Source of the DNA: an uncultured Pelagibacteraceae bacterium
GTDB lineage: Bacteria > Pseudomonadota > Alphaproteobacteria > Pelagibacterales > Pelagibacteraceae
Reading direction: 5' to 3'
Length of the DNA: 64,000 bases
Assembly (NCBI GenBank): GCA_902635975.1
Contig: CACPQC010000001.1
Coordinates: forward strand, 18,780 to 82,779
Below, one piece after another: positions 1 through 64,000 of this stretch (positions within the stretch are counted from its first letter, which is position 1; each line of letters begins with the position of its first letter). Under the pieces are notes generated by a model, which worked only from the letters and a program-made list of their open reading frames with translations, did no database searches and was not told where the DNA came from. The position numbers and the translations under genes were made by a program.

Positions 1-297
1 AGTTGGTACAAAGTTATTTAAAATTTTACTACCAGCAGTTGTTTTAATATCTTTTGTACAAAATAAATCCTTAACTGCCATTGGAATACCAGGCAGTTTC
101 AAATTTAAATTTGGTTTTTGATCGAATTTTTTTGCTTTATCTAAAGCCGATGTAAAGTCATTTGTTATATAAGCGTTCAATTCTTCAGATTTTTCAGATC
201 TATCAATAAATGCTTTGGTCACATCTGTTGAAGAAAGTTTTTTATTTTTAATATTTTCAATCAGTTCTGTAAGGGATTGTTTTGTAATATCTGACAT
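1..297 (-). CDS. gatA: Glu-tRNA(Gln) amidotransferase subunit A, 5' part (runs off window)
   Basis: ATG at 297 overlaps the gatC stop; translation includes LPGIPMAVKDLFCT, an amidase N-terminal motif. Confidence 0.93.
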   Translation of the reverse strand, partial: MSDITKQSLTELIENIKNKKLSSTDVTKAFIDRSEKSEELNAYITNDFTSALDKAKKFDQKPNLNLKLPGIPMAVKDLFCTKDIKTTAGSKILNNFVPT

Positions 298-584
298 TAT
301 TCAATCACCTTAGGTACTACAAAATAATCCTCGTTATCCTGAGGAGAATTTTTAATAATTTGTTCTCTGATATTTTTACTTTTTACTTCATCAGATCTTA
401 ATTTTATGGTTGTTTCAGCGATAGAAGTTAATGGTTCTACATTGTCAGTTTTTAATTCGTTAAGTTTTTCAATAAATTCAAAAATAGAATTTAAATCACC
501 AGCTAATTTTTCAGCTCTTTGCTCATCAACTGAAATTCTTGCCAATTTAGATATATGTTTTATTGTTTTAAGATCTATACTCAT
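297..584 (-). CDS. gatC: Asp/Glu-tRNA amidotransferase subunit C
   Basis: 95 aa, ISKLARI...YFVVPKVIE; directly upstream of gatA. Confidence 0.96.
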   Translation of the reverse strand: MSIDLKTIKHISKLARISVDEQRAEKLAGDLNSIFEFIEKLNELKTDNVEPLTSIAETTIKLRSDEVKSKNIREQIIKNSPQDNEDYFVVPKVIE

Positions 585-634
585 ATGCTATTTAAATATG
601 AGGCAAAGTATCACTTAAGTTTAAAATATACAAT

Positions 635-1090
635 ATGATCACATTAGAGGAATTTAAAAAAAAACACTCAGATAAGTGTAGATTGATAGGTTTAGACCTT
701 GGATCTAAAAGAATTGGTGTGTCAATCTGTGATGACATGCAACTAATAGCCACTCCATTAAAAACAATAAATAGAAATTCGATAGAAGACCTTGTTGATG
801 AACTAAAATTAATCATCAATGAAAATAATATAAAAGGAATCATTATTGGAAATCCTTTAAATATGGATGGATCCTCAGGTAGGTCAGCTCAATCAGTAAA
901 AGATACAACTGAAAATATTGAAAAAAACTTAGATATTCCAATTTGTCTCTGGGATGAAAGACTCTCAACTGTTGGCGCTTTTAATCTGTCTAGCCAATTA
1001 GATATTAATGTGAGTAAAAGAGAAAAAAAGATAGATGAAAATGCTGCTGCTTTTATATTACAAGGAGCTTTAGATTTTTTGAATAATTAA
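635..1090 (+). CDS. yqgF: YqgF/RuvX family pre-16S rRNA nuclease
   Basis: GLDLGSKRIGVS, WDERLST and DENAAAFILQ motifs. Confidence 0.95.
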   Translation: MITLEEFKKKHSDKCRLIGLDLGSKRIGVSICDDMQLIATPLKTINRNSIEDLVDELKLIINENNIKGIIIGNPLNMDGSSGRSAQSVKDTTENIEKNLDIPICLWDERLSTVGAFNLSSQLDINVSKREKKIDENAAAFILQGALDFLNN

Positions 1091-1132
1091 TACTTGCTAT
1101 TATATGAGTTTATAGTTATAGAGTTGGTTTTA

Positions 1133-2074
1133 ATGGCAATTAAAACAAATCAGGCTATTAAAATTTCTCAAAAACACCTTTTAGGAATTCAAGATTTATC
1201 AATTAATGATGTTAACTTAATACTTGATGAAGCAAATTCATTTATAAAAGTAAATCAAAGTAAAAATAAGAAAGTTGATGTTCTAAGAGGTAAAACTCAA
1301 ATTAATTTGTTTTTTGAACCTTCCACTAGAACTCAAAGCTCGTTTGAATTAGCTGGTAAAAGACTTGGGGCTGATGTTATGTCAATGAATATAAGCAACT
1401 CAGCAATTAAAAAAGGTGAAACATTGATAGATACAGCAATGACACTAAATGCAATGCATCCTGATATTATTGTAATTAGACATCAAGATTCTGGGGCATG
1501 TAATCTACTTTCACAAAAAGTAAACTGTGCGGTTCTAAATGCTGGTGATGGAAGAAGAGAGCACCCTACTCAGGCTTTATTAGATGCTTTAACAATTATT
1601 ACTCGTAAAAAAAAAATTCAAGGATTAAAAATTGCAATCTGTGGAGATATTCTTCATTCGAGAGTTGCCAGATCAAATATTTACTTACTTAGTATGTTAG
1701 GAGCAGAAGTGAACATTATTGCTCCAACAAATCTTATGCCAAAAGAAATTGAAAAATTTGGTGTTAATACTTTTACAGATATGAAAAAAGGATTGAAGGA
1801 TTGTGATATTGTTATGATGTTGAGATTGCAAAATGAACGAATGACGAGTTCATATCTTTCATCCAATAGAGAATATTACGAATATTATGGATTAACTCCT
1901 GATAAATTAGAACATGCGAAATCTGATGCCTTAATTATGCACCCTGGTCCAATGAATAGAGGTATAGAAATAGATACAATGTTAGCAGATGATATCAACA
2001 AAAGTGTCATTAAAGAGCAAGTTGAATTAGGTGTAGCGGTGAGAATGGCTTGTCTTAAAATATTTTGTACATAA
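1133..2074 (+). CDS. pyrB: Aspartate carbamoyltransferase catalytic subunit
   Basis: [16 protein letters not shown] and MHPGP motifs; ATG 1133 preferred over upstream TTG. Confidence 0.97.
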
Positions 2075-3360
2075 TGAAAAAACAATATTTTATAAACGCA
2101 AATATAATTGATCCTTATAATTCCATGAATGAGAATGGGGGTCTAATTATAAGTGAGGATGGAAAAATTGAGGCTATAGGAAAAAAAGTAAATATTAATA
2201 ATTTGCCAAGTAGAGAGAGACCAATTGATTTAAAAGGTAAGTATATTTTCCCTGGATTAGTCGATATGCGAGTTTTTGTTGGTGAACCGGGCTATGAGTA
2301 TAAAGAAAATTTTAGGACACTGAGTAACGCGGCACTCTCGGGTGGTGTCACTTCAGTTGTAACAATGCCAAATACAGATCCGGTAATTGATAACGTTTCC
2401 ATAGTCGACTTTTTAAAAAGAAGAGGAAGAGACAAATCAAAGATAAATATTTTTCCATGTGCCTCTTTAACAAAAAATACTGAGGGTACAAATATGACTG
2501 AGTTTGGTTTGTTACAAAATAAAGGAATAATCGCATTCACCGATGGCGTTAAAACAATTCAAAACCCAAGATTAATGTCTAGAATAATGAACTCTGCTAA
2601 AGACTTAGGTAGCTTAATAATGCAGCACGCTGAAGATTATGAGTTAGCAAAAAATGGTATGATTAACTCTGGAATAATTGCTTCAAAATTAGGTCTATCT
2701 GGTATACCTGAAATCGCTGAGCGTATTCTGATCGAAAGAGATTTAACATTACTGGAAAAGGTTAAATGTAGATATCATATCTCTCAACTATCATCACAAA
2801 AGTCTGTCGAGGTAATTAAATCAAGAAAGGAAATAGTAAAATTCACATGTGGTGTTTCAGTTAACAACTTATCTTTAAATGAAAATGACATAGGAGATTT
2901 CAAAACATTTTTGAAATTATCTCCACCATTAAGAAGAGAGGAAGATAGATTGGCTTTAGTACAAGGTTTAAAGGACGATTTGATTGATGTAATAGTTTCA
3001 GATCATAAGCCTGAAGATGAAGAATCAAAAAGATTAACCTTTGCTCAAGCAGCAACTGGTGCGTCAGGGATAGAAACTCTGCTGTCTCTAAGTTTAGAAT
3101 TATATCATAACGGATCACTCAAATTAGAGACAATAATAAAAGCATTGACATCAAACCCTGCTAAAATATTAAAAATTAATAAAGGGAATCTATCTATTGG
3201 TAATGATGCCGATCTTTGCATAGTAGATATAGATAAACCATGGATTGTAAAAAAAGATAAGCTTATCTCAAAATCAAAAAATACATCTATCGAAAATAAA
3301 AAACTTCAAGGCAAAGTCACTAATACATTTGTAAAAGGTAAAGAATTATTTAAGCTATAG
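2074..3360 (+). CDS. pyrC: Dihydroorotase-like protein, probably catalytically inactive (pyrC')
   Basis: Amidohydrolase fold (MPNT, PPLR, SDH); metal motif DxHxH replaced by DMRVF; TAATG coupling to pyrB. Confidence 0.9.
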   Translation: MKKQYFINANIIDPYNSMNENGGLIISEDGKIEAIGKKVNINNLPSRERPIDLKGKYIFPGLVDMRVFVGEPGYEYKENFRTLSNAALSGGVTSVVTMPNTDPVIDNVSIVDFLKRRGRDKSKINIFPCASLTKNTEGTNMTEFGLLQNKGIIAFTDGVKTIQNPRLMSRIMNSAKDLGSLIMQHAEDYELAKNGMINSGIIASKLGLSGIPEIAERILIERDLTLLEKVKCRYHISQLSSQKSVEVIKSRKEIVKFTCGVSVNNLSLNENDIGDFKTFLKLSPPLRREEDRLALVQGLKDDLIDVIVSDHKPEDEESKRLTFAQAATGASGIETLLSLSLELYHNGSLKLETIIKALTSNPAKILKINKGNLSIGNDADLCIVDIDKPWIVKKDKLISKSKNTSIENKKLQGKVTNTFVKGKELFKL

Positions 3361-3361
3361 T

Positions 3362-3940
3362 ATGGATATTTTAATCATAGGTATAATTTCATATTTAATG
3401 GGATCAATTCCATTTGGGTTAATATTAACAAAAATTTTTTTGAAAAAAGATATAAGAGATATTGGATCTGGAAATATTGGAGCTACAAATGTACTTAGAG
3501 CTGGTAACAAGACAGTCGGTTATATAACATTATCTCTTGATATTTTAAAAGCTGTTATCCCTGTTATATTTGTTAAAATTTATTACATAGATTTATTATA
3601 TTTGTCGTCATTATGTGCATTTATAGGTCACGTATTTCCTGTATGGCTGAAATTTAAAGGAGGCAAAGGTGTTGCAACATATGTTGGCATCCTTTTTGCA
3701 ATAAATATTTATTTTGGAATTATTTTTGCTTTATCCTGGTTAATAATTTTTGTCTTAACAAAATATTCATCTTTATCTTCATTAATTGCCTCTATATCAG
3801 TTCCTGTTTATTTACTAATCACAGTTCAATTTAACGATGTATTTTTTTTTATAATCATGTTTGTGTTAATATTTTTTACCCATCGAGAAAATATTAAAAG
3901 ATTGAAAAATAAAGAAGAAACTAAGACAAAAATTTATTAG
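3362..3940 (+). CDS. plsY: Glycerol-3-phosphate acyltransferase PlsY
   Basis: GSGNIGATN and FKGGKGVAT motifs; multiple TM helices. Confidence 0.96.
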   Translation: MDILIIGIISYLMGSIPFGLILTKIFLKKDIRDIGSGNIGATNVLRAGNKTVGYITLSLDILKAVIPVIFVKIYYIDLLYLSSLCAFIGHVFPVWLKFKGGKGVATYVGILFAINIYFGIIFALSWLIIFVLTKYSSLSSLIASISVPVYLLITVQFNDVFFFIIMFVLIFFTHRENIKRLKNKEETKTKIY

Positions 3941-3941
3941 T

Positions 3942-3969
3942 TTGACTATCTAACTCTTTTAGGTAGTTT
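3942..3969 (+). promoter_or_regulatory. Putative sigma70 promoter of topA (possibly leaderless)
   Basis: TTGACT-N16-TAGTTT ending 7 nt before ATG 3977. Confidence 0.45.
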
Positions 3970-3976
3970 GTTATTT

Positions 3977-6556
3977 ATGAACTTGGTCATTGTAGAAAGT
4001 CCAGCTAAAGCCAAAACTATCAATAAATATTTGGGAGACAATTATAAAGTATTAGCTAGTTATGGGCATATTAGAGATTTACCTTCTAAAAATGGTTCAG
4101 TTGATCCAGATCAAGATTTTAAGATGGAATGGGAAATTGATAGCTTTTCAAAAAAATATCTTAAAGAAATTACTGATGCAGCCAAAGATTCTTCAAAAAT
4201 TATATTAGCTACCGATCCTGATCGTGAAGGAGAAGCAATAGCTTGGCATGTAAAAGAGTATCTAAATGAAAAAAAACTTCTTAAAGATAAAGAAATTGAA
4301 AGGGTTGTTTTTAACGAGATTACAAAAAAAGCAGTAATACATGGCATTGAAAATCCAAGACAAATTGAACCGCTTTTAGTTGATGCTTACATGGCTCGAA
4401 GAGCGTTAGATTACTTGGTTGGCTTTAATATCTCACCAATATTATGGACAAAACTTCCAGGCTCTAAATCTGCGGGAAGAGTTCAATCAGTAGCTTTAAA
4501 ATTGATAACTGAAAGAGAGCATGAAATTGAATCCTTTAAGCCAGAGGAATTTTGGACTTTAAGTGTCAAATTTAAAGATGAAAAAAATCAAAATATCCTT
4601 GCAAGTATTAGTCAACTAGATAATAACAAAATTGAAAAATTCTCTTTTAGAAATAAAGATGAGATAAATAAAGCTATATCAAGCATCAATCAAAAAAAAT
4701 TTAGTATTACTGATATATCAAGTAAAGTGGTAAATCGTAATCCATCAGGACCATTTACTACATCAACTCTTCAACAAACAGCTTCAAGTCGATTAGGGTT
4801 TGGTGCATCAAGAACTATGCAAATTGCTCAAAAACTTTACCAGGGAGTCGAAATTGAGGGAGAAACTATAGGTTTGATAACATATATGAGAACAGATGGT
4901 ACTAATTTATCAAAAGATGCTGTTGTGGCTTTTAGAGATTATATCAAAAAAGAAATCGGTAATGAATATCTACCTGAGAATGCTTTAAATTACTCCGGCA
5001 AAAAGGCAAAAAATGCACAAGAGGCACATGAAGCAATAAGACCCACAGATATTATCAGGACTCCCCAAAGTGTAAAAAAGTATCTAAGCACAGACCAAAG
5101 TAAACTTTATGATTTAATATGGAGTAGAGCTTTATCTTCTCAAATGCAATCTGCTAAATTTGATAGAAATACTATTACGATTACATCAAATAATGATGAT
5201 ACAGTATGCAAAGCAAGTGGATCAGTTCTCAAATTTGATGGATTTTTAAAGATATATAATAATCAAGGTAAGGATGATAATGAAAACATTCTTCCTTCTG
5301 TGTCTAAAGGACTTGTAAATATTGAGTCCTTAATAGATGAACAGCATTTTACACAACCTCCCCCAAGATATTCTGAGGCTAGCTTAGTAAAAAAACTAGA
5401 GGAATTAGGAATAGGAAGACCATCTACTTATGCAAGTATAATTTCTACAATAGCAAATAGAGGTTACGCAGAGATATTGAATAAAAGATTTTTTCCTACA
5501 GATAGAGGAAAACTTATTTCAGCTTTTCTTGAAAAATTATTCTCAAAATATGTGGATTATAACTTTACTGCTGGTTTAGAAGATCAATTAGACGAAATTA
5601 CAACTGGAAAAGAAAGCTGGATTAAAGTTTTGGAGCTATTCTGGAAAGACTTCAATAACAATGTTGCTGAAGTGAAGGAAAAAAGAACAAGAGAGGTTTT
5701 AGATTTATTAAATGAAAGTTTAGGGGATTTGGTTTTTGATAAAGATGATAAAGGAAATATTTTAAGAAAGTGTCAATTATGCAATTCAGGAACACTAAGC
5801 TTAAAGAATAGCTTTAGAGGTGGTGCATTTATTGGTTGTTCAAATTACCCTGAATGTAAATTTACAAGACCTTTGTCTAAAGCTAAAGCAGCGGCACAAG
5901 CACAGTTAGCTGAACCAAAATTTATTGGAAAACATGAGAACGGCAATGATATATATCTTAAAAATGGTAGATTCGGACCGTATTTGCAATATGAGAAAAT
6001 TCCAGAAGATGTAGAAATTGAAAAAACACCAAAGAGAAAAAGGGAAACAAAAAAAATTAAATCTGATGTAAATGAACTTTTAAAAAATGTGTCTATCCCA
6101 AAAGGTTTGGAACTAAATAGTATAGATTTAAAAAAAGCACAATTTTTATGCTCACTTCCAAAATCTTTGGGAATAAATCCTGATAATCAAAAAGAAATTA
6201 CTTTAAACACTGGAAGATTTGGTCCTTACCTAAAATGTGAAAATAAGTCAGCTCGAATAGAAAATATAGAAGAAATTTTCTCTATTGGTTTAAATAGAGC
6301 GATAACATTAATTGCTGAGGCTAAACCGGGGAGAATGTCTTCTTCGATGATCAAAGATTTAGGTGAACACCCTGAGGATAAAAAACCAGTTAGAATTATG
6401 AAGGGACAATACGGACCATATATCAAATATAAATCTCTAAATGCGACAATACCTGAAGAAAAGGATCCTTCAGAACTCACAATGGAAGAAGCGTTAATAT
6501 TGATTGAGAAAAGAAAAGAATACGATAAAACAAAAAAGAAAAAAAAGAAAAAATGA
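3977..6556 (+). CDS. topA: DNA topoisomerase I
   Basis: IVESPAKAKTI, ATDPDREGE, SAGRVQS, ITYMRTD; one Zn ribbon plus C-terminal GRFGPY repeats. Confidence 0.98.
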   Translation: MNLVIVESPAKAKTINKYLGDNYKVLASYGHIRDLPSKNGSVDPDQDFKMEWEIDSFSKKYLKEITDAAKDSSKIILATDPDREGEAIAWHVKEYLNEKKLLKDKEIERVVFNEITKKAVIHGIENPRQIEPLLVDAYMARRALDYLVGFNISPILWTKLPGSKSAGRVQSVALKLITEREHEIESFKPEEFWTLSVKFKDEKNQNILASISQLDNNKIEKFSFRNKDEINKAISSINQKKFSITDISSKVVNRNPSGPFTTSTLQQTASSRLGFGASRTMQIAQKLYQGVEIEGETIGLITYMRTDGTNLSKDAVVAFRDYIKKEIGNEYLPENALNYSGKKAKNAQEAHEAIRPTDIIRTPQSVKKYLSTDQSKLYDLIWSRALSSQMQSAKFDRNTITITSNNDDTVCKASGSVLKFDGFLKIYNNQGKDDNENILPSVSKGLVNIESLIDEQHFTQPPPRYSEASLVKKLEELGIGRPSTYASIISTIANRGYAEILNKRFFPTDRGKLISAFLEKLFSKYVDYNFTAGLEDQLDEITTGKESWIKVLELFWKDFNNNVAEVKEKRTREVLDLLNESLGDLVFDKDDKGNILRKCQLCNSGTLSLKNSFRGGAFIGCSNYPECKFTRPLSKAKAAAQAQLAEPKFIGKHENGNDIYLKNGRFGPYLQYEKIPEDVEIEKTPKRKRETKKIKSDVNELLKNVSIPKGLELNSIDLKKAQFLCSLPKSLGINPDNQKEITLNTGRFGPYLKCENKSARIENIEEIFSIGLNRAITLIAEAKPGRMSSSMIKDLGEHPEDKKPVRIMKGQYGPYIKYKSLNATIPEEKDPSELTMEEALILIEKRKEYDKTKKKKKKK

Positions 6557-7014
6557 ATTATCAAGAAAATTTAAATAAACTTAATTTAAAACTTCCAGAA
6601 GCTAAAGCTCCTGTAGGAAATTATGTTGCAACAAAAATTTCAGGAAAAATGTTATTTGTATCAGGTCAAATTTCAATGAATGAAAAAGGTGAATTAATCA
6701 AAGGAAAAATTGGAAAAGATTTAGATGTAGAGTCAGGATACGATGCAGCAAAAAGATGTGGTTTAAGTATTATTTCTCAAATAATGAAGGCATGCAATAA
6801 TGATCTAAGAAAGATTAAATCTTGTGTAAAACTAACAGGTTTCGTTAATTCTACTGACGACTTTAAGGATCAACCAAAGGTAATAAATGGTGCTTCTGAT
6901 TTAATTGCAAATGTTTTTGGTGATGCAGGGATGCATACGAGAGCAGCTGTAAGTGTTAACAGTCTTCCCTTGGGAGTTGCTGTTGAAATTGATGCTATAT
7001 TTGAGCTAAATTAA
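6553..7014 (+). CDS. RidA/YjgF family protein
   Basis: LFVSGQ, INGASDL and HTRAAV..LPLGVAVEI motifs. Confidence 0.9.
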   Translation: MNYQENLNKLNLKLPEAKAPVGNYVATKISGKMLFVSGQISMNEKGELIKGKIGKDLDVESGYDAAKRCGLSIISQIMKACNNDLRKIKSCVKLTGFVNSTDDFKDQPKVINGASDLIANVFGDAGMHTRAAVSVNSLPLGVAVEIDAIFELN

Positions 7015-7017
7015 AAT

Positions 7018-8319
7018 TTATCTCCCAATACTATAATATTTAAAACCTTGATTTTTAATTTTCGTTGGAGAATATATATTTCTCATGTCATAAATAATAA
7101 ATTTTTTACCTCTAACTAAATTCTTAAAATTTATCGATTTAAAATCATTCCATTCTGTATGAACAATTACAAGGTCTGAGCCCTGTATAGACTCTTTAAT
7201 ATTATCAATATAAAAAACATTTTTTAACTTTGAGAACTCTTTTTTTAAACCCGTTGGATCAAAATAATTTATTTTGGCACCCTTTTTTGAGAGTGCAGGT
7301 ATCATTTTTAAACTAGAAGAGTCTCTCATATCGTCTGTATTAGCTTTGAATGTGACACCTAAGAAGGTTATTTTTTTATTTTTAATTTTGTTATTCAAAA
7401 TTTTATAGACTTTATTAAGTAAAAAATTAGATCTATTTTCATTAGATTTAATGACTGATTTTATTACAGAAAGATTTATTTTAAACTTATCAGCAGTAGA
7501 AATTATAGCTTTAGTATCTTTTGGAAAACATGATCCGCCATATGCAGGCCCTGCCCTTAAAAAACGACTCCCTATTCTTTTATCTAAACCCATCCCAATT
7601 GAAATATCCTCGACATTTATTCCTGTTTTTTCACATAAATTTGCGATTTCATTAATGAATGTAATTTTAGTAGCCAAAAAGGCGTTGGATGAATATTTGA
7701 TTAATTCCGCAGCTCTTCTTGATGTATGAATATATTGTGCTCCTTTAGAAATCAAAGGTGCATATAAATTGTTAAGTAAACGGTTAGATTTTTTATCATT
7801 AGATCCAACAACTATTCTATCAGGAAAAATAAAATCTCGAATAGCTTCACCTTCTCTTAAAAATTCTGGATTTGATACAACAGAAAATTTATTCTTGTTA
7901 CTCTTTTTTTTTAATATAATTTTTTCAATTTCATCACCTGTTGTTACAGGTACCGTTGACTTAGTAACTATTATCTTAAACTTATTGATTGATAAACTTA
8001 TCTGTTTTGCTACTCTAAAAATTTGGCTTAGATCTGCACTGCTACCCCCCTTTTTGGTTGGTGTTCCAACACAAATAAAAATTATATCAGACTCTTTTAT
8101 TGATTTTCTTAAGTCTGATGAAAATTTTAATCTTTTATTTTTATAATTTTTATTCACTAATTCAGTAAGCCCAGGTTCATAAATAGGAATTTTTCCTCTA
8201 GAAAGTAGATCTATTTTTTTTAAGTCTTTATCAACGCAAATCACATTATTTCCTAGATCAGCAAAGCATACGCCACTAACCAAACCTACGTAACCTGTTC
8301 CTATCATACAAAGTTTCAT
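7018..8319 (-). CDS. ugd: UDP-glucose 6-dehydrogenase
   Basis: IGTGYVGL, SNPEFLREG, GGSCFPKD, FKANTDDMR. Confidence 0.95.
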   Translation of the reverse strand: MKLCMIGTGYVGLVSGVCFADLGNNVICVDKDLKKIDLLSRGKIPIYEPGLTELVNKNYKNKRLKFSSDLRKSIKESDIIFICVGTPTKKGGSSADLSQIFRVAKQISLSINKFKIIVTKSTVPVTTGDEIEKIILKKKSNKNKFSVVSNPEFLREGEAIRDFIFPDRIVVGSNDKKSNRLLNNLYAPLISKGAQYIHTSRRAAELIKYSSNAFLATKITFINEIANLCEKTGINVEDISIGMGLDKRIGSRFLRAGPAYGGSCFPKDTKAIISTADKFKINLSVIKSVIKSNENRSNFLLNKVYKILNNKIKNKKITFLGVTFKANTDDMRDSSSLKMIPALSKKGAKINYFDPTGLKKEFSKLKNVFYIDNIKESIQGSDLVIVHTEWNDFKSINFKNLVRGKKFIIYDMRNIYSPTKIKNQGFKYYSIGR

Positions 8320-9131
8320 GATTTTGCTATTTCTAATGTTGATTTGATATAGCCATCCATGCTTCCACAGTCCAAATATTTCCCAGTAAAATTATGAGCG
8401 ATAAATTTTTCATTGTTTTGTATCAATGATTGTATTGCGTCAGTGATATGAATTTCGCCACCTTTACCAGGTTTTTGATTCAATAATTTAGAAAATATTT
8501 TTTTAGGAAGAATATATCGTCCTATTACGGCTTTATTTGATGGTGCTGTTGAGATGGAAGGTTTTTCGATAACATCATTTATAACATAATTATTTTTATT
8601 TATTTTTTTTCCTAATTTATAAATTCCCCATCTTGAGACAGTTTTTTTTGGAACATTAATACTTGCCATTACAGACGATTTATAGCGATTATGTATATTA
8701 ATCATCGACTTCGAACAATTTTTCTTAATTATTAGATCATCTGGTAATAACATCAGAAAAAAATCATCTGTGATAAATTTTTTTGTTTTTAAAACTGCAT
8801 CGCCTGTTCCTAGAGGTTTATTTTGATAAACAAATTTAATCATCTTTTTATATTTCAAAATTTTTTTATATTCTTTAATAATTCTAGGATCTTTTTTCTT
8901 TTTTATTATTTTTTTATAAAAGCTATCCTTGTAAAAATAATCTTTTATCATTTGTTTTTTTTTGGAAATTATAAAAACTATTTTTTTAATACCAGCATCT
9001 GCGCATTCATCTAAAATATACTCAATTCCTGGTTTTCCATTAATCGGAAGTAGTTCTTTGGCAAATATACTGGTTAAAGGTAATAACCTTGTACCTAGAC
9101 CAGCTAATGGAATAATTGCTTGTTTAATCAT
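8316..9131 (-). CDS. galU: UTP-glucose-1-phosphate uridylyltransferase
   Basis: AGLGTRLLP..KELLP, QNKPLGTGDAV, EKP, GEIHITDA. Confidence 0.9.
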   Translation of the reverse strand: MIKQAIIPLAGLGTRLLPLTSIFAKELLPINGKPGIEYILDECADAGIKKIVFIISKKKQMIKDYFYKDSFYKKIIKKKKDPRIIKEYKKILKYKKMIKFVYQNKPLGTGDAVLKTKKFITDDFFLMLLPDDLIIKKNCSKSMINIHNRYKSSVMASINVPKKTVSRWGIYKLGKKINKNNYVINDVIEKPSISTAPSNKAVIGRYILPKKIFSKLLNQKPGKGGEIHITDAIQSLIQNNEKFIAHNFTGKYLDCGSMDGYIKSTLEIAKS

Positions 9132-9165
9132 TTAAATGTTTTACTTATTAAAATGTTTTATACAA

Positions 9166-9978
9166 ATGAAAATTTTATTAAACAATATTGATTTAAATGA
9201 GGCATTATTTGGCAATTCAAATATTGGATTTGTGCCTACTATGGGTAGCCTTCATGATGGTCATATCTCATTAATTAAAAAATCTCTAAAATTATCCAAT
9301 AAAACCATTGTAAGTATATTCATAAATCCTAAACAATTTAATAACAAAGAAGACTACAAAAAATATCCTAAAAATATAAAAAAAGACTTAAATATTTTAA
9401 AAAAACTAAATGTGGATTTTGTTTATTTGCCTAAAAACAAAGATATTTATAAAGCTAAAAACAAAATAAAAATTAAACTTAACAAACAAGATAAAATACT
9501 GTGTGCCAAGTATAGAAAGGGTCATTTTGAAGGGGTGATTGAAGTAATGACTCGTTTAACAAAAATAGTGAGTCCATCAAAAATATTTATGGGTGAAAAA
9601 GATCTTCAGCAGTTATTATTAGTAAAAAGATTTGTTGAAAAAAATTTCAAATCTAAAATTATTTCTTGCAAAACAATTAGAGATAAAAATAAATTAGCTT
9701 TATCATCTAGGAATAATCTTTTAAAAAAAGATGATTTTAGTAAAGCAAGTAAAATAGCAAAGGACCTTCTTATTTTTAAAAAAAAATTGTCAAATAACAA
9801 AAATTTAAAAGATTTAATTTTTATGAAAAAAAATGAACTCAAAAAAAAATATGATATTAAGATTGATTATCTTGAATTAAGGAATGCAAAAAATCTTAGA
9901 TTAACTAACAAAATTAAAAACGCTAAAATTTTTATTGCCTATTATATTAAAAAGGTAAGGCTAATAGATAACTTTTAA
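9166..9978 (+). CDS. panC: Pantoate-beta-alanine ligase
   Basis: FVPTMGSLHDGH, GEKD and LALSSRN motifs; start at 9136 also possible. Confidence 0.93.
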   Translation: MKILLNNIDLNEALFGNSNIGFVPTMGSLHDGHISLIKKSLKLSNKTIVSIFINPKQFNNKEDYKKYPKNIKKDLNILKKLNVDFVYLPKNKDIYKAKNKIKIKLNKQDKILCAKYRKGHFEGVIEVMTRLTKIVSPSKIFMGEKDLQQLLLVKRFVEKNFKSKIISCKTIRDKNKLALSSRNNLLKKDDFSKASKIAKDLLIFKKKLSNNKNLKDLIFMKKNELKKKYDIKIDYLELRNAKNLRLTNKIKNAKIFIAYYIKKVRLIDNF

Positions 9979-9981
9979 TAT

Positions 9982-11355
9982 TTATAAAAAGTAAGCTCCT
10001 ACACCTAAAAAAGATACAAAACCGATCACATCAGTTATGGTTGTTACAAAAACACTTGATGCTATCGCTGGATCTATATTCATTTTTTTTAGTGTGACAG
10101 GTACCAATATCCCAAACAAACCTGCAACAATCATTGTCAAAATCATTGAAATTGAGATTATTAAAGAGAGTATAATATCTTGAAACCATAACTGAACAAT
10201 AAAAGAACTTATAATTGCAAAAATAATTCCATTTAAAATACCAATATTAAATTCTTTAAAAATATTTTGATTAAAATTATTTTTCGTTAAATCATTAGTG
10301 GCAAGAGTTCTAACTGTTACAGCTAATGTTTGCATTCCAGCATTGCCACCCATTGATGCAACTATTGGCATCAAGAAAGCTAGAACAACCATTTGTTCAA
10401 TAGTTGCTCCAAATAAACTAATACAATATGTGGCTAAAAATGCAGTGAAAAGATTTAATAACAACCAGTTAAATCTTCTTTTAGTTTTTGTTATCACACC
10501 ATCTGTGATTTCTTCATCTCCTACACCTGCTAATCTTAATGCATCTTCTTCTGCTTCTTCTTTTAAAACTGTTAGAACATCATCTGACGTGATCATTCCA
10601 ACTAATTTGTTATTCTTATCAATTACACATGCTGAATTTAAATTATAATTTTCAAATGAGTTACCAACTTCTTCTCTATCCATGTCTACTGGCACTAAAA
10701 AAATAGAATCATCCATTATTGATGACATCTTTGTTTCTCTTGGTGTTCTTAGAACTTTTGATGATGGTACAGCGCCAATAGGTTTAAAATTTTCATCTAC
10801 AATATAAATTTCTAAAAATTGTTCTGGTAAATCTTTATTTTCTCTCAAATAATCAATAGTTTGACCAACAGACCAGTTACTTGGTATTGCAGTAAATTCT
10901 CTCTGCATTATCCTAGCTGCACTATCCTCAGGATAACTAAGACCTTCCAATAAAGCAAAACGATCCTTAGGTGGTAGTAAACTTAGAATGGAGTTTTTAT
11001 TTTTTTCATCTACATTTTCAAGAATAGCTATAGCATCGTCTGACTCCAGGTTCTTCAATATTCTAACAATTGCGTCAGACGAAAGATATTTTATTATTTC
11101 AATCTGAATTGACTCATTTAGCTCAATAAAAACCTCAGGATCTATTTTGAAATTATTAAGTTTAATTAAACTTTCTCTGTCATTTTGACTTAATTGTTCT
11201 ATGATATCAGCTGCATCGGCAGGGTGCATTTCTTTAAAAGAATTTGTGATAAAAGTTGCATCATTATTTGAAATTTTATCAGTGACTACTTTTATGTATT
11301 CTTTATTGAATTCAAAATTGACTTTTTTATCTTTGATTTTTTTAATTAAAGTCAT
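9982..11355 (-). CDS. mgtE: Magnesium transporter MgtE
   Basis: N domain, CBS pair, MGGNAGMQT, DPAIASSVFVTTITDVIG. Confidence 0.96.
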   Translation of the reverse strand: MTLIKKIKDKKVNFEFNKEYIKVVTDKISNNDATFITNSFKEMHPADAADIIEQLSQNDRESLIKLNNFKIDPEVFIELNESIQIEIIKYLSSDAIVRILKNLESDDAIAILENVDEKNKNSILSLLPPKDRFALLEGLSYPEDSAARIMQREFTAIPSNWSVGQTIDYLRENKDLPEQFLEIYIVDENFKPIGAVPSSKVLRTPRETKMSSIMDDSIFLVPVDMDREEVGNSFENYNLNSACVIDKNNKLVGMITSDDVLTVLKEEAEEDALRLAGVGDEEITDGVITKTKRRFNWLLLNLFTAFLATYCISLFGATIEQMVVLAFLMPIVASMGGNAGMQTLAVTVRTLATNDLTKNNFNQNIFKEFNIGILNGIIFAIISSFIVQLWFQDIILSLIISISMILTMIVAGLFGILVPVTLKKMNIDPAIASSVFVTTITDVIGFVSFLGVGAYFL

Positions 11356-11415
11356 AAATTTTCCTATTATTTAGGTCGATCTTTTAATACATAATCAAAA
11401 GATTACAATTTTTAA

Positions 11416-12036
11416 ATGAGTATAGAAATTAAAAAGTCTGAAAAACCTGTTATTTATGAGGATGCTGTAAAAATTATGGAGGAAAGATTATTGAATGTAG
11501 ATCTAAATAAATCAAATGAATTAATTTGGACTTTAGAACATCCAGATGTTTATACAGCAGGGACAAGCTATAATGAGAGAGATATTTTAGATAAATCGAT
11601 AAAAATTTTAGAAACAAATAGAGGGGGTAAAATTACCTATCATGGGCCGGGTCAATTAATTTGTTATTTTGTAATAGACCTTAAAAAAAGAAAAAAAAAT
11701 ATTAGAAATTTTATTTCAATAATAGAAAAAACAATAATAGAAACCATACAATTTTTTAATATAAAAACTTTTTCAGATAAAGAAAATATTGGAATATGGT
11801 ACAAAGATAATGAACGAACCAAAAAAGTTGCTGCAATTGGTGTGAGAATTAGTAAATGGATAGCCTATCATGGTTTTTCAATTAATATCACCAATAATCT
11901 GAAAAAATATGATGCAATAATTCCATGTGGCATCAAAAATAAAGGAATAACAAATCTGAAACAAATCAAAGACCAAGATTATAAAGAGTTAGAAAAAAAA
12001 CTAGTGGAAGTCTTTATTTCAAATTTGAATAAGTAA
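11416..12036 (+). CDS. lipB: Lipoyl(octanoyl) transferase
   Basis: [27 protein letters not shown]. Confidence 0.96.
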
Positions 12037-12931
12037 GTCTTTTAATTTTTAATAATTTTTTAAAATAATCAGGAAGTAAAGCTTTATAAGTAAATTTTTT
12101 ATCCTTGATCATAAATTTTATTTCATATGCATGTAACATCAATTCTTTGTTAGTACCTGTTGTATTAGTGAAAGATTTATATTTATTATCACCATAAATT
12201 GAGTGACCAATATTAAAAAGTTGTTTTCTTAATTGATGTTTTCTTCCAGTAATAGGTTTCATTTCAATAAGGCTGGATTTCGAATTTTTATCAATTACTT
12301 TGTAGATTGTTTTTGCTTTTTCGATAATTTTTTTTCCATTATCATAGCGAACTAAATCATCATTCCATTCCCCTGAATTTTTTTCAAGTTCACCGTGACA
12401 TATAGCTAGATAGGTTTTATGGACTTTTCTCAATCTAAACAGTGATGTTAATAATTGAGCTGTTTCTCTATTTTTAGCCATTAAAAAAACACCAGATGTG
12501 TCTTTATCTAATCTATGAACAGAAAAAGGTTTTGAATTTAGAAAAATTTCACTTTTCTTAAATATATCTATCAAGTTTTTTTTTGATTTTGTTCCACCCT
12601 GAACAGAAATGCCAGCACTTTTATTTAATACTATAAAATTTTCATTATTATCTATTATCAAATCTTCATTTGCTTTAATAATTTGATTTGAGGGATTAAA
12701 ACTAGTTCTTTTTTGTAAAATTCTCTCCTCAAATTTAAAATCATGTAAATCAATTATGTCATTTAATTGAATCTTATAGGAGCTTTTGACTTTCTTTTTA
12801 TTGACTTTGATTTTTCCTAATCTTAGAGATTTTTCAATTAGTCCTTGAGGAATGTTACCAATTGTATTCCGTATCCATCTATCAACACGCATGTTATTAC
12901 ACGTTGAAGCAACGATGTAATTTTTTACCAT
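12014..12931 (-). CDS. rluC: RluA/RluC family pseudouridine synthase
   Basis: S4 domain, [17 protein letters not shown]. Confidence 0.85.
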
Positions 12932-12940
12932 AAAAAAATA

Positions 12941-13390
12941 TTATTTTGATGCAGCTACCGGTTTTTTATCTTCTTTTTTTTCAGTCTCTTTAGAAGTATT
13001 TTTTTTCTTTTTATCTACTTTTTTTGCCTCAACATCTCTGTCTACAAACTCGATAATAGCCATTGGTGCGTTATCACCATATCTGAAACCAGCTTTGATT
13101 ATTCTTGTATAACCACCCGATCTTTTTTCATATCTTTTAGATAATGTTTTTTTAACTTTGTTTGCTGATTTGATATCTTGTAACTGTGAAACTAAAATTT
13201 TTGTGTTATGAAGAGAATCTTTCTTACCTAATGTGATAATCTTATCAGCCTGAGGTTTTAAAAATTTTGCCTTAGGTAAAGTTGTCTTTATTTGCTCATA
13301 TTTTATCAAAGAATTAAGCATATTTTTTAACAATGCTTTTCTATGTTCAGATGTTCTATTAAGTTTTTTATTAACAAACCCATGTCTCAT
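12941..13390 (-). CDS. rplQ: 50S ribosomal protein L17
   Basis: [18 protein letters not shown]. Confidence 0.98.
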
Positions 13391-14419
13391 TTAAATAGCT
13401 TCCTCAAGTTTTTTTGACATTTCAGCAATATTATCTGGTGGCCAATTTGGTATCTCCATACCCAAATACAAAGACATTCCTGTTAAAACCTCTTTAATTT
13501 CATTGAGTGATTTTCTTCCAAAATTTGGTGTTCTTAACATTTCACCCTCTGACTTTTGAACAAGATCACCGATGTAAATTATGTTATCATTTTTTAAACA
13601 GTTCATTGATCTCACTGAAAGTTCTAATTCATCAACTTTTCTCAATAAGTTTTTATTAAATTCTGGTTCAGTGGAAACTTCTTTCATAGGAGTCTCTACT
13701 GGTTCATCAAAGTTAATGAACATTTTTAATTGATCTTGAAAAATTCTTGCAGAATAAGCAACCGCATCCTCTGCAGATATAGAGCCGTTTGTTTCAACTT
13801 GCATTGTTAATTTATCATAGTCTAGTGCTTTACCTTCTCTTGCAGTGCTCACCGAGTAAGAAACTTTTTTAACTGGACTATATAAAGAGTCTATTGCAAT
13901 AAGTCCCAATGGTGGTTCTTCTGGTTTATTAAGTTCGGCAGGCACATATCCTTTTCCAGTATTTAGATTCATCTCCATATGAAAATTAGTATTTTCGTCT
14001 AAGTTACAAATTACTAAATCAGGATTAAGAATTTCTACATCAGCCACTGGTGTAATATCAGAGGCTTTTATTTCTCCAGGTCCTTTCGCGTCTAAAATTA
14101 ATTTTTTAGTCCCTTCAGATGCACATTTTAGAGCTAAAGATTTTACATTTAAAACAATATCTGTCACATCTTCTCTCACACCTTTAATTGAGGTAAATTC
14201 ATGTAATACTCCATCTATTTGTATTGAAGTTACTGCAGCTCCTCTTATAGAGGATAATAGAATTCTTCTTAAAGAATTTCCTAAAGTAAGCCCAAAACCT
14301 TTTTCTAAAGGTTCAGCAACTATAGTAGCCTGAGAAAAGTCATCACTAATTTTAACATCTAACTTAGCTGGTTTAATTAATGACTTCCAATTTTTTACGT
14401 TTACATTTTCTGTTTCCAT
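13391..14419 (-). CDS. rpoA: RNA polymerase alpha subunit
   Basis: [24 protein letters not shown]. Confidence 0.99.
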
Positions 14420-14871
14420 TAAACTCTCCTTTTTTTTGGTGGTCGTGTCCCATTGTGAGGCATGGGCGTTGTATCTTTTATAGATAAGATCTTAAATCCT
14501 CTTGCTTGCAATGCCCTTAAGGCTGTTTCTCTACCTGATCCTGGGCCTTTTACTTCTACAGATAAAGTTTTCATCCCTAACTCCAGAGCTTTTGATGCAG
14601 CTGAGTCAGCAGCAATCTGAGCAGCATAAGGAGTTGATTTTCTTGAGCCCTTAAAACCTTTTTGACCTGCAGAAGACCAAGAAATTATATTTCCATTAGT
14701 GTCAGCAATTGATACAATAGTGTTATTAAATGTAGACTGAACATATGCAATACCATTTAAAATATTTTTTTTGACTTTTTTCTTTTTTGAGTAAGTACTT
14801 TTAGAAAAATTTTTTGAATTTTTTTCTAGCTTCTGTTCTTTAATATCAGTTTTTTTTTCAACTTTTGCCAT
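14419..14871 (-). CDS. rpsK: 30S ribosomal protein S11 (Lys-rich N-terminal extension)
   Basis: [24 protein letters not shown]. Confidence 0.98.
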
Positions 14872-14873
14872 AA

Positions 14874-15257
14874 TTACTTTTTAAGTGGAGTTAACTTTTT
14901 CCCAGCTATAGCTATTGCTTTACCTTTTCTTGTTCTAGCATTGCATCTTGTTCTTTGACCCCTAACTGGTAATTTTTTTCTATGTCTTGAGCCTCGATAA
15001 CATGCTAAATCAACCAGTCTTTTAATGCTCAAAGAGTAATCTCTTCTAAGATCACCTTCAACTTTGAAATGCTGATCTATGTATTCTCTTATTTTTAATA
15101 TTTCATCATCAGTTAACTGATTAACTCTTTTGTCTTTTGGAATTTGTAAAGATGAGCATATTTGCTGTGAGAACTTATTTCCAATCCCATAAATATATGT
15201 AAGTCCAATTTGAACAAGTTTATTTTGTGGAATGTTAATACCTGCAATACGAGCCAT
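14874..15257 (-). CDS. rpsM: 30S ribosomal protein S13
   Basis: [21 protein letters not shown]. Confidence 0.99.
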
Positions 15258-15282
15258 ATATAAGTGATAAAAAATTTAGCCT

Positions 15283-15310
15283 TTTATATAAGAAGTTATT
15301 TTAATGTCAA
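15283..15310 (-). promoter_or_regulatory. Putative sigma70 promoter of the alpha operon
   Basis: TTGACA-N16-TATAAA on the minus strand between adk and rpsM. Confidence 0.6.
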
Positions 15311-15314
15311 CGGG

Positions 15315-15878
15315 TTAAACATTGATAATTTCATCAATTTTTGCTGTTATTACCTCAATTTCAGAGGCTCCATCGATTTCATGGAAATTTGTATTTTTTG
15401 AGTAAAAATCTAAAACTGGTTTTGTTGTTTCCATATAAGTATCATGTCTTTTAAGAATAGTCTCCAAGTTGTCATCTGACCTTTTTTCTATATTTTTTCT
15501 TTTCTCTATTCTTTTAATAATAATTTCTTTTTTTACATTAAGAAAAAAAATGTGACAAATTTTTTGATTTGATTCTTTTAGTAAAAGATCTAAATTTTTG
15601 GCCTGCCTTAATGATCTTGGATAGCCATCAAAAATCAATTTGTTTTTTTTTTGAGGATCAAATATATAATTTTTGATAAGATTATTAACTATTTGATCAT
15701 CAACAAATTTTCCTTCATTCATATTCTGGATTATCTTTTTGCCTATTTCTGTGTCTTTTTTAATTTCGTCTCTCAGCATGTCACCTGTTGAAATTTGGAA
15801 GCCATTTAATTTTTTTACTAAATATTTAGCTTGTGTCCCTTTACCTGCTCCTGGAGGTCCAAATAAAATTAGGTTCAC
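15315..15878 (-). CDS. adk: Adenylate kinase (short, LID-less form)
   Basis: GPPGAGKGTQA, STGDMLR, DGYPR, RSDD; GTG start. Confidence 0.97.
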   Translation of the reverse strand: MNLILFGPPGAGKGTQAKYLVKKLNGFQISTGDMLRDEIKKDTEIGKKIIQNMNEGKFVDDQIVNNLIKNYIFDPQKKNKLIFDGYPRSLRQAKNLDLLLKESNQKICHIFFLNVKKEIIIKRIEKRKNIEKRSDDNLETILKRHDTYMETTKPVLDFYSKNTNFHEIDGASEIEVITAKIDEIINV

Positions 15879-15884
15879 TTTTTA

Positions 15885-17165
15885 TTATTTTCCAAATTTA
15901 GTTTTTTTAATTAATTGCTCGTATTGTGAACTCATTAATCTTGTTTGAATTTGAGTCACGGTATCAATCGCTACAACAACTACAATCAATATTGATGTTC
16001 CACCTAAATAAAATGGTATAGGGTAATTAGCGATTAAAAATTCTGGCATTAAGCATACTAATGTAAGATACAAAGCGCCTATAGTAGTTAATTTAGTTAA
16101 AATATTTTCTATATATAAAGCAGTACTTTCACCTGGGCGTATGCCAGGAATAAATCCTCCATATTTCCTAAGATTGTCAGCTGTCTCAACCGGATTAAAT
16201 GTTATAGATGTATAAAAAAAAGTAAAAAAAATAATTCCAGATGCGTAGAGTAACATATAAAGTGGTTGACCTTGAGTGAAATAAGAACTTATATTTAAAA
16301 ACGTATCATTGTCAGAAAAATTAAAATTTGAAAAAGTTACGGGTAACAATAAAAGTGCTGAGGCAAATATAGCTGGAATAACTCCCGCCTGATTAATTTT
16401 TAATGGTAAATGTGAGGACTCTCCACCATACATTTTATTACCCATTTGTCTTTTTGGGTAGTTAATCAAAATTTTTCTTAGCGCTCTCTCCATAAATACA
16501 ATAAATAATATAGTTATTATAAGTAAAACAAAAATTGCAATTATCATCAATGTAGATACAGCCCCAGTTCTTCCTAATTCAAAAGTTGTAACTAAAGCCC
16601 TAGGTATTTCAGCTACAATACCTGCAAAAATAATTAAAGATATTCCGTTACCAATACCTCTCTGAGTAATTTGTTCTCCGAGCCACATTAAAAAAATTGT
16701 ACCTGCTACTATAGTTGTAACTGTAGAAATTTTAAAAAATAAACCTGGATTAATAACTAAGTTTGCAGAAGACTCTAAACCAACTGCTAAACCGTAGCCC
16801 TGTACTGTAGCTAATAATACAGTTCCATATCTTGTAATTTGAGTTATTTTTGCTCTACCAGTTTCTCCTTGGGATTTTAAATTTTTGAAATAATCACTTA
16901 CCCCAGTTAGTAACTGAACTATAATTGATGATGAAATATAGGGCATTATACCTAAAGCAAATATCGCCATTCTACTTACTGCTCCTCCAGCAAAAACATT
17001 GAACATTCCTAATAATCCTTTTTGATTTCCCTCCATTAATAATTTTAATTGTTCAGGGTCAATACCTGGTAAAGGTACAAATGTTCCAAATCTATAAACA
17101 GATAAAATAAGAATGGTAAAGATAATTCTATTTCTTAAATCAGTGGTAGATGAAGAGGAGCTCAT
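15885..17165 (-). CDS. secY: Preprotein translocase SecY
   Basis: FALGIMPYISSSII, GFIPGIRPG, GGTSILIVV. Confidence 0.99.
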   Translation of the reverse strand: MSSSSSTTDLRNRIIFTILILSVYRFGTFVPLPGIDPEQLKLLMEGNQKGLLGMFNVFAGGAVSRMAIFALGIMPYISSSIIVQLLTGVSDYFKNLKSQGETGRAKITQITRYGTVLLATVQGYGLAVGLESSANLVINPGLFFKISTVTTIVAGTIFLMWLGEQITQRGIGNGISLIIFAGIVAEIPRALVTTFELGRTGAVSTLMIIAIFVLLIITILFIVFMERALRKILINYPKRQMGNKMYGGESSHLPLKINQAGVIPAIFASALLLLPVTFSNFNFSDNDTFLNISSYFTQGQPLYMLLYASGIIFFTFFYTSITFNPVETADNLRKYGGFIPGIRPGESTALYIENILTKLTTIGALYLTLVCLMPEFLIANYPIPFYLGGTSILIVVVVAIDTVTQIQTRLMSSQYEQLIKKTKFGK

Positions 17166-17175
17166 TAGTTATTTT

Positions 17176-17628
17176 TTACTTTTTTAATTGTATCGAACCA
17201 CCAATTTTTTCTAATTTTTTTAAAGCTGATTTTGATACTAGATCAGCCTCAATATTTATTTTTTCTTTTATTTCTCCAGTTCCTAAAATTTTTAATTTTT
17301 TAGAGTTTTTGTTAATTAATTTAAGTTTTTTTAATAGTTGTGAGTTTAAAATATCAGAGGGTTTAATATTTTTTTTATCTATAAAAGACTGGATTTTTTC
17401 TAAATTCAAAATTGCTATTTCATTTTTAGAAATTGGATTAAATCCTCTTTTAGGAAGTCTTCTATAAAGAGGCATTTGACCACCTTCGAAACTTTTTATC
17501 GCTACCCCTGATCTAGATTTTTGTCCTTTGACACCCCTTCCAGAAGTTTTACCTTTACCTGAGCCAATACCTCTTCCAACTCTTATTTTTGTCTTATTAA
17601 TTTTTAATTTGGTATTTAAAGTAGTCAT
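17176..17628 (-). CDS. rplO: 50S ribosomal protein L15
   Basis: [32 protein letters not shown]. Confidence 0.99.
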
Positions 17629-17630
17629 TA

Positions 17631-18146
17631 TTACCCTCTCTTTTCTATTACCTCAGAGATCTTTTTATTTCTAATTGATGAAATCTGTTTGGGCGAATTT
17701 TGTTTCATTAATGCTTTCATAGTTGCTCTTATCACGTTGTGAGCGTTAGATGTTCCCATAGATTTAGCAACAATATCTTTAACTCCTAAAACTTCACAAA
17801 CGGCTCGGACAGGGCCACCAGCGATTATCCCTGTTCCTTTAGACGCAGCTCTTAAGATGATTTTACCCGAACCATCTTTTGCTTTTACATCATGGTGAAT
17901 AGTCCTTCCTTCTCTTAATGGAATATGAACCAATTTTCTTCTAGCCATCTCGTTTGCTTTTTTTATAGCATCTGGTACTTGTTTAGCTTTAGCATGTGCT
18001 ATACCTATTCGACCTGCTTGATTACCAACAACAACTAAAGCGGAAAAACCAAATCTTCTTCCACCTTTTACAACCTTAGTAATCCTGTTTATGTGAACTA
18101 ACTTTTCAAGTATGTCATCATTTTTTTTATCTATATTTTTTTCCAT
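17631..18146 (-). CDS. rpsE: 30S ribosomal protein S5
   Basis: [18 protein letters not shown]. Confidence 0.99.
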
Positions 18147-18149
18147 ATC

Positions 18150-18506
18150 TTAAAATTCCATTCCATTTTTACGAAGAGTTTCAGCAAAAATTTTTACTCT
18201 ACCATGATATTTATAAATTCCTCTATCGAAAAAAATTTTGGTTATTTTTTTTTCTTGTGCTTTTTTAGCTAATTTCTCAGCTACAATTTTAGATAACTCA
18301 GATTTATTCACTTGTTGAAGAGATTTAATATCTTTTTCAATAGACGAAGCCGATAATAAAGTTATATTTTTATCGTCATCTATTATCTGAGCAAAAATAT
18401 TTTTTGATGACCTTGAAATACTTAATCTAAATCTATCTTTTGCAGCGACTTTTTTTATTTTACTTCTCACTCTAAATTTTTTTCTAGTAGTTGTATCTAA
18501 TTTCAT
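18150..18506 (-). CDS. rplR: 50S ribosomal protein L18
   Basis: [13 protein letters not shown]; spc operon position. Confidence 0.97.
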
Positions 18507-19045
18507 TATTTTTTCTTCCCTTCTTTTTTGAGAATATATTGGCCTTTCTCTCTTATTCCTTTGCCTTTATAAGGCTCAATTTCTCGAAGCGTTTTAATTT
18601 TAGAAGTCACTAAACCAACAAGTTGTTTATCTGAGCCAGAAATCTTTAATGTGGTTTGTTTTTCTACAACTATTTTAATACCTTCTGGAATATCAAAATT
18701 CACATCATGACTATAACCTAATTGCAGGTTTAATTGATTACCTTTAATTGAAGCTCTGTATCCGACACCTACAAGTTCTAAGATTTTTTCATATCCTGCG
18801 CTTGATCCTAGAACTGCGTTATTAATTAAACTTCGATTCATCCCCCATAATCTTTTGGTATTTTGATCAATTTTTTTTGGTGTAATTGAAATTTCTTTCC
18901 CATCTTTTATATCAAGAGTGAAAACATCAAGGTCAATATTCAATGATTTTTTTCCCATTGGTCCCTCAATATTCAAGATACTACCTGAGATAACAACTTT
19001 AACTTTTTCTGGAATTGAAATGTTTATTTTACCAATTTTAGACAT
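18506..19045 (-). CDS. rplF: 50S ribosomal protein L6
   Basis: [15 protein letters not shown]. Confidence 0.98.
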
Positions 19046-19440
19046 TAGAATACCTTACAAATAATTTCCCCACCAACTCGTTGCTTTCTTGCATCAAGAT
19101 CTGTCATTACACCTTTGGGTGTAGATACAATAGCTATACCTAAACCATTATTAATTTTTGGTAATCCATCTGCACTTGAAAAGATTCTTCGACCTGGTTT
19201 GGAAACTCTCTCAAAAGTATTAATAACTGGATTTCCCGAATGATATTTGAGCTCCAAAGATAACAGATTTTTGTTATTTTCAGAGTTAACTTTAAAGTTT
19301 TTTACAAAACCTTCATTCTTCAAAATTTCTGCAATCTTCACTTTAAAATTAGAAGACGGTAATTCCACTTTTTTATGACTTCTAGATTGAGCGTTCTTAA
19401 TCCTTGCTATCATATCTCCTATTGGGTCGCTTAAACTCAT
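19045..19440 (-). CDS. rpsH: 30S ribosomal protein S8
   Basis: DPIGDMIARIKNA, SKPGRR; start set to ATG 19440. Confidence 0.98.
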   Translation of the reverse strand: MSLSDPIGDMIARIKNAQSRSHKKVELPSSNFKVKIAEILKNEGFVKNFKVNSENNKNLLSLELKYHSGNPVINTFERVSKPGRRIFSSADGLPKINNGLGIAIVSTPKGVMTDLDARKQRVGGEIICKVF

Positions 19441-19451
19441 AATTATCCTTT

Positions 19452-19757
19452 CTACCAACTAGATTTAACCAAACCTGGTATTTTTCCCTGTAAGCCAAGT
19501 TGTCTCAATGCAATTCTTGATATTTTTAATTTTCGGTATACCCCGTGTGGTCGACCTGTTATTTGACATCTGTTCATCACTCTATTTTTTGCCGAATTTC
19601 TTGGCAATTTTGATAATTTTTGTTGAGCTTTAAATCTTTCTTCCAGTGGTAATTTTTTGTTCATGACAATTTTTTTTAGTTTCTCTCTTTTTTTATAATA
19701 TTTATTCGAAAGTTTTATTCTTCTATTATTTTTATTAATTGAGCTCATTTTAGCCAT
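19452..19757 (-). CDS. rpsN: 30S ribosomal protein S14 (long, Zn-free form)
   Basis: 101 aa, NRCQITGRP, PGLVKSSW. Confidence 0.98.
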   Translation of the reverse strand: MAKMSSINKNNRRIKLSNKYYKKREKLKKIVMNKKLPLEERFKAQQKLSKLPRNSAKNRVMNRCQITGRPHGVYRKLKISRIALRQLGLQGKIPGLVKSSW

Positions 19758-19758
19758 T

Positions 19759-20313
19759 TTAATTATCTCCTCTTTTTATAAATGGAAAATTAAATTTTTG
19801 TAATAATGCATAGCTGTGTTCAAGATTTTTATTAGATATAACTATAGTAATATCAAGACCTCTTACTTTGTCAGCTCTGTCAAAGCTTACTTCAGGAAAT
19901 ATAATGTGTTCTTTAATTCCAAAAGTGTAATTGCCAAATTTATCAAACCCTTTAGATGATAATCCTCTAAAGTCTTTTATTCTTGGTAATGCTATATTCA
20001 CTAATCTATCTAAAAACTCATACATTTTATTTTTTCTTAAAGTAACCTTTAATCCTGCATTTGTCCCTTTTCTAGTTTTAAAATTTGCGACAGATTTTTT
20101 AAATTTTGTTATGATTGGTTTTTGTCCAGTTATTTTTGCCAAGTCCTCCTCACAAGATTTTAATAATTTACTATCGTTACCATCTAACCCTAAGCCCATA
20201 TTCAGAATAACTTTTTCGATTTTAGGCCCCATGTTTGTATTCTTATAACCAAATTGCGATTTAAGTGCCGGTTGAACTTCTTTAAAATAATAATCTTTTA
20301 ATCTAGGTATCAT
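19759..20313 (-). CDS. rplE: 50S ribosomal protein L5
   Basis: ITGQKP, LPRIKDFRG. Confidence 0.98.
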   Translation of the reverse strand: MIPRLKDYYFKEVQPALKSQFGYKNTNMGPKIEKVILNMGLGLDGNDSKLLKSCEEDLAKITGQKPIITKFKKSVANFKTRKGTNAGLKVTLRKNKMYEFLDRLVNIALPRIKDFRGLSSKGFDKFGNYTFGIKEHIIFPEVSFDRADKVRGLDITIVISNKNLEHSYALLQKFNFPFIKRGDN

Positions 20314-20558
20314 TATTTTTTAACCTCTTTTTTGTCCTTATTTTTTTCATTTATCAATTTCAAATTAGATAAATTAATAAAACTCTCTTTTGAAAAAATC
20401 CCACCTTTTTTTTCTTTTGTAGTTTTTACGTGCTTCTTTACCATATTTATATCTTTAACTTTTGCTCTGTTGTTTTTCCTATCCAGCTCAATCACTTCAC
20501 CTTCTTTTTTTTTATCTTTACCAGCTAAAACTAAAACTTTTAATCCTTTTTTGATCAT
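20313..20558 (-). CDS. rplX: 50S ribosomal protein L24 (short)
   Basis: KOW-like VLAGKDK; lies between rplN and rplE. Confidence 0.93.
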
Positions 20559-20927
20559 TTATAAGACCTCCGGTGCTAAAGAAATTATTTTCATCTGACC
20601 TCTAGATCTTAACTCCCTCGTAACAGGACCAAAAATTCTTGTACCAACTGGCTCACCTTTATCATCAACTAACACAGCTGCATTATTATCAAACTTTACT
20701 TTAGATCCGTCGTCTCTGTGGATTCCTTTTTTAACTCTTACTACGACAGCTTTATGAACCGAGCCTTTTTTCACTTTTCCTTTTGGAATAGCCTCTTTAA
20801 CAGCAATAACTATTGTATCACCCACGCTAGCATATCTTCTTTTTGACCCACCTAATACTTTAATACACTCAATTTTTTTTGCTCCAGTATTATCTGCTAC
20901 CTGCAATTCTGTCTGAACTTGTATCAT
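20559..20927 (-). CDS. rplN: 50S ribosomal protein L14
   Basis: [23 protein letters not shown]. Confidence 0.99.
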
Positions 20928-20929
20928 TA

Positions 20930-21163
20930 TTAATTACTCTCCATTACTTCAAATTTTTTATTTTTAGAATAGGGCTTACTTTCAATAATTGAAACCTTAT
21001 CTCCATTTTTATATTTATTGTTTTCATCGTGTGCATTATATTTTTTTTTAACTTTAACAACTTTTTTTAAAACTGGATGTGAATATTTCCTTTCGACCAT
21101 CACTGTTATAGTTTTGTTTGGTTTGTCACTCACTACTATTCCTGTTAAAACTTTTTTAGGCAT
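20930..21163 (-). CDS. rpsQ: 30S ribosomal protein S17
   Basis: GIVVSDK, AHDENN. Confidence 0.97.
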
Positions 21164-21347
21164 TTATTTTTCCTTTTAAAACAGTTTTTAATCTTGCGAT
21201 TGTTTTTTTTGTTTGCCCAATTTGGGCTGGATTTGTAACCTGTGAACTAGTTTTTTGAAATCTAAGATTAAATAAATCTTTCTTATATTTATCAATGTTC
21301 TTTAACAATTCTGATTTTGTTAATTTTTTTATTTCTTGTTTTTTCAT
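21156..21347 (-). CDS. rpmC: 50S ribosomal protein L29
   Basis: LFNLRFQ..IARLKT. Confidence 0.95.
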
Positions 21348-21348
21348 T

Positions 21349-21759
21349 TTAAACAAACCTTTTTATTGTTTTTGTTTTAATAGGTAATTTTGCTGAAGCT
21401 TTATATAAAGCTTCTTTTGCTATTTGTTCAGAAACGCCATCAACTTCAAATAGGATTCTTCCGGGTTTCACTCTGCAAGCATAAAACTCGGGACTACCCT
21501 TGCCTTTACCCATCCTAACCTCAATAGGTTTTTTTGATACGGGAATATTTGGAAATACTCTTGTCCATACCCTTCCTTGTCTTTTCATATGCCTTGTTAA
21601 TGCAACTCTGGCCGCCTCTATTTGTTTACCTGTAACTCTATCTGGAGTTAGGGCTTTTAAAGCGTAAGCTCCATAATTTATAAAATTTGCTCTAGAGGCA
21701 TTACCATGTATCCTTCCCTTGTGGGCTTTTCTCCATTTAGTTCTTACTGGTTGCAACAT
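21349..21759 (-). CDS. rplP: 50S ribosomal protein L16
   Basis: RMGKGKG, KLPIKT. Confidence 0.99.
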
Positions 21760-22439
21760 TATATTTTTGACTCTTTAATTATTGTTTTATTTGTTTCCTG
21801 GCTAAATTCTTTAGCAAAAACCTCACCTTTATATATCCAAACTTTGATACCTATAATTCCATAGGTTGTTAATGCCTCTGCTTCGGCATAATCAATATCA
21901 GCTCTTAATGTGTGTGAAGGTATACTGCCATCTCTTAACCACTCTGTTCTTGCAATTTCATTTCCACCCAATCTTCCACTAATTGATACTTTAATACCCT
22001 TAGCACCTAATCTTAGGCAAGACTGCATTGATCTTTTCATGGCCCTTCTATATGAAATTCTTTTGACTAATTGTTGGGCAATATTTTCTGCAACTAAATA
22101 AGCATTAGTCTCAGGTTTTTTAACTTCTTTTATATTTAATGTTACTTCATTACTTGTAAATTTTGATAAGTTATTCTTTATTTTATCTATATCGCTGCCT
22201 TTTTTGCCAATTACAAATCCTGGTCGTGAAGTATAAATTGTAACATAACACTTATTAGACGTTCTCTCTATCATGACTTTAGAAACTCCTGAATTGATAA
22301 CATTTTTTTTTATGTATTCTCTAATTTTAAAATCTTCTATTAAATAATTACCAAAATCCTTTTTCTTAGCGTACCAAACAGAGTCCCAACCCCTGTTTAC
22401 TCCTAATCTAAAACCTACTGGATTAACTTTTTGACCCAT
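21759..22439 (-). CDS. rpsC: 30S ribosomal protein S3
   Basis: [17 protein letters not shown]. Confidence 0.99.
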
Positions 22440-22821
22440 GACTCTCCATTTTTTTTGCCTCTGTTAAAATTATTGTGACACTAGAATAAGGCTTTAATAT
22501 TGGTGCAGCTCTACCTTTTGCTCTAGGTCGAAATCTTTTCATTGTAATCTTTTTTCCACAGTACGCTTCCTTCACTATTAATTTATCAATATCATATTGA
22601 AAGTTATTTTCAGCATTGGCTACTGCAGAGTCGATAGTTTTTTTTATATCTTTAGTTATTCTTTTTTCAGAAAAATCCAAGTTTCTTCTTACTACTTCAA
22701 CTTTTTTTCCAACAATATCTTTAAGGATTGGATTAAGTTTTCTCACACTAGATCTAATATTATTATTAATAGATCTAACAATTTTCTCTTTGTTTTTATT
22801 AATTCTTTTCTTTTTACTCAT
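22423..22821 (-). CDS. rplV: 50S ribosomal protein L22
   Basis: [17 protein letters not shown]. Confidence 0.97.
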
Positions 22822-22823
22822 AA

Positions 22824-23123
22824 TTATTTTTTATCACCTTCCTCTGCTGGTTTCGCTTTTTTATCAGCTGGTGTATGACCAAAAAAACTTCTGGTTGGTG
22901 AAAACTCGCCTAATTTATGGCCAACCATATCTTCTGAAACAGTAATAGGAATGAATTTTTTACCATTATAAATTAAGAAACTTACCCCTACGAAATCTGG
23001 TATAATTGTAGATTTTCTAGACCATGTTTTAATAGGAATTTTTTTTGGATCTGTTTTGTATTTATCTACTTTTTTCATAAGACTTTCCTCTACAAACGGA
23101 CCTTTCCAAACTGCTCTAGCCAT
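22824..23123 (-). CDS. rpsS: 30S ribosomal protein S19
   Basis: [16 protein letters not shown]. Confidence 0.99.
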
Positions 23124-23962
23124 TACCTGCTATCCTTCCTCTTATTTCTTCTTTGAACAATAAATTTATCTGTTCTTTTATTATCTCGAGTTTTTAAACC
23201 TTTTGCAGATTGGCCTGTCGGTGAAACTGGATGTCTACCACCAGCAGACTTACCCTCTCCTCCACCGTGCGGGTGATCAACTGGATTTTTTACAACTCCT
23301 CTAGTATGAGGTTTTCTTCCTAACCATCTTGATCTTCCAGCTTTTCCAATTTTGATATTTTTTTGATCTGGATTACTCAAAACCCCAATCGTTGCTAAAG
23401 ATCTTGAGTCAATTTTTCTTACCTCTCCAGAAGCTAATTTAATCAAACTATAATTCCCATCTATTCCACTTATTGTTACTGAGGTACCAGCTGACCTTGC
23501 TATTTTTCCACCTGCTCCTGGTTGAATTTCAACATTGTGAATATCAACACCAACAGGAATATCCTGTAATGGCATACAGTTACCTGTTTTAATTTCTTTT
23601 TTTGTACCATTTTCAATTTTATCACCAACTTTTATTTTTTGTGGTGCCAAATAATAGGCATGAGAATTATCCTCAAATTTTACTAACATTATGTAACATG
23701 ATCTATTTGGATCATATTCTATTCGCTCAACTGAAGCCGTCATGTCAAATTTCTTTCTGTAAAAATCTACATATCTGTACATTTTTTTATGACCTCCAGA
23801 TCTATTTACTGAGGTAATATGACCATTGTTATTTCTACCTTTCATAGCATTTTTTTTAGATACTAAAGATTTAAACGGCTTACCTTTCCATAGGCCTGCT
23901 CTATCAACTAAAATTGTCCCTCTAGTAGATTTTGTATAAGGTTTGAATGTTTTTAATGCCAT
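23123..23962 (-). CDS. rplB: 50S ribosomal protein L2
   Basis: [19 protein letters not shown]. Confidence 0.99.
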
Positions 23963-23963
23963 A

Positions 23964-24257
23964 TTAAACTCCAGTTGTAAGATCTATACTTTGACCTTTT
24001 TTAAGTGTCACAATTGCCTTTTTAAATCCAGAAACTTTTACTTTTCTACCTCTGGTTAATTTAATTCTGTTCTTTTTATTAATCATATTAATTTTTGTTA
24101 CATTTACTTTGAATATTTTTTCTATATTGGTCTTCAAATTTTTTTTATTAGCATTAAACGGTACTCTAAACACGATTTTATTTTGCTCTGAAAGATTTGT
24201 GGATTTTTCAGTGACCAGTGGAGACAATATTTTATCAAATAAATGTATTTTATTCAT
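23964..24257 (-). CDS. rplW: 50S ribosomal protein L23
   Basis: PLVTEKS, KKAIVTL; start set to ATG 24257. Confidence 0.96.
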   Translation of the reverse strand: MNKIHLFDKILSPLVTEKSTNLSEQNKIVFRVPFNANKKNLKTNIEKIFKVNVTKINMINKKNRIKLTRGRKVKVSGFKKAIVTLKKGQSIDLTTGV

Positions 24258-24258
24258 C

Positions 24259-24882
24259 TTAAGAATACCTCTTTTCAAGTTCTTTTACTGAACTTTCTGT
24301 AAAAATAACTTTTTTAAATTTAACTAAATCATATGCACTGAAATGATTAATATCAGTAACTTTAATATTAGGAATATTTCTTATTGATTTTTCAATTTTT
24401 TCTTTTGAATTTTTGTCTAATATTATTAATGAATGTGTTATTTCAAATTTTTTAAAAATTAAAAACATTTCTTTTGTTTTTTTAATTTCGGAATTGAAAT
24501 CACTAAATATTAATAAATTCTTATTTTTAACCTTTTCACTAATTAAAGATGCAATGCTTTGTTTTTTTTCACTTTTGTTAAGTTTTCTCTTCTTGTAAGC
24601 CAATTCTCCTTTTGGTCCATGTGCTACTCCACCACCAACAAAAATTGGAGCTTTTTTACTTGCGTGTCGAGCATTACCAGTTCCTTTCTGAGCATAGATT
24701 TTTGATGTAGGCCCCGAAACTTCATTTTGTTGCTTAGTTTTTGCATGACGTTTTTTGTAATTAGCATTCGTTTTGTATAAAACTGCACTGACTAATTTCT
24801 TATTAATCTTGGCAGAAAATACCTTTTCTGTAACTTCAATAGTTCCCTTTTTTCCATCTAATTTTAATGTTTCAACTTTCAT
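24259..24882 (-). CDS. rplD: 50S ribosomal protein L4
   Basis: QKGTGNARH, GGGVAHGP. Confidence 0.98.
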   Translation of the reverse strand: MKVETLKLDGKKGTIEVTEKVFSAKINKKLVSAVLYKTNANYKKRHAKTKQQNEVSGPTSKIYAQKGTGNARHASKKAPIFVGGGVAHGPKGELAYKKRKLNKSEKKQSIASLISEKVKNKNLLIFSDFNSEIKKTKEMFLIFKKFEITHSLIILDKNSKEKIEKSIRNIPNIKVTDINHFSAYDLVKFKKVIFTESSVKELEKRYS

Positions 24883-25592
24883 TATTTTTTCTTTTTATCT
24901 GGGGTTTTTTTTGCTTTTTCAGCTAAATCTATTTTTTCTAAAATTGTTAATTTGTTTATATTTTTTACAGATTTTTTCACAAAAACTTCAGAATTTTTAG
25001 AACCTGGTATTGAACCTTTCAAATATAATAAGGCATTGTCTAAATCTGTTTTTATGATTTCAATATTTTGCATTGTTCTAATTTTGTCACCCATATGACC
25101 AGCCATTTTTTTTCCTTTAAAGACTTTACCTGGATCTTGTCTTTGTCCAGTTGAACCATGGGACCTATGTGAGATTGATACGCCATGTGATGCTCTTAAA
25201 CCACCAAAGTTATGTCTTTTCATCGCACCAGCAAAACCTTTTCCAATAGTTTTAGATTTGGTATCAACAAATTTTACGTCTTGAAAAATTTCAAGACCAA
25301 ACTCATTTCCTTCTTTGTAGTTTTCTATGTTAGATACTCTATACTCCTTTAGTTTTTTTTTAGCTTCTGTATTTTTTTTTGTAAAATAACCTTTCATAGA
25401 TTTTGTAATTTTTGAGTTCTTTGTTTTCCCATACCCAAGTTGAACTGCTTTGTAGCCTCTTTTACTTTCCTCGATAACTTGAATTACTCTGGCTTTTTCC
25501 ATTTTCAAGACTGTAACAGGTACAAGTTGACCTGTTTTATAAAACTCTCTAGTCATACCAATTTTTTTTCCTATTAAAGCTATTTCACTCAT
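24882..25592 (-). CDS. rplC: 50S ribosomal protein L3
   Basis: GKKIGMT, GKGFAG.MKRHNF, KGKKMAGHMG. Confidence 0.99.
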   Translation of the reverse strand: MSEIALIGKKIGMTREFYKTGQLVPVTVLKMEKARVIQVIEESKRGYKAVQLGYGKTKNSKITKSMKGYFTKKNTEAKKKLKEYRVSNIENYKEGNEFGLEIFQDVKFVDTKSKTIGKGFAGAMKRHNFGGLRASHGVSISHRSHGSTGQRQDPGKVFKGKKMAGHMGDKIRTMQNIEIIKTDLDNALLYLKGSIPGSKNSEVFVKKSVKNINKLTILEKIDLAEKAKKTPDKKKK

Positions 25593-25594
25593 AA

Positions 25595-25903
25595 TCAAAT
25601 TTTTATCTCCACATCAACTCCTGAAGCTAAATCTAGTTTCATCAAAGCTTCTACGGTTTGAGGAGTTGGCTCAATTATATCTATTAATCTTTTGTGAGTT
25701 CTAGACTCGAATTGTTCTCTGCTTTTTTTATCTATATGAGGAGACCTTAGCACGGTATATCTCTCTATTCTTGTGGGCAAAGGTATAGGTCCTTTTATTG
25801 TTGCACCAGTTCTTTTAACTGTATTTACAATTTCCTCTGTAGACGCATCCAAAATTTTATTATCGTAAGCCCTAAGTTTAATTCTAATATTTTGTTTTTC
25901 CAT
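25595..25903 (-). CDS. rpsJ: 30S ribosomal protein S10
   Basis: [22 protein letters not shown]; ATG 1 nt after the fusA stop. Confidence 0.99.
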
Positions 25904-25904
25904 A

Positions 25905-27983
25905 TTAACCTGCAATTTTCTTTGTTACTTCATCTTGAACATTTTGAGGAACTTTAGAATAATGATCAAAAAACATTGAATACTGAGCTCTTCCTTGTGA
26001 CATTGATCTAAGATTGTTTATGTAACCAAACATATTTGCTAAAGGAACCATTGCTGTTATTACGGTAGCATTTCCTCTTTGTTCTTGTGTATTAATCTGA
26101 CCTCTTCTACTATTTAAATCACCAATAACGTCTCCCATATAATCCTCGGGAGTTACTACTTCGACTCTCATTACTGGCTCTAATAATTTTAAGTTACCTT
26201 TAGTACAAGCTTCTTTAAAACAAGCCCGACTAGCTAGTTCGAATGCCAAAACACTTGAGTCAACATCGTGATGAAGTCCATCTAAAATTGTCACTTTGTA
26301 ATCAATCATTGGAAATCCAGCTAAAATACCTCCATCAGACACAGTCTCTATTCCTTTTTCTACGCCAGGTATAAATTCTTTTGGAATAGCTCCACCTTTA
26401 ATTTTACTTTCTACTAACCTTCCAGCACCTGGTTCTTGAGGTTCCACTAGAAGCTTAACTTTGGCAAATTGACCTGCACCACCACTTTGTTTTTTGTGTG
26501 TATATTCTACCTCAGAAGCATTTTCTAATGTTTCTCTATATGCTACCTGTGGGGCTCCAACATTTGCCTCAACTTTAAATTCTCTTTTCATCCGATCCAC
26601 AATAATATCTAAATGAAGCTCACCCATTCCTTTTATGATTGTTTGGCCTGACTCCTCATCAGAAGTTACTCTAAAAGATGGGTCTTCTTTCGCAAGCCTT
26701 CCTAAAGCTTCGCCCATTTTTTCTTGATCGGCTTTTGTTTTTGGCTCGACTGCTATTTCTATAACAGGGTCTGGAAACTCCATTGGTTCAAGTAAAACTG
26801 CATTATCTTCATCACATAATGTATGACCTGTAATTGTATTTTTCAAACCTGCCAAGGCCACAATGTCTCCTGCATTTGCTTCTTTAATATCTTCTCTTGA
26901 GTTTGCGTGCATTAATAACATCCTGCCCACTCTTTCCTCTTTTTCTTTTGAGGAATTATATACTGCTGTTCCAGTTTTAATTGTGCCAGAATAAACCCTT
27001 ATAAATGTTAAAGATCCTACAAAAGGGTCATTAGCAACTTTAAAAGCTAAAGCAGAGAAAGGAACATTATCTTCAAATTTCATTTCTAATTCTTCCTCAT
27101 TACCTAATTTAGTACCCTTAATTGAACCAATATCTAATGGACTTGGTAAATAATTTACAACTGCGTCCAATAATGGCTGCACTCCTTTATTTTTAAAAGC
27201 TGATCCTGTCAAAACTGGAACAAAACTAAAATTTAACGTACCTTTTCTTATACACTTTATTAAATCTTCCTCTTTAATTTCATCACCATTCAAATATGCT
27301 TCCATCAGCTTCTCATCTTGTTCAACAGCTAATTCGACTAATTCAGTTCTATATTTTTGAGTAATTTCTTTTAAATCTTCTGGGATATCTTTATATTCCC
27401 ACTCAGCTCCTAAAGCTTCATTTTTCCAAACTTGTGCTTTCATTTTTACTAAATCTACAACACCTGACAGTGAAGCTTCAATTCCAATTGGAACTTGTAA
27501 AACTAATGGTTTGGCACCTAATCTATCTTTAATCATGTCTACACATCTAAAAAAATCTGCACCTGTTCTATCTAGCTTGTTTACAAAGCAAATTCTTGGT
27601 ACTTTGTATTTATCAGCTTGTCTCCATACTGTTTCGGATTGCGGTTCAACACCCGCAACACCATCAAAAACAGCTATAGCTCCATCTAAAACTTTTAAGG
27701 ATCTTTCAACTTCAATTGTAAAATCTACGTGACCAGGAGTATCTATAATATTTATTCTGTGATCTTGCCAAAAACATGTAGTTGCAGCTGATGTAATAGT
27801 AATTCCTCTCTCTTGCTCTTGCTCCATCCAGTCCATAGTTGCTGCGCCATCATGAACTTCTCCAATTTTATGACTTTTGCCAGTATAATATAAGACACGC
27901 TCAGTAGTAGTTGTTTTACCAGCATCTATGTGTGCCATGATGCCAATATTTCTGTATTTGTCTAATGTATGTGTTCTAGCCAT
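25905..27983 (-). CDS. fusA: Elongation factor G
   Basis: [22 protein letters not shown]. Confidence 0.99.
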
Positions 27984-27989
27984 AATTTT

Positions 27990-28460
27990 TTACCACCTAA
28001 AATGTGCAAAAGCCTTGTTAGACTCTGCCATTTTATGAACATCCTCTCTTTTTTTCACTGCAGAGCCTTTTTTTTCATATGCATCATAAAGCTCATTAAA
28101 AATTTTATCTGACATGTGTTTGTCTTTCCTTTTTCTTGCAGAGTCCACTAGCCATCTAATTGCTAATGCTTGAGCTCTTTTACTTTTTACTTCAACTGGT
28201 ACTTGATAAGTAGCACCACCGACTCTTCTAGATCTTACTTCAACAGTAGGTTTTATGTTATTTATTGCCTCATTAAATATATTTATAGGTTCATCTTTTG
28301 TTTTAGTTTTAATCTTTTCAATCGCATCATATACAATTTTTTCAGCAATACCTCTTTTGCCATCATACATTATGTTATTTATTAATTTTGGGATAATTGT
28401 TGATTTAAACTTAGGATCAGGAACAATATTTTTCTTAGGTTGAGTTTTTTTTCTAGACAT
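27990..28460 (-). CDS. rpsG: 30S ribosomal protein S7
   Basis: RRVGGATYQVP, AFAHFRW. Confidence 0.99.
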   Translation of the reverse strand: MSRKKTQPKKNIVPDPKFKSTIIPKLINNIMYDGKRGIAEKIVYDAIEKIKTKTKDEPINIFNEAINNIKPTVEVRSRRVGGATYQVPVEVKSKRAQALAIRWLVDSARKRKDKHMSDKIFNELYDAYEKKGSAVKKREDVHKMAESNKAFAHFRW

Positions 28461-28462
28461 TT

Positions 28463-28834
28463 TTATTTACCTTTTTTTGTTCCGTAAAGAGATCTTCTTT
28501 TTTTTCTATTAGCGACTCCTTGGGTGTCTAAATTACCCCTTAAGATGTGGTACCTAACTCCAGGCAAATCTTTAACTCGACCACCTCTAATCAGCACAAC
28601 AGAATGTTCTTGTAAGTTATGACCTTCTCCAGGAATGTAAGCTGTAACCTCAAAACCATTGGATAAACGCACTCTTGCAACTTTTCTTAGAGCTGAATTA
28701 GGTTTTTTAGGAGTCGTTGTATAAACCTTGACACAAACACCTCTTTTTAAAGGTTGTTTTTGTAGAGCAGGAACTTTATTCCTGTTTATTTGTTTAACTC
28801 TTTTTTTTCTTAACAACTGGTTAATTGTTGGCAT
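28463..28834 (-). CDS. rpsL: 30S ribosomal protein S12
   Basis: [25 protein letters not shown]. Confidence 0.99.
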
Positions 28835-28849
28835 AATATTTTTTCAATT

Positions 28850-28935
28850 AATTACAATTTTTGAGTGAAATAACTGACAGGTTATTTGTGGCAGCGTTTA
28901 GTACCATAAAGTACTACATTCCAACCAAAAACATG
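28850..28935 (-). ncRNA. Structured rpsL 5' leader (putative ribosomal-protein autoregulatory RNA)
   Basis: Two perfect hairpins, AAATAAC-N6-GTTATTT (28868-28887) and TAGTAC-N6-GTACTA (28899-28916); an rpsL leader motif has been described in Pelagibacter; ends approximate. Confidence 0.55.
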
Positions 28936-28938
28936 GCC

Positions 28939-28966
28939 AAATTACTTATTAATCAGTTTTTGTCAA
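28939..28966 (-). promoter_or_regulatory. Putative sigma70 promoter of the str/S10/spc transcript
   Basis: TTGACA-N16-TAATTT on the minus strand upstream of the rpsL leader. Confidence 0.5.
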
Positions 28967-28995
28967 ACTAAAACTACTGATTTTAGCTGTTTTTT

Positions 28996-31900
28996 TTATT
29001 GATTTGCTTGAGAATCTGCAGGTTCAATTTTTTCCTGCTCTGATAAAAATTTATTATCATCATCGATAGCCTTTTTATTCCAATTATTCTTGATATTACC
29101 TGTCCCCGCAGGTACCAGTCTACCAACTATAACATTTTCTTTCAGGCCGTTTAATGGATCTATTTTCCCCTTTATCGCTGCATCCGTTAAAACCCTAGTG
29201 GTTTCTTGGAATGAAGCTGCCGAAATAAATGACTCGGTTTGTAAAGAGGCCTTAGTAATTCCCATTAACACTCTTTCTGCTGTTGCCTGAGTTTTACCTT
29301 CAGATTTTAATTTTTCGTTATTAGTATCAAATCTAATTCTATCAACTATTTCACCAGGTAAATAACTTGAGTCTCCTGTCGTTTTTACCTCAACTTTTTT
29401 TAACATCTGTCTTAAAATTGTTTCAATATGTTTATCATTTATAATGACTCCTTGTAATCTGTAAACTTCTTGAACCTGATTAACAAAGTACTCTGTCAAA
29501 TCTTTAATACCCATAATACGCAAAATATCATGTGGTAATGGTTGTCCATCTAGAAGATACTCACCTTTTTTGATCGTTTCTCCTTGGTTAAAATTTATAT
29601 GTTTACCTTTAGGAATTAAATAATTTGATGGTTCGGCTCCGTCAGTTGGAACAATTGAAACCCTTTGTTTTCCCCTAACTTCTTTTCCAAAAACTACTTG
29701 CCCATCATTTTCTGCAATTATAGCACTATCTTTAGCTTTTCTCGCCTCAAATAGTTCTGCTACCCTTGGTAACCCACCCGTAATATCTTTTGTTTTAGTC
29801 GTCTCTTTAGGTAGCCGAGCTATTACGTCTCCAGCTGAAACTTTTTGCCCATCTTTAACAGATAAAATTGAGTCTGGAACTAAATAGTATCTTGCTTCAT
29901 TATCGTCAGCTTTTTTGATTACATTGCCTTTTTCATCTCTCAAAGTTATTCTAGGTTTTAAATCAGAACTTTTTGACTGTGATCTCCAATCAACAACTGA
30001 TTTGGAAGAAATTCCTGTCGCATCATCAGTTGTTTCTTGTATTGAAATCCCATCAATTAAATCCACAAAGCCTGCTATACCACTTTTTTCAGCAATAACT
30101 GGTGTTGTGTAAGGATCCCATTCACAAATTTTTGTATTAGCTTTTATTTTATCACCATTATTAAAAAATAATCTTGAACCATAAGCTACTTTATAAACAG
30201 CAATCTGAACTCCATTATCATCCTCTATTGAAAGTTGAGTGTTTCTTCCCATGACAATCAAATTTTTCTTAGAGTCTTCTAAAATATTCGAGTTAATAAT
30301 TTTTAGAATACCCTCTCCTTTACTTATAATTTGAGAGTCCTGTTTTACTGATGCTGTTCCACCTACGTGAAATGTTCTCATTGTCAATTGGGTACCAGGT
30401 TCACCAATTGATTGAGCAGAAATCATTCCGATAGCTTCGCCAACATGAACCATTTGTCCTCTGGACAAATCTCTTCCATATGAGGTGGCACAAACACCCT
30501 CTTTAGATCCACAAGTCATAACAGAATAAACTTTGACAGATTTTATTCCAGCAGCATCAATCTTATCACATCCAGCTTCATCGATCATTGTTGATTTTTT
30601 AATTATAACTTCACCAGTGATAGGATGTTTCACTTCATTAAAAGTAACTCTTCCTAAAGCTCTTTCTGATAAACTTACTACAACATTACCACCTTCTAAA
30701 ATTTCTGAAAGTTCAATAAACCCTGGATTTTTACAATCACATTCTTTTTTAGTAACAGTTAAATCTTGAGCGACATCGCAAAGCCTTCTTGTTAAATAAC
30801 CTGAACTAGCGGTTTTTAAAGCTGTATCTGCTAATCCTTTTCTAGCTCCATGAGTAGAGTTAAAATATTCTAGAGCAGTTAATCCCTCTTTAAAATTTGA
30901 AGTAATCGGACTTTCAATAATTTCTCCTGATGGTTTAGCAATCAAACCTCTCATTCCTGCTAATTGTTTCATCTGTGCCGCAGAGCCTCTAGCACCGCTA
31001 TCAGCCATCATAAATACTGAGTTTATCTTGAGGCCATCGGATGTCTTCTCTGTTGCTGAAATACCTTTCATCATTTCTGAAGCTACCTGATCAGTACATT
31101 TTGACCATGCATCTACAACTTTATTGTATTTTTCTCCTCTTGTTATAAGTCCCTCGGAATATTGAGTTTCGTAGTCGGCTATGAGTTTTTTTGTATCATC
31201 AATAAGTTTGTTTTTACTCTCTGGAATAACTAAATCATCTTTTCCGAAAGAAATTCCTGCTTTAAACGCATGCTTAAAACCTAAATCTTTGAGTTTATCA
31301 CAAAATATTACAGTTGTTTTTTGACCACAAAATCTAAAAACAATATCTATAATTTCTGAGACAGTTTTCTTGGGAAGTAGTCTATCTATTAATGAAAATT
31401 TAATATTAAAATTTTTTGGTAATAAATTTGCTAATAAGAATCTACCAGCAGTAGATGTATATTTTTCAAATTTTGTTTTGCCATTATTATCAACTGTTTC
31501 AAATCTTGAGATTATAGTACTGTGAACTTTAATTTGGCCTGAAGATAAAGCAAACTCAATTTGATCAGCATCTAGAAAGTATCCCATTGGTTTATCAGTG
31601 AGAGGTTCTTGTGATAGATAATAAATTCCTAAGATCATATCCTGACTTGGCACAATTATTGGTTTACCATTTGATGGAGATAAAATATTATTTGTTGATA
31701 GCATCAATATTCTAGCTTCTAACTGTGCTTCTAGACTTAAAGGAACATGAACCGCCATTTGATCACCATCAAAGTCAGCATTAAATGCTGCGCAGGTTAA
31801 AGGATGTAGTTCAATCGCATCACCCTCAATTAATTTTGGTTCAAATGCCTGAACTCCAAGTCTATGAAGTGTGGGCGCTCTGTTCAATAACACCGGATGT

Positions 31901-33165
31901 TCTCTTACAATCAATTCTAAAGCATCCCAAACAGCATTAGTCTCTTTTTCTACGAGTTTTTTGGCCTGTTTAATCGTTGAAGCTAATCCTAATTTGTTAA
32001 GCCTTGCATATAAAAAAGGTTTAAATAATTCTAATGCCATTTTTTTTGGCAACCCACATTCATGTAATTTAAGATCTGGACCAACGACGATTACAGATCG
32101 ACCAGAATAATCAACTCTTTTTCCTAATAAATTTTGTCTAAATCTTCCCTGTTTTCCTTTTAACATCTCAGCTAAGGATTTTAAGGGTCTCTTTCCAGTT
32201 CCAGTTATTACTCTTCCACGTCTTCCATTATCAAACAATGCATCAACTGACTCTTGGAGCATACGCTTTTCATTTCTTACAATAATATCTGGAGCCTTAA
32301 GATCCATTAATCTTTTTAGACGATTGTTTCTATTAATTACTCTTCTATACAGGTCGTTAAGATCTGATGTAGCGAACCTTCCACCATCAAGTGGAACTAA
32401 AGGTCTTAATTCAGGAGGAATTACCGGCACAACAGTCATAATCATCCATTCTGGCTTTTGTCCAGTTTCAATAAATGACTCAATTAATTTTAATCTTTTA
32501 ATTGCTCTTTCCTCGTTAACTTTTGATTTTGTTTCTTTAATATAACTTACTAAGTTTTTACGTTCTAATTCTAGATCTAGAGATTTTAGCATTTCTAAAA
32601 CTGCTTCTGCTCCAATGCCTGCTGAGAATGCTTCTTCTCCAAATTCATCTTGATATTTAGCAAGCTCTTCCTCATTTAAAAGTTGATTCTTCTTCAAACC
32701 AGTTAATCCTGGTTCAATCACAATAAAATTTTCAAAATATAAAACTCTTTCAACCTCTTTTAGCTTCATATCAACAGCTAAGGCTATTCTACTAGGTAAT
32801 GATTTTAGAAACCAAATATGAGCAACTGGTGTTGCTAAATTAATATGACCCATTCTTTCTCTTCTCACATTAGACTTAGTGACTTCGACACCACATTTTT
32901 CACATATAATTCCTCTAAACTTCATTCTTTTATACTTACCACAAAGACATTCATAATCTTTGATTGGACCAAATATTCTTGAACAAAATAGACCATCTTT
33001 CTCTGGTCTAAAAGTTCTGTAATTAATTGTTTCTGGTTTTTTTATTTCTCCATAGGTCCATGATTTTATTTTTTCAGGACTTGCTAAAGATATTTTAATA
33101 CTATTAAAATTTTGTGCTTCTGAAATTTCAGAATTTTTAAATAAATCTGTTAATTCTTTTTTCAT
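28996..33165 (-). CDS. rpoC: RNA polymerase beta' subunit
   Basis: NADFDGDQM catalytic motif; N-terminal Zn finger. Confidence 0.99.
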
Positions 33166-36100
33166 TAGTTTAGTTCCACATTTAATGCTAGTGATTTTAT
33201 CTCTTTTACTAGAACGTTAAATGATTCAGGTATTCCTGACTCAAAATTCTCCTCACCTTTAACAATTGTCTCATAAACTTTTACTCTTCCTGCAACGTCA
33301 TCAGATTTTACTGTTAAAATCTCTTGTAATGTATATGATGCGCCATAAGCTTCGAGAGCCCATACTTCCATTTCTCCAAATCTTTGTCCTCCCAACTGTG
33401 CTTTCCCACCTAAAGGTTGTTGAGTGACTAAACTATATGGACCAGTGGATCTAGCATGTATCTTGTCTTCAACGAGGTGATGTAATTTTAACATATAAAT
33501 TATTCCAACTGTAACTGGCCGATCAAATTCTTCTCCTGTCCTTCCATCCCAAAGATATGTCTGACCTGAGCCTGGAAGATTTGCTAATTCCAGCATTTCA
33601 GTCACGTTTTTTTCTTTTGCTCCATCAAAAACGGGTGTTGATATCGCTACACCATTTTGAAGATTTTCACATAAATCCTTAAATTCTGTCTTACTTAACT
33701 TATCTACCTTCTCGTTAAAAATTTCTTCACCATAAACAGATTTTAGGAATTTTGAAATTTTTTCAGTTTTTTCTATTTTTTTCTGATTTTCATTTACTAA
33801 TCTTTTTATTTCTTCACCAAATTCTTTACAAGCCCACCCTAAGTGTGTTTCTAAAATTTGACCAACATTCATCCTACTTGGGACACCAAGAGGATTAAGC
33901 ACTATATCTACAGGTCTACCATCTTCTCTATAGGGCATATCTTCTACTGGAACTATTTTACTGACTACACCCTTATTACCATGTCTGCCTGACATTTTAT
34001 CACCTGGTCTTAATCTTCTTTTAATTGCAACAAAAACTTTTACCATTTTCATTACACTTGGAAGTAGATCGTCTCCACTTCTAATCTTTAAAACCTTATC
34101 CTCAAATCTTTCGGTTATATCCTGATTTGCTTGAGTATACTGTTCTTTTAATTGCGCTAGCGTTGCCTCATGATTTGTATTTCCATTGGTTATCTTAAAA
34201 ATATCATTTATTCCTATTTTATTAATTACATCTAAATTTAGTTCTGTTCCTTGATCTAAATCTTTTAATTTTTTACTTAGTTTAGAACCAGATAAAATTT
34301 GTGATGCTCGCTGCTTTATACTTCTTTCCAAAATTTCCTCCTCAACAATTTTATCTTGTTGTACTTGATCTATCTCAGCTCTTTCTATTGTTATTGATCT
34401 TTCGTCTTTTTCAATCCCATGTCTATTAAACACTCTTACATCTACGACCGTTCCACTGCTTCCTCTTGACATTCTTAGAGATGTATCAGTAACATCTATC
34501 GCCTTTTCTCCAAAAATAGATCTTAAAAGTTTTTCTTCAGGTCCAGATGCGGAGTCTCCTTTTGGAGTCACTTTTCCAACTAGTATATCACCTGCGTTAA
34601 CCTCTGCTCCGATGTAAACAACACCTGATTCATCAAGATTTTTCAGCGCTTCCTCATTTACGTTTGGTATATCTCTCGTAATTTCCTCTTCTCCTAGTTT
34701 TGTGTCTCTAGCCATAATTTCGTATTCAACTATATGTACAGAGGTAAAAACATCATCAGTTACACATCTTTCAGAGATTAGAATAGAGTCTTCAAAGTTG
34801 TATCCTTGCCATGGCATAAACGCTACAGTAACGTTTTTACCTAAAGCTAACTCACCTAGTTTCGTTGATGGTCCATCAGCTATTATGTCGCCAACTTTAA
34901 CTTTATCACCCACTCTGACTAAAGGTCTTTGGTTAATGCATGTATTTTGGTTTGACCTTTTAAATTTTTGCAGATTGTAAATATCAACACCTGATTTACT
35001 AAAATCTGTTTCTTCAGTTGCCTTAATTACAATTCTTTTACCATCAATTTTATCTACAACACCTTCTCTTTTTGCAACTATTGTTACACCAGAGTCCAAA
35101 GCAACATCGCTCTCAATCCCTGTGCCAACTAATGGTGACTCTGGTTTTAATAAAGGTACAGCTTGTCTCATCATGTTAGAACCCATCAAAGCCCTGTTAG
35201 CGTCATCGTTTTCTAAAAACGGTATTAATGAAGCTGCTACTGAAACCAATTGTTTTGGAGAAACGTCTATGTAATCAATAGTTTCAGGTTTAGACAACAA
35301 AAAATTTAAATTTTGACGGCAAGAAACAAGTTCCTCTACTATTTTCCCATTTTTATCTAGTTTTGTATTTGCTTGAGCAATAGTATATTTTGTTTCTTCC
35401 ATTGCTGATAAATATTCTACCTTATTTTGGACTACCCCATCTTTTACTCTTTTGTAAGGGCTTTCAATAAATCCATACTTATTAATCTTTGCATAAGTAG
35501 ATAGACTATTTATTAATCCAATGTTTGGACCTTCAGGAGTTTCTATTGGGCAAATTCTTCCATAATGAGTTGGATGAACGTCTCTTACTTCAAAACCAGC
35601 TCTTTCTCTAGTTAGTCCACCAGGACCTAAGGCAGAAACTCTTCTTTTATGAGTAATTTCAGATAACGGATTAGTTTGGTCCATAAATTGAGACAATTGT
35701 GAACTTGCAAAGAAATCTTTTAAAGAAACTGTTAAAGGTTTTGCATTTATCAAATCTTGTGGCATAGCTGACTCCACATCTAAAGTTGTCATCTTCTCTT
35801 TAATTGCTCTTTCCATTCTGTACACACCAATTCTCGCTTGATTTTCTACAAGTTCACCCACAGATCTCACTCTTCGATTACCTAAATGATCAATATCATC
35901 CACCTCATCTTTACCATCTCTAAGATCTAACATTTTATGGATTATTGAGATAATATCATCGTTTCTAAGAATTGTGATTTTATCTGAACACTCTAAATTC
36001 AATCTTGAATTCATTTTGACTCGTCCAACATCTGAAAGGTCGTATCTATCTGAGCTAAAGAATAAATTATTAAAAATCTGTGTTGCAATCTCGATAGTTG

Positions 36101-37253
36101 GTGGTTCACCTGGTCTTAACATTTTGTAAATTTCTGTGATAGCTTCATCCTTATTATTGTTCTTGTCATTCAAAATTGTATTTAATAAATAAGGACCTTT
36201 ATTAATAGAATTTGTTGTAGAAATTTTAATTGTATTTATTTTTGCATCCAAAATCTTTTGGATTATTGTATCATTAATTTCTGTACCTATCTTAAATACT
36301 CCATCCTCTTCATCGCCAACTTTTAAGTCATCATGTAAAAACTTACCTAACAAAGAATCTGAAGTGACTAATATATCTTTTAAGCCGTCATTAGCTAATT
36401 TCTTAGCCTTTAGAAAATCAATTTTGTCACCAGTATTAATTATAATCTTACCAGTTTTTGCATCCACAACTTCTTCAGAAAAATTTTTTGCTTTATAGTT
36501 ATCTGGATTAAATTTAGTTTTCCACTTTCCACTATTGTTATCAAAGGTATAATTTTCACTATCGTAAAATTCGTTTGCGATTTCTGATTTTTTATAACCA
36601 AGAGCTAACAATAATGTAGATGCTAAAATTTTCTTTTTTCTATCTATTTTGAAATACAAAAGGTCTTTTACATCAAATTCAAAATCAAGCCACGAGCCTC
36701 GATTGGGTATTACTCTACAATTAAATAAAAGTTTTCCACTTGCGTGTGTTTTGCCTTTATCATGATCAAAGAAAACACCTGGGCTTCTATGCATTTGGTT
36801 AACCACAACTCTTTGAACACCATTGGTAATAAACGTTCCACTGTTAGTCATCATTGGAACATCACCCATATAAACTTCTTGTTCTTTTGCAGATAAAATA
36901 TCTTTAGTATTATTTTCTTGATCTATTTCATAAACTACTAATCTTAAAGTACATTTCAAAGCTGAGGAGTAAGTTAAACCTCTTGCTATGCATTCCTCCA
37001 CATCAAATTTTGGTTTTTCTAATCTATAAGAAACATATTCTAGAGTAGCTTTGTCATTTAAATCTTCTATGGGAAAAATACTCTTAAAAACTCTATCAAA
37101 ACCTTTAGTTAAGTTATCTTTTTGAATATTAATTTCAGTAAGCTCTTTATATGAGTTTTTTTGAACTTCAATCAAATTTGGTATTGAAAGTCCCTCTTTT
37201 AATTTACCAAAACTTTTTCTAATATTTTTCTTTTCAGTAAAAGATAATTGCAT
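33165..37253 (-). CDS. rpoB: RNA polymerase beta subunit
   Basis: [21 protein letters not shown]. Confidence 0.99.
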
Positions 37254-37308
37254 CAATTTCCAATAGCGCTGAACACTAAAACCAACGCTTAATTAATTCC
37301 TTGTTTAT

Positions 37309-37674
37309 TTACTTAAGTTCTACTTTTGCGCCAGCAGCTTCTAGCTTAGCCTTAATTTCCTCAGCTTCTTTTTTTGGTACTCCCGCTTTAACTTCTTTAG
37401 GAGCTCCTTCCACTAAGTCTTTTGCTTCTTTTAATCCAAGAGAAGTAGCCGCTCTTACTTCTTTAATCACATTAATTTTTTTATCCCCTGCAGATACAAG
37501 TATGATTGAAAAATCATCCTTATCCTCAGCTACTGCTGCACCACCTGCTGCTGCTGGAGCTGCTGCTGCCATAGGGGTTACTCCCCATTTTTCTTCTAGT
37601 TGTTTTGATAAATCTGCTGCTTCTGCAACAGTTAATTTTGATAAGTCTTCAATAATTTTATTTAAATCAGGCAT
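37309..37674 (-). CDS. rplL: 50S ribosomal protein L7/L12
   Basis: Ala-rich hinge, [11 protein letters not shown]. Confidence 0.99.
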
Positions 37675-37677
37675 AAT

Positions 37678-38199
37678 CTACTCTTTAGGTTTTGTTTCAG
37701 AATTTTCTGCAGGTAAACTACTCATTTTTTCCGATCGTGCAAGTAAAATACTCACTAATTTTGACGCTGAAGCATTAAGAATACCAATAATTTTTGCTCT
37801 AGCCTCATCCAGGGTTGGTAAATTTGCTACATTTTGAACACCAGCCTGATCTAAAATTTCATTATTCATAATTCCAGCAATCAGCTTCAAATTTTCATTA
37901 TCTTTAGCAAATTTAGAAAGTATTCTGGCTGACATTATTGCATCTTCTCCAAACGCAACAGCTGTAGGACCATTAAAATACTTGGACAAATCCTTGCACT
38001 TAGTTTTTTCTAAAGCCAATTTAGTAATTCTATTTTTTGTAATCTTAAAAATGATACCATGCTCTCTCATCTTAGATCTTAATTCATCTAATTGCGGCAT
38101 AGTAAGACCTTGATAGTGCGTAACCATAACAGCTTTACTATTTTCGAACTGTTTAGTCATTTCACTAATATAATTTTGTTTTTGTTCTTTATTCATCAT
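37678..38199 (-). CDS. rplJ: 50S ribosomal protein L10
   Basis: YQGLT, KNRITKLA, GPTAVAF. Confidence 0.97.
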   Translation of the reverse strand: MMNKEQKQNYISEMTKQFENSKAVMVTHYQGLTMPQLDELRSKMREHGIIFKITKNRITKLALEKTKCKDLSKYFNGPTAVAFGEDAIMSARILSKFAKDNENLKLIAGIMNNEILDQAGVQNVANLPTLDEARAKIIGILNASASKLVSILLARSEKMSSLPAENSETKPKE

Positions 38200-38201
38200 A
38201 A

Positions 38202-38891
38202 TTAAATATTTTTTTCTAGTTTAAGTTTATAAGAAACTCCCATAGTAGATGTAATAAAAGCAGATTTGATTAAATCGCCTTTAAGTATGTTACTTGACTT
38301 TTCTTTTTCTAAACTATCTAAAATAGCTTCAAAATTTTTAATTAACACATCATCATTAAAAGATTTTTTTCCGATACTTACACCAATATTTCCATCTTTA
38401 TCATTTCTAATTTCAGCTTGACCCGATTTGGCATCTGATACTGCTTTTTTTAATTCATTTGTGACTGATCCAAGTTTTGGATTTGGCATTAAGCCTTTTG
38501 GTCCTAACACCTTTCCGAGTTTTGATAATTTTATCATCATACTAGGAGTACAAATCAATTTTTCAAAATTCATTTCACCTCCTTTTATCTTTTCGATTAA
38601 ATCATCTCCTCCTACAAGATCAGCTCCCGAGCTTTTTGCCTCTGATGCTTTGGTATCCTCACAAACAACAGCCACTTTTACTTTTTTTCCTGTTCCACCC
38701 GGAAGATTAACAACTGTTCTTATGTTAATTTCACCTTTTTTTTGTTTGTTATTAATCTGAAAATTTAAGTCAACTGACTCATCAAATTTTGTAGTACAGT
38801 TTTTTTTAATTATAGGAAGTAATTTTTTAATAGTTTCAGAACTCAAATCTTTTGTTTTTTCTGGAAGTTTTTTGTATCTTTTTGATTTCAT
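38202..38891 (-). CDS. rplA: 50S ribosomal protein L1
   Basis: KFDESVD, LGPKGLMPNPK. Confidence 0.99.
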   Translation of the reverse strand: MKSKRYKKLPEKTKDLSSETIKKLLPIIKKNCTTKFDESVDLNFQINNKQKKGEINIRTVVNLPGGTGKKVKVAVVCEDTKASEAKSSGADLVGGDDLIEKIKGGEMNFEKLICTPSMMIKLSKLGKVLGPKGLMPNPKLGSVTNELKKAVSDAKSGQAEIRNDKDGNIGVSIGKKSFNDDVLIKNFEAILDSLEKEKSSNILKGDLIKSAFITSTMGVSYKLKLEKNI

Positions 38892-39322
38892 TATTCTTTA
38901 ACCTCAATACCCATTGATCTAGCTGAGCCAGAAATTATTTTTACCGCTTGCTCAAGGTCCAGTGCGTTTAAATCTTTCATTTTTTGTTTAGCTATCTCCT
39001 CAGCTTGTTTTCTTGTAATTGAAGCAACTATATTTCTTCCCGGTTCTTGAGATCCACCTTTTAATTTAGCAGCTTCTTTAATATAATAAGATGCAGGGGG
39101 AGATTTAATTTTAAAATCAAATTTCTTGTCTTTGTAAACTGTAATCTCAACAGGAACAGGTTTGCCTGCTAAAGATTTTGTTTTATCATTAAAAGCTTTG
39201 CAAAATTCCATAATGTTTACACCTCTTTGACCTAAAGCTGGGCCAACAGGCGGAGCTGGATTTGCTTGTCCACCCTTAATTTGTAATTTTATAAAACCAC
39301 TTATTTCTTTTTTTGCTGCCAT
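38891..39322 (-). CDS. rplK: 50S ribosomal protein L11
   Basis: [13 protein letters not shown]. Confidence 0.99.
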
Positions 39323-39853
39323 TTAACTTACTTTCTCTACTTGGTTATATTCCAGATCAACAGGCGTTGGGCGACCAAATATTGAAACTGAAACTTTCAG
39401 TCTAGATTTCTCCTCATCAATACCTTCTACCATTCCACTAAATGATGCGAATGGACCATCAACGACCTGAACTTTTTCGCCAACATTGTACTCTATACCA
39501 GATTTTGGCTGAGCAACACCATCTTTAATTTGACCTAAAATTTTCTCTATTTCTTTATCTGAGACCGGTACGGGCATACCTTTAGTTCCTAAGAAACCAC
39601 TAACTCTTTTAAGTTTTTTAATCATGTGATAAATATCATTATTCATTTCACTTTTTATTAAAACATATCCAGGAAAATACTTTTTTTTTCTTTGAACTCT
39701 TTTACCTCTTTTTACTTCTGTCACGTCGTGTGTAGGTACTATAATTTCCTCAAATTTCTCTGCTATCTTTGCTTTTTCAGCCTCTTCTTTAATAAGTCCT
39801 GCAACTTTATTTTCAAAACTTGAATGAGACTGAACAATGTACCAGTTTTTCAT
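39323..39853 (-). CDS. nusG: Transcription factor NusG
   Basis: FPGYVL, KOW motif DGPFASF, IFGRPTPV. Confidence 0.99.
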   Translation of the reverse strand: MKNWYIVQSHSSFENKVAGLIKEEAEKAKIAEKFEEIIVPTHDVTEVKRGKRVQRKKKYFPGYVLIKSEMNNDIYHMIKKLKRVSGFLGTKGMPVPVSDKEIEKILGQIKDGVAQPKSGIEYNVGEKVQVVDGPFASFSGMVEGIDEEKSRLKVSVSIFGRPTPVDLEYNQVEKVS

Positions 39854-40044
39854 TACAAACTCACTTTCAAAAGTATTTCTAAAAAAAATTTTAATACCTG
39901 ATCAATCAATAAAAAAAATAAGGACATAGCAAGAGCCATTAAAAAAACCATTATAGCACCTTGGAGTGTTTCCTTTCCTGTAGGCCATGAAACTTTAAAA
40001 GCTTCTTGTTTTACTTCTTGAATAAACTTAATTGGGTTTTTCAT
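39853..40044 (-). CDS. secE: Preprotein translocase SecE
   Basis: EVKQE..KVSWPT plus one TM helix. Confidence 0.96.
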   Translation of the reverse strand: MKNPIKFIQEVKQEAFKVSWPTGKETLQGAIMVFLMALAMSLFFLLIDQVLKFFLEILLKVSL

Positions 40045-40060
40045 ATTTATCTTACTCTAT

Positions 40061-40136
40061 TGGCAGGAGCGGAGGGACTCGAACCCTCAGCCTCCGGTTT
40101 TGGAGACCGGCGCTCTACCAATTGAGCTACACTCCT
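40061..40136 (-). tRNA. tRNA-Trp(CCA)
   Basis: 76-nt cloverleaf, anticodon loop CTCCAAA, encoded CCA. Confidence 0.97.
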
Positions 40137-40145
40137 ATATAGAGT

Positions 40146-41336
40146 TTACTCTATAATTTTAGTTACTACTCCTGCTCCAACGGTTCTACCACCCTCACGA
40201 ATTGCAAAGTTCAATTTCTCTGACATCGCTATAGGGGTAATTAATTTTACTGTAAATTTAGCATCATCTCCAGGCATAACCATTTCTGTACCAGCAGGAA
40301 GCTCTACTTCACCTGTTACATCTGTAGTTCTAAAGTAGAACTGCGGTCTATATTTTGTGAAGAATGGTGTGTGTCTTCCACCCTCTTCTTTTTTTAATAC
40401 ATAAGCCTGAGCTTCAAATTTAGTGTGTGGTGTTACAGACCCTGGTTTACAGAGAACTTGACCTCTTTCTATATCAGTTCTTTCAACACCTCTTAAAAGA
40501 ACACCAACATTATCTCCAGCCTCACCTGAGTCTAAAAGTTTTCTAAACATTTCTACACCTGTACAAACTGATTTTTTAGTCTCTCTAATTCCAACAATTT
40601 CAAGTTCATCTCCAGTTTTTAAAACACCAGACTCAACTCTTCCAGTTGCAACTGTTCCTCTTCCAGAAATTGAAAAAACATCTTCTACGGGCATTAAGAA
40701 ATCTTTATCTTTTGGTCTGTCAGGTTGAGGTATAAATTCATCAACGTTTTTCATAAGTTCTAAAATTGAATTCTTTCCAATCTCATCATCTCTCCCTTCT
40801 ACTGCAGCAAGAGCTGAACCTTTAGCGATCGGAGTTTTGTCTCCAGGGAATTTATAAGAAGTTAGTAATTCTTTAATTTCTTCTTCAACAAGGTCTATCA
40901 TTTCTTTATCATCTACTTGATCTACTTTATTTAAATAAACACAAATTGCTGGAACGCCTACTTGTCTTGCAAGAAGAATATGTTCTCTTGTTTGTGGCAT
41001 AGGTCCATCAGCAGCGTTAACAACTAAGATTGCACCATCCATTTGAGCAGCACCCGTAATCATATTTTTTACATAGTCTGCGTGACCTGGACAGTCTACG
41101 TGTGCGTAGTGCCTTTTTTCTGTCTCGTATTCAACGTGTGCAGTTGAAATTGTTATACCCCTCTCTTTTTCCTCCGGAGCTTTATCAATTTGATCATACG
41201 CAACTGCTTGGGCACCTCCAGTTTCAGACAAAACCTTAGTGATAGCCGCAGTTAAAGTTGTTTTACCATGGTCGACATGACCTATTGTACCGATATTACA
41301 ATGCGGTTTATTTCTAACAAATTTTTCTTTAGACAT
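40146..41336 (-). CDS. tuf: Elongation factor Tu
   Basis: [21 protein letters not shown]. Confidence 0.99.
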
Positions 41337-41380
41337 TACTTATATTCCTCACATTTCTTTTTATTTATAATTTTTAATCT

Positions 41381-41454
41381 TGGAGCGGGTAAAGGGAATC
41401 GAACCCTTACATCCAGCTTGGAAGGCTAGCGTTCTACCATTGAACTACACCCGC
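41381..41454 (-). tRNA. tRNA-Gly(TCC)
   Basis: 74-nt cloverleaf, loop CTTCCAA, encoded CCA. Confidence 0.97.
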
Positions 41455-41500
41455 ACAACCCCAAGAGTATCACTCCAGTGTTGTTTAAATTTTTATTGTG

Positions 41501-41586
41501 TGGTGGAGGGGGAAAGATTCGAACTTTCGAAGACCGAAGTCAACGGGTTTACAGCCCGCCCCATTTGACCGCTCTGGAACCCCTCC
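41501..41586 (-). tRNA. tRNA-Tyr(GTA)
   Basis: 86 nt with long variable arm, loop CTGTAAA, encoded CCA. Confidence 0.97.
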
Positions 41587-41634
41587 CTTAGGGGAAGTGT
41601 CCCCTTGTTCAATAAAGCTTCAAACAACATGCGT

Positions 41635-41662
41635 TTTATATATTTTATTTACCTAAATGCAA
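41635..41662 (-). promoter_or_regulatory. Putative promoter of the tRNA-Tyr/Gly-tuf operon
   Basis: TTGCAT-N16-TATAAA on the minus strand. Confidence 0.5.
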
Positions 41663-41716
41663 TATGTGATTTAACAGGAAAATATGAAAAAAAACGTGTA
41701 AAAAGTGGTAAATTTT

Positions 41717-42460
41717 ATGAATAAATCCTCTTTTTTTATAATAGGTCAACATGCAGTAATTGAAGCCCTTAAAAATCCAAAAAGAAAAGTTTTAAGGGTT
41801 TTTTTAACTGAAGAGAGTAAGAAGAATATTCATAGAAATAGTCCAAATTTAAATTTACTTGATGATGTAAAGGTTTATTTTAAAACCAAAAAAGAACTTG
41901 ATAAATATAGTACTAAAGAAAATTTATTACACCAAGGTTATGTAGCTGAAGTAGAACACCTAGAGAGTAAAAGTCTTAAAGATTTTATTAGAGAAAACAA
42001 AAAACTCACTCTTGTATGTTTAGATGGTGTAACTGATCCAAGAAATATTGGAGCTTTAATTAGAAGTGCGGTATCTTTTAATTTAGATGGTGTGATTATA
42101 AAAGAAAGACACTTTCCAAGTGAAAGTAAATTAATGTATAAAGCTGCTAGTGGATCGATGGAGTATATAAATATTTTTACAGTATCTAATATAAATTCGA
42201 CATTAAAAAATCTTAAAGATAAAAATTTTTGGGTTTATGGTTTTGATGGAAAGGGTGAAAAGGATTTTACTGATATTAAATGGGAAGGAAATAATATACT
42301 TTTATTTGGGTCAGAAGATTCAGGAATGCATCAACATACATCAAAATATGCAGATTTTTTGGTTAAAATAAAAATAAATGAAAAGATTGAAAGCCTAAAC
42401 ATATCAAATAGTGCCGCAATTGTATTTCATCATTTGAGTTATCTAAAAAAAAAGAGTTGA
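41717..42460 (+). CDS. rlmB: 23S rRNA (Gm2251) methyltransferase, SpoU/TrmH family
   Basis: DGVTDPRNIGALIRSA, FGSE..G, ESLNIS. Confidence 0.9.
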   Translation: MNKSSFFIIGQHAVIEALKNPKRKVLRVFLTEESKKNIHRNSPNLNLLDDVKVYFKTKKELDKYSTKENLLHQGYVAEVEHLESKSLKDFIRENKKLTLVCLDGVTDPRNIGALIRSAVSFNLDGVIIKERHFPSESKLMYKAASGSMEYINIFTVSNINSTLKNLKDKNFWVYGFDGKGEKDFTDIKWEGNNILLFGSEDSGMHQHTSKYADFLVKIKINEKIESLNISNSAAIVFHHLSYLKKKS

Positions 42461-42493
42461 TTAATTTATAAATAATTAATAATTATTGCGAAA

Positions 42494-42569
42494 GCCCTTG
42501 TAGCTCAGCTGGTAGAGCAATTGATTTGTAATCAATAGGTCCGCGGTTCGAATCCGTGCGGGGGCACCA
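42494..42569 (+). tRNA. tRNA-Thr(TGT)
   Basis: 76-nt cloverleaf, loop TTTGTAA, encoded CCA. Confidence 0.97.
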
Positions 42570-43340
42570 CTAAGATGTCTCTCTTCTTAGTTGCTCAATT
42601 TTGATTTTTTTTTGAAGACTTCTGTTTTTATCGTATAAGAGATTAAATTTTATTTTTTGATTTGTCTTAATAGTAATATTTTTTGCATTTCTCACCTCAA
42701 TATTATCAGCTACTGCACTTATTGGTCTTTTTTTTGGATTTAAATTTTTAATTACTATTTTCGATCTGTCACTAACTATCTTCCCTTTCCATCTTCTTGG
42801 TCTAAAAGCGCTTATCGGTGAAATTGATAATTTTTTTGAATGAAGACTTAATATTGGACCATGAACAGATAGGTTATAAGCAGTGCTCCCTGCAGGAGTA
42901 GACACAAGAACACCATCTGAAACCAATTCTTTTATAATTTGTATAGATCCTTGACTGATCGACAATGAAGCTGCTTGTCTACTTTGTCTTAAAATTGATA
43001 CCTCATTTATTGCAATATGTTTTTTTATATTATTTTTGTAATTTTTAACAACCATTTCTAAAGGTGAAATTGAAACTGTTTTAGATCTAATAAAATTTTT
43101 GAAAAAATTCTTTGATGAAAATTTATTCATTAAAAAACCATAGTTTCCTGAGTTAACTCCATAAAATAATCTTTTAGATTTTTTATTTTTTTTTAATGTT
43201 TGAAGCATAAAGCCATCTCCACCAATCACTATTGTTCTGTTTGTTTTTTTTGGTTTAGCTTTTGAGAGTATTTTTAATAAGGATTTTTTAATCCTTAATG
43301 ATCTTAAATTTTTATCAGAAATAATTTGAAAATTTTTCAT
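42570..43340 (-). CDS. nadK: NAD kinase
   Basis: GGDGFML, NE and DGVLVSTPAGSTAYNLS motifs; start ATG 43340 (the longer ORF runs into tRNA-Leu). Confidence 0.95.
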   Translation of the reverse strand: MKNFQIISDKNLRSLRIKKSLLKILSKAKPKKTNRTIVIGGDGFMLQTLKKNKKSKRLFYGVNSGNYGFLMNKFSSKNFFKNFIRSKTVSISPLEMVVKNYKNNIKKHIAINEVSILRQSRQAASLSISQGSIQIIKELVSDGVLVSTPAGSTAYNLSVHGPILSLHSKKLSISPISAFRPRRWKGKIVSDRSKIVIKNLNPKKRPISAVADNIEVRNAKNITIKTNQKIKFNLLYDKNRSLQKKIKIEQLRRETS

Positions 43341-43345
43341 TTCAG

Positions 43346-43431
43346 TGGTGCCCTCGGCCAGACTCGAACTGGCACTCCGCAAGCGGCAAGGATTTTAAGT
43401 CCTTTGTGTCTACCAATTTCACCACGAGGGC
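43346..43431 (-). tRNA. tRNA-Leu(TAA)
   Basis: 86 nt with long variable arm, loop CTTAAAA, encoded CCA. Confidence 0.96.
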
Positions 43432-43460
43432 ATTAATGAATTTCATGAGTGTTTATGCCA

Positions 43461-43553
43461 ATATTTATAATTGAACAAGATGAATAAGTAAATTTTTTTT
43501 ATTTTATCTCCCTAGGTTCTAGTCTAGTTCTAGTTATCCCATATTATCCTATA
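43461..43553. repeat. Intergenic repeat copy 1 (contains the putative tRNA-Leu promoter TTTACT-N17-TATAAA with upstream A-tract, minus strand)
   Basis: GATGAATAAGTAAA(T)8ATTTTATC at 43479-43508 is shared with copy 2; ATATTTATAATTGAA at 43461-43475 is shared with copy 3. Confidence 0.8.
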
Positions 43554-43571
43554 GAGTTTTGGTTAAATTTA

Positions 43572-45728
43572 CTAAAATGTATTTACAATTTCTAGGGTTG
43601 CACCATATTCAGGTATTTGACTCATTAAGCTATAATTCGAACTCATTCTGATATCGAAACCATTTAAATCTCTCTCATAACTCAAAGATGCTTTATCATT
43701 ATCTAAAGTCATAGCATATTCGGTGTCATCTGTTCTTATATAACCAAATCCTAAATATAAAGTATCGCTATGAGAATTGTCACTTTGATTTCTTTCATAA
43801 ATAGTTATTACAGAAAAACCGTTCTCAGTTACTAAATCAAATCCAATATTTGCCCTTAAATTTTTTGAATCTTGACCGATAGATTTTGTATATTCTGTAG
43901 TTTCCGATAGGTAACGGTATGTTGCATCTGAAGACGGACTAAAATCTACTCCTAGCTCTAATCCACCATTTGGTTTAAAAGTAAAAGAATTAAAATTTAA
44001 AATGTCACTGATGGTAAAACCAGTAGATATCATTCCAGTTTCAATTGTTTGAGCTTTGTAAACTAAGGCTGCAGGACCTTTTTCTCTATATTTGGACAAT
44101 TCTGTATAGCTTAAATCAATTCTTAAATTAGGAGTAATATTAAAATCTTCTTTTTTATATGTTGTTAAGTAATTAAGTGAACCAAATATTTGTGCACCAT
44201 CTCTCTCTCCTGTTCTAGTGCTACCTCCCCCTTTTCTAACATGATCAGTCTTTAAAGTGCTCACTCCAAGAATACCTTCAGTAAATTTTTCATCATCATG
44301 AGGAAAAGTTCCATAAACAGATAAACTAAAAGACTCAGTATCTAAATTAGTTCCAGAGGTACCTACATCAACATCATCATTACCAAATCTAAGAGCATAA
44401 CCGTATAATCTATTTTTGCTTATCTTTTTATCCAAGCCAAGTGTAATACCTTTAGTATTAATTTTCTTTGATGATGAAGTAGATGTGTCACCTGTCTTAC
44501 CAAAACTCACACTACCTTCGCTCCAAAATGACCAGCTGTCAGATAACTTGTTTAAAGTATTATTTGATTTTTCCGATATTGGAATAACTTTTGCTAAAGA
44601 TGCTATTGTTTTATTTGGAAAGTTAAATTTAATGTTTTGATTACTTAATTGATCGCTTGTTCTATGTCTTCTTAACCAATACATACGGTTAAGAACTGGA
44701 GTACTTGCTTGAATAGCAATTTGTTTAGCAGTTGCAGTTTGGGACTCGATTGAGCTTAAAATATCTTTACCCTCATCAGTAGTAGTTATTGGATCATCAC
44801 AAGCACCATCAATTACGCTCCAATTACAAGTTAAATCAAATTCATAAACTTCTGCATCCTGATCAATTACAAACATTTTACTTCCATCAGAATTAAATGC
44901 TGTTTCTCTTGCGGCTCCTAAGCCGCTGTAGTTAGATAAATCAAGAGTCCCTTCAAGTGATAGAGTGGCGATACTAAAAGCTGTTGTTAATTTATATTGC
45001 TTAATTTTATTATCTGCATGGGAAGTTATATACATTTTAGTGCCGTCATAATTAAAAACAATTCCGTCTATATAATCTGGTTGAGGATCAGGTTGTACTT
45101 CTACAACATGAGTAACGCCTGATGTAATGACAAATGGGTTATCGAGTGTGTATTCATGAATTGATTGAGGGTTTTCAGCATTGTGGTTTCCAGTAACAAA
45201 CATTTTAGTTCCATCATTATTAAATGCAACTGAGGACGGTCTTTTTTGATTAGCGTTTGTACTATAACCTTGACCTGCATTATAAGTAGTACTTGCAGTA
45301 TCAATGTCATATGGTGTAGTCAACGTCCATTCAATAATAGTTTTATGATGATCAGCAATAAATATTTTTGTACCATCGTTATTGAATGCAACTTGCATAG
45401 CTCCATGAATATGAGTTGTTGAACCAGTATATGTACCTACATCTAAGCTGGTACGTAAGGTTGCAGTAGAAATATTGTAAGCTGTTGTTAAATCATACTC
45501 GTAAACCATATCATCTTTTGCTGTTGACTCTGGGGTCACTGCTTTCATAGATGATGTATACATTTTGGTTCCATCGTTATTAAAAGTTAATGCCATTGTA
45601 TGGTATCCAGTAGCTATAGTTACTTGTTCAACTGCTTTACTTCGCACAAGAGTTGGCTCCGCTATAGCTTTAGAAAAAAATATAGCTAAAAAAAATACAA
45701 TGTAATGAATTTTATAAATATTTTTCAC
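43572..45728 (-). CDS. Autotransporter-like outer-membrane protein with beta-propeller repeat passenger
   Basis: Signal peptide (AIA|E), five FNxDG[TS]K[MI][FY] repeats, C-terminal beta-barrel ending in Phe; GTG start. Confidence 0.8.
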   Translation of the reverse strand: MKNIYKIHYIVFFLAIFFSKAIAEPTLVRSKAVEQVTIATGYHTMALTFNNDGTKMYTSSMKAVTPESTAKDDMVYEYDLTTAYNISTATLRTSLDVGTYTGSTTHIHGAMQVAFNNDGTKIFIADHHKTIIEWTLTTPYDIDTASTTYNAGQGYSTNANQKRPSSVAFNNDGTKMFVTGNHNAENPQSIHEYTLDNPFVITSGVTHVVEVQPDPQPDYIDGIVFNYDGTKMYITSHADNKIKQYKLTTAFSIATLSLEGTLDLSNYSGLGAARETAFNSDGSKMFVIDQDAEVYEFDLTCNWSVIDGACDDPITTTDEGKDILSSIESQTATAKQIAIQASTPVLNRMYWLRRHRTSDQLSNQNIKFNFPNKTIASLAKVIPISEKSNNTLNKLSDSWSFWSEGSVSFGKTGDTSTSSSKKINTKGITLGLDKKISKNRLYGYALRFGNDDVDVGTSGTNLDTESFSLSVYGTFPHDDEKFTEGILGVSTLKTDHVRKGGGSTRTGERDGAQIFGSLNYLTTYKKEDFNITPNLRIDLSYTELSKYREKGPAALVYKAQTIETGMISTGFTISDILNFNSFTFKPNGGLELGVDFSPSSDATYRYLSETTEYTKSIGQDSKNLRANIGFDLVTENGFSVITIYERNQSDNSHSDTLYLGFGYIRTDDTEYAMTLDNDKASLSYERDLNGFDIRMSSNYSLMSQIPEYGATLEIVNTF

Positions 45729-45793
45729 AAAAATTAATCATCAATACCTCATAAAAATTAGAGAAATGAGTGTTAAAATTTAAAACATTACTG

Positions 45794-45887
45794 TTGAAAA
45801 GTCTAGATAGGACAAAATTCATGATGAATAAGTAAATTTTTTTTTATTTTATCCCTCTAGATCCGAGTTATCTTATAAAATTCTATA
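45794..45887. repeat. Intergenic repeat copy 2
   Basis: 45823-45853 matches copy 1 (one extra T); 45794-45831 matches copy 3 at 34/38 positions. Confidence 0.85.
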
Positions 45888-45937
45888 ATAATATGATATA
45901 AACTTTAGGTATTGCGCATGGCAACAGAACGTACCAT

Positions 45938-46531
45938 TTAATCCAGTTGAGACTCTACAAACTCCCAATTGATTAATTTTTCGTAAAAATTCTCTAAATA
46001 CTCAGGCCTTCTGTTTTTATAATCGACGTAATAAGAATGTTCCCACACGTCACAACCTAAAATAGGTTTCATATTTTGTATTAAAGTGTTTTCAGCGTTT
46101 GGAGTTTTACTAACTACTAACTTACCGTTGTTGATTGATAACCAACACCATCCAGAACCAAATTGAGTAATTCCTGCTTGAATAAACTGTTTTTTAAATT
46201 CATCTGTACTTCCAAAGTCTTTTTCAATTCTTTTTTTTAACTTTTCAGGCATTATACCTCCACCATTTGGCTTCATGCATTTCCAGAACATTATGTGGTT
46301 CCAATGTTGACTAGCATTATTAAAAATACCTGCTTTAGATTTATCTTCAGAAGAACTAATTATAATCTCCTCTAATGACATTTTAGACATATCAGTGTCT
46401 TTAATAAAATTATTTAAATTAGTTATATAAGTTTGGTGATGCTTACCATGATGAAGATCAAGAGTCTCCTCAGACATTATCGGAGCTAGTGCCGATTTTG
46501 AATAATCTAATTTTGGTAATTCAAATAACAT
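45938..46531 (-). CDS. sodB: Superoxide dismutase, Fe-type
   Basis: HHGKHH, FNNASQHWNH, TPNAEN, DVWEHSYY. Confidence 0.93.
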   Translation of the reverse strand: MLFELPKLDYSKSALAPIMSEETLDLHHGKHHQTYITNLNNFIKDTDMSKMSLEEIIISSSEDKSKAGIFNNASQHWNHIMFWKCMKPNGGGIMPEKLKKRIEKDFGSTDEFKKQFIQAGITQFGSGWCWLSINNGKLVVSKTPNAENTLIQNMKPILGCDVWEHSYYVDYKNRRPEYLENFYEKLINWEFVESQLD

Positions 46532-46582
46532 GCGAGAAGATATAATTCTTTATTACTTTTTTAAATGACTATTATGACGCTG

Positions 46583-46630
46583 ATATTTATAATTGAAATG
46601 TATAGGTAGGACAAAATTAATGATGAATAA
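46583..46630. repeat. Intergenic repeat copy 3
   Basis: ATATTTATAATTGAA followed by ATGTATAGGTAGGACAAAATTAATGATGAATAA. Confidence 0.8.
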
Positions 46631-46658
46631 ATATCTTAAATAATTATGATAATACTTA

Positions 46659-46868
46659 ATGAAAAAAAATATTGTTAAATCTCACTTAAAAAAAAAATTT
46701 CAGGCAAAACTTGCTTTATCAATCAGCCTATTTATTGTGCTTTTAACTTCAACTGGATACCTCTTTAATTCTAAAGAAATAATTTTTCTATTTTATATTT
46801 CTTGTTTTGTATTTTTCTATAATTTAGTAATCCAATTTTTATTAGAAAGGTTTGATATTAAATCATGA
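46659..46868 (+). CDS. Small hypothetical membrane protein (2 TM)
   Basis: 69 aa, basic N-terminus, two hydrophobic segments. Confidence 0.65.
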   Translation: MKKNIVKSHLKKKFQAKLALSISLFIVLLTSTGYLFNSKEIIFLFYISCFVFFYNLVIQFLLERFDIKS

Positions 46869-47002
46869 TCAAAACACTTATTAAATTAAAGATATTAAAA
46901 TTAATACTAATTGGTGGGGTATCAACAGCTTATGCTTTTAAAAAATACTGTGATCAAAAAAATGAAATGAAAAGTAAAAAAGATAAAAAACTTTTAAATT
47001 AA
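46865..47002 (+). CDS. Small hypothetical membrane-anchored protein, 45 aa (not in the ORF track)
   Basis: MIKTLIKLKILKLILIGGVSTAYAFKKYCDQKNEMKSKKDKKLLN; ATGA overlap with the upstream ORF. Confidence 0.55.
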   Translation: MIKTLIKLKILKLILIGGVSTAYAFKKYCDQKNEMKSKKDKKLLN

Positions 47003-47383
47003 AAGAAACACCAAACAAATCATTTGAACAAAATTAATTACTACTGAGATAAAGTGTGAATATTTAAATTTTTTATCCTGTCTTTCATCTCTATATTTAT
47101 TAATTAACGGCATTAATAAATAGTTTGATGTAGCGAATAAAATTGTGATTAATAAGATCAAATAAAAATCAACACCTAATTTACTTAAAAATAAAAATGT
47201 TAGTAGTACAACAAAACTAATCGCTAAATTAACATTATAATAAAAAGGAAATATTCTTCTAATAAACTTTCTAGCATTATCTTCATCTAGAGTAGTAAAT
47301 ACTACTGGAGCAATCACAAACGAGAAAAATAACATTATCCCTAGAATCATTGCTATTAAATAAATACTAACTTGTTCAATCAT
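46994..47383 (-). CDS. DUF4149/TMEM205-like membrane protein
   Basis: G.MLFFSFVIAPVVF..L...ARKFIRRIFP, P.IN..RD, F...H..SV.IN; 4 TM. Confidence 0.8.
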   Translation of the reverse strand: MIEQVSIYLIAMILGIMLFFSFVIAPVVFTTLDEDNARKFIRRIFPFYYNVNLAISFVVLLTFLFLSKLGVDFYLILLITILFATSNYLLMPLINKYRDERQDKKFKYSHFISVVINFVQMICLVFLLI

Positions 47384-47453
47384 AATTTAATTTTCAATTA
47401 AATTTTCTTCCTTCATTAATATTGATCTTCCATCATCAACAGTATTAAATCTT

Positions 47454-48434
47454 TTAATCTCTATCATAAACTTTTTCTCTCCAAATAGATCTTTTTTCTT
47501 CGAGATGGATATTCTCATCTTTTTTCTTTGTATGTCTAATATTCGTTTCAAATGATAAAGAGGAAGGAGGAAACTGGTAATTTTTATCTATAAAATTTAT
47601 TATTGACGAATAAGATGGATAAAAGTCTTTTTGTTCGTCAAAATTACTAAATTTCTTGTATTTTCTTGAAAATAAACCATTGCCATCATCATAAAATCTT
47701 TCTGTGGTTAAACCATATTTTTCATAAGGATAATAATTTAAATCATCTTTATTTATATGATTTACCCAACTGGCATAAGTCCAATATTCACCAAAAGAAC
47801 CATATATATTTGCAGCTTTTATTACTAACTCAATCCAATTTTGATCTGATTTGAAATGATCTTTAAATTTTAACTTAAGACTTTTTAAATACTTTTTTTT
47901 AAAAACCATATGATGTGAAGTAAATGTTCCTCTTATATCTTCGACAGGATTTATTTCTAACACATTGGTAATTAAATTTTTCCACGAATTTAAAACATCC
48001 TGGTTTCCATGTGATTTATCCTGTAGTAAAGCAAACTTTTCCTTTTTTTCATCAAATATAGGCCATGATCTTACTGGTAATAAATCTGAATCCCATACTA
48101 AAAAAACATCGTCTAATTCGTCTATAACATCACTAGCTCCTAATTTAATAATCTGTTGGTATAACCATCCAGGAGTATAATTAGGTTTATTTTGTGTTAT
48201 CCATGAAACAATATCAGTTTTTGTTAAACTGTATTTACTTAAAAAAAAATCATCCTCATCCAGCAATGTTAAATTTTCAATATCCCAAGAATTAGATTTG
48301 TCTTTTAAAATTTTTATCTCATGACTTGATGTTACGACATAAATTTGTTTTGGCTTATATTTTTGAGAAATTCCATCAAGAACTGCTCTTGTACTCCAAT
48401 TCACATGGTGAATCGGAATTACAAACTGGTACAT
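47454..48434 (-). CDS. DUF6492-like putative GT-A glycosyl/nucleotidyl-sugar transferase
   Basis: N-terminal FVIP, GWLYQQIIKL, FLVWDSD (DxD), FTSHHMVF, FGEYWTY. Confidence 0.6.
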   Translation of the reverse strand: MYQFVIPIHHVNWSTRAVLDGISQKYKPKQIYVVTSSHEIKILKDKSNSWDIENLTLLDEDDFFLSKYSLTKTDIVSWITQNKPNYTPGWLYQQIIKLGASDVIDELDDVFLVWDSDLLPVRSWPIFDEKKEKFALLQDKSHGNQDVLNSWKNLITNVLEINPVEDIRGTFTSHHMVFKKKYLKSLKLKFKDHFKSDQNWIELVIKAANIYGSFGEYWTYASWVNHINKDDLNYYPYEKYGLTTERFYDDGNGLFSRKYKKFSNFDEQKDFYPSYSSIINFIDKNYQFPPSSLSFETNIRHTKKKDENIHLEEKRSIWREKVYDRD

Positions 48435-48438
48435 TCTA

Positions 48439-50178
48439 TTAATTTAAATTTACTTCTTTTGTAATATTTTCATCTGCTTTAAAAACAGTAACTGGATCTT
48501 CAAGACCTGCATCTGAACAAAGAGGTTCAACTCCCAATCCTTTTCTAGGGTATTTTGAGACTATTATTTTATATTCTTGAATAATTTCTCTTAATTCAGA
48601 CTTGGTTAAATCATTAATATATTTACACTTTCCAATAGCAATTGGAACAGGAATAGCTAAGTTGCCTCCTCTTTTTTGAAGAATTTTATCAAAACCTTCA
48701 TTCATGCATTTCTCATCTAATAATATGTCATGCCATAAACTTAATTCGTATTCGCTAAATAACTTTAAAATTCTATGCAAATCTTTTTCACTTAACCAGC
48801 CTCTTTTGTAAGACATAAAAGAACTTAAAGTCATTTCAACACTTATGGCATGACCATGTAATAATCCCGCTTTAAGTTCAAAATTTGCACTTAATCCATG
48901 GCCAAATGCATGGTCTCTAATACTGTGAACTTCGTGTAAATTATCGTATTCACTCTCGACATAGCTCTTTAAAGACAGTCCGATAATTTTTTTCGATTTA
49001 GACACTATTTTATCTTGAGAATTACAATTAATTGTACCAAAGTGAGTTTTCATCAAATTAAGCCCAGTGTCCTCAAGTAAAGTAAACAATTCTTTATCTC
49101 TAATTGCTGCCATTTTATGAATTTCAGCAATCCCATGTCTAACCCAAGAAGTTTTCAAGCTTTTAAAAAATGATCGATCAGAAATATTAAGCACTGGAGC
49201 ATGAAAAGAGCCTAATAGATTTTTAAATCCACCAGCATCACAACATGATCTTGGACTTGGTCCACTATCAATTGCACTCACAACTGATGTTGACAACATT
49301 ATATAAGGAGTGCTTCGATGATAAATTGATGCAGCAAAAGCTCCTATATCTCCTATGACTCCACCACCAATTATTAAAATTGGTTCATTTCTATTTACAC
49401 CTAATTTTCTAAAATCCTCTACAATCTTCTCAACATTTTTAATATGCTTATCAACTTCCATAGCTCTATAAACCAATTTCTCTAATATAATAGAATGATG
49501 ATTAAAATAATTTTCAATATCTAATCCATAATTATCTTCAATATTTTGATCTATTAAACAAACACATCTTCCAAATGATTTGTAATTATCTCTTAAGAGG
49601 TGATTATCGACATTTAAGGTGTCCTCTTCCACTTTAATTGAAGTAAATGTATTTAAGTTCATTGTTGCTTCTATTTGTTGATAATCATTTGAGCTAACAA
49701 CATGTCCATTTGAATTTCTATAACTGGAAGTTGGATACAAAGCTAAGGGATTTTTCTGCTCATAATCTAAAATAAGCTGTTTATAAAAATCATGTTTGGA
49801 GCTATTAAGTAAATTTGAAATTAATTTTGCTCTTCCAAAATTTGTGTTACTAACTTTTACAGACAAAGATTTTAATTCACCAGATAATTGCTTACTAAAA
49901 GGTAATACTAGATAGGAAAGTTCAAGAATAAACTTTTCAGTAGTCAAGTTTAATGAAGTTTTTAGTATTCTTAAATGAGGTAATGACGAAATTGCGTTTA
50001 ATTCTAAAAATTCGTCAGATATTTTGAAGTCATAGGGATCTGCTTCAGCTAGACTTATTAATAAATCTTCAAAATAATTGTTATTTACAAAATATTCTAA
50101 TAAATTTTGATCTTCAGAAATGTTTATTTTGTTTAGGGTAAAATTTTTGGAAAAATATATAATTTTTTTTGAAATCAT
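48439..50178 (-). CDS. Sedoheptulose-7-phosphate cyclase, long-form DDGS (MysA)-like
   Basis: DHQS fold: IGGGVIGD, TSVVSAIDSG, AEIHK, NLHE..AFGH, LLHGHA, KRGGNL; GRCVCLIDQN start of core; ~170-aa N-terminal extension. Confidence 0.85.
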   Translation of the reverse strand: MISKKIIYFSKNFTLNKINISEDQNLLEYFVNNNYFEDLLISLAEADPYDFKISDEFLELNAISSLPHLRILKTSLNLTTEKFILELSYLVLPFSKQLSGELKSLSVKVSNTNFGRAKLISNLLNSSKHDFYKQLILDYEQKNPLALYPTSSYRNSNGHVVSSNDYQQIEATMNLNTFTSIKVEEDTLNVDNHLLRDNYKSFGRCVCLIDQNIEDNYGLDIENYFNHHSIILEKLVYRAMEVDKHIKNVEKIVEDFRKLGVNRNEPILIIGGGVIGDIGAFAASIYHRSTPYIMLSTSVVSAIDSGPSPRSCCDAGGFKNLLGSFHAPVLNISDRSFFKSLKTSWVRHGIAEIHKMAAIRDKELFTLLEDTGLNLMKTHFGTINCNSQDKIVSKSKKIIGLSLKSYVESEYDNLHEVHSIRDHAFGHGLSANFELKAGLLHGHAISVEMTLSSFMSYKRGWLSEKDLHRILKLFSEYELSLWHDILLDEKCMNEGFDKILQKRGGNLAIPVPIAIGKCKYINDLTKSELREIIQEYKIIVSKYPRKGLGVEPLCSDAGLEDPVTVFKADENITKEVNLN

Positions 50179-50372
50179 AGTTTTTATTAAAATATTTTTT
50201 TTTTAAGTCAAAACGCACTATGTCTCATAATATATTTTAAACATTAAATTCATCCTCAAGTAGAAATTTTTTTAAGATCAAAAACGTTAAATTATTAGTT
50301 CAGATTTAAAAATTTGAGCAAAATATGTAAATTTTAGAAGTGTTTATAAAAATATTTATTGTAATTTGAGTA

Positions 50373-51179
50373 ATGCAAAAAAAGTTTACATATATAGTGT
50401 TCACAGATCTAGATGGCTCACTTTTACATAGAGACACATTTAAATTTGATCCAATCAAGGATTTTATTAAAAGCCTTCTAAATGAAGGAATAATAATGGT
50501 TCCTAATTCAAGCAAAACTGAAAATGAAATAGAAAATTTTAAAAAAGAACTTGGTATCGCGGTACCATTTATCTCAGAGAATGGCTCAGCTATTCATGGA
50601 CTAAATCTAATAAATCCAAACTTTCCGAATAAAATAATTCTTAGTAGAGAAAAAGAGGAATTACTGAAAATCTTTAATTCAAAAGTTCCTGAGGGGCTAC
50701 TAAAAAAATGTATTCAGATTTTTAAACTTACTACTAAAGAGCAAGAAAAAATATTTGGACAAAAAGATGAAAAACTTAAAAATGTTTTAAAGAGAAAATA
50801 TACTTTACCTTTGTTATTCAGTGGAGATAAAGTTGAAAAAAATAAGCTGGTAAAAATTTTAAATTCAAATTCATTAACTTTGCAAGAGGGTGGTCGAGTA
50901 ATAAACTTATGTGATAATGTTAATAAAGTGAAATCGATGAATAGAGTGATAAAAATTTTGAAAAACGTTAAAAATGAGATTAAAACTATTGGAGTTGGTG
51001 ATAATTTTAATGATTTAGAAATGTTGAAAAATTGTGATATTCCATGCTTGGTATTTAATGATCAGTTTAAACTTGATCAAATTAATATCAAGAATCTTAT
51101 ATTTTCAAATAAGCCATCACCTGAAGGCTGGGCTGATGTGATTAAAAAAGCTCTAGATAAATTAAGTTATAATGTCTAA
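50373..51179 (+). CDS. gpgP: Glucosyl/mannosyl-3-phosphoglycerate phosphatase (HAD-IIB)
   Basis: FTDLDGSLL, SSKT, FISENG, GGR, GDNFND. Confidence 0.88.
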   Translation: MQKKFTYIVFTDLDGSLLHRDTFKFDPIKDFIKSLLNEGIIMVPNSSKTENEIENFKKELGIAVPFISENGSAIHGLNLINPNFPNKIILSREKEELLKIFNSKVPEGLLKKCIQIFKLTTKEQEKIFGQKDEKLKNVLKRKYTLPLLFSGDKVEKNKLVKILNSNSLTLQEGGRVINLCDNVNKVKSMNRVIKILKNVKNEIKTIGVGDNFNDLEMLKNCDIPCLVFNDQFKLDQINIKNLIFSNKPSPEGWADVIKKALDKLSYNV

Positions 51180-51187
51180 AATTTGAT

Positions 51188-52408
51188 ATGAGCGAATTTT
51201 CTCAGAATGGAATTATTTCAACATTACATGATTTTGGAACAAGATCGACTGAAGAAATCGAAAAAGATTTATTAAAATTCTCTAAAGAAAGAAAAATGGA
51301 ATTAATTTTACCATGTCTTTATTCTGAATTAGAAGGTTCAGCTTTACCAAATATAGTAGAAGAAATAAGTAAAACTAAATATTTAGATCACGTTATAGTG
51401 GGACTTGATAGAGCTAATGAAAATCAAGCAAAAAAAGCTTGGAAATTTTTTAAAAAATTGAAGTCTCCTTTTTCAATTTTATGGAATGATGGACCTGCTT
51501 TAAAAAAACTAGATAAAGAGTTAAAAAAAAAAGATCTTGCTCCTAACGAATTAGGCAAAGGAAGAAATGTTTGGTATTGTCTTGGAATGTCTATTGCAAG
51601 AGACACTGCTCGGTCCGTTGCTCTCCATGATTGCGATATCAAAACTTATGATCGAAGAATGCTAGCAAAACTTTTTTATCCTGTGGTTAATCCGCTTTTT
51701 AATTTTGAATTTTGTAAAGGTTATTATCCAAGAATTGCAAATAATAAAATGAATGGACGAGTTGCAAGATTGCTTGTTTTTCCTCTGTTAACTGCCTTAG
51801 AAAAAACAATTGGTACAAGTGATTATTTGGAGTTTATGAAGTCGTTTAAGTATCCCTTAGCAGGAGAATTTTCTTTTAGACGTAACGTTTTACCAGAATT
51901 AAGAATATCCTCAGATTGGGGAATTGAAGTCGGAATTTTGTCAGAAATGCAAAGAAGTTTTTCTCCTCAAAATATATGTCAAGTTGATTTAGCAGATACT
52001 TATGATCACAAACATCAAATTTTATCCTCTGATGATGAAACTAAGGGGTTGTCAAGAATGTCCATCGATATCATTAAAACATTCATAAAAAAATTAGCTA
52101 CTCAAGGCAATTCATTTAGTAGAGAAAAATTTAGATCACTTAAAGCAACTTACTATAGATCTGCACTTGATTTGATAGATATATACAGAACTGATGCTGA
52201 TATGAATGGACTTCAATTTGACTCACACACTGAGGAAAAAGCTGTTGAATTATTTGCAGAAAATATAATGAAAGCTGGAGAATCTTTTATACTAAACCCA
52301 ATGGATACGCCCTTCATACCAACTTGGAGTAGAGTGAAAAGTGCAATTCCTAATTTTTTAAAAAGATTAGAGGAAGTAGTTAATGAAGATAATAAAAAAT
52401 ATAGCTAA
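51188..52408 (+). CDS. gpgS: Glucosyl-3-phosphoglycerate synthase (GT-A)
   Basis: F.QNGIISTLH, GKGRNVW, HDCDI, GRVARLL, YPLAGE, WGIEVG, YDHKHQ. Confidence 0.88.
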   Translation: MSEFSQNGIISTLHDFGTRSTEEIEKDLLKFSKERKMELILPCLYSELEGSALPNIVEEISKTKYLDHVIVGLDRANENQAKKAWKFFKKLKSPFSILWNDGPALKKLDKELKKKDLAPNELGKGRNVWYCLGMSIARDTARSVALHDCDIKTYDRRMLAKLFYPVVNPLFNFEFCKGYYPRIANNKMNGRVARLLVFPLLTALEKTIGTSDYLEFMKSFKYPLAGEFSFRRNVLPELRISSDWGIEVGILSEMQRSFSPQNICQVDLADTYDHKHQILSSDDETKGLSRMSIDIIKTFIKKLATQGNSFSREKFRSLKATYYRSALDLIDIYRTDADMNGLQFDSHTEEKAVELFAENIMKAGESFILNPMDTPFIPTWSRVKSAIPNFLKRLEEVVNEDNKKYS

Positions 52409-54132
52409 TGTTATCTACATCTGGTCAGAAGAAAATAGAAACAAAATTAAGAAATATATATCGCTCCTTATATTCAAAAATAGAAATCGAAATTTATTCT
52501 AAAGAAATCTCAGAAATAATTAAAAAATTTAACGAAAAAAATAAAAAAAAAAATAAGCTATTATCTGAAAAAACCTCAATTGTAATTTGCTATGGAGATA
52601 GTGTTTTTAACAGTAATCAAAAATATCAAATAAAAGGTTTTCAAAATTTTTACCAAAAAAAACTAAAAAATTATTTTAATACTGTTCATTTTTTACCATT
52701 TTACCCATCAAGTAGTGATAGTGGTTTTGCGGTAAAAGATCATTATAAAATTGATAACCGAATTGGAAGATGGTCTGATATTTCAAATTTTGCCAAAAAG
52801 AATGACGTAATGGCAGATATAGTAATTAATCATTCGTCTGCTAGAGGCTTATGGTTTAGAAACTTTTTGAAAAAAAAAAAACCTGGTAAAAACTATTTTT
52901 TAACAGTTAACTCTAAGTTCAATACTTCAAAAGTTGTAAGACCTAGAGATCATCAACTACTCAAAAAAATTAATATATTTAAGAAAAAAGAATACTTATG
53001 GAGAACTTTTAGTCCTGATCAGCTAGATTTAAATTTTAAAAATCCTGCAGTTTTATTACGATTTATTAAGATAATGATAAATCTTTTAAATCACGGCGTA
53101 ACAATTTTTAGATTGGATGCAATTGCCTATCTTTGGAAGGAAAGTGGTTCTAAATGCATAAATTTGAAACAAACTCACGAAATTATAAAACTTTTAAGAC
53201 TAATTTGTGGTTTTTTGAATGTGAAAACCATCTTAGTTACAGAAACTAATTTACCAGAGAAAGAAAATTTAAGTTATTTTGGAAAAAAAGATGAAGCTAA
53301 TTGGATTTATAATTTTTCCTTATCTCCCTTATTAATTCATGCTTTTTTATTTGAAGATAGCTCTTATTTGACTAGATGGAGTAAAAAATTACCCGCCACA
53401 AAACAAGGCAATAATTATCTTAACTTTATTGCTTCTCATGATGGTATAGGAATGAGACCAGCTGAGGGAATTCTAAGTAAAAAAACAATTAGAAATTTGC
53501 TAAATAGATTAAAAAAAAATGGTTCAAAATTTTCTTTTAGAAAGATTAAAAATAAATCTAAAAAGGTTTATGAAGCAAATATAACAGTTTTTAACGCTTT
53601 AAAAAAGTCTGATGCTGATAAAAAAGGCAAATTTTACTTTGAAAGATACATTTCAGCTCATGCAATAATGATTTCCTTTGAGGGTGTTCCAGCAATATAT
53701 TTTAATTCATTGTTTGGTACATCAAATGATGAGTCCAAATATATAATAACTGGAAATAATAGAGACGTAAATCGATACCGATGGAACCAAAAAGTTATTC
53801 TAAATCACCTTAAAAACTCAAAATCTAAACAAAGTATTTTCTATAAAAGCTTAACTAATCTTTTAAATATTAAATCAAAACAAAAAGCTTTCCATCCAAA
53901 TGCTTCAAGAACAACTCTGAATATTGGTTCAAAAATATTTTGTTTTAAGAGAACAAGTATTGATAAAAAACAATCAATTATTTGTGTAACTAATCTGTCT
54001 TCCAAAAATCAAAAACCTAATTTAAAAAAATTAAGTAATTATAGGGACCTGATAAATCCGAATTTAAAATTAAAAAAAGAAACCTCATTAACATTAAAAC
54101 CATTCCAAACGGTATGGTTAACAAATAACTAA
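52408..54132 (+). CDS. GH13_18 phosphorylase, probably glucosylglycerate phosphorylase
   Basis: HFLPFYP.SSDSGF, RLDAIAYLWK, TETN, ASHDGIG, YEANIT. Confidence 0.85.
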   Translation: MLSTSGQKKIETKLRNIYRSLYSKIEIEIYSKEISEIIKKFNEKNKKKNKLLSEKTSIVICYGDSVFNSNQKYQIKGFQNFYQKKLKNYFNTVHFLPFYPSSSDSGFAVKDHYKIDNRIGRWSDISNFAKKNDVMADIVINHSSARGLWFRNFLKKKKPGKNYFLTVNSKFNTSKVVRPRDHQLLKKINIFKKKEYLWRTFSPDQLDLNFKNPAVLLRFIKIMINLLNHGVTIFRLDAIAYLWKESGSKCINLKQTHEIIKLLRLICGFLNVKTILVTETNLPEKENLSYFGKKDEANWIYNFSLSPLLIHAFLFEDSSYLTRWSKKLPATKQGNNYLNFIASHDGIGMRPAEGILSKKTIRNLLNRLKKNGSKFSFRKIKNKSKKVYEANITVFNALKKSDADKKGKFYFERYISAHAIMISFEGVPAIYFNSLFGTSNDESKYIITGNNRDVNRYRWNQKVILNHLKNSKSKQSIFYKSLTNLLNIKSKQKAFHPNASRTTLNIGSKIFCFKRTSIDKKQSIICVTNLSSKNQKPNLKKLSNYRDLINPNLKLKKETSLTLKPFQTVWLTNN

Positions 54133-54139
54133 AATTTTT

Positions 54140-54541
54140 TTAACTCACTAATGCCTTTTCGAGATGCTTTTTATCTAAATCACAATCCTTGTAACCACGC
54201 TTAACCACGTTCAAATATCTTTCTGTTGGAAACCTAAATGGGGTTTTTTCAACCATTGTATAGGTCATTACTTTTTTTCCATTATAATTAAAATAAAATT
54301 TTTTATATAGAATTGGAAAATCTTCATAAATATCTAATTTCTTTTCATCACTTTTAGAAATTTCAAATAATCCTCCTGGTACAACTGAATTTTTACTCGG
54401 TTCAATATCAGCTGCACGGTATTTGCTCCTAAAAGTCAATCTGAAATCTTTCAAATTTATCTTTTTAAGAAAGATGCTATCTTTACATCTTTTTTTCATT
54501 TGAGAATGATGAAGATTACTGCCGTAAGCAAAGTAAAGCAT
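54140..54541 (-). CDS. Gamma-glutamylcyclotransferase/AIG2-like protein
   Basis: YFAYGSNL, LDIYE. Confidence 0.85.
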   Translation of the reverse strand: MLYFAYGSNLHHSQMKKRCKDSIFLKKINLKDFRLTFRSKYRAADIEPSKNSVVPGGLFEISKSDEKKLDIYEDFPILYKKFYFNYNGKKVMTYTMVEKTPFRFPTERYLNVVKRGYKDCDLDKKHLEKALVS

Positions 54542-54570
54542 TTATTATCTTAGAATTTTAATTTTATTCA

Positions 54571-56331
54571 TTATTGTCCCATAGCTTCTCTTGCTTGTTC
54601 AACAGAATAATTTGTACCATGAGCAGCGTTATATGCTTCAACTGCTGCTGCAAAACTATCATAACCAGCGCCAGCTGCTACTGCCTCTAAATCAACACTA
54701 ACACCTGCTGCACTTGCTGCAGCAATTGTATCTGCTACCTCCTGTAAACTTGCACCAGCAGCCTGAGCAAGAGCACCAGCATCAAAAGAACTTATAGATC
54801 CATTTGAAAGAGCCTCAATCACATTTAAGTTATCTTGATAAGCCGATGCATATTCCTCAACAGACCAATTCGCACCATATTGAGCATTCGCAAGATCTGT
54901 TAAATCAGCATAATTATTAATATCTAAACCTCTAAAATCGCCCATAGCTCTTGCAAAATCATCTAGAGAGAAATTAAATTTAAAAGATTCTGATACTTGC
55001 GACACTGTTTTTGCAATATCATCAATTGACTCATCAGAAATTACATTTTTAAAATCCTCAATATCAATAATCTCCCTAAAATTTTGTAAAGCAAGTTGAG
55101 CCTTTATTTCTAGTATTTGCTCGTCAGATAACACGACTTCAATACCATTACTATCTTGTACTTTTGTTGGTATTGGATTTTTCCAAGCATTAGCCCAATC
55201 ACTCAAGGCCCATTTGTTCATTTCTGCCGTTGAGGCTAATTGCATATTTAGTGAATCTAATTTAACATTTAAATCGTTTCTGTATAAATCTAGAAGCCTA
55301 TTAACAGGTAGACCATTATTTTCAAGATTCAAAATATCTAATTGAATTTTGTTTGATTTAATATTTCTATTATTTTTTGTAAATTTTGTTATATCACCAA
55401 GAATTTTTAATTCTTCGTCCTTAAAATCACTAAAATTAGCTTCTGTCAAATCTTGCTCAAAACGTTTTGGGAGATTGTTCTTTTTAAGATCTTTTAATAT
55501 AAAATCTGCTAGTCTATAACCACTTAAAGCGACTAAGGGATTTTTATTTGCTAAATCTGGTAATTCAATTATTAATGAATTTAATAACTCATACTCCCTA
55601 AAAATTTCAGCTTTTTTAAGAGATCTTTTCAATTTTTTAGAATTTTTTTGATTTTCTTTTAAATATTTTTTCTTTGTAAGTCTTTCTTCTGTCAATTTTT
55701 CAATTGATTTAATTGTTAAAGCTAAATGTTTATTGACTTCTTTGTGGATCTTTAATTTTTTCTTTTCTTCTTTAGATAGTTTAATTTCTTGAGTTTTAGC
55801 TTGGTTGAACAACTTATACATCGTGAAATAAACCTTGATTGCCTCCTCAGGAGAATTTTCTATAGTTAGCCCTACTGCTTCTCTCATTGTTTGTCTTGCT
55901 TGATTTAAATTATGAATTTTCTGCATTACCTTTTTACCACTATTTGGATATTTAATTTCAAATCTCTCTAAATCTTTTTCATGATCTTTTAATTGTTGCA
56001 TATAAAAAAACTCAAAATAAGCCATACCCTTCATCATCTGGTGTGGATATTTATCTAACAGGCCTTTTTGATCCACGAAAATTCGTTTGACTTCCTCTTG
56101 TGACTTTTTAGAACGTGAAACAAAAGTTTTTAATTTTTCTGGAAATAATTCTTTTGGTACAGTTTTAATTTTTTTGAATTTACCTATAGCTTTTAAATCT
56201 TCCTTAAACACTCCTAATTTTTTCTCTTTTTCGGTTCTTTCTAGTCCAGCACTACTTGTAATTAAAAGAGAACTGATAAATAAAATCGATGTTAGAGTTT
56301 CTAGTATTTTTTTTAAATTTTTAAAAAACAT
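54571..56331 (-). CDS. Large secreted hypothetical protein
   Basis: Signal peptide, Lys-rich helical N-half, acidic Ala-rich repeated C-terminus; no recognisable family. Confidence 0.8.
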   Translation of the reverse strand: MFFKNLKKILETLTSILFISSLLITSSAGLERTEKEKKLGVFKEDLKAIGKFKKIKTVPKELFPEKLKTFVSRSKKSQEEVKRIFVDQKGLLDKYPHQMMKGMAYFEFFYMQQLKDHEKDLERFEIKYPNSGKKVMQKIHNLNQARQTMREAVGLTIENSPEEAIKVYFTMYKLFNQAKTQEIKLSKEEKKKLKIHKEVNKHLALTIKSIEKLTEERLTKKKYLKENQKNSKKLKRSLKKAEIFREYELLNSLIIELPDLANKNPLVALSGYRLADFILKDLKKNNLPKRFEQDLTEANFSDFKDEELKILGDITKFTKNNRNIKSNKIQLDILNLENNGLPVNRLLDLYRNDLNVKLDSLNMQLASTAEMNKWALSDWANAWKNPIPTKVQDSNGIEVVLSDEQILEIKAQLALQNFREIIDIEDFKNVISDESIDDIAKTVSQVSESFKFNFSLDDFARAMGDFRGLDINNYADLTDLANAQYGANWSVEEYASAYQDNLNVIEALSNGSISSFDAGALAQAAGASLQEVADTIAAASAAGVSVDLEAVAAGAGYDSFAAAVEAYNAAHGTNYSVEQAREAMGQ

Positions 56332-57080
56332 TAACGATCTACAATTTCAATTTTTTTTTCTTTAATAAATTCTAAAATTTGAGAACTACAATTATCTATT
56401 TTGGATTGATTTTCAGATCTAAGAACAACCGACACTCCCAGCTTTCCTGCGTGAAAAAAAGGGTAGCTACCAATTTCAACATCTTGATTTTGATTTTGAA
56501 CTTGTTTTAGTGATTTTGCAATTTCACTTTCTACTGTTTTAAAATTCAATGTGTGACTTAATATAGGTTCACCTCCAACGATTTTATTTGTTAAGCCGCC
56601 TAGCATAGATTTCATAATTGAGGGTACACCTGGCAAACAAAATACATTTTTTACACTAAATCCTGGAGCACCACTTGTTGGATTTAAGATCAACTCAGCA
56701 TTTTCAGGCATCCAAGCCATTCTTTGTCTACCTTCATTAAATTCGCCAGGTTGATAGTAAGATTCTAAAATTTTAAATGCCTCTTTATGTATCTCATATT
56801 TTATCCCAAAAGTTTTAGCTACAGACTCAGCGGTAATATCATCATGAGTAGGTCCTATCCCACCAGTTGTAAAAACATAATTATTTTCATTTCTTAATAC
56901 ATTAAGGGTATCAATAATAATTTTTTCAACATCAGGTATAACTCTTACCTCGTTAACTTTTACTCCAATTGAATTTAACCAAGTTGCTAAAGTGCTAGTA
57001 TTAGTATCTTGTGTTCGACCAGAAAGAATTTCATTACCAATAATTAGGATAGCAGCATTTACTTTTGTGTTTTTTGTCAT
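56331..57080 (-). CDS. CinA N-terminal/molybdopterin-binding domain protein
   Basis: IGNEILSGRTQDTN, GGIGPTHDDIT, LPGVP. Confidence 0.9.
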   Translation of the reverse strand: MTKNTKVNAAILIIGNEILSGRTQDTNTSTLATWLNSIGVKVNEVRVIPDVEKIIIDTLNVLRNENNYVFTTGGIGPTHDDITAESVAKTFGIKYEIHKEAFKILESYYQPGEFNEGRQRMAWMPENAELILNPTSGAPGFSVKNVFCLPGVPSIMKSMLGGLTNKIVGGEPILSHTLNFKTVESEIAKSLKQVQNQNQDVEIGSYPFFHAGKLGVSVVLRSENQSKIDNCSSQILEFIKEKKIEIVDR

Positions 57081-57100
57081 TTTATATGTATAATTTGAAA
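57081..57100. promoter_or_regulatory. Putative bidirectional promoter with overlapping -10 elements
   Basis: TATAAT (+, 57089-57094) and TATACA (-, 57092-57087), each 6 nt from an ATG. Confidence 0.45.
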
Positions 57101-57799
57101 ATGAAATTTACCAAGTCTTTATTAAAAGGTAAACTAATCAAAAGATACAAGCGTTTTTTTGTTGATGTGCAATTAAATAAAGAAATTGTAACGGCTCATT
57201 GTCCAAATACTGGCTCTATGAAAGGCCTTCTTGATGAAGGTAATGAGGTTTATTTACTTAAAAATGACGATCCAAAAAGAAAATTAAAATACGGCTTAGA
57301 AATTATTAAAGCTAAAAATAATTTAGTTGGAGTTAATACTCATATGGCTAACAAGATTGTAAATCATGGATTATCGAATAATTTAATTAAAGAATTAAAT
57401 AAAAATGACTCAATTAAATCTGAGGTTTCTTATAACAAAGAAACTAGGTTTGATTTCTTAGTCGAGAAAAATAAGCAAAAAAGCTTTATTGAAGTAAAAA
57501 ATGTAACCCTTTTTAGAGATAAAAAAACTGCTGAATTTCCTGATGCAATTACAACAAGAGGCTCTAAACATCTTCTTACCCTTATTGATGCCATAAAAAA
57601 AGGGTATAAAACATATTTAATATTCCTGGTTCAAATTCAAAATATGGAATATTTTAAAATAGCTAAAGATATTGATGATAAGTATCATAAGAATTATTTG
57701 AAAGCTAAAAAAGCAGGTGTTAATTTTTTAGCTTATAGGTGTAAAATTAGTTCAAAAGAAATTTTAATAGAAAAGAAAATAAAAATTATTAATGGATGA
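57101..57799 (+). CDS. sfsA: Sugar fermentation stimulation protein A (nuclease-like)
   Basis: KRYKRFFVD, AHCPNTGSM, IEVKNVT, FPDA.T.RG.KHL. Confidence 0.95.
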   Translation: MKFTKSLLKGKLIKRYKRFFVDVQLNKEIVTAHCPNTGSMKGLLDEGNEVYLLKNDDPKRKLKYGLEIIKAKNNLVGVNTHMANKIVNHGLSNNLIKELNKNDSIKSEVSYNKETRFDFLVEKNKQKSFIEVKNVTLFRDKKTAEFPDAITTRGSKHLLTLIDAIKKGYKTYLIFLVQIQNMEYFKIAKDIDDKYHKNYLKAKKAGVNFLAYRCKISSKEILIEKKIKIING

Positions 57800-58565
57800 T
57801 TATTCAGAAAAGTTTGAAAAGATGAGAATTGCTGGAAAGCTTGCTGCCCAAACACTTGATATGCTTACAGAAAATATCAAAGAAGGTATTTCAACAGCCC
57901 ATATTGATAAACTTGGATACGAGTTCATAAGAGACAACGGTGGTTACTCTGCTCCTCAATACTATCGAGGATTTACTAAATCTTTATGTACATCTCTTAA
58001 TCATGTTGTTTGTCATGGTATACCTTCAGAAGATAGAATTTTAGAAGAAGGCGATGCAGTGAATGTTGATGTAACAGCTATAGTTAATGATTACTATGGG
58101 GATACAAGCAGAATGTTTTGCATTGGGAATATTTCTGTAAAGTTAAACAACCTTATTAATGCAACTTATGACTCAATGATGAAGGCTATTAAAATTTTAA
58201 AACCTGGAATTAAGATGGGAGACATAGGTTACGAAATTCAATCGAATGTTGAAGAAAAAGGTTTTTCTGTTGTAAGAGATTTTTGTGGACACGGAATTAG
58301 TTCTGTTTTTCATGAGCCACCAAATGTTTTACACTATGGCAAAAAAAACACTGGTATGGAATTAAAGCCTGGAATGACTTTTACAATAGAACCTATGATT
58401 AACGAAGGTAAATTTGATACAAAATTGCTCAATGATGGTTGGACTGCAGTTACTAAAGATAAATCTTTATCTGCACAATTTGAACATACAGTAGGAATTA
58501 CAGAAAATGGTTATGAAATCTTTACAGAATCTGCTAAAGGTTATTCAAAGCCCCCATACTTATAA
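57792..58565 (+). CDS. map: Methionine aminopeptidase type I
   Basis: VCHGIP, GDTSRM, GHGI, FTIEPM, AQFEHT. Confidence 0.98.
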   Translation: MDDYSEKFEKMRIAGKLAAQTLDMLTENIKEGISTAHIDKLGYEFIRDNGGYSAPQYYRGFTKSLCTSLNHVVCHGIPSEDRILEEGDAVNVDVTAIVNDYYGDTSRMFCIGNISVKLNNLINATYDSMMKAIKILKPGIKMGDIGYEIQSNVEEKGFSVVRDFCGHGISSVFHEPPNVLHYGKKNTGMELKPGMTFTIEPMINEGKFDTKLLNDGWTAVTKDKSLSAQFEHTVGITENGYEIFTESAKGYSKPPYL

Positions 58566-58568
58566 TTA

Positions 58569-59861
58569 ATGATAAAAAGATACTCAAGAAAAGAACTCAC
58601 TGATATTTGGTCAGAGGAGAATAAATATAAGATCTGGTTAGATGTTGAGATTGCGGCAGCTCAAGCAATGGAAAAGCTAGGTCAAATACCAAAAGGTGTA
58701 TCATCAGTTGTCAGGAAAAAAGCAAGAATTAATGTCAAAAGAATTCATCAAATTGAAAATCAAGTAAAACATGATGTAATTGCTTTTTTAACTTCGGTTA
58801 CTGAAAAAGCAGGAATTAAAGCAAGATATCTTCATCAAGGCATGACTTCATCTGATGTTTTAGATACAAGTTATAATATTCAACTAGTCCAATCAGGAAA
58901 AATAATCCTTAAAAACCTAGATCAAATTTTAAAAGTTTTAAAAAAACAAGCAAAAAAATACAAATTCACACCTTGTATGGGAAGAAGTCATGGAATACAT
59001 GCTGAACCAATTACATTTGGTTTAAAACTTGCATCTTTTTATGAGGAATTTAAAAGAAATAAAAAAAGATTAATAAGTGCAATAGATGAAGTATCAACAT
59101 GTGCAATATCAGGGGCTGTAGGAACTTTTGCAAACATTCATCCAAATGTTGAAAAACATGTTGCCAAAAAACTTAATCTAAAAATTGAGCCGATTTCAAC
59201 TCAAGTAATCCCCAGGGATAGACATGCTTTCTATTTCTCAGTTTTAGGAATTATCGCTGGTTCGATAGAGCGAGCTGCTACTGAAATAAGACATCTTCAA
59301 AGAACAGAAGTTTATGAGTTGCAAGAATTTTTTTCAAAAAATCAAAAAGGTTCTTCAGCTATGCCTCATAAAAAAAATCCAATCTTGAGTGAAAATTTAA
59401 CTGGTCTTGCAAGAATGATTAGAAGCGCAGTTGTTCCTGCGTTAGAAAATATAGCTTTATGGCATGAAAGAGATATTTCTCACTCAAGTGTAGAGAGAAA
59501 TATCGGCCCAGATGCAAACATTACTCTAGATTTTGCGTTGGTTAGATTAACAAATATTTTAGACAATATGGTTGTTTATCCAAATAAAATGCTTGAGAAT
59601 TTGAATATCACAAAAGGTTTAATTTTTTCTCAAGAATTAATGCTTGAGCTTACGAAAACTGGTTTAACTAGAGAAAAATCTTATAAAATGGTTCAAACAT
59701 ATTCAAAAAGATGTTTTTCTGAAAATCTCAATTTGTATGAAGCTATTCAATCCGATAAATATATAACAAGTAAAATCTCATCAAAAAGATTAAGATCTAT
59801 TTTTAGTTACTCTAAGCATTTTAAGAATGTAAATTTAATTTTTAGAAGAGTTTTTAAATAA
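58569..59861 (+). CDS. purB: Adenylosuccinate lyase
   Basis: [20 protein letters not shown]. Confidence 0.98.
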
Positions 59862-60646
59862 TGAAAAAAGGAAAAAAATTATATGAGGGTAAAGCAAAGA
59901 TTATTTATGCAACACAAGATAAGAATTTGGTAATACAATATTTTAAAGATGATGCTACAGCGTTTAATAACCAAAAAAAATCTACAATTGAGGGAAAAGG
60001 AGTTTTAAATAATAGAATTTCAGAACACATTCTCTCAAATCTGTCCCAAATAGGAATTAAAAATCACCTAGTCAAAAGATTAAATATGCGTGAACAAGTA
60101 ATAAAGTTGGTTGATATTTTACCAATCGAATTTGTTGTCAGAAATGTTGCTACTGGTTCGTTAACCAAAAGACTTGGTATAGAAGACGGAACTGTTCTTA
60201 AAGAACCTTTAATTGAGTATTGCTTGAAAGACGACAAACTTGGAGATCCATTGATAGCTGAAGAGCATATTTATGCTTTTGAATGGGCAACAAAAAAAGA
60301 GATAGATAAAATTAAAAAGATGATACTAAGAATTAACGATTTCATGATTGGTATGTTTAGAGGGGTTGGCATCAACCTTATTGATTTTAAATTAGAATTT
60401 GGAAGAATAAAAATTAGTGGAAAAAATGAAATAATTTTAGCCGATGAAATAAGTCCAGATACTTGCAGATTGTGGGACTCAATAACTGATAAAAAACTTG
60501 ATAAAGATAGATTTAGAAAAGATTTAGGAGGATTGATACCTGCTTACACTGAAGTTGCTAAGAGATTAGGGATATTACATGAACAGTCTAATATATCTGC
60601 AGTGAATGTAACAAAATTGTCATCCGTAAAGAAAAAAAATAAATGA
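59861..60646 (+). CDS. purC: SAICAR synthetase
   Basis: [26 protein letters not shown]. Confidence 0.98.
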
Positions 60647-60885
60647 AAATATCAGCAATAATAACATTAAAAAAAGATGTTTTAGATCCTCAAGGAAAAG
60701 TAATACACCAAACTTTAGAAGGTATGAATTTTAAAAATGTTAATGAGGTTAGACAAGGAAAATATTTTGAAATTGATGTTAACGAAAACGATCCAAAAAA
60801 AGCTAAAGAGATTGTGGAAGATATGTGTGAGAAACTTTTGGCTAATCTTGTCATTGAAAATTATAAAATTATTGAGATACAATAA
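60643..60885 (+). CDS. purS: FGAM synthase subunit PurS
   Basis: [16 protein letters not shown]. Confidence 0.97.
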
Positions 60886-60888
60886 TTA

Positions 60889-61572
60889 ATGAAATCATCA
60901 GTAATTACCTTTCCTGGTTCAAATTGCGATAGAGACATGGACGTTGCTTTAAAAAAGTTTGGTTTCAAGAATAAAATGGTTTGGCATAATGATCCTGAAT
61001 TACCTAAGAGTGATTTGGTTGTTTTACCAGGTGGCTTCTCGTATGGAGATTACCTGCGTTGTGGTAGTGTTGCTTCTAAATCTAAAATTATGCAATCAGT
61101 AATTAATTTTGCTAAATCAGGAGGTTTAGTAATGGGTATTTGCAACGGTTTTCAAATATTAGTTGAAACTGGTCTGGTCCCAGGAGTTTTATTAAGAAAT
61201 AAATATTTAGAATTTATTTGTAAGAACGTATTTGTAAAAATTGACAATAAAGACAATCCTTACTTCAAAAATCTTGAAAAAGATATTTTTGAACTTCACA
61301 TTGCACACAACGAGGGAAACTATTTTTGTACCGAAGACCAATTAAAAGAAATTAAAGATAATAATCAGGTAGCAATCTATTATTGTAACAATGATGGCAA
61401 AATAGAGGAAGAATTTAATCCAAATGGTTCAATTAAAAATATTGCTGGAATTTTAAATAAAGAAAAAAATGTATTAGGAATGATGCCTCACCCTGAGCGA
61501 ATGATTGATAGTTGTTTGTCTGGTGAAGATGGTTCCTTATTTTTTAAAAACCTTCTTAATAATATTAAATAA
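60889..61572 (+). CDS. purQ: FGAM synthase glutaminase subunit
   Basis: FPGSNCD, GICNGFQ, MMPHPER. Confidence 0.98.
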
Positions 61573-63761
61573 TGCAAGTAAATGAGAAATTAGCGGTAGA
61601 ACATGGACTTAAAGTTGAAGAATACAAACTTATTTGTAAATTACTTAAAAGAACTCCCAATCTTACAGAGCTTGGCATATTTTCAGCCATGTGGAACGAG
61701 CATTGCTCCTATAAATCCTCTAGACTTCATTTAAAGAAATTACCCACTAAAGGAAAAAAAGTTATTCAGGGACCTGGTGAAAACGCTGGGGTAATTGATA
61801 TTGAAGATGGGGATGCAATTGTTTTCAAAATTGAAAGTCATAATCATCCCTCTTTCATTGAGCCTTATCAAGGAGCAGCAACTGGAGTAGGTGGAATAAT
61901 GAGAGATGTATTTACAATGGGAGCAAGACCAATAGCAAACTTAAACTCTATTCATTTTGGATCTACACAACATAAAAAAACTAAAAATTTATTGAGAGGT
62001 GTGGTTCATGGTATTGGAGGGTACGGAAATTGTATGGGTGTTCCTACTATTGGAGGTCAAACTTGTTTTGATAGATCTTATAATGGAAACATTTTAGTTA
62101 ATGCAATGACTTTAGGATTAGTTAAAAAAAATAAAATTTTTTATTCTAAGGCAGCAGGGCTTAATAAGCCTGTCATATATGTTGGTTCTAAAACTGGAAG
62201 AGATGGCATCCACGGTGCTAGTATGGCATCAGCAAGCTTTGATGATAAAATTGAGGAAAAAAAACCTACCGTGCAAGTGGGAGACCCTTTCACAGAAAAA
62301 CTTTTATTAGAGGCTTGCTTAGAACTAATGGCGGGAGACTCTATAATAGCTATTCAAGACATGGGAGCTGCTGGATTGACATCATCTAGTATTGAAATGG
62401 CGTCTAAGGGTAAATTAGGAATTGAAATTAATTTAGATAAAGTTCCGTGCAGAGAAACCAAAATGACACCATATGAAATCATGTTATCTGAAAGCCAGGA
62501 AAGAATGCTAATTGTATTAGAAAATGGAAAAGAAAATTTAGCCAAAAAAATATTTGATAAATGGGGTTTAGATTTTGCAGTTATTGGAAAAACCACAAAT
62601 ACAAAAAATATAGAACTATTTTTTAACTCAGAACAAGTGGCAAAAATACCTATTAATATACTAGTAGAAAATTCCCCAATGTATGATCGTAAATGGAAAA
62701 AAACAAAATTACCAAAAAAAAATAAAATTCAAAAAAAAGACCTTAAAAATTTAAAAATTTTAGACATTTTAAAAAAGATGATATCAAATCCAAATGTATG
62801 TAGCAAAAAATGGATATGGGAACAATATGATCACACTGTAATGGGTGATACAATTCAAAAACCTGGGGGTAATTCTGGTGTTGTTAGGGTTCATGGAACA
62901 AACAAAGCCATAGCCGCAGCTGTAGACTCTTCTGCAGTTTATTGTTGGGCTCATCCACTTACTGGTGGAAAACAAATAGTGTGCGAAAGTTGGAGAAACT
63001 TAATTTCTGTTGGCGCTAAACCTGTGGCAATTACAAATTGTCTTAATTTTGGAAGCCCTGAAAAAGAGGAAAATATGGGTGAGTTTGTTGAATGCGTTGA
63101 AGGTATTGGCGAGGCTTCAAAGTACTTAGCTTTTCCTGTGGTCTCAGGAAATGTTTCTTTTTACAATCAAACTAAGGAAATTGGAATTAAACCAACTCCT
63201 GTAATAGGTGGAGTGGGATTAATAAAAGATTACACTAAAATGATCACGATGAATTTTAAGAGTGAGGGAAACCTGGTTTTGGTCATAGGTAAAACAGAGG
63301 GTCATTTAGATCAAAGTTTATTTGCTAGAACAATTTTAGATGAAAAAAATGGTCCACCTCCTGAGATAAACTTGTTTAATGAAAAAAATAATGGCGAAAC
63401 TATTTTAAAATTAATTGAGGATAACTATATAAAAAGTGCGCATGATGTATCTTTAGGAGGAATTTTAATGGGAGTTTCAAAAATGTGTATTGAGGGAAAT
63501 ATAGGGATTGAGATAAAAAAACCTAATTCGTTATTAAATGAATTTGAATACTTTTTTAGCGAAGACCAAGGAAGATACATTATAGAAATTTCAAAATCTG
63601 ATATAAAAAAGGTAACCAGTATTTTAGAAAAAAACGCAGTTCATTATGATGAAATTGGAACATTAGTTGGAAAATCAGTAAGTTTTAATGAAAAGACAAT
63701 TGTTCCAGTTGACGAATTAAAGTCATACAATAATAATTGGTTAAAAGATTATATGAGATAA
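61572..63761 (+). CDS. purL: FGAM synthase subunit PurL
   Basis: [32 protein letters not shown]. Confidence 0.98.
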
Positions 63762-63765
63762 TAAA

Positions 63766-63996
63766 ATGGCGATGGATTTAAAAGAAATTGAAAGGTTAAT
63801 AAAGGAAGCATTTTCGGATGCCACTGTTGAAATACAAGATTTAGCTGGTGATGGTAATCATTATTCAGCAACAGTTACTTCGTCAAAATTTTCTGGTAAA
63901 AGTAAGATTGAACAACACAAAATGGTATATAACTCTCTTAAAGGTAAAATGGGAAATGAGTTGCATGCTTTAGCTCTTAAAACAAAGGAACAATAA
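63766..63996 (+). CDS. BolA family protein
   Basis: DLAGDGNHY, QHKMVY, LHALAL. Confidence 0.93.
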   Translation: MAMDLKEIERLIKEAFSDATVEIQDLAGDGNHYSATVTSSKFSGKSKIEQHKMVYNSLKGKMGNELHALALKTKEQ

Positions 63997-64000
63997 TGGA
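63996..64000 (+). CDS. Start of next CDS (possibly monothiol glutaredoxin grxD, by synteny only)
   Basis: TAATG coupling at the window edge; bolA-grxD is a common alphaproteobacterial order. Confidence 0.3.

Follow-up and report, generated by a model that had tools for sequence, protein, structure and literature searches.

A long-form DDGS-type cyclase and its conserved DUF6492 partner in SAR11, a candidate two-gene route to a nitrogen-free cyclitol conjugate

What could a cyclase of the mycosporine type produce in a SAR11 genome where its neighbour is a DUF6492 gene? The question is raised by a locus in the window analysed here, a 64,000-nt stretch of DNA from an uncultured Pelagibacteraceae bacterium, for which the original prediction had proposed an orphan desmethyl-4-deoxygadusol synthase (DDGS) and a glycosyltransferase-like enzyme forming a new sunscreen or antioxidant pathway. 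The three same-strand open reading frames it described were all recovered on the minus strand (Table 1), with the expected gap of 4 nt between the cyclase and DUF6492 genes and 70 nt between the latter and the DUF4149 gene. Pfam scanning assigned DHQ_synthase and DHQS_C domains to the cyclase, DUF6492 to P0002 (E = 8.7e-13) and DUF4149 to P0003 (E = 2.1e-16), and four hydrophobic segments in P0003 agreed with its description as a four-TM protein.

Table 1. Coordinates of the cyclase locus within the window
Feature	Position	Strand	Size or remark
Long-form DDGS/MysA-clade sugar-phosphate cyclase P0001	48439..50178	-	579 aa
Cyclase N-terminal extension, residues 1-142, all-helical	49753..50178	-	predicted model
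DUF6492 protein P0002, conserved partner of long cyclase	47454..48434	-	326 aa; GT-A fold
DUF4149 four-helix membrane protein P0003	46994..47383	-	129 aa; variable neighbour

Judged by sequence comparison and a predicted model, the 579-aa protein groups with DDGS/MysA and not with AroB, as originally proposed. A PDB sequence search matched DDGS 5TPR (Ava_3858) at E = 5e-68, ahead of EEVS 4P53 (5e-44) and DHQS (9e-26 or weaker), and 5TPR was also the best structural match (TM-score 0.95 over 400 residues, rmsd 1.5, 32% identity across the structural alignment), structure comparison giving Z scores of 55.8 vs 49.2 and 38.3. Fingerprint residues are listed as Glu254, Ala268 and Thr347 for DDGS and Leu267, Asp281 and His360 for EEVS in excerpts of a 2023 review (PMC10666671). 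Using numbering offsets derived in this analysis (34 for 5TPR, 6 for 4P53), two of the three DDGS residues were found to be kept (E410 = Glu254, A424 = Ala268), while lysine (K502) replaces Thr347; none of the EEVS residues was present at these sites. Lysine also occupies the Thr347 position in all five mid-length MysA proteins from mysABCD operons. In quick trees, built without any EEVS sequence and with SH-aLRT support only, the cyclase stood apart from AroB (support 99-100), and the long forms were sister to the 435-482-aa MysA encoded in complete mysABCD operons, at support values of 95 and 97. The better-assembled carriers encoded a separate aroB (4/4, 61-64% identity to SAR11 AroB) and a transaldolase (4/4). 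Taken from these relationships, the product of the cyclase is probably desmethyl-4-deoxygadusol (DDG).

All motifs quoted for the cyclase were located in its translation, namely P144-x-A-x-YPTS-x-YR, G203-RC..D210-x-N212, M294-LSTS, G306-PSPR, Y406-V-x-SEY, N413-LHE...A424-FGH (with seven residues from E to A, not two), L439-LHGHA and K502-RGGNL. The YPTSxYR motif had been ascribed to the N-terminal extension; it is present, but is not specific to the extension, because alignments of 435-482-aa MysA start at cyclase residue 147-148 (one at residue 98). The true extension covers residues 1 to about 142, is helical throughout in the model and is missing in canonical MysA and in four of five mid-length MysA alignments; a PDB sequence search yielded no relative of it and an Atlas search no usable match. 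Compared with MysA Ava_3858, which it resembles in fold, Glu254/Ala268, HGHA motif and side of the tree, the window cyclase differs by a 142-residue helical N-terminus, by Lys for Thr347 together with four other clade changes, and by having DUF6492 in place of mysB/mysC as its partner.

In the survey of gene neighbourhoods suggested with the original prediction, covering 80 related loci (the best 80 of at least 508, biased toward the query) spread over SAR11, cyanobacteria and Bacteroidota, DUF6492 came directly after the cyclase in 77, a pairing far beyond chance. It is not specific to SAR11, being carried by 44 of the 47 non-SAR11 loci. Among 300 same-genus genomes, both genes co-occurred, adjacent, in the same eight (about 3% of those sampled), and among 151 cyanobacterial genomes the partner clade was seen only in the four with a long form (three intact, one broken); it was not found in the 19 sampled genomes with the shorter MysA only. 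Three long cyclases (L069, L076, L119) had no adjacent partner and in one genome (G299) the partner lay on a different contig, and the cyclase therefore appears to work without it. DUF4149, originally described together with the pair, lies outside the conserved unit, neighbouring it in 15 of 29 close SAR11 loci and in none of the 51 others. Relatives at 86-97% identity support a SAR11 origin of the locus. No cyclase-partner fusion turned up among 7999 longer candidates, which is weak evidence, and the 30 partner relatives scanned had no DHQS domain.

The absence of mysB and mysC beside the cyclase was confirmed and extended to the SAR11 carriers as a group. A MysC query that recovers cyanobacterial MysC at E about 1e-100 matched 0/35 SAR11 and 8/47 other carriers, and a second query matched 0/4 carriers with genomes 87-97% complete; single absences are weak, the window's genome being 57% complete and most SAR11 carriers partial (0.7-1.2 Mb). 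Full-length MysB matches were confined to the 8 of 80 genomes that have MysC, and the SAR11 O-methyltransferase match was short and generic, occurring also in 5/5 near-complete genomes without the cyclase. Because MysC is so rarely found among carriers, the pair usually seems to work without the mycosporine pathway. Both mysB and mysC adjoined MysA in 17/17 shorter-MysA loci vs 0/3 long-form loci. Long forms face mysBCD in divergent orientation at loci L069, L094 and L119, the cyclase-DUF6492 pair of L094 lying inside a full mysBCD-mysH cluster, and the mysBCD clusters of five carriers had no cyclase within the sequence retrieved. In seven SAR11 loci a circularly permuted ATP-grasp gene lies close to the unit; it is not MysC. 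Of the outcomes named beforehand as contrary to the prediction (clustering with AroB, canonical mysBC elsewhere, a non-recurrent DUF6492 pairing), none was observed.

The second gene was modelled with high confidence (pLDDT 93) as a GT-A fold, and no paper naming the DUF6492 family was found in the literature searched. In a wide structural search the top four matches were Stealth enzymes (Z 14.5-12.9; CpsY 8J2N and GNPTAB 7S6N, 14.5 and 14.1), at 10-13% identity, followed by the best ordinary glycosyltransferase at 11.1, with LgtC at 9.4, so that the structure lies nearer Stealth phosphotransferases than the plain glycosyltransferase originally envisaged. Profile alignment against ten Stealth proteins gave a probability of 71 and E = 3.7e-5 (E = 0.42 for control GpgS), a signal from deeper profiles only, as a single Stealth sequence against the narrow alignment reached E = 0.23. 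It placed the predicted DxD motif, D115-S-D117, on the Stealth NDD and H174 on the histidine of CR3, where His956 is catalytic (PMC11418123). A CR2-like segment ends at the metal-binding motif, with DSD at the NDD place and the metal-binding third Asp kept. D115, D117, H174, H175, E216, R246 and E296 were invariant in 73/73 paired partners. Unlike CpsY and GNPTAB, P0002 has DSD for NDD, no arginine aligned at the Arg986/Arg419 place (a low-confidence stretch of the profile alignment), for which invariant R246 and R300 could substitute, and no CR4 CxND tetrapeptide in that alignment. Pfam scanning of 41 DUF6492 members listed neither the Stealth family (CR1-CR4 profiles, 0/41) nor GT8, and a Stealth CR2 search gave no match in any of five cases, its controls being equally blank.

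We propose, at a probability of roughly one in three, that the two genes are a conserved unit making a nitrogen-free C7 cyclitol conjugate, DDG capped with a sugar-1-phosphate. The cyclase would convert sedoheptulose 7-phosphate to DDG, and DUF6492 would transfer sugar-1-phosphate from an NDP-sugar to a DDG hydroxyl, the cap replacing the O-methyl group added by MysB in the mycosporine pathway; the acceptor would be a small cyclitol, whereas that of Stealth enzymes is a glycan. That the partner acts on DDG seems likely, and we rate sugar-phosphate transfer slightly better than even and sugar transfer slightly below even. The predicted product would be a solute dissolved in the cytoplasm, P0002 having no membrane segment. 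A role as optical sunscreen is, by our own estimate, doubtful in a cell this small; function as an antioxidant or osmolyte would suit it better, and a redox buffer or compatible solute used when nitrogen and glycine are scarce is more plausible than an optical filter. Like gadusol (EEVS + MT-Ox) and ebo (EboD), the proposed route combines a DHQS-fold cyclase with few tailoring genes, but its cyclase is DDGS-type, without EEVS residues, and no MT-Ox or ebo genes recurred beside it. The ebo end product is likewise unknown according to excerpts of PMC12904256.

The proposal shares its predicted first intermediate with mysABCD clusters, including those without mysA, e.g. in Halothece sp. PCC 7418, and differs by the lack of adjoining mysB, mysC and mysD and of a nitrogen-adding step. 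We take Halothece Ap3858 to be a long-form cyclase. In genomes with mysBCD but no mysA, the long cyclase could supply DDG to mycosporine synthesis, a candidate explanation for mycosporine clusters without mysA, whose lack of the gene is listed as an open question in excerpts of a 2023 review (PMC10666671). More tentatively still, DUF6492 may be an unrecognised sister family of Stealth acting on a small molecule, which together with the long DDGS would make a new class of nitrogen-free cyclitol-phospho-sugar solutes in oligotrophic SAR11, cyanobacteria and Bacteroidota, and the long cyclase would also be the DDG source that mysA-less clusters are missing. This would give DUF6492 its first functional handle and the most abundant ocean heterotrophs a two-gene route to an undescribed metabolite, although its reach is limited, with few carriers in the genus and a cyclase that is itself a version of an enzyme already known.

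Two alternatives concern the cyclase. That the cyclase is a divergent shikimate-pathway AroB would be compatible with the DHQ_synthase matches, with no second aroB being found in the window's own incomplete genome and with a lysine that presumably sits where DHQS has its phosphate-binding lysine, but is highly improbable given the tree, the separate aroB of other carriers, the occurrence in just 8/300 genus genomes and a TIGR01357 (AroB equivalog) score of 146 against a cut-off of 305 bits. Formation of another C7 cyclitol, a valiolone isomer or other ring then modified by the partner, is unlikely but agrees with five active-site-region positions unlike canonical MysA (P307, R310, Y406, H423, K502), four further changes near the active site in the window's SAR11 clade (H415, G428, A431, E448) and the long stem branch of that clade. 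The five positions are, however, common to the long forms and 5/5 mid-length MysA of intact mysABCD operons, long forms occur within mysBCD clusters of three genomes, and the EEVS residues are all missing.

The other alternatives concern the partner and the end product. An ordinary metal-dependent glycosyltransferase making a DDG glycoside is a possible, if less favoured, reading: the motif is a genuine DxD, LgtC (GT8-type) and LARGE1 ranked level with CpsY in Foldseek, with glycogenin also among the top matches, the Stealth arginine and CxND were not found, and invariant K97 and E216 fall where GT8 enzymes keep conserved residues. Against it stand the Z scores, with Stealth chains ahead by more than 3 over LARGE1 and 5 over LgtC, and the invariant histidine on the Stealth catalytic base. 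According to excerpts of PMC10666671, mycosporines also occur in glycosylated form, with transferases yet to be identified, which suits the glycosyltransferase reading. It is improbable that the cyclase simply feeds MysB/MysC encoded elsewhere while the partner glycosylates finished mycosporines; the L094 cluster and the five mysBCD carriers would allow it, but MysC was not found in 35/35 SAR11 and 39/47 other carriers, the SAR11 O-methyltransferase is generic, and the 19 sampled genomes with shorter MysA alone lack the partner. Just as improbable is a cyclitol building block of a cell-surface glycan, phosphodiester-linked by a Stealth-like polymerase. In its favour, bacterial Stealth enzymes build capsule polymers (excerpts of PMC10668966), and the unit lies in a variable region beside tRNA-Leu where some SAR11 loci have genes for glycosyltransferases and methyltransferases; yet neither an exporter nor a flippase nor any further glycan gene recurred beside the pair across phyla, and the partner lacks a membrane segment.

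As to its origin, the horizontal acquisition originally suggested could not be given a donor, as the SAR11 long forms did not nest inside cyanobacterial ones. Two separate SAR11 acquisitions were considered and set aside, a single clade not being rejected (p-AU 0.654). GC3 of the unit (0.17-0.18; neighbours 0.14-0.25) showed no sign of recent transfer, and a promoter and terminator scan of the unit gave counts no higher than in shuffles. Contigs from four marine RNA runs (two studies), strandless and with DNA carry-over possible, span both genes and their junction, a weak hint of expression.

The long cyclase and its DUF6492 partner form a conserved pair of genes that represents a variant DDGS pathway, in which the tailoring enzyme is predicted and Stealth-like, and mycosporine genes are usually absent. 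The three same-strand ORFs originally described were all present, with matching Pfam families, in a source genome of 747 kb (57% complete). The best 80 of at least 508 cyclase matches in GTDB species genomes comprised 33 Pelagibacteraceae, 42 cyanobacteria, three Bacteroidota and two unlabelled genomes, Pelagibacteraceae being nearest. DUF6492 directly followed the cyclase in 77 of these 80 loci (exceptions L069, L076 and L079; in L079 the sequence stops 433 bases past the cyclase). Among 300 same-genus genomes (even draw, each at least 80% complete), the cyclase was found in eight and the partner was adjacent in the same eight, bearing out the predicted co-occurrence. Identities of the two proteins covaried (Spearman 0.89 over 73 loci, 0.65 outside SAR11), these being pairwise values among non-independent kin. 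No other recurrent neighbour was found across phyla in the 80 loci. The DUF4149 gene does not belong to the conserved unit: among the 29 close SAR11 loci 15 carry it, and none of the remaining 51 does. The glucosylglycerate genes, back to back with the cyclase gene, adjoined it in 21 of the 29; parts of one report already place such genes in offshore SAR11 genera (PMC12636525).

Features of the cyclase locus and of related loci (window positions unless a locus is named)
Feature	Position	Strand	Description
Long cyclase	48439-50178	minus	579 aa; Pfam DHQ_synthase + DHQS_C
DUF6492 protein	47454-48434	minus	326 aa; 4 nt downstream of cyclase; Pfam DUF6492
DUF4149 protein	46994-47383	minus	129 aa; 70 nt beyond DUF6492 gene; Pfam DUF4149
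Phosphatase, GpgS-like synthase, GH13 phosphorylase-like genes (glucosylglycerate)	50373-54132	plus	divergent from cyclase
NAD kinase, longest ORF, with overlapping tRNA-Leu	42570-43431		TTG start at 43382
tRNA-Leu(TAA)	43346-43431		border of variable region
Autotransporter	43572-46531	minus	repeat passenger; Fe/Mn superoxide dismutase downstream
Family-3 O-methyltransferase	G000:C1:15498-16001		source genome, just beyond window; generic, N-terminus not MysB-like
Sugar-type ABC transporter locus (SAR11)	L028:2839-7846		between glucosylglycerate genes and cyclase
Complete mycosporine clusters (two Bacteroidota)	L069:2611-9743; L094:2787-10843		long cyclase, mysB, mysC, mysD, TauD-type dioxygenase, HAD hydrolase
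DUF6492 remnant (one cyanobacterium)	L122:5811-6020		broken; directly 3' of intact long cyclase

A PDB sequence search with the cyclase returned Anabaena DDGS 5TPR as top match (E 5e-68), ahead of the EEVS ValA 4P53 (5e-44) and DHQS (9e-26 or weaker). The AlphaFold model (71 sequences, pLDDT 91.5) superimposed on 5TPR with a TM score of 0.95 (rmsd 1.5), and Z scores ranked 5TPR (55.8) above ValA (49.2) and the best DHQS (38.3). Parts of a published review give EEVS Leu267, Asp281 and His360 versus MysA Glu254, Ala268 and Thr347 as discriminating sites (PMC10666671); in the PDB-search alignment the window cyclase has the DDGS-type E410 and A424, and K502, which is of neither type. P307, R310, Y406, H423 and K502 are common to long forms and mid-length MysA (5/5), and are thus compatible with feeding a mycosporine operon, since mid-length MysA of such operons carry all five; the window's clade has four additional changes (H415, G428, A431 and E448). 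Quick catalytic-domain trees of 68 rows (25 cyanobacterial long forms left out) and 42 rows, both built without EEVS sequences, recovered a long-form clade (support 100) sister to mid-length MysA (95, 97), all separate from AroB (99, 100). A separate aroB was present in all four carriers of 87-97% completeness, so the predicted DDGS rather than AroB type was upheld. On structure match, fingerprint, tree, mysBCD company and separate aroB, we infer that the long cyclase makes DDG, with a probability of roughly 0.8. Residues 1-142 are modelled as an all-helical extension, for which the searches made detected no relatives.

In most carriers the lack of mysB and mysC near the cyclase extended to the rest of the genome sequence searched. 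With a Bacteroidota MysC query that recovers cyanobacterial MysC at E ~1e-100, no match came from 35 SAR11 carrier genomes, and 8 of 47 non-SAR11 carriers gave one. As the SAR11 assemblies are mostly partial, the weight of the MysB/MysC absence lies in how many genomes were searched. Four carriers of 87-97% completeness, which may overlap the 35, gave no match to a cyanobacterial MysC query whose positive control worked. Full-length MysB-like matches (E 1e-53 or better) occurred only in the same eight of 80 genomes searched (two of the 47 left out). The SAR11 O-methyltransferase match is short and generic, and was also present in 5/5 near-complete genomes without the cyclase. The tabulated family-3 O-methyltransferase is widespread in SAR11, whether or not the cyclase is present.

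In the Bacteroidota loci L069 and L094, and in L119, the long form and mysBCD are divergently arranged; a further DHQS-like gene in L069, of 382 aa, looks EboD-like. In five of the six non-Bacteroidota mysC genomes (L115, L116, L117, L118 and L120), the retrieved stretch of 8-13 kb contained mysBCD but not the cyclase, with three of these stretches running to a contig end, and the long cyclase and DUF6492 pair lay elsewhere in the genome; the sixth had a second long cyclase beside mysBCD. This arrangement fits DDG supply in trans by the long cyclase, which bears on why some clusters have no mysA, an open point according to parts of PMC10666671.

Among 151 cyanobacterial genomes sampled, long forms occurred in four (centre genome included), mid-length forms in five and canonical MysA in 14; loci were fetched for 20 of the 24 matches. 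Adjacent mysB and mysC were seen in 5/5 mid-length and 12/12 canonical loci versus 0/3 long-form loci fetched. The partner clade was confined to the four long-form genomes, plus one weak distant match; it was adjacent in two, on another contig in one and a broken adjacent remnant in one.

The partner model (41 sequences, pLDDT 93.3, pTM 0.92) has a GT-A fold. Foldseek returned CpsY, LgtC, LARGE1, GNPTAB and glycogenin at comparable E-values. A wider structural search placed Stealth chains on top (CpsY Z 14.5, rmsd 3.7, 226 aligned; GNPTAB 14.1, 13.9 and 12.9), above LARGE1 (11.1), Kre2 (10.5) and LgtC (9.4). Stealth enzymes transfer sugar-1-phosphate rather than sugar, and GNPTAB uses its NDD motif to bind ribose and metal and His956 as the base, and also requires Arg986 and Asn1151 (parts of PMC11418123 and PMC10668966). 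Profile alignment of 62 DUF6492 with 10 Stealth proteins (probability 71, E 3.7e-5, 234 columns; GpgS control E 0.42) aligned D115-S-D117 with NDD and H174 with the CR3 histidine; it had no arginine opposite Arg986 and no CxND, and 0/41 DUF6492 members matched Stealth Pfam families. In modelled fold and part of the putative active site the partner is thus most like a Stealth enzyme, yet by sequence not a member; that it is a plain glycosyltransferase is nearly as likely. An invariant basic C-terminal motif of the paired clade (R300, H301, H310, E312), missing in three more distant relatives, is a candidate acceptor site.

The cyclase would convert sedoheptulose 7-phosphate to DDG; transaldolase was present in 4/4 well-assembled carriers. 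The partner would then perform metal-dependent transfer from an NDP-sugar to a DDG hydroxyl, in place of the MysB methyl cap. The uncapped enediol is prone to oxidation. The proposed sunscreen role is doubtful: taking an extinction of about 2e4 per M per cm over a 0.3 micrometre path, we estimate that 10 mM would absorb ~1% and 100 mM ~13%. As SAR11 often lack glycine-serine synthesis, and offshore genera have genes for the nitrogen-saving osmolyte glucosylglycerate (parts of PMC12636525), a nitrogen-free solute would suit them, unlike glycine-consuming MysC. Contigs spanning both genes and their junction in four marine RNA runs weakly hint at expression.

Full-text searches, with most subscription papers outside the literature covered, found no paper on DUF6492, on SAR11 with mysA and mycosporine, or on a distant Halothece DDG synthase; the DUF6492 tailoring enzyme is previously uncharacterised. 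The divergent DDGS clade may already be described in Osborn 2017 or Waditee-Sirisattha 2014.

The unit is patchy in distribution and lies in a variable stretch beyond the tRNA-Leu, with composition like its neighbours. Two SAR11 versions (~51% identical) exist, and a single SAR11 origin was not rejected (p-AU 0.654); no donor can be named, since neither nests inside cyanobacterial forms. The NAD kinase probably starts later than its longest ORF, which overlaps the tRNA. The superoxide dismutase occurs in only 2/29 related loci and so does not speak for an antioxidant role. In nine of the 29 loci, L028 included, the ABC transporter's binding protein and two permeases are co-oriented upstream of the cyclase, the ATPase being divergent. 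Some long, eukaryote-looking proteins (P0267, P0273, P0289, P0292; P0272, P0281, P0312) carry a more distant DUF6492-like domain as a fusion with a sulfotransferase or MFS transporter domain.
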